Part shown: piece after piece, positions 1 to 57,793 of the stretch
Layout of the letters: every line of letters begins with the position of its first letter
How positions within the stretch are numbered: position 1 is the first letter of the stretch
Virus record (IMG/VR): IMGVR_UViG_3300032329_000471
Coordinates: 64,001 to 121,793 of that record
Source: a virus
Lineage: Duplodnaviria; Heunggongvirae; Uroviricota; Caudoviricetes
Reading direction: 5' to 3' (one strand)
DNA: 57,793 nt
Notes under the pieces: model-generated
Databases searched by the model: none
Seen by the model: the letters and a program-made list of their open reading frames with translations, nothing else
Told to the model about the DNA's origin: nothing
Program-made: the position numbers and the translations under genes

Positions 1-2
1 CG

Positions 3-2657
3 GACTCTGTAATAGGAAGTATAGTTGGTGTTATATCTGCAGCTACAATATTTAGTAAAGGAATTGAAATAGGCGCTACTGCGGATAATCCTATAGGAAT
101 GAAAATAGGCCCCCTTCCTCCGTTTCCTACAGCATCATCAATTTTACCAACTGTAAGTTCTACTGGAGCACCTTTAGTACCTTCACTAGCTACTTTAGCT
201 AGTGATGCTGCATATGTTGGTAACTTAGTTACTTGGGGAATAGAAGCTGCTCAAGCTATTATATTTATAGCAACATTTGCTGAGTTACAGAAAGAAAAGT
301 TTCTTTCTCTAATGATGATGTTAATACCTAAAGGACAGTTTGCTGCTCAATATACTAGTCATGGATTCTATAATAAATCAGTAACAAATAAAGCGGGAAA
401 TATTCGTAGAAAAGTAATAGATGTTTCTTATGTTGGAAATGGTGTACAACAGTTTGGTGTAGGTCATCAAATAAATAATCTAAACAGAAGTAAGGTGGTG
501 GTGGTAAAAACAAGTAAAACACTACCAAACCCAACACTTCAAGATAATAGTAGATATACTATGGGTGATATTAATACAGAACTAAATGTAAATAATACAA
601 CTAATATATCATCTTACTATGGCGCTTTGAAAACAAGTCTTCCGTCACAATATGGTCAACTAGAAAGTATTAAACAACTTCCTATATCTACATGTATACA
701 AGCTTCTAATCCTAAAAAGAATCAAGTTGTATCATCTGATGTTATGTTTGGAGGAGATATTTATATTAACCGTTTTACAGAAAAGAATACAATGTTCTTT
801 TTTAATTCTTGGTTAATGGGTGAACCAGATGAGATAGAGTATGATTATACATTATACACTAACGTACCATATCCTAGATTTTGGCTTAACAGTATTGAAC
901 AAAAACGTTCATTATTAATGACATCATCTAAATATAGAGTGTTAGATAAACGTGAATCAGAAATCACTTATGTAAGAAAAGGATATTTTTATTTATTTAA
1001 TTCTGGGGTAAGAGACTTTTTTGTAGAGAGCGAGATAAATCTAGGATATAGAGATTGGGATGATGATATAGCTAAACGACATTATGACCCGGCCAGATAT
1101 ACAGATCTTGTTTCTCTTTTTAGAAGTGATGTAATTAGAAGTGGTAACTTCTATAAATATGATTATAGTCTTAGTATTTCTAAGTTATTTAATAGTTCTA
1201 TATCGTGGGGTAATATGTTACCAAGAGATTATAATCCTACTACTGCATCTACATGTTATGTATATAGACCAAATAGAGTAATATATTCTCTTCCGCAAAA
1301 TGATCAAAGTAAACAAGATGCTTGGAGATTATTTTTAGCTAATAATTTTAAAGATTTTAGAAGTAGAGTAACTTCTATAAAAGCTATAAATAAAACAGGA
1401 GCGTTGTTTATGATGAAATATGCATCACCTGTTATGTTTATTGGTACAGAAGAACTTAAATTAAATGGTACTAATACAGCTGTTACAATAGGTAATGGAG
1501 CTTTATTTGCAAATAATCAAAACTTACAATCTACAGCTAATGCTGAAGATAGTTATGAATATGGATCTAATCAAAGTAGATTCTCATCTATAAATACAAC
1601 TCATGGTGTATTCTGGGTAAGTCAAAATCAAGGTAAAATATTTGTATACGCTCCTCATAAAGGAGAAAATATGGTGGATATTACAGCTAATGGAATGATG
1701 AAGTATTGGTTTGCTAAATATCTTCCTTCACAGCTTTTAAAAGTGTATCCAGGATATATTCAAGATGATAACACTATAATTGGAGTTGGTGTACAGATGA
1801 GTTATGATGCTACTAATGAAATAATTTATGTATCTAAAAAAGATTACAAACCATTAACAGACAAACTAACATATGATGTAAATGGTAATTTTTATAACAA
1901 TGGACAAAAAGTAGAACTCACTGATACAACTTATTTTGAGGAAGCATCTTGGACCGCGTCATTTGATCCTAAATCTAAGATGTGGATATCATTCCATGAC
2001 TGGATTCCTACATTAACTTTAGCTGGTAGATTACATCTTATGTCTGTAAATAGTGATTCTATATGGATGCATAATGTAAGATGTGATAGTTATTGTAACT
2101 TCTACGGAATAGATTATCCATTTGATATTGAGTTTGTATCATCTACTGGTCAACAAGTTAACTCTGTAAGAAACATTGAGTATCTTCTTGAAGTGTATAA
2201 GATGCATAATGATTGTAAAGATAAGTTTCATGTATTAGATACAAACTTTGATTACGCCATAGTATATAACTCAGAACAGATTTCGGGAACATTACATCTT
2301 AATTTAATGGATAGAAATAATCCATTAACTATATTAGGGTATCCTAAAATATATTCTGATCATATAGATATTAACTTTTCTAAAGTAGAACAGAAATATA
2401 GATTTAATCAGTTTTGGGATATAACAAAAGACCGTGGTGAGCGTAATTCATCTATAGATGTTCCAATGTTTAATACCTCAGCTAATGGATATGAGTATCC
2501 AATTAATCCTGAGTATGTAAATTATGATAAAGTTTCTTTAGAACGTAAGAAGTTTAGACACACTATTAATAAAGTGTTTTTAAGAAAATCTTTATCCGGT
2601 AATCAAAAGCTTCTATTTAAAATCTCTAATGTTAAAAATCTTAATTCTCCTAGATAA
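3..2657 (+). CDS. Tail stabilisation / muzzle-like virion protein of crAss-like phages (5'-truncated)
   Basis: The frame is open from base 3 (DSVIGSIVG...), so the gene starts before the window. It is beta-rich with a C-terminal KVEQKYRFNQFWD..RKFRH pattern, and lies directly upstream of the cargo/RNAP block as in crAss-like genomes. Confidence 0.6.
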   Translation, partial: DSVIGSIVGVISAATIFSKGIEIGATADNPIGMKIGPLPPFPTASSILPTVSSTGAPLVPSLATLASDAAYVGNLVTWGIEAAQAIIFIATFAELQKEKFLSLMMMLIPKGQFAAQYTSHGFYNKSVTNKAGNIRRKVIDVSYVGNGVQQFGVGHQINNLNRSKVVVVKTSKTLPNPTLQDNSRYTMGDINTELNVNNTTNISSYYGALKTSLPSQYGQLESIKQLPISTCIQASNPKKNQVVSSDVMFGGDIYINRFTEKNTMFFFNSWLMGEPDEIEYDYTLYTNVPYPRFWLNSIEQKRSLLMTSSKYRVLDKRESEITYVRKGYFYLFNSGVRDFFVESEINLGYRDWDDDIAKRHYDPARYTDLVSLFRSDVIRSGNFYKYDYSLSISKLFNSSISWGNMLPRDYNPTTASTCYVYRPNRVIYSLPQNDQSKQDAWRLFLANNFKDFRSRVTSIKAINKTGALFMMKYASPVMFIGTEELKLNGTNTAVTIGNGALFANNQNLQSTANAEDSYEYGSNQSRFSSINTTHGVFWVSQNQGKIFVYAPHKGENMVDITANGMMKYWFAKYLPSQLLKVYPGYIQDDNTIIGVGVQMSYDATNEIIYVSKKDYKPLTDKLTYDVNGNFYNNGQKVELTDTTYFEEASWTASFDPKSKMWISFHDWIPTLTLAGRLHLMSVNSDSIWMHNVRCDSYCNFYGIDYPFDIEFVSSTGQQVNSVRNIEYLLEVYKMHNDCKDKFHVLDTNFDYAIVYNSEQISGTLHLNLMDRNNPLTILGYPKIYSDHIDINFSKVEQKYRFNQFWDITKDRGERNSSIDVPMFNTSANGYEYPINPEYVNYDKVSLERKKFRHTINKVFLRKSLSGNQKLLFKISNVKNLNSPR

Positions 2658-4543
2658 TGAAAAAACTTCTTCCTTTTATCTCTGATTCTTTGGGTCCCAG
2701 TTGGTTAGATAAATACCAGGGGGGTGGTAATGTAAAACCTAAAATAGGTTATACCCCTAATGGTGATATCAAAAATAATATCAAAGTAATTCCTTCAAAA
2801 GATACTTCTATAGATGATGTAAATTATGTTAGAAATTATAAACAACCTTACGAACCAACACAAGGTGTTAAAGATTTAAAAGCTAAATTAGCCACTATAT
2901 CATTATCTACAACACCTATTAAAGAAACTCCTTTAGGAGAAGGTATAGATTTACTTAATACTGTAGGTGACTTTTATACAGGAAGTAGATATTTAATGGA
3001 TGGACAAACTAAAAAAGGATTGATAGATATAGGTGAAGGTGTATTAAACTTTATTCCATTTATAAAAGGAAAAATTCCTACAGGATGGGATGCAGCTCTT
3101 ACAAAAGGTCCACTTTTACCACAATTAAGTAGATTAGGCAAATCTTATAACAACATATTACATCTTTCACAAAAAGCCGCTGATGTAGATAATATAAAAG
3201 ATGGATCATGGTTAAATAAATATGCTCAAGGTGGCACATATGGTGATCCTCTTTCTCCACGTATTATGAATCTACCAGCATCTTATAAAATGAATAGTTA
3301 TGATAAAGGTGGAAATATAATAACTGATCCTATGGGACAATGGGCCCATCCTGGTTCTATTACACGTATACCATCTAATGATATAACTATGCGCGGTGTT
3401 TTTAAACCTTTGATAGGAGTATCGAATACAGGACATATACAGTATATGGAACCTGGTAAAGATTATAAATTTAATGGAGAGTATGTAACAGAGTATCCTA
3501 TAATGCAAAATGGTGGCAGTAAACCTACATCACAAGATAGTTTAGCTTTATATAATAATACATTAGCATTACAGAATTATTATAAAAAATATAAAAAAAG
3601 TAGTGAACAATTATCTTCTAAAGGAAATGAATTTGAAAATTTAGATCGTGCTGCTAATAATAAATGGAGATTTCCTTCAACAATACCTTCTAAAAATTGG
3701 TTTGGTAATCCTTCTAGTAAAACAGAAATTTTAAAAGATAGTGATATTAGACAAATAGTAGATTCAAATAAATTTAAGCAAAGGGAATTAGCTACATCTA
3801 TTTTAGATACAAATGCTCCTTTTGCATTATACGATAGAAGAATTCCACCTAAAAAAATTATTCATTATATAAATGAAATAGAAGGTGATCCATTAGTAGG
3901 TGATTTCATAGATATTCCATCTTACGATCCAACTGATATTAAACCCTATAGTATGCGTACACCTGCTGAAAAGATTATAGAGGATAAAAATTATCTTCAA
4001 CCCAAACAAAAATCTATTAAACCACAACATCAAGATATATATTTAACTCCCACTAATAGTACTAAAAAAATAATTAAACAGTCAGAACAATATAAACCTT
4101 TAACTCCTGGTCAAATAATACCTAATAAGTTAAATATAGATGAAGGAGATGTTCCACAACATTTGTCTAATCAACAAATATCTACTCAACAGCCTTATCA
4201 AGGATTTGGCGCCAGACCTGTGTATGATGAAAACAACACATATTTAGGAACACCTGTTTATGTTGGTAATAATATTGTACTTAGAGATAACAGTGGTAAT
4301 TATATTGGTAATCCTATAAGTAAAGAAGAATATCATCAATATGGAAATACAGATACTTCATTAAGAGGAAGATTTATTCCTAAACAAAAGAATGGTGGTA
4401 GACTTCTTAGTAAGTCTGTTACATGTTCTAATTGTGGATGGTCATGGAAAGCAACAGATGGAGGATTAGATCCTTTAACATGTCATAAGTGTGGTGGAAC
4501 TATTAAAATGAAAAATGGTGGTTGGTTAGACAACTATAATTAG
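2657..4543 (+). CDS. Putative internal virion protein with repeated WL[DN][KN]Y and xxGG motifs and a C-terminal zinc ribbon
   Basis: 628 aa; ATG overlaps the upstream TAA. WLDKY/WLNKY/WLDNY repeats, a DPMGQWAHPG..ITMRGV..IGVS..YMEPG.DY.F module, and CSNC-x17-CHKC. Confidence 0.55.
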   Translation: MKKLLPFISDSLGPSWLDKYQGGGNVKPKIGYTPNGDIKNNIKVIPSKDTSIDDVNYVRNYKQPYEPTQGVKDLKAKLATISLSTTPIKETPLGEGIDLLNTVGDFYTGSRYLMDGQTKKGLIDIGEGVLNFIPFIKGKIPTGWDAALTKGPLLPQLSRLGKSYNNILHLSQKAADVDNIKDGSWLNKYAQGGTYGDPLSPRIMNLPASYKMNSYDKGGNIITDPMGQWAHPGSITRIPSNDITMRGVFKPLIGVSNTGHIQYMEPGKDYKFNGEYVTEYPIMQNGGSKPTSQDSLALYNNTLALQNYYKKYKKSSEQLSSKGNEFENLDRAANNKWRFPSTIPSKNWFGNPSSKTEILKDSDIRQIVDSNKFKQRELATSILDTNAPFALYDRRIPPKKIIHYINEIEGDPLVGDFIDIPSYDPTDIKPYSMRTPAEKIIEDKNYLQPKQKSIKPQHQDIYLTPTNSTKKIIKQSEQYKPLTPGQIIPNKLNIDEGDVPQHLSNQQISTQQPYQGFGARPVYDENNTYLGTPVYVGNNIVLRDNSGNYIGNPISKEEYHQYGNTDTSLRGRFIPKQKNGGRLLSKSVTCSNCGWSWKATDGGLDPLTCHKCGGTIKMKNGGWLDNYN

Positions 4544-4574
4544 TTAAACAGATAAATAAAGATTATATTATATT

Positions 4575-6038
4575 ATGAAAAGTGAATTTTTAAAGATAGC
4601 AAATGTAAAGACTCAGAAAGAGTTTTACGATAAATACCCTAATGAAGCTTCTTTCTTTGCGGCTCATCCTGAAGCTAAACATCTTAAAACTATGGCTAGA
4701 GGTGGAAGCGCGTCTGGTAATAAACAACAGCAACAGATTATGCAGATAATCCAAGCTTACGCTAAAGTTTCTGGATCTGATCCTAGACAGATTATGCAAC
4801 AGTTACAACAGATGCAGCCCCAACAACAACAACAAGCTTTACAACAAATGATGCAAAGTCTACAGGGTCAAGGTCAACAGATGATGGCTCAACAACAAGG
4901 ACAGCCTCAGATGCAAATGGGTGGTGGATTGAATCATTACGATACAGAATACGCTTATGGTGGGTATACTACACATCCTTATCAAGTTGATAATCATCAT
5001 TATCAAAAAGGTGGACAAAATAGTGATGCCACGTATGTAAAAAGATCTGATAATCCAGTTTTTGTAAAAAATCAAGATCAACCATTCAATAGTAATCCAG
5101 AGTCAAATTTTCAAATTGGTTATAATGTTTTAAAAAGTCTTCCTAAATTAGGATGGGAAAAACTTAATGTAGATATGCCTGTTTATACATTTAGTAAACT
5201 AGCAAGACTTGGAGAAAAGTTAGGAGCTGAACCAAATAAAGATCTTTTTCCTCAAAGTCCTTATTATAATTTAACAGGAGCTCAACGTGAATTAAAAGAG
5301 TTAAATGATTTACAAAAACAAAGATGGTCTAAAATTATAAAAGGAGAGTATTCTGAAGGTGGATACTATATGGGTAATGATGGACAAAGACATAAATCTA
5401 CTGGAGCTAATTGGAGTGGTAATGCTTTTTATGCTGATGGTGGCTCAGCTCCTTTAGAATATCCTCATATGTTTAAGTATCCTCCTTATTATGAAATAGG
5501 ACCACATATGGCTTATGGTGGATATTATCAAGATGGTGGACAACAACCACAACAAAGTCAAGGTGTAGATCCTCAACAGATAATGCAAGAGATAGCTCAG
5601 AAGTTACAACAAGGTGAAGATCCAAATCAGATAGTACAAGAACTTGTACAAGAAGGTGTACCACAAGATCAAGCTCAACAAATGGTACAAGCTGTTGTTC
5701 AACAGATGCAACAACAACAAGGTGGTGGACAAGATCAAGGTCAGTCTGGTATGAAGTATGGTGGAATACATATTAATCCAGCTAATAAAGGTAAGTTTAC
5801 CGCAACTAAAAAAGCTACAGGTAAATCTACAGAAGAATTAACTCATTCTAAAAATCCTATTACTAAGAAGCGCGCTATATTTGCTCAAAATGCTGCTAAG
5901 TGGAAACATGAAACCGGTGGACAATATGGTGGACAGTATATGCAAGATGGTGGTATATCTATAGGACAAACAATGGATGTTACTCCAGAACAAGCTCAAT
6001 ACCTAAAACAAATGGGTTATACATTTGAAAAATTATAA
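4575..6038 (+). CDS. Gln-rich putative internal virion protein with 13 GG motifs
   Basis: 487 aa. Poly-Q tracts, three DPxQI[MV]Q repeats, and an IHINPANKGKFT...KRAIFAQNAAKWKH module that I recall from crAss-like phage proteins. Confidence 0.55.
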   Translation: MKSEFLKIANVKTQKEFYDKYPNEASFFAAHPEAKHLKTMARGGSASGNKQQQQIMQIIQAYAKVSGSDPRQIMQQLQQMQPQQQQQALQQMMQSLQGQGQQMMAQQQGQPQMQMGGGLNHYDTEYAYGGYTTHPYQVDNHHYQKGGQNSDATYVKRSDNPVFVKNQDQPFNSNPESNFQIGYNVLKSLPKLGWEKLNVDMPVYTFSKLARLGEKLGAEPNKDLFPQSPYYNLTGAQRELKELNDLQKQRWSKIIKGEYSEGGYYMGNDGQRHKSTGANWSGNAFYADGGSAPLEYPHMFKYPPYYEIGPHMAYGGYYQDGGQQPQQSQGVDPQQIMQEIAQKLQQGEDPNQIVQELVQEGVPQDQAQQMVQAVVQQMQQQQGGGQDQGQSGMKYGGIHINPANKGKFTATKKATGKSTEELTHSKNPITKKRAIFAQNAAKWKHETGGQYGGQYMQDGGISIGQTMDVTPEQAQYLKQMGYTFEKL

Positions 6039-6043
6039 GAACT

Positions 6044-9000
6044 ATGAAAATAAGAATAACAGGACAGGGTTTAAAGAAAGCTCAATTTCTTAATAGTCAG
6101 ATTGATACTCCTCAACAAAACTGGAAAGCTCCACAATCATTACCTAATCAGAATCCATGGATGTCTAATAGTTTTGATTGGACTAGAAAACCACAGGGAG
6201 AATTGGATGATGAACCTAAATCTCCTAATTTATCTAATATACCAAGAGTAAATCAGACAGTTAATCCAAGATACGCTAGTGTATCTATGGATAATCCTAT
6301 AAATTCTTTTTCTCAATATGCAGGTACTCAAGCTAATACTGAACCTTTTCAACCTAAAACAACAATCACACCTAGAATACCACTACCAGCTCAAAGTATA
6401 ATGGGTGTTAATGGTAGTGTTACAACTACTGGTAATGTAGGTGATTCGATTAATAGTTATTCTACTGTACAAGATGAAGATAATTTAGATGAAACTAGTC
6501 CAGAATTAGTTAAAGAAAATCCAAAACAAAACTCAAAACCAAAACAAAAAAGTAAAGGACTAGGTATGGGTATTTATAATACTTTAGAACTAGGTAATGC
6601 TTTTGGAAATCTTATACAACAACCACAAAAACAAAGAGACTGGTATAAAAAGTTTCGCGATAGTAATCTAACAGATAATGCATATGCGGTTACACCTGGT
6701 AATGAATCAGGTAATAGAGGAGACTATGATATAAATAACGGTATGTTTAGACCTAATGAGACTGGGTTTAAAAGTAAAGGAATGTATACTAATAACTTTT
6801 CTACACCTCAAGCTCAGTTTGGAACAACAATAAATACCGACCCTGGTTTTGTTACAGACAATATAGTAGGTGGAAATGATTATTCTTCTTTAATACTATT
6901 AGGCCCAAGTTCAACATATGGACCTAAACCTATTAGAAATAGTGATGTATCTACGCAACACTCATTTATAGATAATAAATCTAAAGGTAGTATTAGTGTA
7001 AGAAATAATAATCCTGGTAACATGATGTATTCACCATTTACAAAAAAGTTTGGAGCTGAGCCAGGTAGTCCTAGACCAGATGGAGAACCAGGTAATTACG
7101 CTTATTTTCCTGATTTACAACATGGATTACAAGCTCAAAAAGCTTTGTTAACAAATAAAGGATATGCTAATCTTGATCTTACACATGCTATAAATAGATG
7201 GATAACAGGTGATGTAAATAGACCAGGAGCTTATACAGCTAATACAATAGCGCCATCTTTAGTTCATAAAAAAGTTGGTGATCTAACTAATGAAGAACTT
7301 GATATAGTTCAAAAAGGTATAGTTAAAAATGAAGATACACATTTATATAAAATTCTTAAACAACAAGGTATTTTTGATACCGGAGGTGAAACATCTAATA
7401 TGAAAATATGTATAACAGCGGGCCCAGACTCTATAGATCACATGGCCTATGGTGGACAAAAAGGATATGGATTTGATTTAGGTCAACGTAATACATATTC
7501 TAAAATGAATCAAAGTTCTTTTGCTGACGCATCTAACACTATACAAGAAGTTCCTCGTGATGAAGCTAATATAGAAGCTGAAAAAGGAGAAACTGTATAT
7601 GGTGATCTTGATGGTGATGGAATATTAGAACAAAAGATGATTGGAGGAAGACGTCACTCTGAAGGTGGTACAACTCTTAATGTTCCTGAAGGAAGCTTTA
7701 TATTTTCTGATACTAAAAAGATGAAGATTAAAGATTCTAATATATTAAAATATTTTGGAAAGACATCTGTTCCAACCGGTGGTATTACTCCAGCTGATAT
7801 AGCTAAACAATATAACATTACAAAATATAAAGCTATATTACAAGATCCATTATCTGATCCTATTGCTAAGAAGACCGCTGAGATGATGATCACTAATATG
7901 AACGCTAAGTTATCTAAACTAGCTGATATACAAGAAGGTATGAAAGGATTTCCTCAAGGTCGTCCTAAAGTAGCTACAGATCAAGAACAAGAATTAGAAC
8001 AAGCTGCTTATGGTGGATATTTACAAAAGTATCAAGGAGCTACTGGGCCATCTACTGTATCTACTATTCCTTATCCTTTACAAACAGCCACACAAAATAG
8101 TCAATCTAGTGGAACAGATTATGGTAATATTAATGGTATAATGAGAGGAGCTGATTTACATTCTAAATATCCTTGGTTTAAACCTTTTAATGTAGCTAAT
8201 ACAAAAGCTGGACATACAACACCTACTAATCAAGATTCTTTATTTATAGGAGATAGTGAAAGTCAATATGAAAGACTTCCTTATTGGGAAAAACGTCACG
8301 GTTCTCCTTTTAAAAGTATGGATGAATTACAAGGTTATATTTATGATGAACATGAAAAAAGTGATCCATCTGTTATTAATAATATGTGGAATAAATATGG
8401 TGAAACTTATCATGGTCCAACAAATAGAAAAGGTTTTGTTGATAATAAACCTGGACGTAGAACATTTGATCTTTTAAATGAACCTATTTGGGATAAAGAA
8501 AAAGAAATACCTCAAAAACACGATATGACTTATGATGTTGTAGATAATAGTAATAAAGGTACAATACCTAATGTACCAGGTTTTACACCTACTTCTAATA
8601 AAGCTATTCCAGATCGTGGTCCTTGGTGGTTACAAGATAAGATAAACTTAACTAATGCTACAGCTAACTGGGCTGGTAATAAAAAGTATCTTCCTTATAT
8701 ACCTGATGTATCATTACAACACGCGGCTCCTACATTTGAAGATTGGAGAGGACAAGCGGGAGCTTTACAATCTGGTTATCAAAATAATGCTAGAGTAAGT
8801 GGAATATATGGACCATCTAGCGCTTTAAACTCTAATCTAAGTTCTTTAGCTGGTCAACAAGCTGAACAATTAGCTGGAGTAATAGGTGGTGTTGGTGCTA
8901 AGAATACAGCTACAGCTAATCAGTTTGCTGAATATAACACTGGTCTTACTAACTCAGAAGCTGCTCAAAGAGCTCAAAACAGAACTAAACTTTGGGAAGG

Positions 9001-9430
9001 TAATGTTATTGCTAATCAACAATATGATAATGCTAATAGAGAAGGTAGAACTAACTTTGTTAATGCACTTAACCAAGGATTTACTAATGCAGCTAACACT
9101 TATAATTTGAATATGTCTGAACCATATTTTAGATCTAATCCATCATCTGGTGGTTTTGGTTATTTTGTTGGACCAGGCGCCCAAAATATGTTTAATAAAT
9201 CACGCGGAATCGGTACAAATGAAAATCAAGATTTCTTAACAAAATATAATGATGAATATAAAAGAGCTAATCAGATGTTTGCTCATATAAGTGATGCTAC
9301 AGAAAGAAATAATAGAATCAATCATTATCTTGATAACTTTGCTAAGATGCACACAGAAACCAATAGAGCTACCACAGGAGCTTGGGGACAACCTAAAGGA
9401 TACACCGAAATAACAAAAGGTTTCAATTAA
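6044..9430 (+). CDS. Putative virion cargo protein with a lysozyme-like (RNNNPGN) domain
   Basis: 1128 aa. RNNNPGN at 7001-7021 followed by YAYFPDLQHG..A..ALL..AINRW; also an IEAEKGETV...GRRHSEGG...FIFSD module. Confidence 0.55.
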   Translation: MKIRITGQGLKKAQFLNSQIDTPQQNWKAPQSLPNQNPWMSNSFDWTRKPQGELDDEPKSPNLSNIPRVNQTVNPRYASVSMDNPINSFSQYAGTQANTEPFQPKTTITPRIPLPAQSIMGVNGSVTTTGNVGDSINSYSTVQDEDNLDETSPELVKENPKQNSKPKQKSKGLGMGIYNTLELGNAFGNLIQQPQKQRDWYKKFRDSNLTDNAYAVTPGNESGNRGDYDINNGMFRPNETGFKSKGMYTNNFSTPQAQFGTTINTDPGFVTDNIVGGNDYSSLILLGPSSTYGPKPIRNSDVSTQHSFIDNKSKGSISVRNNNPGNMMYSPFTKKFGAEPGSPRPDGEPGNYAYFPDLQHGLQAQKALLTNKGYANLDLTHAINRWITGDVNRPGAYTANTIAPSLVHKKVGDLTNEELDIVQKGIVKNEDTHLYKILKQQGIFDTGGETSNMKICITAGPDSIDHMAYGGQKGYGFDLGQRNTYSKMNQSSFADASNTIQEVPRDEANIEAEKGETVYGDLDGDGILEQKMIGGRRHSEGGTTLNVPEGSFIFSDTKKMKIKDSNILKYFGKTSVPTGGITPADIAKQYNITKYKAILQDPLSDPIAKKTAEMMITNMNAKLSKLADIQEGMKGFPQGRPKVATDQEQELEQAAYGGYLQKYQGATGPSTVSTIPYPLQTATQNSQSSGTDYGNINGIMRGADLHSKYPWFKPFNVANTKAGHTTPTNQDSLFIGDSESQYERLPYWEKRHGSPFKSMDELQGYIYDEHEKSDPSVINNMWNKYGETYHGPTNRKGFVDNKPGRRTFDLLNEPIWDKEKEIPQKHDMTYDVVDNSNKGTIPNVPGFTPTSNKAIPDRGPWWLQDKINLTNATANWAGNKKYLPYIPDVSLQHAAPTFEDWRGQAGALQSGYQNNARVSGIYGPSSALNSNLSSLAGQQAEQLAGVIGGVGAKNTATANQFAEYNTGLTNSEAAQRAQNRTKLWEGNVIANQQYDNANREGRTNFVNALNQGFTNAANTYNLNMSEPYFRSNPSSGGFGYFVGPGAQNMFNKSRGIGTNENQDFLTKYNDEYKRANQMFAHISDATERNNRINHYLDNFAKMHTETNRATTGAWGQPKGYTEITKGFN

Positions 9431-9482
9431 ACCTGATAAGTTTGGTTTTAAACTTTAAAAATTTTTTCTTAATATATAGTAT

Positions 9483-12400
9483 ATGGCAACTTTTTTGAGT
9501 GGTATGACCGATATAAACTCGGCTCCCCAATTATTCACACCCGATTATAATTTTTTAAGATATACATTAGAAAAACGCACTCAAAACTATGAACAAGGTT
9601 TGAGTCAAGTATCTAGTGCTTATAACTTTTTAAATAGTGAATTATCTAGTCCTATTAATACAGAACGTAGAAATCAATATTTAAAAAACGCTCAACAACA
9701 ATTACAAAGTATATCATCATCTGATTTATCACAACAACAAAATGTTGCTGCGGCTAATGATGTATTTGCTCCAATGGTTAATGATAAAGCTTTTTTGTTT
9801 GATGCTACAGCTACCGCTAATAATAAAAAACAATTAGCTGAAATGGAAAACTGGAGAACTTCTTCAAATATTGAAGAACGTAAAAAGTTTAATCAAGATA
9901 TTTATAATTGGGTTAGAAGAGATATGGATAGTCTTAGAAATGATAAGACTGGAGATATATCTAAATATAAATGGGAAGGTAGAAAAGCTTTTGGATATGT
10001 TGATCCTATAGAACTTGTTGAAAAAGCAGCAAAAGATCAAGGTGTTAAGTTTGAAGATGATATAGATGGTGGTACATATATATATACTGTGGAGAATGGA
10101 GAGATGCATAGAAAAAAGTATAAAGCTTTTGCTAAAGAAGTTTTAGCTAATAACTCGGTTTTTCAACAACAAAATCAAATACTTGGACAATCTAGATCTG
10201 AAAATCTACTCGAATTAGTCAAATCTAAACCTGAAAATATTGGTAAATCAGATGATCAGATAAAATATGAATATGGTTTAAATCATTATGATCAAGCTAA
10301 AACTATAAAAAAAGATTATTTAAATAATTTAAAAAAAGAAAATGAAGATAAACTTGCTGATTTAACAACAGCTAGAGCTGTTGCAGGTAATCTACCAGAT
10401 GGTTCTTCACAAAAAATGTTAGCTGTACAAAAAGCTAACGCTTTAGAAATGGAGTTTAATAATTTAAAATCTCAATATGAAGATGGTTACAACTCTTTTA
10501 TTACACAATTTGGGAAAGATGATGATCCTAATGCTATAAGTAAAAGATTAGAATATGGTGAATCATTTAAAGGTAGAGGTGCTGAACAAATATTTACTAA
10601 TGAGTTTCAAGAAGACGCTGTAAATAAATATGCGAATCTTAGATCGTCTTACGGTACTAAAAAGATAAAAGAAAACCAAGCTTATTTTAAAGCTAATGAT
10701 GAACTTAACAATAGTATTAAAAATCTAAATAACTTTTTATTACAAAGTAAAGGACTTGAGATTAAACAAGAAGGTCAAGATCTTAAAGAAAGACATGAGG
10801 ATTTTATAGAGAATTTAAAAACTGGTAAATTACCTGGAGCTGATTCACCAACTGGAGAAGGAGCTACAGGTAATGGTAAAAATAAAGTGAGTAATGTTTC
10901 ATCTTATGGTGGAACTAGTGCTACACAAATTAGTATAGTAAATAGTTTAGATAATCTTAAAACTCAATTAGGAACATCACTTAGTGCATCTCTTACATCT
11001 TTAATTGGAGGACCGGGTGCTGGTCAAGGAGCTATAGGTATTCTTCCATCATTAGGTATAGACGTAAAACATATACCAGCTTTAAGGTCTTATTTTCAAA
11101 AAGCTCTTTCAGCTAATGCAACAGATGGTCATAGTATTACATATGATCAGAATGAAGCTAATGCTCTTAATGCTTTAAATCAAGGATTAAGAAACTATGC
11201 TGTACAAACTGGTAATAAAGATTTAGCTGATAAAGTAGCAAGTGAATGGAAAAAATCTTTAGGTACAACAGATTGGACAGGTATGTTAGATCTTTGTATT
11301 CCTAAATTAAAATGTACTGAAGAAAACTGGAGATATATAAAACAATATGAAGATCATAAATCATTAATGAGTAATACACTTCAGTTAAGTACTTTAATTA
11401 ATTCATCTGAAAAAGCTGTTGTTTCTCAGTTAGCTAAAAATATAAAAGTTAATCCAGAAATTAGTAATCTTTTAACTGATGATAATACTAAATTAATAAA
11501 TCAATTAACAGTTGAAGGGTGGTTTAAATCTAATAAAAAAAGAATTGAAGATGCTAATGGTGGAATACCACTTACTGATTCAGACATAAAAGAAATATCA
11601 GCTGCTTTTATAAATGGAAAATTAAAAGCTTCTACTACTACTTTTTTATTTGGCGCAAATATGGATGTTCTTGGTGGAGATCAAGAAAGTGCTACATTTA
11701 GAAAACTAGAATATAATAATAAAAAATTATCAATACCATCTGATATTTTAAGAGCTGAACCAGATGCTTATATAAAACTAAAAAAAGAAATAGGAACACG
11801 TTATCCTATTCCTGGATTAAGTAGTGATTTTTTACAAAAAGGAGCAATGGCCTCAGCTGTTTTTAATATTCGTGGTAAAGATAAAGATGAAACAATGAGT
11901 GATCTTGTTTCTGTTACTCAAGCTAACTCTGAAGTATGGGAATATAAAGATGGTACTGATATACCTACACCAGTAGCGCCAGAAGATGCTTTAAATATAA
12001 GAAGGATATTAGCTAATTATAAAGAAAATGTAGCTGATGAAGGTGTTAAGATTTATCCTAGATCTTCTGCTAACAATGGATTAGCTATAGAAGTTGTTTT
12101 TGATCCAAAAGAAAAAGATGATAGTAAATATAAAAAACGTTATTTATTTCCTATTAATGTAGATCAAGGAAGTCCTGAGATATTTAAAATATACAATGAA
12201 GTAAATAAAGTAGATAAGTATTCTAGAATAAAAAATGCTGAAACATTTGAACCAAAACCTATCTTTGATTATTCAAATATGGGAATAAAGATAGAAATGC
12301 AACCAGCTATGAAAGGAGCTGATCATGGCTCATATATAGTTTATGCTCAATTAGCTGATAAAACAACAGGAGTGTATGGATCTGATCTTGTAAAGAGTCC

Positions 12401-12584
12401 TTATGATTATCAATATGATTTTACTAAAGAAAGTTTTGAAGAATTTGAAAATAGACTGATGTCAACTGTAATTAATCCATATATTGTAACTCGTATAAAA
12501 TCAGAAAAAGATAGAGCTGGATCATCTAATCCAACAATACCATCTTATACATTACCAACCTTTAACTATCCACTATTAAAATAA
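9483..12584 (+). CDS. Putative virion cargo/ejection protein
   Basis: 1033 aa with a helical N-terminal half; lies in the uninterrupted virion operon upstream of the RNAP; no catalytic motif recognised. Confidence 0.45.
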   Translation: MATFLSGMTDINSAPQLFTPDYNFLRYTLEKRTQNYEQGLSQVSSAYNFLNSELSSPINTERRNQYLKNAQQQLQSISSSDLSQQQNVAAANDVFAPMVNDKAFLFDATATANNKKQLAEMENWRTSSNIEERKKFNQDIYNWVRRDMDSLRNDKTGDISKYKWEGRKAFGYVDPIELVEKAAKDQGVKFEDDIDGGTYIYTVENGEMHRKKYKAFAKEVLANNSVFQQQNQILGQSRSENLLELVKSKPENIGKSDDQIKYEYGLNHYDQAKTIKKDYLNNLKKENEDKLADLTTARAVAGNLPDGSSQKMLAVQKANALEMEFNNLKSQYEDGYNSFITQFGKDDDPNAISKRLEYGESFKGRGAEQIFTNEFQEDAVNKYANLRSSYGTKKIKENQAYFKANDELNNSIKNLNNFLLQSKGLEIKQEGQDLKERHEDFIENLKTGKLPGADSPTGEGATGNGKNKVSNVSSYGGTSATQISIVNSLDNLKTQLGTSLSASLTSLIGGPGAGQGAIGILPSLGIDVKHIPALRSYFQKALSANATDGHSITYDQNEANALNALNQGLRNYAVQTGNKDLADKVASEWKKSLGTTDWTGMLDLCIPKLKCTEENWRYIKQYEDHKSLMSNTLQLSTLINSSEKAVVSQLAKNIKVNPEISNLLTDDNTKLINQLTVEGWFKSNKKRIEDANGGIPLTDSDIKEISAAFINGKLKASTTTFLFGANMDVLGGDQESATFRKLEYNNKKLSIPSDILRAEPDAYIKLKKEIGTRYPIPGLSSDFLQKGAMASAVFNIRGKDKDETMSDLVSVTQANSEVWEYKDGTDIPTPVAPEDALNIRRILANYKENVADEGVKIYPRSSANNGLAIEVVFDPKEKDDSKYKKRYLFPINVDQGSPEIFKIYNEVNKVDKYSRIKNAETFEPKPIFDYSNMGIKIEMQPAMKGADHGSYIVYAQLADKTTGVYGSDLVKSPYDYQYDFTKESFEEFENRLMSTVINPYIVTRIKSEKDRAGSSNPTIPSYTLPTFNYPLLK

Positions 12585-12588
12585 GTTT

Positions 12589-15500
12589 ATGGCAGATAAT
12601 ACAATTCAACCGTCTGGGCTTAGTCTACAATCTAATACATTAGATTCAATAGGTCAGACAGGTAGAGATTTAGCTTTAGGTCAAATGAAGGATATAGCGT
12701 CAAGTTATACAAATGATACACCTACAAATCTTATCAATGGTCAAACAATAACTGATTTAATAAGTAAAACTAGCGCTAATCAAGCGTTAAATACATCGTT
12801 ACAAGGTGGTATTGATTTAAATAATTCTAAAAAAAATAATAATCATTTTGATGTATTTGCTGCAGCTGATAAAATGAATCAAGAAATGTTAGCAGCTCCT
12901 CCATCATTTGACTTTTTAAAACAAAGTAAAGGAATTGGTACTGGAGAAGATTATTCAAGATATTCTCAATCTGGAAACTTTCAAGCTTTTGGTTATACAC
13001 CGGGAGCTGGAGATAGACAAGAATATAAATACGGTGAAGCAATGACCTGGGGTGATACCATTGGTAGAGCCATTGGGGGTGGTGCTAATTTAGCTTTAGA
13101 AACTTTTGAAGAAGGTTGGAAAGGTTGGGGAAGAATGACCAGCGCTTTATTTAATTGGGATTCTTCTAAACTTATGGGAAGTGAAGAAGAACGTTATGAT
13201 TTATCTAAACAACAAGAAGATATATTTAACAAGTATGCACTATACGATACTAAAGATTCTAAAGATAGTGTTTGGAACCGACAGTTTTTTGGTAGTATGT
13301 TACAACAAAGCGGTTTTGCTATAGGAGCCGGTTTACAGTTTGCTTTAGAAAGTTTTTTAACAGCTGGTGTGGGTACTGTTTTTGAAGGTATAGGTGTAGC
13401 TAGTATGGGATCTAACTTTATAAAAGCTAGTGAGCTTATTAATGATACTCGTAAAGTTTCTTCAGAATTATTAAGATCAGAAAGAGTTACATCCAGTATA
13501 GCTAATATAGCTAAAGAAGTTGTTCCTCTTTATGGAACTATTGATGAAATGTTAAAGCTTAATAAAGCTGGAGCTGGAACTTTACAATTAGCTATGACTG
13601 GTATAGGAGGAGTTAAAAGAACTCTTAGTGAGTTTAATATGGCTCGTTCAGAAGCTATATACGAAGCGGCTTCTACATATAAACAATTACAAGATAAACT
13701 GGTAAATAATTATATACAAGAGAATGGTAAAGAACCTAGCAGTGACGATTTAGAAAAAATAAAACAAACAGCTGAAAACGCATCTCATGATAACTTTTGG
13801 GTTAATATGGGAGTGTTATCTGTTATGAATAGAATGCAGTTTGATAATATGTTTAAAAGTTTTAACTCTACAAGACGTATATTCAATGAAGGTGTACATG
13901 AACTAGAAAATGAAGCTTATAAAGTAAGTATTAAACAAGGTGAAAAAGAACTTGAAAAAGCTTATGCTAAACATTGGTTCTTTGGTAGTCTTGGTGCTGT
14001 ACCTGAAATATCTAAAGATTTTGGTAAAAAAGCTGCAGCTTGGGAAGCTACTAAAATATTAGGTAAAGGGTTAATGAAAATAGAAGGTAGTGAAGGTTTA
14101 CAAGAACTTATACAAAGTGCTTCTGACAAAGGTCTTGAAGATTACTACTATGATTTATATCATGGGTCTAAAGGATATGGTGACACCAGTCTACAGAAAC
14201 GTTTAGATAAATATGATTATATTAAATCTGGTTTTATTGATCAAGTTGGTAGTGAAGAAGGTTTAAAGACGTTTTTAATGGGAGCTTTAACCGGAGCTTT
14301 ATTATCTCCAGGATCAAAAGTTATTGAACATGTAAATGAACTCAGAGCTGATTCTAAAGGAAGAAAAGAAGATGCTGAATATCAAACAAGATATCAGAGA
14401 GCTAAAGAAAATATAGCTTTAGTAAATGAATGGTATACTAGTGATAAAGCTAAGTTTAAAAACGAATGGATTGCTAATATTAAAATACAAAATAAAGCTG
14501 CTCTATCAATGGAAGAAGCAGCTAAAAATCATAATAAGTATGTATTCTACAACTATAAAGATAGCGCATTTGCTAAAATGGTTGGTAGCGCTATAAAACT
14601 TAATATGTATGATTCTGTAAGAGATAGTATTAAAGAATTAGGTGATGATATAAAAACAGACGAAGAATTTAAACAAGCGTTTAATATGGATCCTACAAAG
14701 GAAAACCGTAGTAATGTAAAAGCTTTTATGAATAATATTGCTGGACAACTGGATGAGTATTATACAACCTATAGTAACCTTAAAGATAAGTATGGTGATA
14801 TAGTAATACCAGAGTTATATAAGAATAATGATAAAGAAACATATAATCAAATAAAGTTATCTAAACTTGCTGTAGATGATGCTATAGAAATATTAACTAC
14901 TAATGTTCATAAAGCTAAACAATCTGTTAAAAGAGCTGTAGCTTTACAAAAAGAACTTGGTGAAAACAAAAATATAGGAGGATCATCTATTCAAATTCTT
15001 ACTAGGATGGGTAGTGAACAAGCTATAAAAGATAGTATTAATACTTTAACATCAGAGATTAAGAATCTAGAACAATTTGATGGTACTATTTCTAAAGAAC
15101 AAAAAGAACTTCTTAAATCTAAAAAAATAGAACTTGAATTGACTAACGCGTGGAAAGATGCTCATGATTCTATTATGAGTAATGATGAAGAATCATTTTC
15201 TCCAGCTGTTGAAAGAAGAGCTTATAACACTTTTAAGGATTTAGTAAATCATTTTAATGAACAGTCTAAATTATCTACAGTTCTTTCTAAAGAAGATGTA
15301 GATGATAACTTTATAAAATTTGTTGATTATATAAAACTCAATAAAGATAATAAAGCTTATGTTGATGCTGTTAACCTATTAGCTGATCCTAAAAACTTTA
15401 AGCTTGTAACAGCTTCTATGAAGTCAGCTTATGAAAAAGTAAATGAGATATTTCATAAAGAACACGTTGAAGAAATAAAAAAAGCTTCAGGTATACCAGC

Positions 15501-17913
15501 TGAGGATCTTAAAGAAGAAACAAAGACTACTTCAAAAACACCAGCTGCTACACCAGGAGCTGTAGAAACAAAAGAAGAACCTACTGAACTTGTATATGAT
15601 ATAAATCATTTTAAAGATTTTATTAATGAAGAGTATGATAATGAGAAGAAAGAAAATGAAAACTTTACATTATCTAAGAATGAGTGGATAAAAAGTGGTG
15701 CTGTTAATAGACATATAGCAGCATATAACATGTTACATAATGCTAAATACAGTTCTGAAGATTTAGAAAAAAAAGCTGACAAAAAAACTGAAGCTCCTGT
15801 TCTTGAACCTAAACCAGAAAAAAAGGTTATAGGTAAAATGTTGTTTGATGGTAAAGTTGGAAGAATAGTAGAGAAAAATATAATATCACCGGCAGATTTA
15901 GCCAACCCTGATATTGAAGAAAAAAAATCAACTTTTACATATTTAGATGATGAAGATAAAGAACATCATGTAGAGATGTTCTTAAAAAAGAATGAAGAAG
16001 GTATATATGTACCAGAAGATTTTGTTAATGCTGACACAGGTGAAATAATAGATGTACAACCGTATACACCTACACAAGAACAACAAAAGAAAGAACCGGT
16101 TACTAAATCTGAAACAAAAGAAAGTGTATTAAAAGAAGATACTCCAACTGGAGAAAGACCTTCTAATGAACCATACACTGCAGAAGGTGTGGTAAAAGAT
16201 ATTGATCAACCAGGTTTAAACAAAAGAAGTGAGATTGAAAAGATAGCTCAAGAAGCTGAAGAAAGTACTGAGCATATTTCAAGAGCTAAACAAGTTGCTC
16301 CTTTTAACTCATTAGCTAATGCTACAGATTTAACCACGGTTGTTGTAGATACTAATACAAATACACAACGATATGAAAGAGGTGAAGTTAATAAAAACTA
16401 TATAGGTTCTGTAGCTACATCTCAGTTTATGCCAGGAGCTTTTGTTACTTATAAAGTTATTACAAATCAAGATGAACCTGTAGTTAACAGACTTACCGGT
16501 GAAACTTATAATATCAAAGATAACTTTGATGAGAAAGGTAAAATTAAAGAAGATAAGTATGACAAAACTCCTATTGGTGTGTATGCAACATTCAATGGTA
16601 AAGAAGAGCTTATAGGTCATTTACACGAACCATCTTGGATAGAAACTAAGAAGGGTGATAACTATGTTCACATTGCAATACCAGATGATCAAAAAGGAAT
16701 GAAGGTTCCTACAGTTGTAGCTGATCAAGTAGAAAAGAATAAACAATTAAGAAAGAAAATCATTAGCGAATTCAATAAAGATCCTAACTTTGTATTTAAC
16801 GCTCAAGTGAGTGATAAATCAATAGGTATGATAAGATTAGTAAATGAGTTAGGATTGTTAAAAGATAGAGTTAATCCTGAAATAGGTAAGGGCGGTATTG
16901 AAAATAGACATGGTATGTTTGGTATTGTAAGGGGTGGTAATATTCATATAGATTCAGAAACTATAGGAAATGTTATATCAACAAAAGCTTTTTCTCTAGA
17001 GAATATAAGCAAATACGAAGGTATACCTGTATTATTGATTCCTACACCAACAGGTGAATTATTTCCTTCATTTATACAAATACCTAGAGTTGCTAAAGAT
17101 CAAGCTCAGTTTATATCTAGAGCGTGGAAAGCTTTTACAGATAAAACAACAACAGACACTGAAATAGTTGATGCTGTTTATAAAGCCATGGGAGCTACAT
17201 ATACAGAAGGTGATAAACCAGATGTATTCATGTTGAAAGACTATATTAACGCTTATATAACGATGCTTTCTGCAAAAAGTATTATAAAACTTAGTAATAA
17301 GAATCCTAATATACCGTTAGGATCAGCTAGACTTAATATTACAAAAGATGGTATGTTACAATTTATAGCTTATTTAGATAGTAAAAAAGGTGTTGAAAAA
17401 CATTATGTCTCACCTGGAAATAATATATCATCAGAGTTAGAAACAAAGTTTGAAAAACTTCTTACTACAGTTAAATTTTCAGAAAGAGGATTATCACAAG
17501 GTATTAATAGTGAGAAATCTATTACAGCTTTATCTGTAAAAGATGGTAAGCTTAAAGTTGATACTATGCCATATAATCAGTATATTATGGAGAGAGCCTC
17601 TACATTTATAGATAAGGGAATCCCATCTAAAAATAATAACAATGACTGGATATATTTTGCTAATCCAGTTATCAAAATGGATATTATTAATAAACCTGTA
17701 GAAGATATTACTACTTTTCAACAAAAAGAAGAAGTTAAATCTGAGACTCCTGTTACAGCAGAGAGTGTATCAGAAGCTCCAAAAGAAACAGCTGCTCAAA
17801 AGCTTTTAGCTAAACTTAATGCTGTAAAGATTTCTGATAAAGAAGTAGAAGATGCTAAAGATAAATGTAGTGGTATTACTCAAGCAATGAATGATTTAGA
17901 AGAACTATCTTAA
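12589..17913 (+). CDS. Large virion cargo/ejection protein (RNAP-associated)
   Basis: 1774 aa. Gly/Ala-rich hydrophobic segments near the N-terminus, an EGSEGLQEL motif and long coiled-coil regions; directly precedes the virion RNAP. Confidence 0.5.
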   Translation: MADNTIQPSGLSLQSNTLDSIGQTGRDLALGQMKDIASSYTNDTPTNLINGQTITDLISKTSANQALNTSLQGGIDLNNSKKNNNHFDVFAAADKMNQEMLAAPPSFDFLKQSKGIGTGEDYSRYSQSGNFQAFGYTPGAGDRQEYKYGEAMTWGDTIGRAIGGGANLALETFEEGWKGWGRMTSALFNWDSSKLMGSEEERYDLSKQQEDIFNKYALYDTKDSKDSVWNRQFFGSMLQQSGFAIGAGLQFALESFLTAGVGTVFEGIGVASMGSNFIKASELINDTRKVSSELLRSERVTSSIANIAKEVVPLYGTIDEMLKLNKAGAGTLQLAMTGIGGVKRTLSEFNMARSEAIYEAASTYKQLQDKLVNNYIQENGKEPSSDDLEKIKQTAENASHDNFWVNMGVLSVMNRMQFDNMFKSFNSTRRIFNEGVHELENEAYKVSIKQGEKELEKAYAKHWFFGSLGAVPEISKDFGKKAAAWEATKILGKGLMKIEGSEGLQELIQSASDKGLEDYYYDLYHGSKGYGDTSLQKRLDKYDYIKSGFIDQVGSEEGLKTFLMGALTGALLSPGSKVIEHVNELRADSKGRKEDAEYQTRYQRAKENIALVNEWYTSDKAKFKNEWIANIKIQNKAALSMEEAAKNHNKYVFYNYKDSAFAKMVGSAIKLNMYDSVRDSIKELGDDIKTDEEFKQAFNMDPTKENRSNVKAFMNNIAGQLDEYYTTYSNLKDKYGDIVIPELYKNNDKETYNQIKLSKLAVDDAIEILTTNVHKAKQSVKRAVALQKELGENKNIGGSSIQILTRMGSEQAIKDSINTLTSEIKNLEQFDGTISKEQKELLKSKKIELELTNAWKDAHDSIMSNDEESFSPAVERRAYNTFKDLVNHFNEQSKLSTVLSKEDVDDNFIKFVDYIKLNKDNKAYVDAVNLLADPKNFKLVTASMKSAYEKVNEIFHKEHVEEIKKASGIPAEDLKEETKTTSKTPAATPGAVETKEEPTELVYDINHFKDFINEEYDNEKKENENFTLSKNEWIKSGAVNRHIAAYNMLHNAKYSSEDLEKKADKKTEAPVLEPKPEKKVIGKMLFDGKVGRIVEKNIISPADLANPDIEEKKSTFTYLDDEDKEHHVEMFLKKNEEGIYVPEDFVNADTGEIIDVQPYTPTQEQQKKEPVTKSETKESVLKEDTPTGERPSNEPYTAEGVVKDIDQPGLNKRSEIEKIAQEAEESTEHISRAKQVAPFNSLANATDLTTVVVDTNTNTQRYERGEVNKNYIGSVATSQFMPGAFVTYKVITNQDEPVVNRLTGETYNIKDNFDEKGKIKEDKYDKTPIGVYATFNGKEELIGHLHEPSWIETKKGDNYVHIAIPDDQKGMKVPTVVADQVEKNKQLRKKIISEFNKDPNFVFNAQVSDKSIGMIRLVNELGLLKDRVNPEIGKGGIENRHGMFGIVRGGNIHIDSETIGNVISTKAFSLENISKYEGIPVLLIPTPTGELFPSFIQIPRVAKDQAQFISRAWKAFTDKTTTDTEIVDAVYKAMGATYTEGDKPDVFMLKDYINAYITMLSAKSIIKLSNKNPNIPLGSARLNITKDGMLQFIAYLDSKKGVEKHYVSPGNNISSELETKFEKLLTTVKFSERGLSQGINSEKSITALSVKDGKLKVDTMPYNQYIMERASTFIDKGIPSKNNNNDWIYFANPVIKMDIINKPVEDITTFQQKEEVKSETPVTAESVSEAPKETAAQKLLAKLNAVKISDKEVEDAKDKCSGITQAMNDLEELS

Positions 17914-17922
17914 TAATAAAAT

Positions 17923-20900
17923 ATGCTTTGTCCTAATATAAAAAGTCCTAAGTGGCATAACCTTGTAGAAAAAATTGGTGAAACTAATGCTTGGAGAGAG
18001 TTCTTAGCTCATGGTGAAATACCAGAAGCTAATAAGTATGAACAATCTGAAGGTAATAAAATACAGTATTCTATTCGTACTAAAACTACAGAAGAGATCC
18101 AAGAAAGTTTAAAAAATGAAAATGTTAAAACTGGTAATACCATAAAGTATACAAATGCTGTTAAGTCAATGTTACTAGCAAGGATTGGTGATATTACTCC
18201 AAATGTAGAGTTAACAACTAATCCAACTACTGCTTTTAATAATATTAAAGATACTTTTAATAATATTAAAAATGGACTTATTTTATTAATGGATAGTGTA
18301 CCAGATGAAGCTACTTATAATGAGGTAGTATCATCACCAGAGTATTCTTCTGGTGAAATACAAAAATTATTACCAACACTTAAATATATTAAATCTTATG
18401 AAGATATAGGTAAAGCATTATCTATGTATTCTAGTTTAGTAGAAGACTTTGATAAGTATAAAGAATATGCTACAGCTGATCTTTCTAAACTAGGTGTTAT
18501 TATAAAAAATAACAAGATTACAAAAGTTGATACTAAAGATGAGAATAATGATAAAACAGATGATGAAAAAGATGAAATAGAAATTACAGCTGTTGAACAA
18601 GGTTCTCAATTTGCAGATGGTAGACAATTTCAAACAAATACAAGGGATACAGCTAGTCAAAGAGTAAAAGCTTTACTTCATACTATTAAAACAGGTGAAA
18701 CAGAATTTGGTCTTCCTTTATATGCTAGTCCAGATGATGTTAATGATGATATATTACACATTGGTTCTAAAATGAAACTTACAAACTTTGGTAACAATGA
18801 AAGTAAGTTGACTGAGTTTAATAAAGCTTTAGCTGAGCGCGCTGCAACAAGAACTTATTTAGGAGATTTACAAGCTAAGATTGCTAATTATATAAATAAA
18901 GGTGATACAACAGTTCTTAATCAGATAGTGACATATGCTACTAAAGCATATGCTAATGAAAACATCTTATTATATAAATCTGAAAGAATAGGTAATGATA
19001 TAACCGGAATTAGTAATGTTAAAATATTTGGAAATAATCGTGACTCTGTTGAAGAACAAGTAGCTAGAGATTGGGTTGCTAGTCATGTATCATCTAGTAC
19101 AGGGTTTTATATTACTAACGCATTAAATGAAAGATTTCCAAATCCAGTTAAAGTTGATCAATTAAAAAATATTATAGAAAAAGCTAAAGAAGTAAATAGT
19201 GATAAAAAAGAACTATTTAAAAACTTCTTTGATACACTTGGTATTACATTTAGTGACCAGGATATGAATGTTATATATAATAATCTTGCTACTAGTATTA
19301 GAAAAGGACAAACTTTTGATAGTTTGTTTGCGCCTAATAATATGTTGGATAATATATATAAGAGTTATAATGATAATTTAAATACTGCATTTGAAAATCA
19401 ATATGGTTTTCAAGATCAGGGTACGACTATGAGTAAGTTAGCTACTATGTACTATGATCTAAATCCTCAAAAGTATAATGTTGTATCTGCTACAAGCGCG
19501 GATGGTAAAAATAAATACCTTTATATAGAAACATCACATGTTGAAAATATAAAAAGAAACTGGGAAACTGATAGAGAAAAAGGTACCAGTACACATAGAG
19601 TGTTTAAATCTGCATTTGCTAAACCTAATTTAGACTTCTGGAATGATGCTAAAACAGGTAAGACTAAGTTTAAACTTGAATACTTTAACGGTAGCCGAGA
19701 TGAGTCATCTAATAGAGATGGTAAAGTAAGAAAAAACTTTACATCAAAAGAACAAACTGTTAGTATGTTTTTAAATCATCAAACAGCTAACACATATATT
19801 AGCTTTACCTTATCTGATAAAACATCTAGTTTACAAACAACTATAGATAAAGAATTCTTTATTGATTCTAAAAAGAAAGAAAGTGGTAGTTCTAATCCAA
19901 TGGGTAAGAATGTTGATTTTGGTATAAGTCAATCTACTGGAGCGGCTATATATAGTGAAGCATTTAAAAATAAACTATATATGAATCTTGTAGCTCCTGA
20001 AATATCTAGAATACAAGCTTCTATAAAAGCCGGTGATCGTATTAACGTAGAAGATTTTCAAACAGCTTCTAAGTTGTTTTATATTATTCCAAGTATTAAT
20101 ATTGATGAAAGACTTGAAGACTTTAGAAAAGATCTTTATGCTGGAAATAATGTATCTAAATATAGAGCTTTAATTGGTCAGGTTGTTTTAGATGATATGA
20201 TAAAGTCATCTGAAAAACAATTAGAAAAGTTGGTAGAAAATGATGTTATAAGAAGAAGTGATAAAGATGTATATACTTTTCATTTATTTAATAAAGACTA
20301 TGTAAATAGATTTAGACAAACAGGTTTGGTAAATAGAAACTTGGCTCTAACTATGATAATGGATCTAAAGACAAACTATATGAATGCTCAGGTTAAAAAC
20401 CTACAGTTTTTTGGTTTTGATCCTATGAATGCTTTCAAACGTTATAGTAAATCTTTTACAGAAACGGATATAACTAAGTTTACAGTTGATGATAAATTAA
20501 AATGTATAAACTCTACATGGGATGAGTTTTCTAAACGTGCGGCTGGTCTTATAGCTCCAGGATCTCAAGGAACCTGGATATGGAATAATGTTAATGGTAA
20601 AGAATATCGTAGTACAACATATAAAGCTGTTACAGCTAAAGATGTTAAAATAGCCGGTAGTGAAACAACTGATGCTCAAGAGTTTACTACAGTACAAGAA
20701 CATATAGATTTCTTAATGAGTGAAGGAGATATACCATTAAGTATATGGCAATCTATCCACGATAAAATAGAAGCAGCTAAAAATACAAAAGATAAGTATT
20801 ATGAACTTACAGGTAAAGAAATGGAATATCTGATGAGTCCTATTAAACCTGTACAGTTTGCTGATGTAAATGAAGCTGAAAATCTTAATAGGATAGATTA

Positions 20901-23900
20901 TGTTAAGTCATCAAGGTTTCCGTTAATTCCTCAAAATGAAATACACTCTGAACGTAATAAGTTGAGACTATTAATGGAGAACAATGACATCCAATCTGTC
21001 AACTTTGCTTCAGCTAAAAAACTTGGTAGACCTTCTGAGTCTATACAATTATTTGATGAGAATAATAATTTTGTAATACCAGATTTAACCAGTAAAGAAA
21101 ATACATTTTATCAAACTCTAACTAGAGATGGTTTAAGAAAACAACAAGTTGTACCTGATCAAAAAGATCATATAATGACAATTAGTCAGATGAATCGTAC
21201 TCTTCTAGATGGTCTTCTTGAAAGTGATGGGTTTAAACTTAAAGACTTATCTCTAAAAGGATCTGAACTTAAAAAGTATAAAGAAGCTGTAAGAAGTAAA
21301 TTATTCGAGTTAGCCACTAAAAAATTAGATGATGAACTTGGAGATTTGAGTAGATCACATAGAGGATTACATAAACTACTTACAGATGTAATAAAATCAG
21401 ATACTACAGGTAGTTATACAAGTAATGATCTTAGAGCTTTAGAGCTAGGCGCAGATGGTAAGTTTAAAATACCACTAGAAGTACAGTTTAAGTATAACAA
21501 GTATCAATCTCTAATTAACTCACTTATAAACAAGAACATAATGTTAAAAGTTAACGGTTCTAGTTTTATTCAAGTCAGTGGTATTGGTGCCAAGTATACT
21601 TTTTCTGAAACAAGTAGTAATTTAAAATCTGGTATTATCTGGGTTGATAAGCATATTAAAGATGGTGAACCAACAACTCTTAAATATCTTCGTAATGAAG
21701 ATGGTAAGATACAAGGGGCCCAGGTAATAGTATCACAATACATAAGAGATGAAAAAGGAAAACTAATAGATTTATCACAGTTTATAATAACAGATGAAAC
21801 TGGAAGAAAGATATTAGATACACACGCTTTTACTGATGATATGTTTCAAATGATTGCGTCACGTATTCCAAATCAGTCTCATCCATCTATGCTTCCTATA
21901 GAAGTGGTAGGTTTCTTATCAGGTAATGTACAAAACAGTATTATTGTACCAGATGGTATTACCGGTCAAATGGGATCTGACTTTGACGTAGATAAATTAT
22001 TTACATATCTTTCTAATACAGTTATAAGAAGAAACGATAATGGTAAGATAGATAGAGTAATGTCTACTGACTATAATCTTAAATCTATAGATGATATAAA
22101 TAGTATGAATGAAGAACAGTTATTACAGTTGTATAAAGATATACACTGGGCGGCTCTTACTCATCCTGAAGCATTTGATAAGATAACAAGCTCAGTAGAT
22201 TTACCGGAAGTAAAAGGAATGATAGCTGATAGAAATGTGTTATTAGAAAAATACGGTATTTCTAAAAATATTACATCTTCTCTACCTCTTGATTTTAATA
22301 CTAGTACTGATAGGTTTAATGATAACAGATCTGCTAAAGATGGGGTTGCTATATTCGCAAACTATATCTCAGCTCAAGCTGATTTTCAAGATAAAGTTAT
22401 TACACTAGGTTACACTGATAAAGAAGGTGAAGCTATACTGAACGGTATACAAGTTAAATTAGATAAAAATAAACCAGTTACAGAATTATTATACCTTGGT
22501 AAAGAAGGTAAGTCTGAGTCATTAACAAAAGACGATAAAGGTAAAACACTTCCATTGCGTACTATAGGTGATGTTGTTAATATGATGATGACAGAGTCAG
22601 TTGATAATGTTAAAAATCAAAACCTAAAAGAATTCAATTGGGATAAGAAATCTATGTCCGCTATTGGAGTATTTAGTATGTTAACTGATGAAGATGGAAA
22701 CGCCCCATCTGTTGAGTTTAGCGCAAACTTAACATCTCAATACACTATTTACAAATATTTCAATATACTAGAACAAAAACAAGATAGTTTTGGTGAGTAT
22801 GATGCTGACGCTAAAAAGAATGCTTTTCTTGAAACACAAGATTCTCTTATAAAGAGAATTGAAAAATATAAGTTACTTCCTGCTAATGTAGTAGTAGAAC
22901 AATACTTATCTGATCCTGATAGAAAAGATAAAGTGTTAGATCCAGCTACATTAAAAGATATGTGGGTTGTAGGTATGGCTTTACAAGATGGTGGTTATAA
23001 AGAGTATCAAGATAAAGTAACAGCTAGTCAACCAACAACTGATACAAAACTTATGAAGATCGCTGCAGATTTAAACTTTAAATCTGTAAATGATATGCTA
23101 TTGAAATATTATACAACACAGTTTGATAGTCTTGAATTATTTGATAAATTAGATAATCTTGGTCAAGAATTCAACACTATTCTTGGTAGTGTATATACTT
23201 ATACAAAAGGTATTGGTTCAGACGTATTTACAACTAAACAAAAGATTAATCAATTGATGAAGTTAAAAACATCATCAAACTTTTTAAATCTAGATAAAAT
23301 AGCCGGTAATATAGATAGAGATGAAAATACTGGTATGGTTAATATATCACCTATTGGAGAAATTGGTAACGCTATTAATAATTCTTTAATAAAAGCACAA
23401 TCTTATTATCAAAAGTTATTTCCTATAAGTGTTAGTAAGTCTATTGATAAAATAGCCGGTGCATTAGTATCTACTACAGGTGTAGCTAGATTAACTGATG
23501 TAGGTAAGAATAAATTTGTTTCTACTTATAATGATGCTTTTAGAGGTATTAAGAACTATTTATTTACTGAAAGAGGTCTTGAATTATTTTCTAATGCTAT
23601 AGAAGAAAGAGAGAAACTTATTAATGGACCAACGTCTATTGGAGCGCGAGTAGCTGCTATAAAACAAAGCGGAGATAAACAGTTATCTAGTAATGGGTTC
23701 TTAAAGAATATAGATGTAACTGCTCAGATAAAAGGTGGTGATGCATATGTTATGAGTTTTAAATCACCATTTGGTGGTGATATAGATGAAAACATAGTTG
23801 CTTCTGGTTTCTATGAATTAGTTAATCACCCTAAAGAAGAGATAAGACAACTTGCTAAAGACTTAGCTATATATCCTTTTGCTACAGGAGATGCTGGTAA

Positions 23901-26900
23901 TATAGGTAGATTTATACCTGTAGAATACTTGATGACTGATAAGGACTTTAACAAAGCTATGAAAGACTTAAACTCAACTTATAGTTCTGAAATATTAATT
24001 GATAACCCTTATACATTAGATACACTTATAAAACAAATTGTACAAAATGATCCTAAGACATATAGTAAGAAGTTTAAGTTTGGTACTATTATAGAACAAG
24101 GAGAGAATGATAATACTTTCAAGAAGCTAATAAAACAATCAGGTATTCTTGAAGCTGGTGTTAATGATTTATCTAAAGTTCCTAGTTTTAAATTAAAAAT
24201 TGGTACGTTAGAAGATTATGCTAAAGCTAATCCAAAAGCTTCAGGAATAGTGAGTTCTTTTAAAGTTCCTTTATCTGATGATGAGAAAGAAAGACTTGGT
24301 GATAAAGCTTTATATATAGACTTTAAATATCCTGATTATGTAATGATTACAGATAGTGTCGTTGATAATATGACAGAATATGGTGAGTACAACAGAGATA
24401 ATAACTATCTGTATAAAAGGATGTCTAAAATAGGTGATCCTGAAGCTAGATATCAACGTATTCCTATTTTAGGATATAAAAATATTAGAGAATTTGATTT
24501 TAAAAATGATTCTTTATATTCTGCTATTAAACAAAATCATATTGATAATAGTTTTGTTCCTCAAGTAAAAGCTCAAGAAGCTGAGAGTGTACAATCAGGA
24601 AATAATACATCTGATAAAATATATTCTGAATTAGGTGAAAAGACTCAATCTAAGAATGTAATTCTTCCTAAAGATGTAGATCCTGAAGCTGATAATGTTG
24701 GTATGTCATATACTACAGCTATTGATTTTTGGAGAAAAATAGTACCAGAAGCAATGACTCTGTATAATAAATCTCAACCGTTAATTGTAGCATTTAGAGG
24801 TGATTCTAAAAAAACATTCTTACAGAACTATAAAACTAGTACAAATACAATAGGTAATCCTTTTGATTTTAGAGATGAAGCTGGTGATAGAAAACAACAA
24901 GGTATTACATCTACTAAGAAATTTATAGACTGGATGATTACTGGTAATAATCAAGGTAATCAAAATGCTACAGAAGAATATAGACAAGCTATTATAAATG
25001 ATATCAAATCGGGAAGATTAAAGAATAGTTCTATATTATACTATGAAGAAAAAGGATACGCTACTCATGCGACAGCTTTAGATTATTTGATTAACAAATA
25101 TGATTGGAGTAATCAAGAAACTAAAAATACATCTTCTCCTTTCATAGAAGGTGTACATAAAACTTATGAAGGAAAGATAGAAAAATTAGCTCCTAATCAA
25201 GTGTATGTATTCGGTAGTAATCCAGAAGGAAGACATGGCGCTGGTTCAGCGTTAGATGCTAGAAACAAGTTTGGAGCTATATATGGTAACGGAAGAGGAG
25301 AACAAGGACAATCATATGCTCTTGTTACTAAAAATCTTACTCCAGGGTACACTGAAAAATCTACAGGTATCACTTATGAAAAAGCTGGGGAAAAGAGTAT
25401 AAGTAAAGAACAAATAACAAACAACATTAAAGACTTATATAAGATAGCTTCAGAAAATCCTGAGAAAGAGTATGTAGTAGCTTATAAAAAAGATTCAAAA
25501 AATCTTAATGGATATTCTTCACAAGATATGGCTGATATGTTTTCTAGTCAACCTATTCCTAGTAATATGGTTTTTGAAAAAGGATTTAATGATTTAGTAA
25601 GATCTGGTCAAGAAAAAACTAATGTACAATCATCTAATACAGAACAATCAATAGATAAGAATAACAAAATAAATATCTATTCTACTGAAAAGAACGGATA
25701 TGAAGACTTAAGTAACTTTGCTGTTAGACCTTTTGATGTTGGTGATAATTATAGATTTAATACAGTAGAAGGAGCTTTTCAAGCTTTTAAATTTAGCGAA
25801 ACATTTCCTATACAAGATGATTATCAAGAAATAATCAAAAAACTACAAACAGCTAGCGGATCAGAAGCTAAAACTATTGGAAAAACTATTGAAAATCTTA
25901 ATAAAGAAAAATGGGATGCTAAAAGTTCTTCAATAATGAAGACTGTATTAAAAGCTTCTTTTGAACAAAATCCTGAAGCTCTTGAAAAACTTTTATCTAC
26001 AGGTAATGCTGAGCTCACTCATACACAAGATAATAGTAAATGGAAAACAGAGTTTCCTAGATTATTAATGGAAGTAAGAAATGAACTAAGAAATACAAAA
26101 ACAATTGATCAACCAGCTTTTACAGAGTCTGAAGAACAACAACAAAAGACTAACAACATACAAACAGATATTGTTAAATATGGTAATGGATCATTTAGTT
26201 CACAATTTATTGTAGAACATGAGGGACCTTACTCTGGAGAACTTAAAAAAATATTTTATGTAAGTAAAGGTGAAAAAGGTAAAGAAGTAACTGATCCTGG
26301 GCTGTTTTATAAAGTATCACTTAAACATGATACAATGATACATCCACAAGATGTTGTCACTATTAAACTAGGACTTAACGAACACTCATATTTTATTGAT
26401 ATGGAGGGTGCCGTTGTTTCTTTACAAGAAAGTAGTTATGGTACTCAGATTACATCAAAAGATGTTTTAAAAAGAATATTTCAAGAAAAAGATAAAAAAC
26501 TTGAGGATAAGATTGTTGATCAACATAATGAAGATGTGGTAGAAAAGGTTCCTGAAGGTGAAAAACCTAAGTTTGAATATAATGGAACAAGTGTTACTAC
26601 AGAGTTTCCTTTAAGTGAAGAACAATCACAAGCTCTTAAAAATCTTATTGATTTTGTTGAGAATAAAACTACAGGTGAAGGAGAATATAATGGTGTACAT
26701 ACTTTAGAAGGATATGCTGGTACAGGTAAGACATCTATTATTGGTATACTAGAAAAATATATGAAAGTTAAAGGTGGTGGAGCTAAGTTTATATACATGG
26801 CACCTACTCACGCAGCTACTGTTGCTCTTGGTATAAACATTGTAAAATATGGATCTAAGACTTTTCCAATAACAATTCAATCTTCTATAAGAACAACAGT

Positions 26901-29082
26901 TAAACAAAATAGAGAAATAACAAATTTTACTAGAAAGTTTAATGATAGAGCTACAGGTTTAAAAAACATTATTGTTTTAGATGAAGTATCTATGTTAGAT
27001 AATATAGAATTTAGTAGACTTGTAGCTACAGCTAAAGCTTCAGGACATCGTGTTATTTTCATAGGTGATCCAAAACAAATCACAGCAGTTAAAACTGATA
27101 ATGATGATGATAATAACAAAACAACACCAACTAAAAATATATCAAAAGCTTTTCTTAACCCAAATATAAGTAAGTTAAATCAAATCTTTAGAACTAAAGA
27201 CAACAACATTTTAACTGTTTTAACAAATATAAGAAATGCTAATAAGTTTAATGAACAAATGTTTGAATCAACTGATACATTAAAACAACTTACTAAAAGT
27301 GATTATAATGATGAATTGATTAATGACTTAAAAAATAATGTTGAAGACACTATTATATTAAATTATACAAATGATGGTGTAGCTAAAGCAAATAAAAGCG
27401 CAAGAGAAGTATTAGGATATGAAGGTGAATTAAAAGTAGGAGAAAAAATAGTTGGTTATATTGGATCTGAAACAAAAGAAATAGAAAAAGGAGAATTAGC
27501 TAATTCTGTTACATATGTTGTAAATAATATAGAAAAATCTGAAAATGGTCCTATAACAATAACAGCAACTAGCAAATTACTATCTCATCTTTTAAAAATG
27601 GGGATGGGTGGTATATCTGATTATACAGTATTTACATACTTGAATATGTCTAACGCGGACGTTCATAACTATGGTTTAACTTCTGAACAAATGGAGTTTA
27701 ATAAAAATTATTTAAAACAGTATTTGAAAAAGATTCATGTTCTTAATACTCAGTATGATAATGGTAATGGAAGATTAGAGTATGTTGACTATTTACAAGC
27801 TGTATACCTGGTAAGAAAAGAACTAGCTAGTATAAATACTGGAGCAAAGTATATTTATAATCCAAAAACTGATAGTGTTGAACTTTATAATGAACGTACA
27901 CACGGAAAGTATGGTTTAAATATAGCTCATAATCTGAAAATGGATAAAGGTATAGATTTTGGATATGCTGTTACAGTACATAAATCACAAGGTATGAGTA
28001 TACCTATTGTTTATGTTGATATGGCTAGTATTAGAAACATGAAGCGTACAGATATTCTTAGAAATGGTGAGTTATACAATACAGAACAAAATGCTATTTA
28101 TTATGTAGCTTTATCCAGAGCCTCTCAAAAATTAATTGTTAGTAAAGGTGAAAATGCTAGTACATTCTCACAAGCTCCGAATGAATATATGGAAGATAGT
28201 CCTTTGAGTTTTTTAGATAATAACATGTCAATGTTTCATGATCAGATAGCTATTAACTCTGTATTTGGAGAAGATAGTACAAATATCAGTGTTAATGATT
28301 TACTTAAAAATATAAAAGCAAACGCTAATCCATTTAACACACAAGTAGTAAATTCTATTATAAAAGCTAAACCTAGTCCATTTAAAGTAACAGTAGACTA
28401 TAAAGCTGAAAATCCTGGTATGTATGATCTAAATAGTAAACAAATAACTATCAATCCAACATTAGCTATTAAAGATTATACTGAGATTAAAGATAAAACT
28501 CAAGCTTTACATGATGTAGTTATACATGAGATAATGCATCATCTTACAGCTGATTTACTTAACGCAGATCCTGATACCTTATCTGTAGCACAGAAAAAAT
28601 ATGTATTAGCTATTAAGAATCTATTTAATGATACTCAAAAGAAAATATTAAATGATGAGGAACACAAAGAAGCTCTTAAGAATGCTATAGAACAAACTAA
28701 TAAAGAAGGTGGTTTCTTATCTCAAGCTGATAAGAGTAAGTATTATGGTTTGACTAATGTTCATGATTTTGTATCTATGATGATGAGTGATAAAGGTTTT
28801 AGAAACTTTATGAATCAAACAAAATACTCAGGTAATAAATCTATTATTGACAGGTTTATAGATATCTTAGCAACTCTTCTTGATTTATTCAAAGGTCAGA
28901 TAAAAGAAGATAGTGTTTTACATGAAGGATTATCTAATATTATTGGTTTACTTGGAACAAGAGTTGATGATCAAATACAAAGATCTATAAGAACCGAAGA
29001 GGCTTTTTCATTTAAAGAAAACGTTATGCTAGATAACTTTAATGATATAATAAAATTATTAGATATAAAAACAAAATGTTAA
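17923..29082 (+). CDS. Giant virion-packaged two-barrel RNA polymerase of crAss-like type, with C-terminal DUF4326-like, A1S_2505-like, NADAR, SF1B helicase and zincin domains
   Basis: 3719 aa. Catalytic GSDFDVDK (DFDVD at 21979-21993), SRIPNQ, KRAAGLIAPG and SAKKLG motifs. GYAGTGKT at 26710-26733, DEVSM, IGDPKQ, YAVTVHKSQG, YVALSRA. HEIMH at 28525-28539. Confidence 0.88.
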   Translation: MLCPNIKSPKWHNLVEKIGETNAWREFLAHGEIPEANKYEQSEGNKIQYSIRTKTTEEIQESLKNENVKTGNTIKYTNAVKSMLLARIGDITPNVELTTNPTTAFNNIKDTFNNIKNGLILLMDSVPDEATYNEVVSSPEYSSGEIQKLLPTLKYIKSYEDIGKALSMYSSLVEDFDKYKEYATADLSKLGVIIKNNKITKVDTKDENNDKTDDEKDEIEITAVEQGSQFADGRQFQTNTRDTASQRVKALLHTIKTGETEFGLPLYASPDDVNDDILHIGSKMKLTNFGNNESKLTEFNKALAERAATRTYLGDLQAKIANYINKGDTTVLNQIVTYATKAYANENILLYKSERIGNDITGISNVKIFGNNRDSVEEQVARDWVASHVSSSTGFYITNALNERFPNPVKVDQLKNIIEKAKEVNSDKKELFKNFFDTLGITFSDQDMNVIYNNLATSIRKGQTFDSLFAPNNMLDNIYKSYNDNLNTAFENQYGFQDQGTTMSKLATMYYDLNPQKYNVVSATSADGKNKYLYIETSHVENIKRNWETDREKGTSTHRVFKSAFAKPNLDFWNDAKTGKTKFKLEYFNGSRDESSNRDGKVRKNFTSKEQTVSMFLNHQTANTYISFTLSDKTSSLQTTIDKEFFIDSKKKESGSSNPMGKNVDFGISQSTGAAIYSEAFKNKLYMNLVAPEISRIQASIKAGDRINVEDFQTASKLFYIIPSINIDERLEDFRKDLYAGNNVSKYRALIGQVVLDDMIKSSEKQLEKLVENDVIRRSDKDVYTFHLFNKDYVNRFRQTGLVNRNLALTMIMDLKTNYMNAQVKNLQFFGFDPMNAFKRYSKSFTETDITKFTVDDKLKCINSTWDEFSKRAAGLIAPGSQGTWIWNNVNGKEYRSTTYKAVTAKDVKIAGSETTDAQEFTTVQEHIDFLMSEGDIPLSIWQSIHDKIEAAKNTKDKYYELTGKEMEYLMSPIKPVQFADVNEAENLNRIDYVKSSRFPLIPQNEIHSERNKLRLLMENNDIQSVNFASAKKLGRPSESIQLFDENNNFVIPDLTSKENTFYQTLTRDGLRKQQVVPDQKDHIMTISQMNRTLLDGLLESDGFKLKDLSLKGSELKKYKEAVRSKLFELATKKLDDELGDLSRSHRGLHKLLTDVIKSDTTGSYTSNDLRALELGADGKFKIPLEVQFKYNKYQSLINSLINKNIMLKVNGSSFIQVSGIGAKYTFSETSSNLKSGIIWVDKHIKDGEPTTLKYLRNEDGKIQGAQVIVSQYIRDEKGKLIDLSQFIITDETGRKILDTHAFTDDMFQMIASRIPNQSHPSMLPIEVVGFLSGNVQNSIIVPDGITGQMGSDFDVDKLFTYLSNTVIRRNDNGKIDRVMSTDYNLKSIDDINSMNEEQLLQLYKDIHWAALTHPEAFDKITSSVDLPEVKGMIADRNVLLEKYGISKNITSSLPLDFNTSTDRFNDNRSAKDGVAIFANYISAQADFQDKVITLGYTDKEGEAILNGIQVKLDKNKPVTELLYLGKEGKSESLTKDDKGKTLPLRTIGDVVNMMMTESVDNVKNQNLKEFNWDKKSMSAIGVFSMLTDEDGNAPSVEFSANLTSQYTIYKYFNILEQKQDSFGEYDADAKKNAFLETQDSLIKRIEKYKLLPANVVVEQYLSDPDRKDKVLDPATLKDMWVVGMALQDGGYKEYQDKVTASQPTTDTKLMKIAADLNFKSVNDMLLKYYTTQFDSLELFDKLDNLGQEFNTILGSVYTYTKGIGSDVFTTKQKINQLMKLKTSSNFLNLDKIAGNIDRDENTGMVNISPIGEIGNAINNSLIKAQSYYQKLFPISVSKSIDKIAGALVSTTGVARLTDVGKNKFVSTYNDAFRGIKNYLFTERGLELFSNAIEEREKLINGPTSIGARVAAIKQSGDKQLSSNGFLKNIDVTAQIKGGDAYVMSFKSPFGGDIDENIVASGFYELVNHPKEEIRQLAKDLAIYPFATGDAGNIGRFIPVEYLMTDKDFNKAMKDLNSTYSSEILIDNPYTLDTLIKQIVQNDPKTYSKKFKFGTIIEQGENDNTFKKLIKQSGILEAGVNDLSKVPSFKLKIGTLEDYAKANPKASGIVSSFKVPLSDDEKERLGDKALYIDFKYPDYVMITDSVVDNMTEYGEYNRDNNYLYKRMSKIGDPEARYQRIPILGYKNIREFDFKNDSLYSAIKQNHIDNSFVPQVKAQEAESVQSGNNTSDKIYSELGEKTQSKNVILPKDVDPEADNVGMSYTTAIDFWRKIVPEAMTLYNKSQPLIVAFRGDSKKTFLQNYKTSTNTIGNPFDFRDEAGDRKQQGITSTKKFIDWMITGNNQGNQNATEEYRQAIINDIKSGRLKNSSILYYEEKGYATHATALDYLINKYDWSNQETKNTSSPFIEGVHKTYEGKIEKLAPNQVYVFGSNPEGRHGAGSALDARNKFGAIYGNGRGEQGQSYALVTKNLTPGYTEKSTGITYEKAGEKSISKEQITNNIKDLYKIASENPEKEYVVAYKKDSKNLNGYSSQDMADMFSSQPIPSNMVFEKGFNDLVRSGQEKTNVQSSNTEQSIDKNNKINIYSTEKNGYEDLSNFAVRPFDVGDNYRFNTVEGAFQAFKFSETFPIQDDYQEIIKKLQTASGSEAKTIGKTIENLNKEKWDAKSSSIMKTVLKASFEQNPEALEKLLSTGNAELTHTQDNSKWKTEFPRLLMEVRNELRNTKTIDQPAFTESEEQQQKTNNIQTDIVKYGNGSFSSQFIVEHEGPYSGELKKIFYVSKGEKGKEVTDPGLFYKVSLKHDTMIHPQDVVTIKLGLNEHSYFIDMEGAVVSLQESSYGTQITSKDVLKRIFQEKDKKLEDKIVDQHNEDVVEKVPEGEKPKFEYNGTSVTTEFPLSEEQSQALKNLIDFVENKTTGEGEYNGVHTLEGYAGTGKTSIIGILEKYMKVKGGGAKFIYMAPTHAATVALGINIVKYGSKTFPITIQSSIRTTVKQNREITNFTRKFNDRATGLKNIIVLDEVSMLDNIEFSRLVATAKASGHRVIFIGDPKQITAVKTDNDDDNNKTTPTKNISKAFLNPNISKLNQIFRTKDNNILTVLTNIRNANKFNEQMFESTDTLKQLTKSDYNDELINDLKNNVEDTIILNYTNDGVAKANKSAREVLGYEGELKVGEKIVGYIGSETKEIEKGELANSVTYVVNNIEKSENGPITITATSKLLSHLLKMGMGGISDYTVFTYLNMSNADVHNYGLTSEQMEFNKNYLKQYLKKIHVLNTQYDNGNGRLEYVDYLQAVYLVRKELASINTGAKYIYNPKTDSVELYNERTHGKYGLNIAHNLKMDKGIDFGYAVTVHKSQGMSIPIVYVDMASIRNMKRTDILRNGELYNTEQNAIYYVALSRASQKLIVSKGENASTFSQAPNEYMEDSPLSFLDNNMSMFHDQIAINSVFGEDSTNISVNDLLKNIKANANPFNTQVVNSIIKAKPSPFKVTVDYKAENPGMYDLNSKQITINPTLAIKDYTEIKDKTQALHDVVIHEIMHHLTADLLNADPDTLSVAQKKYVLAIKNLFNDTQKKILNDEEHKEALKNAIEQTNKEGGFLSQADKSKYYGLTNVHDFVSMMMSDKGFRNFMNQTKYSGNKSIIDRFIDILATLLDLFKGQIKEDSVLHEGLSNIIGLLGTRVDDQIQRSIRTEEAFSFKENVMLDNFNDIIKLLDIKTKC

Positions 29083-29083
29083 T

Positions 29084-32000
29084 ATGAGCTGTAAGTACAC
29101 ATACAAAGGAATGGAGTTTGAAAAAGATGAGTTAGTTAAATATCTTATAGATAATCCATCAGAAAAGTTTGATAATAGTGGAAAGCAAAGTGACTTTTAC
29201 TACTCTATTAAAACTGGAGCCAGTTTAAAAGATTTGAAAAAAGCCGGTCTTAATGTAACGGTTGCTACAGTAACAATGCTTAATCAAAGAATAAGTGATG
29301 CTAAGAATATGGCTCAAGCTATTGAACACTCAGCTTATTCAGAAGAAGAAAAACTTAGGTTAAAAGCTTATTATAAAAACATTATTCAAGAAACAACTGG
29401 AGCTTTACGTGATATATCAACATCTACTGGGGATAAACAACTTAATCTTATTCTTAATCAAGCTACTATAGATCATAAACTTGTTGAAACTATGTATAAG
29501 TCGTCAGACTCTATAAGTTTTAATGAGTTAAAGTTTGCTAAAGAAATGGTAGAAAGCTGGTCTAATTTTAAATCTGTTCTTGGTATAGAAGATGTTGATG
29601 AGCTTCCGGATGAAACAAGAGAAAAAGTTAGAACTATTCTTCATAATTTTTCTGATCTATCTGATAAAACAAGAAGAATTGCTATAGAGCTTATAAGAAA
29701 AGCTTTTGATGGTAAAATAACTGAAACAGAGATTACAAGAATTGTAGATACATCATTAGCTACTGAATGGATCAGAGATCTTACTACTACAGGTGTTCCT
29801 ATTGCAAACGTATTAAGTAGATTATTAGAAGAAACTAATATTAAAATTAATAAGGAAAGAAATGATATACATCGTGAAATAGATAAGGTAGCTGATAAGC
29901 TAAAAACACATCCAGAAATAATAAAGAATGGGTTTGATATATTCTTTAAAATGAAAAAGAATAAGGATAACACTGAAACAAGAACTAGAGTTTCTAGATA
30001 TTCTCAAAAGTTTTGGGATTCTAAAAGAGCTAACTCAACAACATTAGATATTCAATTAAAAGAAGTGGGTGATAACAAAGAAAAAGTTAAAGCAGCTTGG
30101 GCTCGATACCACGCTTGGAATGAAGCTAACACTATATTGTTTAATTCACTACCTTTTATAAATTCTGAAGATTATAAAGACTCTGATAGAGAACGTGAAA
30201 TAGAAAATCTTAAAAATTTAGGATTTAAAGAAAACGAAATTGATAATATTATTAGCGAAAGTGCTTTAAGATATGAAAGATATTTAAAAGCTAAAGATCA
30301 ATATCAAGCTAATATGATAGCTAAGATAGCTTATCATCCAGAATTAATAGCTGAAGGTAAAACAGAAGCTGATTGGGTTAAAGAACAAGTAGAGGATTAT
30401 GATAATTTATACAATCCATTAAAATATGTTAATCAAAAGATATATGGAGCTCTAATTGTTACAGCAAAAGGTGGTGCTGAAAATTGTTATCTTGTTCCTG
30501 TAAAAAATATAAAAGGTCAGGATATGGAGTATTACGATAAACAGTTTGACACTATAGTTAATGATCCAGTATTATATGAATTTTATTCTTGGTTTGATAA
30601 AACGATTAAAGAAAATTTATCTTGGTATCCTAAAGAAGAAATAGAAGGACTTGGTTCAAACTATCTTCCAATTATAGCTGAAAAAGCTGCTAAAGAATAT
30701 GGACTTAGTAATATTAAAGACTCAGTTAAAGGATTAGGAGATTGGTTTTTAAATGCATTTACCGCGTATGACTATGAACAAAGAGTTGAAACCGGTGGTA
30801 TGACTATGAAAGAACGTAGAAACTTTAACGCTACATTTTTACATCAAGATATAGGAACTGAGAAAGCTTCTAAAGATATGATATTAATGGCTAGAGCCTT
30901 TGCTGATATGTCTTTGATATATAAACATAAGAATACAATTAAAGCTCAAGTTGATATTATTAATGACGTAATACAAGAAACTAAAGGTTCTTATAAATAC
31001 AATAAGAAAACAGGTGAATATATAGCTAAAGCTGAGGATGCTAAACATATAAAAGGATTGGCGGACTTTACTGTAAAAAAAGGATTTTATGGTATTAGTG
31101 ATAAAGATATGGCTGATGAAGCGCTTAGTGGTGATACTTTGTTTTATGATTGGAAAGAACTAGTTAGTGGTGGATTATATAAATCTGAAAAAGCTAAAAA
31201 AGCAAAAGCTATTGAAGATAAAATTAAAAAAGTTAATGAACAGTTAGATAAAGAAAATATTACAGAAAAAGATGAAGAAGTCTTAACAGATGCCTTATAT
31301 CAATTAAAAAAAGAACATACGAATTTAGGTGGTAGAAAGTTTTCATTATCACAAATGATTGATAGTAGTCTTACTTTAACAAGAGCTACATCATTAACTT
31401 TTAACGTAGCTTCTGCAGTTAGAAACTTACTTGTTGGTAAACTAAATAACTGGGAACACGCAAAAGGTGGTAGAGATTATACTACATCTGATTTAGCTAT
31501 TGCTAATAGATTAATAGCTTCTTCAATAGGTAAATACTGGTCTGGTGGAAAATATGAGACAAGAATGACACATATATTATTTAAAGTGTTATCAGATTCA
31601 GGACTATTAGAAGGAGAAGATCATGGTTATGTAAAATCTTTAGTTGATAATAGAAGTAATGTAGATAAGTTTAAAGCTATGTTACCTAAAGGGTATACAC
31701 TTCTTCAATCTGGTGACTATCATTTTAAATCTGAGCTTATGATGGCTGGTTTTAATTTTACTAAAGTTGAAACTAGCAAGGGACAAAAGTCTTTACATGA
31801 AGTATTAGATGAAGATGGTAAATATGATGAAAAAGAATTTGGTCCTTGGGATGCTGAAAAAAATGGTGGAAAAACATTTGATGAACTGTATACTGATACT
31901 ATTCTTAAATATAGACAACTAGCTAAAAAACTACATGGAGCTGTTGGTAAAGATATATATCTTAAAGCTAAAGGAAACTCTATAGGTAGATTGTTTATGG

Positions 32001-32593
32001 TGTTTAAATCATGGTTACCTGAAACAATTGGTGTAAGGTTTGATCCTAAACATATTGATGGTATAATGAATAGAGAAGAAGAAGGTTTTTATAGAACATT
32101 TGTTGGTATTTGTAGAGAAAAAGGATTAGGTACATTTAAACTTATGTTAGATGCTGTTCTTAATAGAGATGTAGATATAAGTGATGAAATGAAACTTGCT
32201 AACTTTAAAAAAGCTGTCGCTGAAATACAAGTTATTATAACATTAATGTTAGCGTATACAATATTATCAGCTATATCACCTACAGATAAAAAAGATAAAA
32301 AAATGTATAATCTTTTTGTTTTAAGACAATTAAAAGATTTACAACGTGATATGACTTATTATATAGATATTAGATCTGCAAATGATTTACAAAAAAATGT
32401 TGTACCAATACTGATCACTTATCAAAATATGGGAAAAGCTTTTAACGCTTTTGGACAACATATACTTGGTGTCGAAAAACCAGATGGTAAACTTAAATAT
32501 GATAATGAACGTACAGCACTTGCTATAACTAAAGTACTTCCAGTATTAAGTAATGTAAACAGAGTTATATATTATACTAAAGAGATACAATAA
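29084..32593 (+). CDS. Large virion cargo protein downstream of the RNAP
   Basis: 1169 aa, helical, last gene before a bidirectional terminator; synteny with crAss-like RNAP/cargo blocks. Confidence 0.5.
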   Translation: MSCKYTYKGMEFEKDELVKYLIDNPSEKFDNSGKQSDFYYSIKTGASLKDLKKAGLNVTVATVTMLNQRISDAKNMAQAIEHSAYSEEEKLRLKAYYKNIIQETTGALRDISTSTGDKQLNLILNQATIDHKLVETMYKSSDSISFNELKFAKEMVESWSNFKSVLGIEDVDELPDETREKVRTILHNFSDLSDKTRRIAIELIRKAFDGKITETEITRIVDTSLATEWIRDLTTTGVPIANVLSRLLEETNIKINKERNDIHREIDKVADKLKTHPEIIKNGFDIFFKMKKNKDNTETRTRVSRYSQKFWDSKRANSTTLDIQLKEVGDNKEKVKAAWARYHAWNEANTILFNSLPFINSEDYKDSDREREIENLKNLGFKENEIDNIISESALRYERYLKAKDQYQANMIAKIAYHPELIAEGKTEADWVKEQVEDYDNLYNPLKYVNQKIYGALIVTAKGGAENCYLVPVKNIKGQDMEYYDKQFDTIVNDPVLYEFYSWFDKTIKENLSWYPKEEIEGLGSNYLPIIAEKAAKEYGLSNIKDSVKGLGDWFLNAFTAYDYEQRVETGGMTMKERRNFNATFLHQDIGTEKASKDMILMARAFADMSLIYKHKNTIKAQVDIINDVIQETKGSYKYNKKTGEYIAKAEDAKHIKGLADFTVKKGFYGISDKDMADEALSGDTLFYDWKELVSGGLYKSEKAKKAKAIEDKIKKVNEQLDKENITEKDEEVLTDALYQLKKEHTNLGGRKFSLSQMIDSSLTLTRATSLTFNVASAVRNLLVGKLNNWEHAKGGRDYTTSDLAIANRLIASSIGKYWSGGKYETRMTHILFKVLSDSGLLEGEDHGYVKSLVDNRSNVDKFKAMLPKGYTLLQSGDYHFKSELMMAGFNFTKVETSKGQKSLHEVLDEDGKYDEKEFGPWDAEKNGGKTFDELYTDTILKYRQLAKKLHGAVGKDIYLKAKGNSIGRLFMVFKSWLPETIGVRFDPKHIDGIMNREEEGFYRTFVGICREKGLGTFKLMLDAVLNRDVDISDEMKLANFKKAVAEIQVIITLMLAYTILSAISPTDKKDKKMYNLFVLRQLKDLQRDMTYYIDIRSANDLQKNVVPILITYQNMGKAFNAFGQHILGVEKPDGKLKYDNERTALAITKVLPVLSNVNRVIYYTKEIQ

Positions 32594-32621
32594 AAAGAGG
32601 GAGTTATTCTCCCTCTTTTTT
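32592..32621. terminator. Bidirectional intrinsic terminator
   Basis: AAAAAGAGGGAG-TTATT-CTCCCTCTTTTT between convergent operons. Confidence 0.85.
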
Positions 32622-32622
32622 G

Positions 32623-32802
32623 TTACTTTTTTTTGTAATAAGTAAAGTAAATAATAATAATTCCTATACCAATTCCTATCTCATTATAGATAGACTCTTC
32701 TCTGGTATCATCACATATTGCTTCACCTTGTTCATACAAAATACCAAAAACAGTTTTTCTTTTTGAAAAAAAAGAAAACTTAACATGTAACATACTATTC
32801 AT
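32623..32802 (-). CDS. Small protein with a hydrophobic C-terminal segment (59 aa, not in the ORF track)
   Basis: Manual translation MNSMLHVKFSFFSKRKTVFGILYEQGEAICDDTREESIYNEIGIGIGIIIIYFTYYKKK; fills the gap between 32809 and the terminator. Confidence 0.55.
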   Translation of the reverse strand: MNSMLHVKFSFFSKRKTVFGILYEQGEAICDDTREESIYNEIGIGIGIIIIYFTYYKKK

Positions 32803-32808
32803 AACTGT

Positions 32809-33900
32809 CTAATTTTTAATTTCAAAAGGATGCTTCATAATAAAACAATCCTGTGGTTGATCCGTATGTTTTTTAAAGCCGTTAATATAGCTTTGTATAT
32901 TTGTAGATCCAACTGGATTATGTGAATGACAACATGCTTTCCAAGATAATAAAGTTTTATACTCATTTTCTAAAATACTGATATCAGGAATAAAAAATGG
33001 ATGTCTAAATTTATAATCTATATTTGGTTGTAAAATAGATGGTTTTGTAATAGGTAAATCATTAGCATTTTTCCATATAAAACCTTTACTTGTTTTATAT
33101 AAATTTCTTGCACAAGCTCTTATTGATGAAGCACTAAATCCTAGTTGTCTAGCAGCTTCTTCACTACTACCATAAACGTCAATTAAGTTATTATTAATAT
33201 CATATTGAGCTATTGGTATACTAATAGACGTATTTTCAGAAACTCTGCTTCTTTTTTTTGGTCTTATATTATTATTTATAGCATGTTCATTATTTTCTTT
33301 AGATGTACACCATTCTAAATTACTCCAATGATTGTTCCATCTATTCCCATCTATATGATTTATTTGTGATTTATTATCAATATTAACAATAAACGATTCA
33401 GCAACAAGTCTATGAATCTTTTTTCTACTTTTATTACCATTACCATCATATAATGTTACCATTAAACCAGTAACTGATTTATCAGGTTTAAGAAAAGCAT
33501 TTGTCTTTCCATTTTTTTTATTATATCCTTTATGAATAATTCTTCCAAAATTAGATACTTTATAAATAGATTCATAACCAGGTATGTCTTTCCATACTTC
33601 TTCTGTATATAATAATCTTTTCTGACAATGTTCTACTAACCAACGCGCGCAATCTAGTCCGGTTTTTTCTTTATACTGTCCGTAGTTAGGATGTTGAAAT
33701 CCTTCTACCATAAGTTGTTTGTAATAGTCATCCATATGTTCCTGGGCCAGGTCATGATCAAAAGAGATCAGATCTGGTATACCGTTTTTGGATATGTATT
33801 CTACAAACTCATCATAGTTTCTTACAACATTCCATGGATGATATCCGGGAATAGTTACAGTTGGGATACGCGTATCATCTAGATATAATGCTTTCTTCAT
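32809..33900 (-). CDS. Cyclic-phosphate-processing receiver (cREC)-like protein interrupted in frame by a NUMOD4-HNH-NUMOD1 endonuclease
   Basis: The N-part has LYLDDTRIP, WNVVRNYDEF, ISFDHDL and KTGLDCARWL. The C-part has HSHNPVGSTNI. The HNH lies between them. Confidence 0.8.
   Translation of the reverse strand: MKKALYLDDTRIPTVTIPGYHPWNVVRNYDEFVEYISKNGIPDLISFDHDLAQEHMDDYYKQLMVEGFQHPNYGQYKEKTGLDCARWLVEHCQKRLLYTEEVWKDIPGYESIYKVSNFGRIIHKGYNKKNGKTNAFLKPDKSVTGLMVTLYDGNGNKSRKKIHRLVAESFIVNIDNKSQINHIDGNRWNNHWSNLEWCTSKENNEHAINNNIRPKKRSRVSENTSISIPIAQYDINNNLIDVYGSSEEAARQLGFSASSIRACARNLYKTSKGFIWKNANDLPITKPSILQPNIDYKFRHPFFIPDISILENEYKTLLSWKACCHSHNPVGSTNIQSYINGFKKHTDQPQDCFIMKHPFEIKN
32946..33615 (-). 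mobile_element. In-frame homing endonuclease insertion (NUMOD4 + HNH_3 + NUMOD1)
   Basis: EEVWKDIPGYESIYKVSNFGRI; HRLVAESF..NHIDGNRWNNHWSNLEWCTSKEN; AQYDINNNLIDVYGSSEEAARQLG. Flanked by a 7-bp direct repeat (ATAATAA on + at 32946 and 33609, 663 bp apart). Confidence 0.75.
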
Positions 33901-33901
33901 T

Positions 33902-34375
33902 TTACTTAATATTTAATAGTTTACATATATATCTAAATTCATTAATAGAAGAACAGAATCCATTATAAACAATATCTAAAGAATATTTACCAGGTGGATT
34001 TGTTTTTATTTTTGAAGCATCTAGTATATAATCCCGTAACTCAATAGTTAATCTAGTACTTAAAATATTATATCTACAATCATAAGTATAGTTACCAATG
34101 TCTTTTTTAAATAATTTTACACCATCACCATAAATTATATCTGCTATACAGATCCATCCTTCAGCTTCTAACTGTTCTTTAGTGAGATATGGAGTTCTTA
34201 TTCTTCCTTCTTCTAAATCTTCTACAAGATTTTCTAAATCAAGTTCTTCAATAGTAATACTTTCCCAAGGATATTCATCTTTTTTTTCAAAAGCATATTC
34301 ATCACAATCTTTCCATTCACATTCATATCCAATATGTAAATCTGATATGTCTGGAGTATAATATTTATTTTCCAT
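33902..34375 (-). CDS. Hypothetical protein
   Basis: 157-aa ORF, tightly packed in the minus-strand operon. Confidence 0.7.
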   Translation of the reverse strand: MENKYYTPDISDLHIGYECEWKDCDEYAFEKKDEYPWESITIEELDLENLVEDLEEGRIRTPYLTKEQLEAEGWICIADIIYGDGVKLFKKDIGNYTYDCRYNILSTRLTIELRDYILDASKIKTNPPGKYSLDIVYNGFCSSINEFRYICKLLNIK

Positions 34376-34616
34376 CTTTAAATTCGTTTTCTAAATACTC
34401 AATTAGATACTTAGCGTATCCTGTTAATATCTCTTTATCTTGAAAAATAAAGCTGTTGAGTTTAGACTCAACAGCTTTATTATATTCTTCTTTTAGTAGT
34501 TTAAAACTACTTTTATTAATAGACAGACTTTCCTGATTCACTACTATAATTTTGATGATATTTTGATTCTTGTACTCCAGTTTGACCGTGGTATTTACTA
34601 CCTGCTTTTTGATCAT
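34365..34616 (-). CDS. Hypothetical protein (start uncertain)
   Basis: 83-aa ORF that overlaps the end of dcd by about 100 bp; the C-terminal half looks protein-like. Confidence 0.5.
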   Translation of the reverse strand: MIKKQVVNTTVKLEYKNQNIIKIIVVNQESLSINKSSFKLLKEEYNKAVESKLNSFIFQDKEILTGYAKYLIEYLENEFKDGK

Positions 34617-35172
34617 AGGATTCTTCTATTTCTCCCTCCACTCTAGCAAACTCTAACTGACATATTTTCATGTTAGGATATACTAATATAGGACGTGTAG
34701 CAACAAGTTCTAACACTAAGCTTCCTTCGAATCCTGGATCTATAAAACCAGCAGTTATATGTATAAACAATCCAAGTCTACCTAAAGAAGATTTACCTTC
34801 AACCTTAGCTCTTATATTACCTTTTACACCGATACGTTCGTTTACAGCATAAAGATAAACATCTCCTGGCATAAGAACACATCCATAATCTGGAATAGTA
34901 AATTCTTCTACTTCATTAGGTTTGCGTGGATCCAATGGTTCAGTGTAAACATACATACCATGACTATCTATAAAATATAGTTCTTCTTTATCTAATATAT
35001 ATTGAGGAACTTGATCTTTAAATACTTTTTTTACAGGCGTTTTATATATCTTAAAACTAGGCGCCAGCGTAAGATCAACACTAACTGGATTCAAATACTT
35101 TTCTTCAAAAGGAGCTATAATAACTTTACCTTTTAATAACTCATCTTTAATTACTTTGTCTGATAATATCAT
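34516..35172 (-). CDS. dcd: dCTP deaminase
   Basis: MILSDKVI, LNPVSVDLTL, GKSSLGRLGLFIHITAGFIDPGFEGSLVLEL, YPNMKICQL, YDQKAGSKYHGQ. Confidence 0.92.
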   Translation of the reverse strand: MILSDKVIKDELLKGKVIIAPFEEKYLNPVSVDLTLAPSFKIYKTPVKKVFKDQVPQYILDKEELYFIDSHGMYVYTEPLDPRKPNEVEEFTIPDYGCVLMPGDVYLYAVNERIGVKGNIRAKVEGKSSLGRLGLFIHITAGFIDPGFEGSLVLELVATRPILVYPNMKICQLEFARVEGEIEESYDQKAGSKYHGQTGVQESKYHQNYSSESGKSVY

Positions 35173-35447
35173 AATGGTATATTTTTTAATGTTTTTTCTA
35201 TTAACTCTTTATCTCTTGGTTTTAAAGCCGACATTCTTAATGCTATATCTTTCTTTAAAACAGAAGAATATATTTGTGTTTTTCTTACACATCTTTTTTG
35301 TACATCTGCTGGTGGTATACCCAATCTATTACCAGCTTTGTTAAAGTTCTCATACACACCTATAAGTTTAGAATCCCCCTGTAAAAGGGGATCATAAACT
35401 TTAACACATGTATCAGAACACACATCATTTCTTAAAGCTAAACTCAT
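35169..35447 (-). CDS. NUMOD1/IENR1-like small DNA-binding protein
   Basis: VKVYD..SKLIGVYENFNKAGNRLGI resembles the NUMOD1 HTH pattern. Confidence 0.45.
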   Translation of the reverse strand: MSLALRNDVCSDTCVKVYDPLLQGDSKLIGVYENFNKAGNRLGIPPADVQKRCVRKTQIYSSVLKKDIALRMSALKPRDKELIEKTLKNIPL

Positions 35448-35448
35448 T

Positions 35449-35727
35449 CTATAAATTATTTAATTTTCTAAAATTATCAACTTGATGTTTAGCTTGTTTT
35501 AAATCAAGTCCTGTAAAATCTTTGTGTTCTTTTACAGATTGTAAATACTCTCCATTGATTATATGATGAATAGTTTTTCCAGATAAGTTATCTGGATTTT
35601 TATATTCAACATAAAAATACGTGCTCATTCTTTTATCTATAGTGGCTTTAAATATTTCTAATTCTTCTTTAGAAGCTTTATTTTCTAGATATATGTTTAC
35701 AGTAGCTGTATGTTTTGTTAAGCCCAT
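35449..35727 (-). CDS. Protein with a ribosomal bL12 (L7/L12) C-terminal-like motif
   Basis: GEYLQSVKEHKDFTGLDLKQAKHQVD resembles the bL12 IKAVR..TGLGLKEAKDLVE motif. Confidence 0.45.
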   Translation of the reverse strand: MGLTKHTATVNIYLENKASKEELEIFKATIDKRMSTYFYVEYKNPDNLSGKTIHHIINGEYLQSVKEHKDFTGLDLKQAKHQVDNFRKLNNL

Positions 35728-36344
35728 TATAATAACTTTATTTGTTTTAATATTTCTTTTACTGTTAATTCAAGACTAGTTATATCAGAAACATTAGCTA
35801 TCTTAAAATCAAACTCCCAATCATCTAAGGCTACTTCGCTAGGATGACTATTTATTGGTTTATATCCGGGACGATCAACACGAATAATAACACCTCCTTT
35901 ATCTTTAATAGCTTTAGCTTCATTAGGAAATCTAACATCTGTTATCACCCATTTACTAGGGTGATGTTCAGACATCTTTGGTGATTTATAATCCGCAAAT
36001 AAAGCGTTCACCCATATATTATCGTGTAAACAGTTTCTCATAGCGTCTGTACCAAGAAGCTGTAAAAACATCCTTACAGTCATTGATTTAGAAATGTCTT
36101 CTCTGTCTATACCTTTTGGTAGCCACTTTTTTTCTATAACTTTAGTATTCCATTCATGTCCTAAATCAGTTTTTTTAAACTCTTGATCTTCAAACATCTC
36201 TATGGGAATACCTGTTAGGATAGAAGCTATGAGTTTTAACTTACCCGCAAACATTTTCATTTCCCAGGTATGATCTAATTCCCATATAATCTTTCCTATT
36301 GTACTTTTTCCAACCCCAGAGTACCCTGAAATCCCAATTATCAT
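35727..36344 (-). CDS. Deoxynucleoside monophosphate kinase (T4 gp1-like)
   Basis: IIGISGYSGVGKST P-loop, FAGKLK, RMFLQLLGTDAMR, WVITDVRFPNE. Confidence 0.85.
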   Translation of the reverse strand: MIIGISGYSGVGKSTIGKIIWELDHTWEMKMFAGKLKLIASILTGIPIEMFEDQEFKKTDLGHEWNTKVIEKKWLPKGIDREDISKSMTVRMFLQLLGTDAMRNCLHDNIWVNALFADYKSPKMSEHHPSKWVITDVRFPNEAKAIKDKGGVIIRVDRPGYKPINSHPSEVALDDWEFDFKIANVSDITSLELTVKEILKQIKLL

Positions 36345-36345
36345 T

Positions 36346-36687
36346 TTATTTATATTTATTATTAATAAATGTTTGAATCATGTCCACTACTTCTTCTACA
36401 TCATCTGGTGGAACTCTAAATACTTCTTCAGTAATCAACATCAAATATACAAGATCTGCTCTATCTAAATACTTTTTTACTGTTAATACTGACTTACTAT
36501 CTGGCATTAAGCTACAGACTTCGTTTACAGCTAATTGAGCTGCTTTTAGAGCTTTACCTAATATATATTTTTGTTGTTTACTAGTTAAAGATTTACTAGC
36601 TTCAATTCTTATTTCTATACACTTTAGATGTTGTAAAACACAAGCAAATAAATCAGATATACTATTTTCACTTAGTTGATCATCCAT
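36346..36687 (-). CDS. Hypothetical helical protein
   Basis: 113-aa ORF in the operon. Confidence 0.65.
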   Translation of the reverse strand: MDDQLSENSISDLFACVLQHLKCIEIRIEASKSLTSKQQKYILGKALKAAQLAVNEVCSLMPDSKSVLTVKKYLDRADLVYLMLITEEVFRVPPDDVEEVVDMIQTFINNKYK

Positions 36688-36697
36688 AAATAAATTT

Positions 36698-36727
36698 AAA
36701 AAATTAGGAAGATTATTCTCCCTAATT
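36698..36727 (-). terminator. Intrinsic terminator
   Basis: Minus strand AATTAGGGAGA-ATAA-TCTTCCTAATT (one G-U pair) followed by TTTT. Confidence 0.7.
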
Positions 36728-36730
36728 ATA

Positions 36731-37504
36731 TTACATAAATATTACACCCATATTAGGTTGTTCAAACTCTTTCATTATTTCTATTACATCAATAACCTCA
36801 CGATGTGTCACTGGTGACACCGGAACATTTATACCATTATTTGATATAGTTGGTTTAAAATAATTTTTTAAATAATTATATAATACCAACCGATCATCAA
36901 TGTATGAATAAGGATGTGACTCATCTAAAACGTCTGTCAACTTTTCAAACAACTCTAACACAGTTTTTGGAACGGATAAATCTAATTGTTTTTTTAATAT
37001 ACCAACTTGTGTTAGATTTAATATGTTTTCTATAAACAACAACTGACCTATAATACTTGATGTAGTTAGTTTATCAATAGGCATATTTATAAATGAGTCT
37101 ATTGTTTCATCAATTTTTGATATATCTGATACAGTGTTTAATTGTGATTGTACAGATGCATCTATATCACTGATAGTTAACCCTGTTCTCATTTTACAGA
37201 TATTAGGTGTTCTGTTAATGATTATTTTATCCATATAACTCTTACCTAACACACATCTAAATCCAAACGAGTTAACATAAGAATTAACCCATATTAATAT
37301 ATGACCTGATGTTGTATAATGAATACCTTGAACTACATCTTTAGTTGGAGTCATTCTATAATGTTCAAAAGAAACAGTATATCCATTTTTTGATAATGAG
37401 TCTTTTACACTATTTTTTACATCATTGTGTGATGTAAACCCATTTTTAGCAGGGCCACTATTTATAATAGCTTCTTCTATTACATATCCTACTTTAAGAG
37501 GCAT
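36731..37504 (-). CDS. DUF932-like hypothetical protein
   Basis: TSHNDV..., IWVNSYVNSFGFRCVLG pattern reminiscent of phage DUF932 proteins; possibly degenerate. Confidence 0.35.
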   Translation of the reverse strand: MPLKVGYVIEEAIINSGPAKNGFTSHNDVKNSVKDSLSKNGYTVSFEHYRMTPTKDVVQGIHYTTSGHILIWVNSYVNSFGFRCVLGKSYMDKIIINRTPNICKMRTGLTISDIDASVQSQLNTVSDISKIDETIDSFINMPIDKLTTSSIIGQLLFIENILNLTQVGILKKQLDLSVPKTVLELFEKLTDVLDESHPYSYIDDRLVLYNYLKNYFKPTISNNGINVPVSPVTHREVIDVIEIMKEFEQPNMGVIFM

Positions 37505-37516
37505 AATCTATAATTT

Positions 37517-39442
37517 TTAAAATAATGATAATTGTTTAACGTTTCTGTTTTTTACCTTTTCTATCTGATTGATTTCTTTATAAATAGCTTCTAGATAATA
37601 ACTAAAATTAATGTCATAAGATTCAAACGGTTTATTAATATCTATCTCATTAGCTACTATTTGTCTCCATACACCAGCTTCTACTTGTAACTCTCTTCCG
37701 TCAGTATGACATTTTATAAGCTTAGTACCGCGATTAGATACATAATACCTAACAATCTTTTTAAGCTTTGTTACTTGTTGTTGATTATTAACAAAGTCTC
37801 TACCTTCATAATGCCATCCAGATTTAGCTTTTACACCTCCACAATAATCAAAAATGTTAGTGTTAGTTGCTAAGAAGTCTTCAGGTTTTACACCATTAAC
37901 AAAATACGCGTGGATAGCTTTAGGAATAATCAAGAAAGATTTATTCTTGTGTAACGTAGCTGTTTTCTTTTTATCAAGATCTTCCCACTCAAATCTACCT
38001 TTACATTTTACTTTACCTTTCTTATTTACCGCGATATAATTATTTACATCACCGATAACCATTTTGGTATATTCATCATGTTCAAGTTGAAGTTTAGTAA
38101 GTAGTTCCCATTGATGACATACTGACATATAAGTAGAAACCGCTGTAACAGGAATCATCATCTCTAAACCATCTGTATTCTGCATAAGAGGTGCAGCATC
38201 AGGTATAGCTTCACACAACATCTCGTACAACATACTTAACAGTAGTTGTCCATTAATAGTGATTTGCATGGTCATCTTAGGATCATAAAGAAAACTATTT
38301 TCATCACCAGATAAACCATATGTACTATTAAGAATAATCTTATATACATAGTTTCTAGGATCTGTTTTAGGAATCTTCACTCTCTCATTAAAAAACCACT
38401 CATACTGTTCACAGAATTCTTTTTGAGGAAGATGTCCCGGATGAAAACCGTTACGAATAGCTAGATTTGGATAATAGCTCACAACATCTGAAGAAATAAT
38501 TACATAACCGGGTTTAGCTTCATACACACCCATATCTGCAGCTCCATGGATACCACCAAGTCCATAATCAGTTTTAACTCCTCTATTTATAAGAGAATAC
38601 TTAAATCCATCTTTTGTAGATGTAATAACTGTTTTTTTAAAAAAGTCGTGTAGCTTTTGAAACTCTGGAGTTTTAAACTTAACATAAGGAAGAATACAAT
38701 CAGCTAACACTATATAACTACGTGGAGTACGCATGTCTTTTATAACACTTTTATCAAGTCCTGTCTTTTTAGAAAGAAAGAACATAAATAACTCTTTAGA
38801 TATACGAGGTTCAGAAGCTGAATATAGATCTACACCGTATTCTGTAGTAAGAAGTGTTCTTAAACTTAGTTGTTCTTTTGATAAGTGTAAAATTTGTTTA
38901 GTACTCTTTACATCATTGACACAATAATCAACAATCATATCTAGAGTCTTTTGATCGGGTACCGGTTCATAATGCGGATGAGGCATCTCTTCTACATTAT
39001 ACCAGTCCATAGAATACTGTATCCATTTAAGACTAGACATCTTGGCTTTATTATCCCAATGGTTCATCTTAAAAAGATCAATACACTTAATCTTAAATTG
39101 TCTAGGAGTAAACTCAGCAAATTCAGATCTGTTTTTACGATCTATAACATCTTGAGCGTATTTATATATCCAGGAAGCAAGATCTTTTCCTGACATATGT
39201 ATGAGTTTGTGTTTCTCTCTTAACAGTTTTTCAGTAATCTGAGCGTCAAAAGCTATACCGTTGAAACTTATATGCCACTCGTTTTTAGTTATATTATTTT
39301 CTAAAAAAGATATTAAGTCTTTGAAATCATTCTGGTGTTCCCAGATAATAAACTTCTTTGTTTTATCCTCTTTGTAGTGTGTAAACACGGCTGTGAAAAG
39401 ATTTATAATCGTTTCATAGTCCATTACGTAATGATCTGCCAT
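37517..39442 (-). CDS. polB: Family B DNA polymerase (crAss-like)
   Basis: Exo I MDYET, Exo II SFNGIAFD, Exo III YCVNDV; polymerase SDVVSYYPN, YKIILNSTYG, QNTDG, DVNNYIA. Confidence 0.93.
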   Translation of the reverse strand: MADHYVMDYETIINLFTAVFTHYKEDKTKKFIIWEHQNDFKDLISFLENNITKNEWHISFNGIAFDAQITEKLLREKHKLIHMSGKDLASWIYKYAQDVIDRKNRSEFAEFTPRQFKIKCIDLFKMNHWDNKAKMSSLKWIQYSMDWYNVEEMPHPHYEPVPDQKTLDMIVDYCVNDVKSTKQILHLSKEQLSLRTLLTTEYGVDLYSASEPRISKELFMFFLSKKTGLDKSVIKDMRTPRSYIVLADCILPYVKFKTPEFQKLHDFFKKTVITSTKDGFKYSLINRGVKTDYGLGGIHGAADMGVYEAKPGYVIISSDVVSYYPNLAIRNGFHPGHLPQKEFCEQYEWFFNERVKIPKTDPRNYVYKIILNSTYGLSGDENSFLYDPKMTMQITINGQLLLSMLYEMLCEAIPDAAPLMQNTDGLEMMIPVTAVSTYMSVCHQWELLTKLQLEHDEYTKMVIGDVNNYIAVNKKGKVKCKGRFEWEDLDKKKTATLHKNKSFLIIPKAIHAYFVNGVKPEDFLATNTNIFDYCGGVKAKSGWHYEGRDFVNNQQQVTKLKKIVRYYVSNRGTKLIKCHTDGRELQVEAGVWRQIVANEIDINKPFESYDINFSYYLEAIYKEINQIEKVKNRNVKQLSLF

Positions 39443-39480
39443 ATATATAATATTCAGTTAAGCTGTTTCCCCTTCTTAAG

Positions 39481-39510
39481 AAAAAAAAGGAGATCTAATT
39501 GATCTCCTTT
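39481..39510 (-). terminator. Intrinsic terminator
   Basis: AAAGGAGATC-x5-GATCTCCTTT with an additional T-run on the minus strand. Confidence 0.8.
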
Positions 39511-39521
39511 GTTGGTTTATT

Positions 39522-39923
39522 TTAAACAGTGACAATAGACTTTTTGACCGCGGTAGGATTGAAAGCTTCATCTAAAATACTAAGATCAAATGTATCAGTG
39601 TTTGTTGCAAACATTTGAACAAACTGTTTAATTTCATCTTCGTTACTTATAAAGTATTCATAGAAAGTTTCTAACGCTTTTCTTTCTTCAGCATAGTCTT
39701 TTCCATTAGCTCTCTTACCTATTTTCATAGCTGTAGGATCTCCCCATTCATTAAGTTTAGCCATCATATGAAAAGTTTCTTTCTTTTCTTTTCCAATAAC
39801 AACTAACACTTTATCTTCTGGATCAAATATTACCTCGTTGTACGGACAAATTGGTGACACTGGAATCATCTTGAAAGTCTTTCTAACTCCCCAAGATGAT
39901 GTAATCAAAATCATTGACTTCAT
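39522..39923 (-). CDS. Hypothetical protein (start revised to 39923)
   Basis: MKSMILITSSWG...; the track start at 39947 lies inside the promoter -7 box. Confidence 0.7.
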   Translation of the reverse strand: MKSMILITSSWGVRKTFKMIPVSPICPYNEVIFDPEDKVLVVIGKEKKETFHMMAKLNEWGDPTAMKIGKRANGKDYAEERKALETFYEYFISNEDEIKQFVQMFATNTDTFDLSILDEAFNPTAVKKSIVTV

Positions 39924-39944
39924 AAATCTAAACTTTATTTTTTG

Positions 39945-39975
39945 CAAAGCTACTTATTTTACATCAATACTCAAA
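39945..39975 (-). promoter_or_regulatory. Bacteroidota primary-sigma promoter
   Basis: TTTG (39975-39972), 19-nt spacer, TAGCTTTG (39952-39945); matches the TTTG-N19-21-TAnnTTTG consensus. Confidence 0.75.
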
Positions 39976-40487
39976 GTTTCTTTTTCGATATCGTATTTAT
40001 CACACAATTCTCCAACTTCTTTAAGTACACTCAATTTTACATTCAGAAGTTTAGCATACACATCCATGTATTTTTCTGGATACAGATAAGTTTTCATATA
40101 GAGGTACTCTGATGATAGAGGACCAAAATAATCTTTAATGTGTGATTTCATATCTTTAGATAATTTAGAATACTTTCCTTCTAGAAAATACTTCCAATCT
40201 TCTTTATACTCTGTAAATTTAAACATGTATAGTTTAAACCCATCAGCTTCAATCACATATTCAAACAACTTATTGGATTGTAATACGTTCTTTTCAAATG
40301 TTTTAAAGACACTAGTGTCTTCAGCTTTATACGCACATACTAATATCATATCCTCCACTCCTATTTTATCTTTAATAGACAAGTATACACCAGCCGGTGT
40401 AAAAGGATTTTTCTTATTTATACCAAGTGCGGGAAATAAAAAAGATCTAGATTTTTGAAAATATTTATCGTATAAGCTACTAATCAT
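39954..40487 (-). CDS. Hypothetical protein
   Basis: 177-aa ORF in the replication operon (YFQKSRSFLFPALGI; YMKTYLYPEKY). Confidence 0.7.
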   Translation of the reverse strand: MISSLYDKYFQKSRSFLFPALGINKKNPFTPAGVYLSIKDKIGVEDMILVCAYKAEDTSVFKTFEKNVLQSNKLFEYVIEADGFKLYMFKFTEYKEDWKYFLEGKYSKLSKDMKSHIKDYFGPLSSEYLYMKTYLYPEKYMDVYAKLLNVKLSVLKEVGELCDKYDIEKETLSIDVK

Positions 40488-40497
40488 AATTTGTTAT

Positions 40498-41517
40498 TTA
40501 TAAAACTACGTTTCCTACAGCAAAGTCGTATGGAAGACTATAGTCTTTATTTATATAATGCCACTCAGCTTTGTTTAAGACCTCTTTCATTCTTTCTAAC
40601 CAGCTGTTCATTGTTAAATCACTCACTTTAAAAGGATATACTAAAAATGATTTATCTATTACAATAAAACGAAACTCCACTTTATAACCAGCATCTATAA
40701 GACGCGCGTAATTAACGTGAACTAATGACATATATACAACAGCTTGTAACCAATAAGAATAAAACTCTACAGTTTCTGAAAAATCTTTTAGTTCTTTACT
40801 TGTTGTTTTAATATCATTAATACGTATTACTTTTTTATCATTATCAATTACAAGATTATCCAATATACCTTTAATTCCAAAAGGTTTACCGGCAACATTC
40901 ATTGAGAGTTCTATTTCACTATATACTTCAACATCATCAAAATCAGTAGCGCTACATCCTATAAGATTACATATCAAACTGTCTTGCTTTATCAAATCAA
41001 CAGCTTCTTTACAGTAGTTGTAATCCTCTACAGATATTAGAGATTTTCCTTTCTTTTGTTTTAAAAAACTCCAGTATGATTTTGTTTCAGAAGTGATTAT
41101 TTTATCAAATCTTTGATCATCTGTTTTTAAACTTTGATGTAGATTCATATCTGTCAATACATCAAGGATCGCGTTTTTAAATTCATCTAAGTTTTCTCTT
41201 CCATCATCAGACAACTCTGAGTAATGTTTAAAAACTCTATCCACTACAGCTTTTGTATTACCTGTAGGAAGAGTATCGGGAGAAACAACAAACAATTTTT
41301 CAAAGTTATGTTCTTCTAATAACAAACAATGTACAAGTTTACCTTGTACTAAATGGTTATCCAACTTTTCTTCTTTGTTTCCTAATATATAAGATTGATA
41401 GAAAAACGCGGGATTCCACATCAGTTGTTTTAAAGAACTATAACTAAACATCATTTGTTTACTATAGAACTCATTTTGTAAATGTTCCATAGTTTCTCTT
41501 AATAAATCCTCAAGCAT
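40498..41517 (-). CDS. PD-(D/E)XK (RecB/Cas4-like) exonuclease
   Basis: FSYSSLK, GKLVHCLLLE, SEIEL, IKGILDNL, INDIKTT, YWLQAVVY. Confidence 0.8.
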   Translation of the reverse strand: MLEDLLRETMEHLQNEFYSKQMMFSYSSLKQLMWNPAFFYQSYILGNKEEKLDNHLVQGKLVHCLLLEEHNFEKLFVVSPDTLPTGNTKAVVDRVFKHYSELSDDGRENLDEFKNAILDVLTDMNLHQSLKTDDQRFDKIITSETKSYWSFLKQKKGKSLISVEDYNYCKEAVDLIKQDSLICNLIGCSATDFDDVEVYSEIELSMNVAGKPFGIKGILDNLVIDNDKKVIRINDIKTTSKELKDFSETVEFYSYWLQAVVYMSLVHVNYARLIDAGYKVEFRFIVIDKSFLVYPFKVSDLTMNSWLERMKEVLNKAEWHYINKDYSLPYDFAVGNVVL

Positions 41518-41529
41518 ATATTTTATTTT

Positions 41530-41718
41530 TTATAATTTGTTAGATTCAGCTTTTTTCCATAAGCCTTTTTCTTCTAGAAAAATACGAATTCTATTTCCTG
41601 TTCTAAAATCTGTAGTAAAAGCTTCTGTAAGTTCTAGAAATCTATACACCTCGCAGAGTTCTTCTTTCACTTTACCTATATCATCTTCTGATAACATACC
41701 ATCTAAGAATTCACTCAT
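41530..41718 (-). CDS. Hypothetical protein
   Basis: 62 aa; ATG overlaps the upstream TGA. Confidence 0.6.
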   Translation of the reverse strand: MSEFLDGMLSEDDIGKVKEELCEVYRFLELTEAFTTDFRTGNRIRIFLEEKGLWKKAESNKL

Positions 41719-42101
41719 TTCTTTCTATCTTTTTGTGTTTTTTTGTCATGACAATTTATACATAGTACCTGTAGCCCTTCAACCTCTACAAATAATCTTC
41801 CTACAAACCCTTCTAGATCAGCACCACAGTTAAGAGCTCCGGCTGGTATAATGTGATCAATATTAATATCTTTCTCCATAAACCACTCTTTACAAATGTT
41901 ACATTGGTATTCATACTTTTGTCTTTTGTTAACTCCTTTATAAATACGTCTTGCTTCTAGTTTAACCTGTGTTACAGGTGGCCACCATCTACTTTTTTGT
42001 CTAAGAGCGCTTCTGATGAAAGTCCAGTACACAGCTTCACTCATTGTACCACCAGCTCTTGTTTTAGCAACTCTAGATTTCACTACTTTCTTTGCTTTCA
42101 T
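41715..42101 (-). CDS. HNH-type nuclease with zinc motifs
   Basis: CNIC...NIDHIIP...LQVLCINCHDKKT. Confidence 0.75.
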   Translation of the reverse strand: MKAKKVVKSRVAKTRAGGTMSEAVYWTFIRSALRQKSRWWPPVTQVKLEARRIYKGVNKRQKYEYQCNICKEWFMEKDINIDHIIPAGALNCGADLEGFVGRLFVEVEGLQVLCINCHDKKTQKDRKK

Positions 42102-43083
42102 CCGGCAAAGATATAAGTTTATCTATTATTGGAACAAGTCTATTTCTAACTTGTAAAGGTCCATGATCACGAATACTATCTGAAGGATCTTTACTCATTG
42201 GTAGATAACATACATGAATATAAGGATATGTTTCTTTATACTTTACCATAGCCGCTTTACCTGGTTCATCATTATCAAACATTACAAGAATCTTCTTATA
42301 GTTTAAACGATAGATTTCCATATCAGCTGCTTTAATCAAAGTGTTTTCAGAATCAGGAGCTATTATATCTATATTCTTAAGCTTCAGACTTTTAATAGCC
42401 ATTATATCTTTAAGACTAGATGTTATTAACAAAAACTGATTTAAATTAATTTGATCAAATCCTTGAATATAATCTTTAACTTTAATAAATTTTTTATCCA
42501 AAGTTTTGGGTTGGTAAATTTTATACAAACTCCCATCTTTTCTAAAATATCCATATAAATAACTACCTCTGATAGTTAGTGTAATAGGACCAGCGTCTGT
42601 AGTTTTTTCCATAAGATAACTTTCAAGCGGTCTTACATTATGTTCTGTAAGAAGCTTTGATCCTATGTTAAACTGAGTCCAGAAATATTGATCTTTAGAT
42701 GTCCAGGATCTAAACACTACAGATGTCACCTTATATCTTGATGACACTTTAAACTTTGACATATTATATCCTCCATTATTATGAAGAACAAAGTCATTGT
42801 AATTTTCTATAATGATTTCAGATGCTTTATGAAAAGGAACGTTATATAGTTCTTTTACAAGATCTACAGCGGATCCTCCTTTACCTGTAGAGAAATCCTT
42901 AAATCTATATTGACCACTTGTACAGTAAATAGAAAAACTAGGTGTTCTTTCTTCAGGATTAAATATACTTTTAATCTTTACTTCAGAACCATCTAATTTA
43001 TGTTTCAGTTTACAAAAGTGTTCAAATATCCAAGGAATAGGTATCTGCTTTACATCATTTACAAGATTCTTAGTGTTAAACAT
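42073..43083 (-). CDS. DNA primase (DnaG-like, TOPRIM)
   Basis: SIFNPEERTPSF, FKDFSTGKGG, ITSSLKDIM, MFDNDEPG, KDPSD. Confidence 0.85.
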   Translation of the reverse strand: MFNTKNLVNDVKQIPIPWIFEHFCKLKHKLDGSEVKIKSIFNPEERTPSFSIYCTSGQYRFKDFSTGKGGSAVDLVKELYNVPFHKASEIIIENYNDFVLHNNGGYNMSKFKVSSRYKVTSVVFRSWTSKDQYFWTQFNIGSKLLTEHNVRPLESYLMEKTTDAGPITLTIRGSYLYGYFRKDGSLYKIYQPKTLDKKFIKVKDYIQGFDQINLNQFLLITSSLKDIMAIKSLKLKNIDIIAPDSENTLIKAADMEIYRLNYKKILVMFDNDEPGKAAMVKYKETYPYIHVCYLPMSKDPSDSIRDHGPLQVRNRLVPIIDKLISLPDESKESSEI

Positions 43084-43094
43084 AAAAACAGTTT

Positions 43095-43134
43095 AAAAAA
43101 ATAGGGGATCCCTATTAAAGAATCCCCCTTTTTT
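43095..43134 (-). terminator. Intrinsic terminator
   Basis: GGGGAT/ATCCCC stem flanked by A- and T-runs; an alternative AATAGGG/CCCTATT hairpin overlaps it. Confidence 0.7.
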
Positions 43135-43152
43135 AATCAATAGCAACAATGA

Positions 43153-43773
43153 TTACATATCAAAATCAGAACCAGCGTCAAAACTTGCTACAGGTATAGA
43201 TGGAGCTAAAGCTTTGTAATGATATATGTTAGTTTTATCAAATACATCAAGCTTACTTATGTCTTTAGCTACATATTTATACTTAGGAAGAGAAAGTTTA
43301 ACGATGGTTTTACCATTATATTCTTCTTCTGTTCCTTTTAAAAACCAATTAAGATCATGTCCTTTTAATACATCAATAGCTTTGTCAACCCAAGTTTCAA
43401 TATTTGTAATATTATGCTTTTGACCAATCTCATCAATTTCTTTTCTCAAACCTAGTTGATCAGAAATAAATACAAGCTTACTTAAGATTTCGTTTTTAGC
43501 AAGTTCTTGACTATTATACTCAGCTGTATAAACAGTAGCTACTACTTTACCAGTAGGACCAGCATACTTAGGACCAGTTGGGTTATCTTTATCAATTGGC
43601 CATCCTTCGAAGTCAGGAACTATTTCCCCTTCTAATAAAAGATCCAACACTTTCTTATCACCTTTTGATGATGTTCTTACTAAGCCACTTAAAATATGGG
43701 CTTTTACTACTCCTGGTGTTAGACTCTTTGATCCACCACCACTTTTTACTTCTTGTCCTTGTGTACTAAACAT
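43153..43773 (-). CDS. Putative single-stranded DNA-binding protein
   Basis: Acidic-aromatic C-terminal tail (FDAGSDFDM); located between the Sak4-like ATPase and primase. Confidence 0.4.
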   Translation of the reverse strand: MFSTQGQEVKSGGGSKSLTPGVVKAHILSGLVRTSSKGDKKVLDLLLEGEIVPDFEGWPIDKDNPTGPKYAGPTGKVVATVYTAEYNSQELAKNEILSKLVFISDQLGLRKEIDEIGQKHNITNIETWVDKAIDVLKGHDLNWFLKGTEEEYNGKTIVKLSLPKYKYVAKDISKLDVFDKTNIYHYKALAPSIPVASFDAGSDFDM

Positions 43774-43784
43774 GTGTGTTTTTT

Positions 43785-44468
43785 TTAATTTTCGTAATCA
43801 ATAATTCCTTTTCTAACCAGTTCTAAATCATTAGGTATTTCTAATGTTAGAAACATTCCTCTCGGAGATTTACATGTGTTATCTCCTATTGTTTGAGTTT
43901 CAAATACATAACGAATTGTTCCATCTTTATCTTTTTTAACTTTACCAAACAACACTATAGAAAATAAACCTTCGAGTGTTAGTTTCTCATCAATAAGTTT
44001 TCCTATTGTTTTAGCTTTCACCTTACGTTTACCTTCTATATCTACGCTTTCTTCAGCGTGTGTTAAATAAAAAACAGTTAGGTCTTCTCTCAAATTCTGA
44101 GGAAGTCTGGATAATTTAGATAATTTACTACCAATTTGAGTAAATTTTTCATACCCTTTTTCATTTATCTTATCAAAAAACTCAAATGAACTTACATACT
44201 GAAAATCATCTATAACAATAGTGGTGATTTCAGGACGCTTTTCATTTACATACTTGATACAAGCCTCAATACTTTCAGCATCATGTCTACTGATAATATT
44301 ACCTTTAGGACTATCTTTACTCCAAGCTACATATTTAGACTTCCATCCTTTAAATGGAAGTGGTTTATTAGCTACATTGATTATAAAAGTCTCAGAAGGA
44401 TTTAGACTTTCAATACTTGTACTTTTTCCGGAACCTGATTCCGCAATAATTAAAACACCTCTTCCCAT
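43785..44468 (-). CDS. AAA_24 / Sak4-like ATPase (start revised to 44468)
   Basis: GVLIIAESGSGKSTS, TIVIDDFQY, FYLTH, KAKTIGK, CKSPRGMF. Confidence 0.8.
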   Translation of the reverse strand: MGRGVLIIAESGSGKSTSIESLNPSETFIINVANKPLPFKGWKSKYVAWSKDSPKGNIISRHDAESIEACIKYVNEKRPEITTIVIDDFQYVSSFEFFDKINEKGYEKFTQIGSKLSKLSRLPQNLREDLTVFYLTHAEESVDIEGKRKVKAKTIGKLIDEKLTLEGLFSIVLFGKVKKDKDGTIRYVFETQTIGDNTCKSPRGMFLTLEIPNDLELVRKGIIDYEN

Positions 44469-44473
44469 AATTT

Positions 44474-45085
44474 TTACTTCTGATTTTTGATTAAATCGTT
44501 TAACCAATGTTTGTTTGATACTGGATTACCCGTGTGTATCGCATAATAATCTCTTATTGTCATATCTGAATAAGGAGCATCATCTACAGATGTAGAAGAT
44601 ATAGATATAGGAGCTTTGAAGAAAGTAACCGCGGGATTTTTAGTTTCTTGTTTACTGTTTTTCAAAACACTATCACTACTTATCGCTGCAGACGATTTAG
44701 ATATAGCAACTGATGTTGGGTTAACAATTCTTAATTCTTCTAATGGAACATAATACGAACCTCTTTCATTAAGTTCATACTCATCTTCAAAATGTGGATT
44801 ATAAGGAACTCTATATACAGTTCTTTCGTTTGTAATAGGTTTATAATCTCTACCAATTACTTCAATATACAATCCTGATGGTCTTCTAAACTCACTTGGG
44901 AAGATTCCCACTACTGTTTTGTTTAGATATTTACCAGTGCTTGAATAAAAAGCCATCTTCATCTGAAAATCACCTGGAGTGATACCAAGATCTTTAATAA
45001 GATCGGCATGATACTCTCTAATAGTTTTTAACTGATGAACTTTGTAATCCGCCTCTGTAGCGAAACCTTCAAAAATACTTGACAT
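44474..45085 (-). CDS. Hypothetical protein
   Basis: 203 aa; C-terminal MTIRDYYAI motif. Confidence 0.7.
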   Translation of the reverse strand: MSSIFEGFATEADYKVHQLKTIREYHADLIKDLGITPGDFQMKMAFYSSTGKYLNKTVVGIFPSEFRRPSGLYIEVIGRDYKPITNERTVYRVPYNPHFEDEYELNERGSYYVPLEELRIVNPTSVAISKSSAAISSDSVLKNSKQETKNPAVTFFKAPISISSTSVDDAPYSDMTIRDYYAIHTGNPVSNKHWLNDLIKNQK

Positions 45086-45110
45086 GTGTAATGTGTTAAT
45101 GTGAAAAATG

Positions 45111-46124
45111 TTAAGTGGTGCGCCATTTTACAGCTTTAGCTCCTCCATTATTAGGAGCTGAGCTTACTACTGGAGGAGCGACTTCTATCATTCTACCACG
45201 ATTGAACTCTGCTTTCATAAAAACAAGATTACTGTTGTTAGGACTGTTTCTTGATTTAATAATATGCATTGCGATATCATCACTTGTCATAATATAACCA
45301 TTAGGACCATACACTGGTACATCAGCTATAAAAGGACGGTTCATAACACTCACCATATCTGAACATTGCATAAGAGCGTCACCACCAAATATATCAGAAC
45401 TAGTTGGATAATTAGCTATGTTACCTGGTAATTTTCTTACCGCATCATCAATACCTCTGTTAAGTTGACTTAACATGATAATAATAACTGGTAAATCTCT
45501 TTTAACATTCATCAAAGTTTCAGCCGTGTTGTAAAGAGTAGAAATCTTCTCCTTTTCTGTTATGGACTGTTTAATTAACCAACTATGATCTATAGTGACA
45601 ATAAGAGGTTTACCACCCATCAGATTATAATAATGATGGATAGCCTTCTCAATATCCTTATGACCCATTGATTGACTAATTAAATAACGCATAATACCTA
45701 GCTTTTCTAAAGCTATAGTATCATGTAAATGTTGGATCATTTGTTTATGAGCAAAGTCTTCTAGTTCTCTATACGCACTAAGAACAGTGTTGTAATCTAG
45801 AGCTGTCTCTGCAGCGAAAGCTCTTGAAGCATACTGTTTAGTACCCATTTCAAACTGAAACTCTAAAATACTAAAATCCATTTTAGGATTTAACATTCTA
45901 GACTCTCTTAGAATTTGACTTACAATCATAGTTTTACCAGATCCGGGTCTAGCACCTATAGTCCATAGGGAGCCCCACTCTAAACCATTTACTCCGGAAC
46001 TATTAATTCCGTTCCATGGTGTCAAAAAAGAAACGTTTTTACCTTTCTTTCTATCTTCTACATAAATCAGACCTTCCCTAAGAATTTCCGAATACCTTTT
46101 TCCGCCAAATATTTCATTATCCAT
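45111..46124 (-). CDS. dnaB: Replicative DnaB-like helicase
   Basis: IGARPGSGKT, VTIDHSWL, MLSQLNR, SDIFGGDALMQCSD, HIIKSRN. Confidence 0.88.
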   Translation of the reverse strand: MDNEIFGGKRYSEILREGLIYVEDRKKGKNVSFLTPWNGINSSGVNGLEWGSLWTIGARPGSGKTMIVSQILRESRMLNPKMDFSILEFQFEMGTKQYASRAFAAETALDYNTVLSAYRELEDFAHKQMIQHLHDTIALEKLGIMRYLISQSMGHKDIEKAIHHYYNLMGGKPLIVTIDHSWLIKQSITEKEKISTLYNTAETLMNVKRDLPVIIIMLSQLNRGIDDAVRKLPGNIANYPTSSDIFGGDALMQCSDMVSVMNRPFIADVPVYGPNGYIMTSDDIAMHIIKSRNSPNNSNLVFMKAEFNRGRMIEVAPPVVSSAPNNGGAKAVKWRTT

Positions 46125-46144
46125 ACACGGTATTAGGGGGTTTG

Positions 46145-46175
46145 CAAATATAAACTATTCATTTTAACCAACAAA
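46145..46175 (-). promoter_or_regulatory. Bacteroidota primary-sigma promoter upstream of dnaB
   Basis: TTTG (46175-46172), 19-nt spacer, TATATTTG (46152-46145). Confidence 0.8.
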
Positions 46176-46178
46176 TAA

Positions 46179-46757
46179 TTATATAGCTCTTGTTAAAATA
46201 GATGGATCATCTTTAATCATTTGACAATAATCAGCCAACTTAGATGACACTGTTTTATGAATATCCATTTTTTTTATAAAATAGCTACTACTCATTGTAA
46301 ATTGAAAGTTTACAAGTCTTTTTTGTATAATATAATATTGTGTTGCATCTAAAACAAGATCCCAATTGAACTCTTGATACGTTTTAAAAAACCATATAAA
46401 TTTATCTTTAAGTTCTTGAGTATTTTGTCTAGCTAACTCTCCAGAAGGAAATTTTCCATCTGGAAAGATCTCTCTATATTCATTTATTTTAGTAATAAAA
46501 TCTTCTCCAAGTACAGATGTTGTAACAACTTTTTTAGTTTTAACTAAATAAGTTTCAAACTCATCTAACATAGTCATAGCTGTATGACTTAATACACCAC
46601 TTTCATCTATATAACCTTTACTTTTTGCTATTTTGTATTCTTCGGTTACGTCTATTATTTGCGAAGGTTTTATCTTGTATCTGCAACAATCTAAGAAGTA
46701 CAGTTGGTTCGGGCTCAACTGATATCTGATCAAACTTGTCCATATCTGATGACTCAT
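46179..46757 (-). CDS. Hypothetical protein (possible helicase loader/initiator)
   Basis: 192 aa, immediately upstream of dnaB; the function is positional inference only. Confidence 0.6.
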   Translation of the reverse strand: MSHQIWTSLIRYQLSPNQLYFLDCCRYKIKPSQIIDVTEEYKIAKSKGYIDESGVLSHTAMTMLDEFETYLVKTKKVVTTSVLGEDFITKINEYREIFPDGKFPSGELARQNTQELKDKFIWFFKTYQEFNWDLVLDATQYYIIQKRLVNFQFTMSSSYFIKKMDIHKTVSSKLADYCQMIKDDPSILTRAI

Positions 46758-47196
46758 ATTTTTTTAATTTTAATCTATATATAGTGTTTATTTTATCAAA
46801 TAAAAGTTTAAAATCTGGATCGGTTTCTATAAAATCATTAAAGCTTTGTAAAGCGTGTACTACAGATGTATGATCTCTATTTAAAAATACAGCTATCTCT
46901 TTAAGAGTATATTTCATAGTTCTAGCTAAGAAACAAAAAATAACTCGTAACTCTACTAGTTTTCTTATTTTAGATTTATTACTTAAAGTAACTTTTACTC
47001 GAGGAATTTTAGGAAGAAAATCTTTAAATATATCACTTAATTCTTCTAAAGATATAACTATATTTTTATGATATACATCTAAAGTATATTTACTAAATAT
47101 AACGGGATAATATCCCATTTTTTCATAAAAATCATCTTTAAATTTTTCTATAAGTTTTGTCTCAAGTTTACATTCATAATCATCTATAACGTGCAT
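46618..47196 (-). CDS. DnaA C-terminal (domain IV) DNA-binding domain protein
   Basis: ELRVIFCFLAR..YTLKEIAVFLNRDHTSVVHAL matches the DnaA signature PRQIAMYL...GRDHTTVLHA; no AAA+ domain. Confidence 0.75.
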   Translation of the reverse strand: MHVIDDYECKLETKLIEKFKDDFYEKMGYYPVIFSKYTLDVYHKNIVISLEELSDIFKDFLPKIPRVKVTLSNKSKIRKLVELRVIFCFLARTMKYTLKEIAVFLNRDHTSVVHALQSFNDFIETDPDFKLLFDKINTIYRLKLKKYESSDMDKFDQISVEPEPTVLLRLLQIQDKTFANNRRNRRIQNSKK

Positions 47197-47279
47197 AGGC
47201 TAAATATTTATTTTTTTAAATGTTTTTAACAAAAAAGATGTATATTATATTGTACATTAAATACAAAACTTTATATACT

Positions 47280-47867
47280 ATGAGTCAATTATTCTATGCC
47301 CAAAAAGATAATCTTGGTTTTCCTATTCCAGGTACCATGATGTCAACTTCTTTAGCATCTATTCCTAAGAATACATATGCTATAACTACTTCACCAGCTA
47401 TATATCAAAGAGAATTAATTCACGAAGGTGGATTAAGATATTTTGTTCGTAAAAAAACTAATGGTAATATTATAGCAAACAGTTTGTTTATTAATACAAA
47501 ACAACCATCGGGTTTTGTTTATGAACTAAAAACTTTTAAAAATATACCTACTACTATACAAGGGTTTAACTATGTTGTTGGTAGCGGTCCTAGTGTTGTT
47601 GTTACACAACCTATTGCATTATATAATATAGTTTCAGGTCAAACTGTTACAATATCACATTCTTCAACTAATTTTCAGATATCTTTAGATGGTAGTACAT
47701 ATACAACATCTAGTGTAACAGCTACAACAGATGGATCTAATCCTTACAATATCACTTTGTATATTAGGCTTAAGTCTGGTTTATCTGCAGCTACTTATAC
47801 AGAAACTGTTACAATTAGTGTATCAGGTGTTTCAACTACATTTACAGTGAGTGGTATAGTTTCTTAA
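47280..47867 (+). CDS. Putative capsid decoration protein with a C-terminal Ig-like domain (start revised to 47280)
   Basis: MSQLFYAQKDNLGFPIPG...; Thr/Ser/Val-rich beta C-terminus (FQISLDG..LYIRLKSGLSAATYTETVTIS). Confidence 0.5.
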   Translation: MSQLFYAQKDNLGFPIPGTMMSTSLASIPKNTYAITTSPAIYQRELIHEGGLRYFVRKKTNGNIIANSLFINTKQPSGFVYELKTFKNIPTTIQGFNYVVGSGPSVVVTQPIALYNIVSGQTVTISHSSTNFQISLDGSTYTTSSVTATTDGSNPYNITLYIRLKSGLSAATYTETVTISVSGVSTTFTVSGIVS

Positions 47868-47885
47868 CTTTTAATATATTCTACG

Positions 47886-48248
47886 ATGCCCGCATCAACA
47901 CATTTAGCTGATAAAGTAAAAATATGGCTTTTCCCATCTCTAATGGGAATACTTGGTATGTTAATTTGGAATGATCTCCAAACAATTAAGACAAATCTAG
48001 CTAATGCATTGATACAAACAACTACGGATAAAGCAAATATAGAGAATCTTAATAATCGAGTAAACAGATTGGAAAATTTTGTTTATAAAACATCACCTGT
48101 TCAAGATATTATTAGTGATTCTAATAAACAAAAACAAACCTCCGTACCAACATCTAATGATACACTACCTACTTTTCAAAAAATAGTAGCTATAAAACCC
48201 GATGAAAGGGACATAATAGCTAAAATAATTCCTAAAAAAACTTTATAA
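47886..48248 (+). CDS. Single-TM coiled-coil membrane protein (lysis-cluster candidate)
   Basis: IWLFPSLMGILGMLIW TM segment followed by a coiled coil. Confidence 0.5.
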   Translation: MPASTHLADKVKIWLFPSLMGILGMLIWNDLQTIKTNLANALIQTTTDKANIENLNNRVNRLENFVYKTSPVQDIISDSNKQKQTSVPTSNDTLPTFQKIVAIKPDERDIIAKIIPKKTL

Positions 48249-48250
48249 CT

Positions 48251-48784
48251 ATGACCAGAGGATTATTTGAGTCAATTGATTGGCTTACAAAAAAAGTTAA
48301 TATTTTTTTAGCATTAGTTCCATTTCCATCTTTCGGATCTTTTGAAGATTCTACTACACAATCAAATGCTGGTGTTACTTCTGTAAATATAGTTACATTT
48401 AGTAGTACATCACAATCTAATGGTGTATCTATTGTATCAAGTTCAAAAATAACTTACGCTAATTCTGGAAACTATCTTATTAATTTTCTTGGACAGTTTT
48501 TCTTTAGCGGTGGTGCATCAAACTATAACATTACTGTTTGGTTAAGAAAAAATGGAGTAGATTTATTAGACTCTTCTTATACATTTACTACTACAAGTGC
48601 TCAAGGTGCTCAAACATTAGCTAATTTAGAAGATATTATTACAGTAAAAGCTGGTGATTATATCGAAGTGTGTTGGTGGGCCGGTGCTTCAGGTATAACA
48701 CTTAGTCCAACTACTGTTGCATCAAATCCAACAAGACCAGCGTCACCAAGTGCTAATATAAATACTTGGAAATTAGGAAACTAA
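48251..48784 (+). CDS. C1q/BclA-like jelly-roll fibre or decoration protein
   Basis: KITYANSGNYLINF, VWLRKNGVD, VKAGDYIEVCW pattern. Confidence 0.5.
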   Translation: MTRGLFESIDWLTKKVNIFLALVPFPSFGSFEDSTTQSNAGVTSVNIVTFSSTSQSNGVSIVSSSKITYANSGNYLINFLGQFFFSGGASNYNITVWLRKNGVDLLDSSYTFTTTSAQGAQTLANLEDIITVKAGDYIEVCWWAGASGITLSPTTVASNPTRPASPSANINTWKLGN

Positions 48785-48800
48785 CTAAAAACTTTATAAT

Positions 48801-49007
48801 ATGAAATTCGGAATAGAACAGTACAATAATCCCACTCCAAAAAAAATAGTTAAACTAGCTAATTCTATTATTACAGCTTGTACTTTTGCTGGAGCATCTG
48901 CTTCATTAAACAATCAACCAGTTATAGGAACAGTGATATTTGTCGTAGGTTATTTAGCTAAAATTGTTTCTGAATATTTTGGTGAAGAAATCTCTATACA
49001 ACAATAA
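48801..49007 (+). CDS. Putative holin-like small membrane protein
   Basis: 68 aa, two hydrophobic segments, upstream of the endolysin. Confidence 0.45.
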   Translation: MKFGIEQYNNPTPKKIVKLANSIITACTFAGASASLNNQPVIGTVIFVVGYLAKIVSEYFGEEISIQQ

Positions 49008-49009
49008 GT

Positions 49010-49630
49010 ATGAATAAGTTACCTTACATTGTTATAATTATATTATTAGTTGTTATATTTTTACAAAGAACTGGTTGTAAAAACTCAAATCCTTGTACTA
49101 TAGACACAATGCTAGTAAAACATGATACAACATATATATCTATTCATGATACTGTCAAAGGTGCATCTATATTTATTTCAGGTAAAGTAGATACATTATG
49201 GAAACATGATTCATTTTATGAACCAAGTAATAACTACGATACTCTATTAAAACAATATGATGATTTAGTAAACAAATACTTTACAACTAAATTATACAAA
49301 ACTAGATTTCCAATAAAAAACTATGGATATGTAGATGTATATGATAGTGTATTATGTAACTCTTTAAAATCATCTAAACTTATAAATAACTTATTGATTC
49401 CTGAAACTCATGATACTGTTAGATTGATTCATATTCAACATGATGAACCTAAACGACAGTTATACATTGGCGGTAGTGTATTCTTTCAAAATGATATAGA
49501 TCCACTTACAGGAATACAAATAGGTTTACTTTATAAAGATAAAAAAGATAGAATATTTACTATTAGTACTATATATGATGGTGGATTCTCTTACGGAGCC
49601 GGTTGTTACTGGAAAATAAAACTAAAATAA
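49010..49630 (+). CDS. Putative spanin-like membrane-anchored protein
   Basis: N-terminal TM LPYIVIIILLVVIFL, DTxYI repeats, C-terminal beta strands ending in YWKIKLK. Confidence 0.45.
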   Translation: MNKLPYIVIIILLVVIFLQRTGCKNSNPCTIDTMLVKHDTTYISIHDTVKGASIFISGKVDTLWKHDSFYEPSNNYDTLLKQYDDLVNKYFTTKLYKTRFPIKNYGYVDVYDSVLCNSLKSSKLINNLLIPETHDTVRLIHIQHDEPKRQLYIGGSVFFQNDIDPLTGIQIGLLYKDKKDRIFTISTIYDGGFSYGAGCYWKIKLK

Positions 49631-50046
49631 TGAACTGGAAAAACTTTGGAATAACATTAGCTGATAATGTAGCTTCTTTTGTAGGAAGCTGGAAGTTTAT
49701 CATTTGGCAAACAATCATCCTAGTTATATGGGGTACAGTAAATGTTGTTCACTTTACAAACTTTGATCCTTATCCTTTCATATTAATGAATCTTCTTCTT
49801 TCTTCTCAAGCTGCTTACGCTACACCTATGATTCTTATGTCTTCTAATAGACAAGCTATTAAAGATCGAGAGGAACTTCTTAAAGATCTAAAAGTAGATC
49901 AAGAATCTAATGAGATGTTAAAGAGTATATTCACACTACTTAAGAAAGTAGAAGAGGATATCGCTTTAGATAAACAATCTATAAAAGAACACGCTGAAAT
50001 ATTATCAGAGATTAAGAAAATTAAAAAAACTAAAAACAATGGCTAA
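49630..50046 (+). CDS. DUF1003-family membrane protein
   Basis: FVGSWKFII...FDPYPFILMNLLLSSQAAYATPMILMSSNRQ..DR; ATG overlaps the upstream TAA. Confidence 0.85.
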   Translation: MNWKNFGITLADNVASFVGSWKFIIWQTIILVIWGTVNVVHFTNFDPYPFILMNLLLSSQAAYATPMILMSSNRQAIKDREELLKDLKVDQESNEMLKSIFTLLKKVEEDIALDKQSIKEHAEILSEIKKIKKTKNNG

Positions 50047-50575
50047 GTTTGATCTTTACTTCCCTAAAGAAGTAGCTTTTGAAGGTGATAAATATGAGAA
50101 TGTTTTAAATGACAACGGTGGTTGTACTCGTTGGGGTCTAACGCTCGATGATCTAAAAGAATACAAACTAGACACTGATCACAATGGAATATTCGATTGT
50201 AATGATGTAAAAAATCTTTCAAGAGAGCAAGCTTACAAAGTACTTAAAAAACTATATTGGGATTATTTTAAAGCTGATGATATTCCTCATCAAGCTTTAG
50301 CTGAGTTTATTGTAGACGCAGGATTAAATCAAGGACGTGTTCTTATAGTTAAGTACTTACAAAATTTATTAGGTGTAACAGTAGATGGACATTTTGGTCC
50401 TATATCATTTAAAATTCTATTAGATAGGATTAAGATTGATAGTGGTAAAGGATTGTTTAATGAACTATATCAAAAAAGATTTGATAGATATAAAGCTATT
50501 GTAGTTAATAATCCATCACAGAACAAATTTTTCAAGGGCTGGATAAATAGATTAAATGGAATTAAATACTCTTAA
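50039..50575 (+). CDS. Endolysin, glycoside hydrolase family 108 with PG_binding_3
   Basis: FEG..Y...DNGGCTRWGLT, VDGHFGP, NPSQNKFFKGWINRL. Confidence 0.88.
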   Translation: MAKFDLYFPKEVAFEGDKYENVLNDNGGCTRWGLTLDDLKEYKLDTDHNGIFDCNDVKNLSREQAYKVLKKLYWDYFKADDIPHQALAEFIVDAGLNQGRVLIVKYLQNLLGVTVDGHFGPISFKILLDRIKIDSGKGLFNELYQKRFDRYKAIVVNNPSQNKFFKGWINRLNGIKYS

Positions 50576-50577
50576 AT

Positions 50578-50697
50578 ATGGCTAAAACAACAACTGGTGC
50601 TAATAAGATTACTTTTGGAGCGCGTAAAGGTGGTAAATCCAAAAAGTCTTCAGGACCAAAAGACAAAAAAGTGTCTAAATATGTAGGACAAGGATAA
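50578..50697 (+). CDS. Small basic protein (39 aa, not in the ORF track)
   Basis: MAKTTTGANKITFGARKGGKSKKSSGPKDKKVSKYVGQG; starts 2 nt after the endolysin stop and ends just before the terminator. Confidence 0.7.
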   Translation: MAKTTTGANKITFGARKGGKSKKSSGPKDKKVSKYVGQG

Positions 50698-50701
50698 TAA
50701 G

Positions 50702-50729
50702 AAAAGGAGCTAAGTTAATAGCTCCTTTT
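50702..50729. terminator. Bidirectional intrinsic terminator
   Basis: AAAAGGAGCTA-AGTTAA-TAGCTCCTTTT between convergent genes. Confidence 0.85.
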
Positions 50730-50732
50730 TTG

Positions 50733-52274
50733 TTATCTTATAACTCCACCTTTACTATTAATATTATAAATCTTTTTACCATCAAACATAACAGCTTGAT
50801 TTTTTTGTACATATTTTTCTATAATATCACTCCTAAAGTGATTAAATCTACAACCTTCAACACCTACAAAGAAAGCTTTTTCTGAATAATAATTACAATT
50901 ATCTTCAGCATCTGTTATGATGATAGCATTATCATCATTAGACATAATGTGATCTAACACTTTGTTAATATTTGTACCACCATGTAGTCCTATAGACGCA
51001 ATACTAAAAACATTTGGATTTATTTTTTTTACACTGTCATTAAAAACATATATATCTTTTAATAAATCCATTTGTTGTAATTTGAAAGCAAAAGCTTTAC
51101 AAAAATCCAACTTGTCAATATTATTACCATTGACATCAGTAACACCACAAGTACCAGACATAGATCCAGAAATATCAATATAAATACTAATTTTCCCTAT
51201 TTTGTTAACCTCTTTGATCTGAACATCTTCGATCATAAACTTTCTTAACATAGGATGTAAAAGCATATAATCTTCTATACCAGCTACATTATCAGTGTTA
51301 AATATATCTTCATACTTAACTTCATCTCTAGATGAAAAATAATTTTTAGATCTATCCATGAGTTTTTTAATAGCTTCTTTAAGACTACCCATAGAAAGTC
51401 CTATTTTAGCTAAATGTTCTCCTACTTTTTTTAATTCTCCTAGATCAAGTTTTGCGGCTCCTGATGCTTTGTCAGAATTATTATATAAATCTTCTTGAGT
51501 TGGTTCATCCATGATTTCATCTAAAGACTTACAAAGATTTTGAGCGTCTTGTATAGTTTTATCCATCTGGTCTTTAGATTGTTTATCATCAAACATTTTT
51601 TTCATCAGATTTTCCATACCGTCATTATCTCCACTTCCTTTAAGTGAATCCATCATTTTATCATGTTCATTTGGATCAGTATATTCTAATAAAGTCATTC
51701 TAGATATAAAATATTGTAAAACATTTCTTGTGAAAATAGAACTTTTCAGATTACTTGTTTCAGACATGATTTTACCAACTGGATTATTGGCTTTTTCTAT
51801 AAATTTATACTGACTATAATTCTTATCAGTACGTTCTTCAAAATTTATACTACTTATTTTGTGGTAATACATTTTAAAGATGTCGTTTTTAAGATGTTTC
51901 GGAAACTTTCTATAGTTTTCTTTCATCTTTTTACTAAATGCGTCAAAGTCAGGTTTAGAATCATTACCTGATAAAGCTTTGTAAGACGATGATTTTTGTA
52001 TACTTTCAAACACGTCTTTCATACTTTTTGGATCATCTAAAAATTTAGAACAGATATTATCTAATCTGTCTTCATCTATATAATGCATATATGGTTTAAT
52101 AAGATCGTTCTTTTTATAAAAACTTACTTTATCAAATAAACCACCTCCAGTCTTGTAGTGAGAAGTTATCTCACCTTTCTTTACTTTTTCTAAAATTGTA
52201 TAAGGGTTTTTTAAATCCTTTACATTATTAGTTGTTATTCTTTCTCCTGTTGAGAGACTTCTTAAATTAGCCAT
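50733..52274 (-). CDS. VWA-domain protein (ViaA/CoxE-like partner of the MoxR ATPase)
   Basis: MIDAS IYIDISGSMS, GGTNI, IIITDAED. Confidence 0.85.
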   Translation of the reverse strand: MANLRSLSTGERITTNNVKDLKNPYTILEKVKKGEITSHYKTGGGLFDKVSFYKKNDLIKPYMHYIDEDRLDNICSKFLDDPKSMKDVFESIQKSSSYKALSGNDSKPDFDAFSKKMKENYRKFPKHLKNDIFKMYYHKISSINFEERTDKNYSQYKFIEKANNPVGKIMSETSNLKSSIFTRNVLQYFISRMTLLEYTDPNEHDKMMDSLKGSGDNDGMENLMKKMFDDKQSKDQMDKTIQDAQNLCKSLDEIMDEPTQEDLYNNSDKASGAAKLDLGELKKVGEHLAKIGLSMGSLKEAIKKLMDRSKNYFSSRDEVKYEDIFNTDNVAGIEDYMLLHPMLRKFMIEDVQIKEVNKIGKISIYIDISGSMSGTCGVTDVNGNNIDKLDFCKAFAFKLQQMDLLKDIYVFNDSVKKINPNVFSIASIGLHGGTNINKVLDHIMSNDDNAIIITDAEDNCNYYSEKAFFVGVEGCRFNHFRSDIIEKYVQKNQAVMFDGKKIYNINSKGGVIR

Positions 52275-52289
52275 ATGTAAATTTGAAAT

Positions 52290-52320
52290 AAAATAAAAAG
52301 AGAGGGAAAAATCCCTCTCT
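52290..52320 (-). terminator. Intrinsic terminator between the MoxR ATPase and VWA genes
   Basis: Minus strand AGAGAGGGA-TTTT-TCCCTCTCT-TTTTATTTT. Confidence 0.75.
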
Positions 52321-52334
52321 TAATTATCGTTATG

Positions 52335-53774
52335 TTAGAATGGGTATTCTACTTCAGCTACCTTTATAGCTTCTCCATTAGACATATCACTAGCTAATTC
52401 ACCCATCATTTCGTCAAAAGATTCTGTAGAATCTTTACGAGCTGGGTGAGAAGATAAGATAAAATCAATAGCTGTTTCTATCTCGTTTACTTGTATTTCA
52501 TCCATTATACCACGAGTAGTATATGCATTAATACCAGCTTCTATCTCAGCGATAGCCAACTCAAGTTGTTCTGTTGTAGTATAAGATGCTAACATTTCTA
52601 CTTTGCTCATAATAGCTTTTACTTCAGGAGACATCAATTTATTTTGAAGTTCTGAACCAGCTGATTGAGAAATCATAATTTGAGCTGTCTTTACAAGAGC
52701 TTTATCTACACTGATATTCCAAATAAAAGATATAGCTTTAGCTAATCCAGGAACAAAAGTTAAAGTTCTATCAGAACTGTGTTGATAACCAACTTCTAAA
52801 TACTTTTCAAGTTTTTTAGTTGGTACATCTACTGTTGATATTTCTGTTTTATCAGGAACAGAAATCTTTATTTTCTCACGGTAGTTACGCGCACCCTTAT
52901 CAAAATATTTAACTAATTCACCAGCAGATACACGGTTTACTGTCATTTTTAACATAAACCTATCCCAAAAAGGACTACCTACTTCTTCTTTTGGTATTTC
53001 ATTACAAGTAGCTACAAATAGTTTCCATTTACAAGGAATCTTGTGTTTACCGTTAAATAAAAACTTCTCGTTCATTACACCCAACATTGCGTTACGGATA
53101 GCTGAAGAAGCTTTATCCACCTCATTAATCACTACTATTTCCGCGTCAGCAATAGGAGTGTTTAAGGTATACTGATTAGAAGTAAATAATTTACCTAAAT
53201 CAGGTATTCCTTTAATTTCTGATGACTTAGTCCCTTCGTCAGTTTCTAAGATATAAATCTTGTTCGCAAAGTCTTCAGCGGTCATATTACCGTCTTTATT
53301 TAACCAAGCTTTCGCATATTCTATTATTGTTTTTGTTTTAGCAGTTCCAGGTGCACCCACTAATAATAATGGCATTCCAGTAGATTCAGCTAAAGCTAAC
53401 ATCTTAAATACTTCTTCTTTATTAATCAAAGAACTGTCAATAACTCTTACTTCTTTTGCTGTTACTTTACTGGTTGATTTACCTTTTCCTAAGCTTGTAG
53501 CCATTTTTCTTAAATTTTTTTGTTTAATAATTTTTTCAACATTGAGATTTCTCCCCACTAATTTGAATGATTCTTCTCTAATTACACCACTTGTAGCTCT
53601 AGTAGTTTTTTCTATATCTACGTATAATTTGTCTTGATCTACTAAAGTGTAATTATATATTGGGTGGACTTGAAATACATCTTTAATAACAAAAAACTTT
53701 CCAACTAAACAAGGATTACACCCCCACCCAGCTTCTACAACTTCTACTAAATCACCTGGTTTAAACTTATTCAT
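52335..53774 (-). CDS. MoxR/RavA-like AAA+ ATPase (start 53774, or internal 53504)
   Basis: LVGAPGTAKT, ETDEGT, VVINEVDKASSAIRNAMLGVMNEK, ATCNEIP, FWDRF. Confidence 0.85.
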   Translation of the reverse strand: MNKFKPGDLVEVVEAGWGCNPCLVGKFFVIKDVFQVHPIYNYTLVDQDKLYVDIEKTTRATSGVIREESFKLVGRNLNVEKIIKQKNLRKMATSLGKGKSTSKVTAKEVRVIDSSLINKEEVFKMLALAESTGMPLLLVGAPGTAKTKTIIEYAKAWLNKDGNMTAEDFANKIYILETDEGTKSSEIKGIPDLGKLFTSNQYTLNTPIADAEIVVINEVDKASSAIRNAMLGVMNEKFLFNGKHKIPCKWKLFVATCNEIPKEEVGSPFWDRFMLKMTVNRVSAGELVKYFDKGARNYREKIKISVPDKTEISTVDVPTKKLEKYLEVGYQHSSDRTLTFVPGLAKAISFIWNISVDKALVKTAQIMISQSAGSELQNKLMSPEVKAIMSKVEMLASYTTTEQLELAIAEIEAGINAYTTRGIMDEIQVNEIETAIDFILSSHPARKDSTESFDEMMGELASDMSNGEAIKVAEVEYPF

Positions 53775-53775
53775 A

Positions 53776-54165
53776 TTATAAGTTAGCAAACGCATCAGCT
53801 CCAGATTTCTCTTCTTCTGATACAGAAACAACTAGTTCAGGAACCGTTATTCTATCTATTCCACTAAAATCTATTCCACTAAAACCTGTAAGAGCAGCCA
53901 TTATTGGTTTTGTTTCTTTTTCTTGTACAGGAACTGGTTCTACTACTTTAGTGTCATCCACTATTACAAAAATCTTATTAATTGTTTGAAGATTTACTAA
54001 GGCTGGATGTTTTTTGATTGTCATAATTTGACTATCCAAGGCTTCATACTTTTCTTGAATTGAGCCATAACCCATGTCATCTCTCTTTAACCAAGTTAAA
54101 CCACTACCAAGATCTGCTTGGATACTACTTACTGTTAACTGTACTTTCGGCAACTGTTTGTTCAT
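53776..54165 (-). CDS. Hypothetical protein
   Basis: 129-aa ORF in the operon. Confidence 0.65.
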   Translation of the reverse strand: MNKQLPKVQLTVSSIQADLGSGLTWLKRDDMGYGSIQEKYEALDSQIMTIKKHPALVNLQTINKIFVIVDDTKVVEPVPVQEKETKPIMAALTGFSGIDFSGIDRITVPELVVSVSEEEKSGADAFANL

Positions 54166-54184
54166 ATTTGCTTATTTTAAATGT

Positions 54185-54895
54185 TTAATACCAATTAATT
54201 TGAAACTCTGAACCATTCATGTTTTTAATAAGTCTATTGGTTTCGTTAAATATATTATTACAATCCCAATCTTTACCAGTGTATCCAGCTGATGCAGGAT
54301 GATTAGCTTTAAGAACATGATGTTGAGGTCCTATTATTTGCTCAAGTTCTTGAGCTTTTTTACCTAACAAAATAAAAATTAAACCCGCGTTAGTAAGATT
54401 TAACATATCTATAGTGTACATTACAAAATCATTCCATATTCCGTAATGTGTTCCTGGTTTATCTATCTGACAAGTAAGTGCGCTATTTAATAATAACACA
54501 CCTTGATTAGCCCAACGCTTTAAATCAGGATCTTGATAAACAGGAAAACCTTGAGCCACTGTCCTTTCGATTTCTTTAAAGATTTCTTTAAGACTCGGTT
54601 GTGGTTTCATAGATATACCACAAGAGAATCCTATACCATCAGCCACTTCAATTTGAAAATATGGATCTTGCCCAATGATTACAACTTTTAGATTATCTAA
54701 TGGACATTCTTCAAACGCTCTAAATACACGTTTGAGAGGAGGTGTAAATCTTTTCCCTTCTTCTCTGAGATCATAAAGTTGTTTAATAATACTATCAAAC
54801 TCACTACTTTGAATAAATCCTTTTAGTTTAATAGCCCAACCTGTAGGTTTAAGCTTTTCTATAAGTTTTTCTTTTATTTCATCGAGATCTATCAT
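54185..54895 (-). CDS. ung: Uracil-DNA glycosylase, family 1
   Basis: KVVIIGQDPY, ADGIGFS, PSLKEIFKE, WANQGVLLLNSALT, NHPASA. Confidence 0.95.
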   Translation of the reverse strand: MIDLDEIKEKLIEKLKPTGWAIKLKGFIQSSEFDSIIKQLYDLREEGKRFTPPLKRVFRAFEECPLDNLKVVIIGQDPYFQIEVADGIGFSCGISMKPQPSLKEIFKEIERTVAQGFPVYQDPDLKRWANQGVLLLNSALTCQIDKPGTHYGIWNDFVMYTIDMLNLTNAGLIFILLGKKAQELEQIIGPQHHVLKANHPASAGYTGKDWDCNNIFNETNRLIKNMNGSEFQINWY

Positions 54896-54902
54896 ATATT
54901 TG
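54895..54902 (+). promoter_or_regulatory. Bacteroidota -7 box for the 54917 gene
   Basis: TATATTTG ending 14 nt before the ATG; no clear -33 TTTG. Confidence 0.5.
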
Positions 54903-54916
54903 TAAAAATTATTTAT

Positions 54917-55222
54917 ATGTCAAATGTAACAATGATTAAAAAAGACGCTAAGGTTACTATTACTATTGGCGCTGGATTTATAGGTGAATTACAAAAACTT
55001 TTAATAAGTTTTTCTGCTGATAAATCAACAGAAGAAATAGAAGAGTTTAAAAAACTAGCTGAATCTGGAAAAACACCTACAAAACCTTGGATGAATAATG
55101 TTATTGTAATAGCAGCTCTTTTAAAAGAGATTGAAATAGAAGCTATGAAACAAAATCAGACGTTTAAAGAAGATGATTCTGTTATCCAAGAGGACAATTT
55201 ATCTCAGTTCCTAAATTTATAA
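54917..55222 (+). CDS. Hypothetical protein, lone plus-strand gene
   Basis: 101 aa, preceded by its own -7 box. Confidence 0.65.
   Translation: MSNVTMIKKDAKVTITIGAGFIGELQKLLISFSADKSTEEIEEFKKLAESGKTPTKPWMNNVIVIAALLKEIEIEAMKQNQTFKEDDSVIQEDNLSQFLNL
54921..54928 (-). promoter_or_regulatory. Bacteroidota -7 box for the ung operon
   Basis: TACATTTG on the minus strand, 25 nt before the ung ATG; the -33 position reads TTAG. Confidence 0.45.
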
Positions 55223-55577
55223 TAGCTTGTATAGCTAGAGCTAGTTCTTCTTTAGAACACTCACCAAAGCTCTTTACGAGGAAGTATTCTTTACCGGATA
55301 CTTCCCGCGCTATACAAAGTCCCGCTTTATCTTTAACCATCACCTTTAAATCTTCTACAAGAATACCGGTGTGTAAAGACAACGTTTTTAACATAGCGTG
55401 TATCTTAGCTAACTGAGGAAGTGTACCATCATCATGTGTAGCTTCAAAAAAAAACTCAATAATCTGACCCTCTTCTACTTTAGATAAGAATAATTCAAAT
55501 TGTTTAGAAAGAGCTAAAGTAGAATACTTTAGCTTTCCTTCTTTCTTTATCATTTTTCCATTAAAATGTCCTGTCAT
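55182..55577 (-). CDS. NinB/YbcN-like protein
   Basis: QLAKIHAMLKTLSLHTG..VEDLKVMVK...VKSFGECSKEEL..AIQ pattern. Confidence 0.45.
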   Translation of the reverse strand: MTGHFNGKMIKKEGKLKYSTLALSKQFELFLSKVEEGQIIEFFFEATHDDGTLPQLAKIHAMLKTLSLHTGILVEDLKVMVKDKAGLCIAREVSGKEYFLVKSFGECSKEELALAIQAIINLGTEINCPLG

Positions 55578-56677
55578 AGATTAAAATACTTTATTTTACT
55601 TTGATCAAAGTCTTTCAGCGCTTCTTTTACCCATATCTCATCTACAGTATTTTTATAACATAATATGTGTATAATAGCTGTTTCTTTTGGATTAAGTCTG
55701 AGGGCGCGCCCCAGTCGTTGTGAAACTTTACGTTCATTACCATAAGCGTGTAATATAATACATACACTAAGATTAGGAATATTAACACCTTCGCTTATTT
55801 GTAACACACAAGAAGCTTGTTGTATATCTCCTCTTTTAAACTTATCTAGATTATCTTGACTATCTGGATTATTAGAATGAATAGAGTGAGAACACATCTC
55901 ATCAGCTTGTTCTTGTGTATTACAGAATATAAGACACTTTTCATCTATATGAAGAGCTAACTTTTTAGCGTATCTTGCTTTAGACGGCATATTCATCAGA
56001 CTCTTCATACGCATCACTGACGCTATCTGTTTGTCTTTTTTACCTACAGCTTCATCAACTCGATTTGTCCAGTAGTTGTAGTCATCTATTTCAGATTTAT
56101 AAAAGCTTCCACCATTTTTAGTATTCACTTTTATTGTTTTATCAAAAGACAATGATAGATTGTGTACTATGATTCTATAATCATTAAGTATTTCATCTTC
56201 TACAGCGTTATCTGTTATATAAATAAACTTTACTGGACATACACTAGTAATCATCTTACTCTTTTCACTGTTAGGATATCTTGGCGGAGTACCTGTTAAT
56301 CCTAATGTTCTTCCTGTATAGAAGCTAAGAAATCCTAAATGTGAATATAACAAGTTATGTACTTCATCAAAGATTACAATACTGTAATCATTAGGATTCT
56401 TTTTATTAAGAGATATATAAGTGACATACTCTACAAGATCCATTACAGGTTTGTGTATATTATGCTTTATAGCTTCATCTTTCCAAGTAGTAAATATAGA
56501 CTTCTTAGGGCCTACTATTAACACTTTCTTTTTAATTTTTCCTTCAAGATAAAACTTTTGTAAATAACGTAATCCTATAAGTGTCTTACCAACCCCCATT
56601 GATACAGCCAATGTTACACGAGGATTATTTATCGCTATCTGTAAAGCGTCATCTTGGATTTGTTGTCGTTTATCCAT
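55574..56677 (-). CDS. Superfamily 2 helicase
   Basis: SMGVGKT, IFDEVHNL, LGLTGTP, SEGVNIPNL, QRLGRALR. Confidence 0.88.
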   Translation of the reverse strand: MDKRQQIQDDALQIAINNPRVTLAVSMGVGKTLIGLRYLQKFYLEGKIKKKVLIVGPKKSIFTTWKDEAIKHNIHKPVMDLVEYVTYISLNKKNPNDYSIVIFDEVHNLLYSHLGFLSFYTGRTLGLTGTPPRYPNSEKSKMITSVCPVKFIYITDNAVEDEILNDYRIIVHNLSLSFDKTIKVNTKNGGSFYKSEIDDYNYWTNRVDEAVGKKDKQIASVMRMKSLMNMPSKARYAKKLALHIDEKCLIFCNTQEQADEMCSHSIHSNNPDSQDNLDKFKRGDIQQASCVLQISEGVNIPNLSVCIILHAYGNERKVSQRLGRALRLNPKETAIIHILCYKNTVDEIWVKEALKDFDQSKIKYFNL

Positions 56678-56680
56678 ATT

Positions 56681-56708
56681 AAAAAAATTAGCTGTTCTGG
56701 TACAGCTA
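56681..56708 (-). terminator. Terminator-like hairpin just upstream of the SF2 helicase start
   Basis: Minus strand TAGCTGT-ACCAGA-ACAGCTA-ATTTTTTT. Confidence 0.6.
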
Positions 56709-56855
56709 GACCCCCCTGATCATCTTATTACTGAGACTAGTCAAAACAACTCAGTTATGTTGCAAGTAAATATCAGATGAACTATGTCTAAACCAACCAC
56801 GAGGCCATGGTACAAGGTAAAATGCTGCAAACTTCTGAGCGTGGCTAATATGTTT
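56709..56855 (-). ncRNA. Candidate structured non-coding RNA or leader
   Basis: ORF-free and visibly more GC-rich than its flanks, with several complementary segments; no known family recognised. Confidence 0.3.
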
Positions 56856-56856
56856 A

Positions 56857-57081
56857 TTAATCTTCAGGTATTTTACTTTGTATAATAATAGATATAAAAA
56901 ATAACATTATTAAACTCAATAATACCCATAAAAAAATAATTTTTATACTACTGATTATATAAAATAATTGAATCAATAGTTTGTAAGATATGTAAATTAG
57001 TAGTAAAATTGATATTAGACAAAAAAACAGAAAAGAAAATGTCATTATAACATTACATATTAGATTTAGAATCTTTTTCAT
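56857..57081 (-). CDS. Small two-TM membrane protein (start revised to 57081)
   Basis: MKKILNLICNVIMTFSFLFFCLISILLLIY...; highly hydrophobic, so possibly an AT-rich artefact. Confidence 0.45.
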   Translation of the reverse strand: MKKILNLICNVIMTFSFLFFCLISILLLIYISYKLLIQLFYIISSIKIIFLWVLLSLIMLFFISIIIQSKIPED

Positions 57082-57091
57082 AATTAATAGT

Positions 57092-57300
57092 TTAGTTAAA
57101 CCATTTTTGTGTGTATTTACCACAAAGACAAACCCAACCATCAGTTGTAGCTGTAAGTATACCTTCGTTTTTGTTAGTGTATTCTACAGTTTCTCCTTCA
57201 CTACGTTTTAACGTGGCCGCGTTTCGCTATCAATATCTCTACCAAATAACCAACGCTCTAGGAGTGATTCTATTTGTGATAGTGTTTCTTGTTGTCCCAT
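57092..57300 (-). pseudogene. Frameshifted small zinc-motif gene
   Basis: A 30-aa ORF from ATG 57300 stops; a start-less ORF in the -1 frame continues ...EGILTATTDGWVCLCGKYTQKWFN to TAA 57092. Confidence 0.4.
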
Positions 57301-57485
57301 AATTTCCATCTATTTTTAATTGACTGCCTTTGTTTTCTGTTAAGATGAATTTGTTTTAAATCTGTACGGTAAAGTCTAGTGTGTACGTCATAATACCATA
57401 TTTGACCATTTATCACTAGTTTGAGCCGTTGTATAAGAAAAAAACATTTTACATCACTATAACTCCACGTTCTTATTTTTCCCAT
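57270..57485 (-). CDS. Hypothetical protein
   Basis: 71-aa ORF overlapping its neighbours in operon style. Confidence 0.5.
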   Translation of the reverse strand: MGKIRTWSYSDVKCFFLIQRLKLVINGQIWYYDVHTRLYRTDLKQIHLNRKQRQSIKNRWKLWDNKKHYHK

Positions 57486-57784
57486 TTTACTTCAATTTCT
57501 TTGTTACAAAATAGTCTGATTAATTGCTGTAGTTGGTGAAGGTATTTAATAGTACAACGTTCATCATAATAAAATCCATTATCTCTCTCCCACAAAACTA
57601 TATCATCAGTAATATAATAGCCACCAGTACCGACTTTTACTACTCCCTCTATCCTATCCATTATTTCAGTAGTTAGTTTGATGTGTTTAATATTAGCAAA
57701 TGCAGGATTAACATCTAAGGTAAGTAGTGTAATTGGACTAACTTTAAATTCAACATCATTTCTTAATACCCAATCCCCGACCAT
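57473..57784 (-). CDS. Hypothetical protein
   Basis: 103 aa; MVGDWV...IKYLHQLQQLIRLF..KEIEV, a common small phage protein pattern. Confidence 0.6.
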   Translation of the reverse strand: MVGDWVLRNDVEFKVSPITLLTLDVNPAFANIKHIKLTTEIMDRIEGVVKVGTGGYYITDDIVLWERDNGFYYDERCTIKYLHQLQQLIRLFCNKEIEVKWEK

Positions 57785-57793
57785 TAATTTTAA

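What the first reader, a model, noticed from the sequence alone, without database searches (positions are those of the whole stretch)
32809..33900. Homing endonuclease inserted in frame into a cyclic-phosphate receiver domain with no intein or intron apparatus
Seen: the receiver is split between ...WLVEHCQKR and LLSWKACCHSHNPVG by a 221-codon NUMOD4-HNH-NUMOD1 unit with no stop codon. Deleting between the TTATTAT direct repeats (32946/33609) restores a plausible contiguous receiver (HCQKRLLSWKACCHSHNPVG). There are no Hint blocks or terminal HN-C/S/T, and little non-HNH sequence remains for a group I core. Known: homing endonucleases inside genes normally rely on splicing. Inference: a splicing-free invasion tolerated as a loop insertion, or a functional receiver-nuclease chimera in which cyclic-phosphate sensing gates DNA cleavage. 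The 7-bp repeat is all A/T and could be chance.
Basis: partly seen in the sequence, partly recalled or inferred. Interest (0 to 1): 0.72.

Follow-up and report, generated by a model that had tools for sequence, protein, structure and literature searches.

The report
In-frame HNH endonuclease inside phage cREC
A selfish DNA-cutting gene (an HNH homing endonuclease) sits in frame in the middle of a small phage enzyme gene with no intron or intein to remove it, and comparison with near-identical empty and occupied copies shows it moved in recently, a rare and only recently described way of life for such elements.

Summary
ORF 32809-33900 (minus strand, 363 aa) is a cREC gene (PF20274) interrupted in frame by a 221-codon I-HmuI-like NUMOD4-HNH-NUMOD1 unit. 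Hundreds of uninterrupted alleles exist. The nearest one (P0121/L012) matches the flanks at 97-100% DNA identity, except for a patch of about 50 nt at the junction. A second phage (L017/L023) carries the same insert with 1 difference in 663 nt, against 26 in 426 nt of flank (p=3e-10). I found no intron (Rfam, folding, too little non-coding sequence) and no intein (no Hint domain, no junction nucleophiles). The HNH has no start codon of its own. About 29 metagenomic proteins carry the same HNH lineage, with the same C-terminal tail, in frame at a different cREC loop. Those occupied alleles do not form a clade in the host-gene tree (AU p=6e-5), while their inserts do. With a deep alignment, AlphaFold2 rebuilds one receiver fold from the two halves, with the insert in the loop between a helix and a strand. 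Best reading: a mobile, splice-less homing endonuclease translated as an internal domain. The closest precedents are the 2023-2025 actinophage methylase insertions. This scan has also noted an in-frame HNH in a phage ligase.

The parts
32809..33900 (-). Whole 363-codon ORF (P0001): cREC N-half, HNH insert, cREC C-half, and a TAG stop
33616..33900 (-). cREC N-half (aa 1-95). It holds strand 1 with D8/D9, strand 3 with D48-H49-D50, the EKTG motif (78-81) and a helix at 81-95
   Evidence: Pfam; alignments; AF2 model with pLDDT 90-98
33609..33637 (-). 5' flank patch of about 29 nt that differs from the nearest empty allele (indels, about 60-70% identity), while the 90 nt upstream of it are 88/90 identical. 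It ends in the first TTATTAT (33609-33615)
32946..33608 (-). Inserted block of 663 nt (221 codons, aa 98-318 or equally 96-316), counted with one copy of the TTATTAT repeat
   Evidence: 680 nt (32929-33608) stand where the empty allele L012 has 17 nt
33529..33600 (-). NUMOD4 motif (aa 101-124). Free-standing relatives begin M-x-EVWKDIPGYEG at this point, but the insert has no start codon of its own
33289..33420 (-). HNH_3 catalytic core (aa 161-204). H182, N194 and N203 align with I-HmuI H75, N87 and N96
33073..33219 (-). NUMOD1 / I-HmuI NUMOD-like helix-turn-helix DNA-binding module (aa 228-276)
32953..33072 (-). Tail of about 40 aa after the nuclease (aa 277-316, ...ITKPS...FFIPD...). It is shared only with the HNH units nested at the other cREC site and is absent from free-standing relatives. 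I infer that it is a return linker
   Evidence: the role is inference
32929..32945 (-). 3' flank patch of 17 nt. It has the same length as in the empty allele but an unrelated sequence (SWKACC against LKTCSV). It forms the strand (aa 321-324) that follows the insert
32809..32952 (-). cREC C-half (aa 317-363 plus the stop) with the HSHNPVG motif from aa 325. From H325 onward it is 98% identical in DNA to the empty allele

Best explanation
This is a mobile I-HmuI-like HNH homing endonuclease that lives as an in-frame internal domain of a phage cREC protein. cREC is a predicted cyclic-phosphate phosphoesterase with a receiver fold. The element has no intron, no intein and no start codon of its own. 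It is therefore made only when the ribosome reads straight through the host gene, giving one polypeptide of about 42 kDa. The insert sits in the loop between a helix (aa 81-95) and the next strand (aa 321-324). In a receiver fold that loop lies on the face opposite the acidic active-site pocket, so the two halves can still assemble, and a tail of about 40 aa leads the chain back. In mixed infections the nuclease domain is inferred to nick or cut empty cREC alleles. Repair from the occupied allele would then copy the insert together with about 50 nt of flanking sequence. Shown here: the anatomy, the empty and occupied alleles, the exact site, the insert-versus-flank divergence contrast, the patchy distribution of the sister elements, and the lack of splicing features. 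Inferred: absence of splicing in vivo, nuclease activity and its target, and retained cREC activity.
For: Domain layout. The HNH matches I-HmuI 1U3E by sequence (E 1e-12) and by fold (E 1.3e-11), with the catalytic H/N/N aligned. There are 566 uninterrupted alleles. The nearest, P0121/L012, has 17 nt where the window has 680 nt. Its flanks are 97-100% identical outside a patch of about 50 nt. A syntenic empty allele lies in the related phage contig L005. A second phage context (L017/L023) lacks the 157-aa neighbour gene and has a different downstream gene. It carries the same insert with 1/663 nt different, against 26/426 nt in the flanks (Fisher p=2.7e-10). The insert has no in-frame ATG, GTG or TTG at its start, whereas free-standing relatives start there. 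All 29 other cREC+HNH proteins found (site A) also read through into the C-half. Empty alleles 78-81% identical to the site-A N-half exist. The site-A inserts form one clade (SH-aLRT 96), but their host alleles do not (AU p=6e-5, at least 4 changes forced). AF2 with a deep cREC alignment gives pLDDT 90-98 for aa 1-100 and 87-98 for aa 311-363. The 50 best PDB matches are all receiver domains aligned across both halves (Z 7.7-9.8).
Against: The AF2 reassembly is driven by an alignment of uninterrupted homologues. A shallower alignment left the C-half at pLDDT 30-40, so the model shows feasibility, not proof. The insertion is so recent that conservation of the cREC motifs in this allele says little about retained activity. 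The donor allele that supplied the diverged flank patch was not found. The residue aligned with I-HmuI D74, which I recall as a metal ligand, is Asn in this family, as it also is in free-standing relatives.
Confidence: 0.66

Rival explanations
1. The element is the same mobile in-frame HNH, but the insertion has inactivated cREC. The phage tolerates losing an accessory enzyme, and the open downstream frame is only a leftover of a very recent event.
For: The insertion is recent: the flanks are nearly identical to an empty allele. cREC is an accessory gene with a patchy distribution (PMC9503650). The first AF2 run did not pack the C-half.
Against: None of the 30 nested proteins, at either site, has a stop at the end of the nuclease, although free-standing relatives end there. 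The shared tail looks adapted to rejoin the host fold. The deep-alignment model rebuilds the fold. The cREC motifs are intact in the site-A proteins.
Confidence: 0.15
2. It is a domesticated bifunctional chimera. The nuclease domain has been recruited to work with cREC, for example by tethering it to DNA or by linking nucleotide or RNA-end processing to DNA cleavage, and it no longer acts as a selfish element.
For: The in-frame layout is kept across about 30 diverged proteins, with both catalytic motif sets intact. The tail is conserved.
Against: Empty alleles far outnumber occupied ones (566 and 323 hits against about 30). Occupied alleles are scattered in the host tree. The insert is much less diverged than its flanks between two phages. 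A sharp flank patch of about 50 nt marks the junction. All of these are marks of homing. cREC is predicted to be an enzyme, not a sensor (PMC7824862).
Confidence: 0.1
3. The insert is removed after all, either by an unrecognised ribozyme, by a non-canonical protein-splicing chemistry, or by proteolysis at the linkers.
For: Homing endonucleases inside genes normally depend on splicing. Absence of a match to known models cannot exclude a new kind. Folding of the whole 781-nt region gives z = -2.4, from only 20 shuffles.
Against: Rfam gives no group I or II hit at E up to 10. Only about 120 nt of the insert do not encode conserved nuclease sequence, and that part folds no better than shuffles (z = +0.75). 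An intron does not need an open frame into the 3' exon, yet all 30 proteins have one. There is no Hint or intein Pfam match. Neither junction, at either site, has a conserved Cys/Ser/Thr or a His-Asn pair.
Confidence: 0.07

Closest known systems
Lone LAGLIDADG endonuclease domain in actinobacteriophage DNA methylases (Gosselin et al. 2023, PMC9957025; restated in PMC11855218)
   Same: A homing-endonuclease domain sits inside a phage gene and is read in the host frame. No intein or intron was detected by computation. It is predicted to be a separate lobe of the host protein.
   Different: The nuclease family differs (LAGLIDADG, not HNH) and so does the host gene. There the occupied methylases form one clan, which suggests vertical inheritance. 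Here the occupied alleles are scattered and the insert was transferred recently. Neither case has been tested by experiment.
ShiLan domain and Pacc40 insertion: hidden HNH in phage methylase genes (Arsenault et al. 2025, PMC11855218)
   Same: An HNH homing element lies inside a phage ORF whose frame stays open across it. No splicing apparatus is present. The distribution is disjunct, which points to active homing.
   Different: There the HNH is encoded in another reading frame with its own GTG start, and the host-frame product is a filler loop. Here the HNH is in the host frame, has no start of its own, and must function as an internal domain of the fusion protein.
I-HmuI, the intron-encoded HNH nicking endonuclease of Bacillus phage SPO1 (PDB 1U3E)
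   Same: It has the same NUMOD4-HNH-NUMOD1 architecture and fold, with the catalytic His and Asn residues aligned.
   Different: I-HmuI is a free protein encoded inside a self-splicing group I intron. The unit here has no intron and is covalently embedded in its host protein, with an added tail of about 40 aa.
Inteins that carry a homing endonuclease domain
   Same: The insertion into a protein-coding gene is in frame. Expression is borrowed from the host gene. Spread is by homing, with the element less diverged than the host gene.
   Different: There is no Hint splicing domain and there are no junction nucleophiles, so the element is not expected to excise from the protein.
In-frame HNH-AP2 element in a phage DNA ligase
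   Same: It was reported as an in-frame homing endonuclease without intron or intein that recurs at one site in several phage ligases.
   Different: The host gene and the DNA-binding module differ. I did not check that note. The cREC lineage here occupies two different loops of one host fold.

Membership tests
cREC_REC (PF20274), cyclic-phosphate processing receiver domain | Profile match above Pfam's gathering score | tested here: met
   62.8 bits against a cut-off of 27, from the N-half alone. The uninterrupted P0121 scores 68.1 bits over profile positions 3-87.
cREC_REC (PF20274), cyclic-phosphate processing receiver domain | Conserved acidic and polar residues (DD after strand 1, DHD after strand 3, EKTG, HSxNPxG) on a receiver fold | tested here: met
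   All are present in P0001. The model's 50 best PDB matches are receiver domains, Z 7.7-9.8.
cREC_REC (PF20274), cyclic-phosphate processing receiver domain | Phosphoesterase activity on 2',3'-cyclic or 1''-2'' cyclic phosphates | not testable with these tools
   The activity is only predicted in the literature (PMC7824862, PMC9503650).
HNH homing endonuclease, I-HmuI-like | NUMOD4, HNH_3 and NUMOD1 modules with catalytic His and Asn residues | tested here: met
   H182, N194 and N203 align with I-HmuI H75, N87 and N96.
HNH homing endonuclease, I-HmuI-like | Presence/absence polymorphism at one site in otherwise near-identical alleles | tested here: met
   L012 is empty; the window and L017/L023 are occupied.
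HNH homing endonuclease, I-HmuI-like | The element is less diverged than its host gene, or the host and element trees disagree | tested here: met
   1/663 against 26/426 nt, p=2.7e-10. For site A, the AU test rejects a clade of occupied alleles, p=6e-5, while the inserts form a clade.
HNH homing endonuclease, I-HmuI-like | Site-specific cleavage or nicking of the empty allele | not testable with these tools
   This needs the purified protein and empty-allele DNA.
Intein | Hint splicing blocks flanking the endonuclease | tested here: not met
   There is no Hint or intein family in Pfam at E up to 1. Only about 5 aa precede the nuclease and about 40 aa follow it.
Intein | Cys/Ser/Thr at the first residue, and His-Asn followed by Cys/Ser/Thr at the C-junction | tested here: not met
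   The junctions read QKR|LLYTEE and NEYKT|LLSW. No nucleophile is conserved at the site-A junctions either.
Group I or group II intron | Match to the ribozyme covariance models | tested here: inconclusive
   No hit at E up to 10 over 32000-35000. Rfam models can miss cores that are split by ORFs.
Group I or group II intron | Enough non-coding, structured RNA to form a catalytic core | tested here: not met
   About 120 nt lie outside the conserved nuclease-coding sequence, and they fold with z = +0.75. The amino-acid sequence of the tail is itself conserved.
ShiLan-type hidden HNH insertion | The HNH is encoded in a frame other than the host's, with its own start codon | tested here: not met
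   The HNH is in the host frame. No alternative-frame ORF longer than 63 aa overlaps the gene.

The most novel reading that the evidence does not exclude
A lineage of HNH homing endonucleases may have adopted a third way of living inside genes, besides introns and inteins. In this reading it persists as a permanent in-frame domain of the host protein, has given up its own start codon, and has gained a conserved return-linker tail that lets the host fold close around it. The fusion protein itself would be the active homing enzyme. The lineage has colonised at least two different loops of the cREC fold and still moves between alleles.
Probability: 0.5. Interest if true: 0.72.

Novelty: new variant of a known kind. 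Interest (0 to 1): 0.6.

Why it matters
Homing endonucleases are thought to survive inside genes only because introns or inteins remove them. A few computational reports since 2023 suggest that some phage elements simply stay in the protein. This locus is an unusually clean case. It offers the empty allele, two occupied alleles, the exact junction, a patch of donor-like flank and a sister group at another loop of the same fold, all in small proteins that are easy to express. That makes direct tests possible: whether a nuclease can home while embedded in another enzyme, and how a small alpha/beta fold tolerates a 221-residue guest. This is also of interest for engineering domain insertions. The result further warns annotators that cREC+HNH proteins are invaded genes rather than designed fusions.

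Tried and rejected
1. I asked whether the end of the insert (ISILENEYKT) is a degenerate duplicate of the host helix, or a remnant of a site-A donor exon. HMMs of both segments did not extend into it. The 40-nt flanks score only P about 0.013 in a post hoc test. I did not adopt this idea.

2. A 115-row MAFFT alignment (A5) placed nuclease rows onto cREC columns, so I discarded it. I chose the row sets for A6 and A8 after local tests.

3. AF2 with the shallow alignment A6 gave a confident nuclease but left the C-half at pLDDT 30-40. That run says nothing about refolding.

4. tblastn of the C-terminal 79 aa against the phage collection found nothing. The piece was too short and too diverged.

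5. The Rfam scan and RNA folding gave no sign of a ribozyme.

7. The exhaustive HMMER search found no further site-B forms. The long hits I sampled are tandem HNH arrays, not nucleases nested in other host genes.

8. The exact-sequence contig look-up for P0001 returned nothing.

9. I did not run complex prediction on the two halves. A pass there would mostly reflect likeness to solved receiver domains.

Full report
**Observation**

The minus-strand ORF 32809-33900 is open for 363 codons. Pfam finds these domains:
- cREC_REC at aa 5-93, covering only profile positions 3-61 of 88;
- NUMOD4 at aa 101-124;
- HNH_3 at aa 161-204;
- NUMOD1 / I-HmuI-NUMOD-like at aa 228-276.

PHROGs agrees. Uninterrupted cREC proteins of cultured phages, 120-137 aa long, align with both ends of the ORF. 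The missing part of the domain (HSHNPVG... from aa 325) is therefore really downstream of the nuclease.

**Empty alleles and the exact site**

A word-indexed search for shorter proteins found 566 uninterrupted relatives of 141-156 aa. The nearest is P0121, 87% identical overall, on a 990-nt contig (L012).
- At the DNA level, L012 400-750 matches window 33955-33609, and L012 768-881 matches window 32928-32815.
- Thus 17 nt of the empty allele stand where the window has 680 nt, a net gain of 663 nt or 221 codons.
- The upstream homology ends on the first TTATTAT.
- The distance from the second TTATTAT to the His325 codon is the same 17 nt as in the empty allele.
- In 15-nt bins, identity is 14-15 of 15 on both sides until about 29 nt before and about 22 nt after the junction. 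There it falls to 7-12 of 15, with indels.
- The residues in that patch lie within the natural variation of empty alleles; some, for example, read ...CQKR... or ...SLKACCV. I read the patch as flank co-converted from a diverged donor allele. This is inference, because no donor was found.

A syntenic empty allele also lies in a more distant phage contig (L005 5337-5774). It sits between homologues of the window's neighbour genes.

**A second occupied allele**

Two other assemblies of about 124.6 kb (L017 and L023, identical to each other over the fetched stretch) carry the same interrupted gene.
- Their context differs. The 157-aa gene upstream is absent. DNA homology with the window stops 6 nt before the stop codon and a different gene follows.
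- Between the two occupied alleles the insert differs at 1 of 663 nt, a synonymous change. The flanking cREC halves differ at 26 of 426 nt (Fisher p = 2.7e-10).
- The differences lie at the two ends of the gene. A central block (nt 220-1034) that includes the insert is almost identical.

An element much younger than the gene around it is the classic mark of recent lateral spread.

**No splicing apparatus**

- Rfam gives no group I or II intron match at E up to 10.
- Only about 120 nt of the insert lie outside conserved nuclease-coding sequence. They fold no better than shuffled sequence (z = +0.75), and their amino-acid sequence is itself conserved.
- Pfam finds no Hint or intein domain. About 5 residues precede the nuclease, and the junctions carry no Cys/Ser/Thr or His-Asn signature.
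- Free-standing relatives begin M-x-EVWKDIPGYEG exactly where the insert begins. The insert reads ...YTEEVWKDIPGYES with no in-frame start codon. The nuclease can therefore be made only as part of the cREC polypeptide.

**The nuclease**

It matches I-HmuI (PDB 1U3E) by sequence (E 1e-12) and by fold (Foldseek E 1.3e-11, probability 1.00). H182, N194 and N203 align with I-HmuI H75, N87 and N96. No paralogue exists in the 121.8-kb genome.

**A sister group at another loop**

The search for proteins of similar length found about 29 metagenomic proteins of 312-342 aa with cREC plus the same nuclease, 31-41% identical over 92-96% of the query.
- In all of them the EKTG motif follows the nuclease. 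The insert lies after the DHDL strand (site A), about 45 residues upstream of the window's site (site B).
- Empty alleles 78-81% identical to the N-terminal part of a site-A protein exist. There the nuclease replaces a loop of about 20 aa.
- The tail after the nuclease (...ITKPS...FFIP) is shared by site-A and site-B inserts but not by free-standing relatives.
- In a quick tree of the nuclease core, the site-A inserts form one clade (SH-aLRT 96). The window's insert sits next to them with weak support (83).
- In a tree of the host parts alone, occupied site-A alleles are scattered among empty ones (13 changes, at least 4 forced by well-supported branches). An AU test rejects their monophyly (delta lnL 161, p = 6e-5).

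So this nuclease lineage moves among cREC alleles while staying in frame, and it has settled in two loops of the same fold. The sampled site-A members lie on phage-like contigs.

**Structure**

- AF2 with a shallow mixed alignment modelled the nuclease well (pLDDT about 90) but not the C-half.
- With 145 uninterrupted cREC rows, aa 1-100 reach pLDDT 90-98 and aa 311-363 reach 87-98.
- The 50 best of 48,161 PDB representatives are all response-regulator receiver domains, aligned from residue 1 to about 360 (Z 7.7-9.8, 92-108 residues for most, rmsd mostly 2.2-3.4 A).
- The insert lies between a helix (81-95, which the model extends into the insert) and a strand (321-324). The strand is followed by H325/S326.
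- In receiver folds the active-site residues sit at the C-terminal ends of the strands, so a helix-to-strand loop is on the opposite face. This is textbook topology, not measured here.

The model is biased by its alignment. It shows that reassembly is feasible, not that it happens. I-HmuI is an elongated DNA-wrapping monomer (my recollection of the 1U3E paper), so a long tail to bring the chain back is plausible. This is inference.

**What cREC is**

Iyer, Aravind and colleagues named cRec as a divergent receiver-fold domain. They predict that it hydrolyses 2',3'-cyclic RNA ends or cyclic ADP-ribose derivatives. It is never found with histidine kinases and has not been characterised by experiment (PMC7824862, PMC9503650). 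The gene ends a replication and nucleotide-metabolism operon that includes dCTP deaminase, dNMP kinase, a family B polymerase-like protein, a PD-(D/E)XK nuclease and a primase. The nuclease would therefore be made while genomes replicate.

**Comparison with what is known**

- The closest published cases are in actinobacteriophage methylase genes. One is a lone in-frame LAGLIDADG domain without a detectable intein or intron (PMC9957025).
- The other is the ShiLan/Pacc40 insertions, where a hidden HNH lies in another frame while the host frame stays open (PMC11855218).
- The present case differs from the published ones in nuclease family or in frame, in host gene, in having no start codon, in its conserved tail, and in occupying two loops.
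- Earlier notes of this scan report a similar in-frame HNH in a phage ligase, and hidden out-of-frame HNH genes elsewhere. I did not check those notes.

**Verdict**

I rate it a new variant of a recently described, experimentally untested kind, with interest 0.6.

Noticed in passing
window 33902-34375 (minus strand): The 157-aa gene just upstream of the cREC gene has no Pfam match. It is absent from the otherwise 98%-identical phage contig L017, where the 83-aa gene abuts the cREC gene. It is shorter (139-150 aa) and internally variable in L005 and L012. It is a second presence/absence polymorphism next to the first.
   Followed up: partly
window 32815 and downstream; L017 2803-5252: DNA homology between the window and L017 stops 6 nt before the cREC stop codon. 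Downstream, L017 has a different large minus-strand gene and lacks the 59-aa membrane-like ORF (window 32623-32802). A mosaic boundary coincides with the end of the gene.
   Followed up: partly
window 32585-32625: A GC-rich hairpin flanked by A and T runs lies between the convergent 1169-aa gene and the cREC operon. It looks like a bidirectional terminator.
   Followed up: no
L005 4420-5333; window 35169-35447 (minus strand): The related contig L005 has a calcineurin-like phosphoesterase and a 75-aa ORF between the neighbour gene and cREC. The 75-aa ORF resembles the window's 92-aa ORF (shared VKVYDP... stretch). Neither small ORF has a Pfam match.
   Followed up: partly
proteins P0008, P0009, P0013, P0015: Proteins of about 200 aa fuse a Cys-rich DUF5522 domain (PF17653) to an uninterrupted cREC that is about 70% identical to the window's halves. 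I have not seen this cREC architecture described.
   Followed up: partly
L014 3023-5939: A site-A cREC+HNH gene (P0032) on an 80-kb phage-like contig lies two genes downstream of an Acb3-family gene (PF25187), with a ClpP protease gene directly before it. This fits a counter-defence neighbourhood for cREC.
   Followed up: no
proteins P0361-P0374: Long proteins of 480-1120 aa consist of several tandem NUMOD4/HNH/NUMOD1 units, with up to 13 matched stretches. They may be fused arrays of homing endonucleases or unrecognised gene boundaries.
   Followed up: partly
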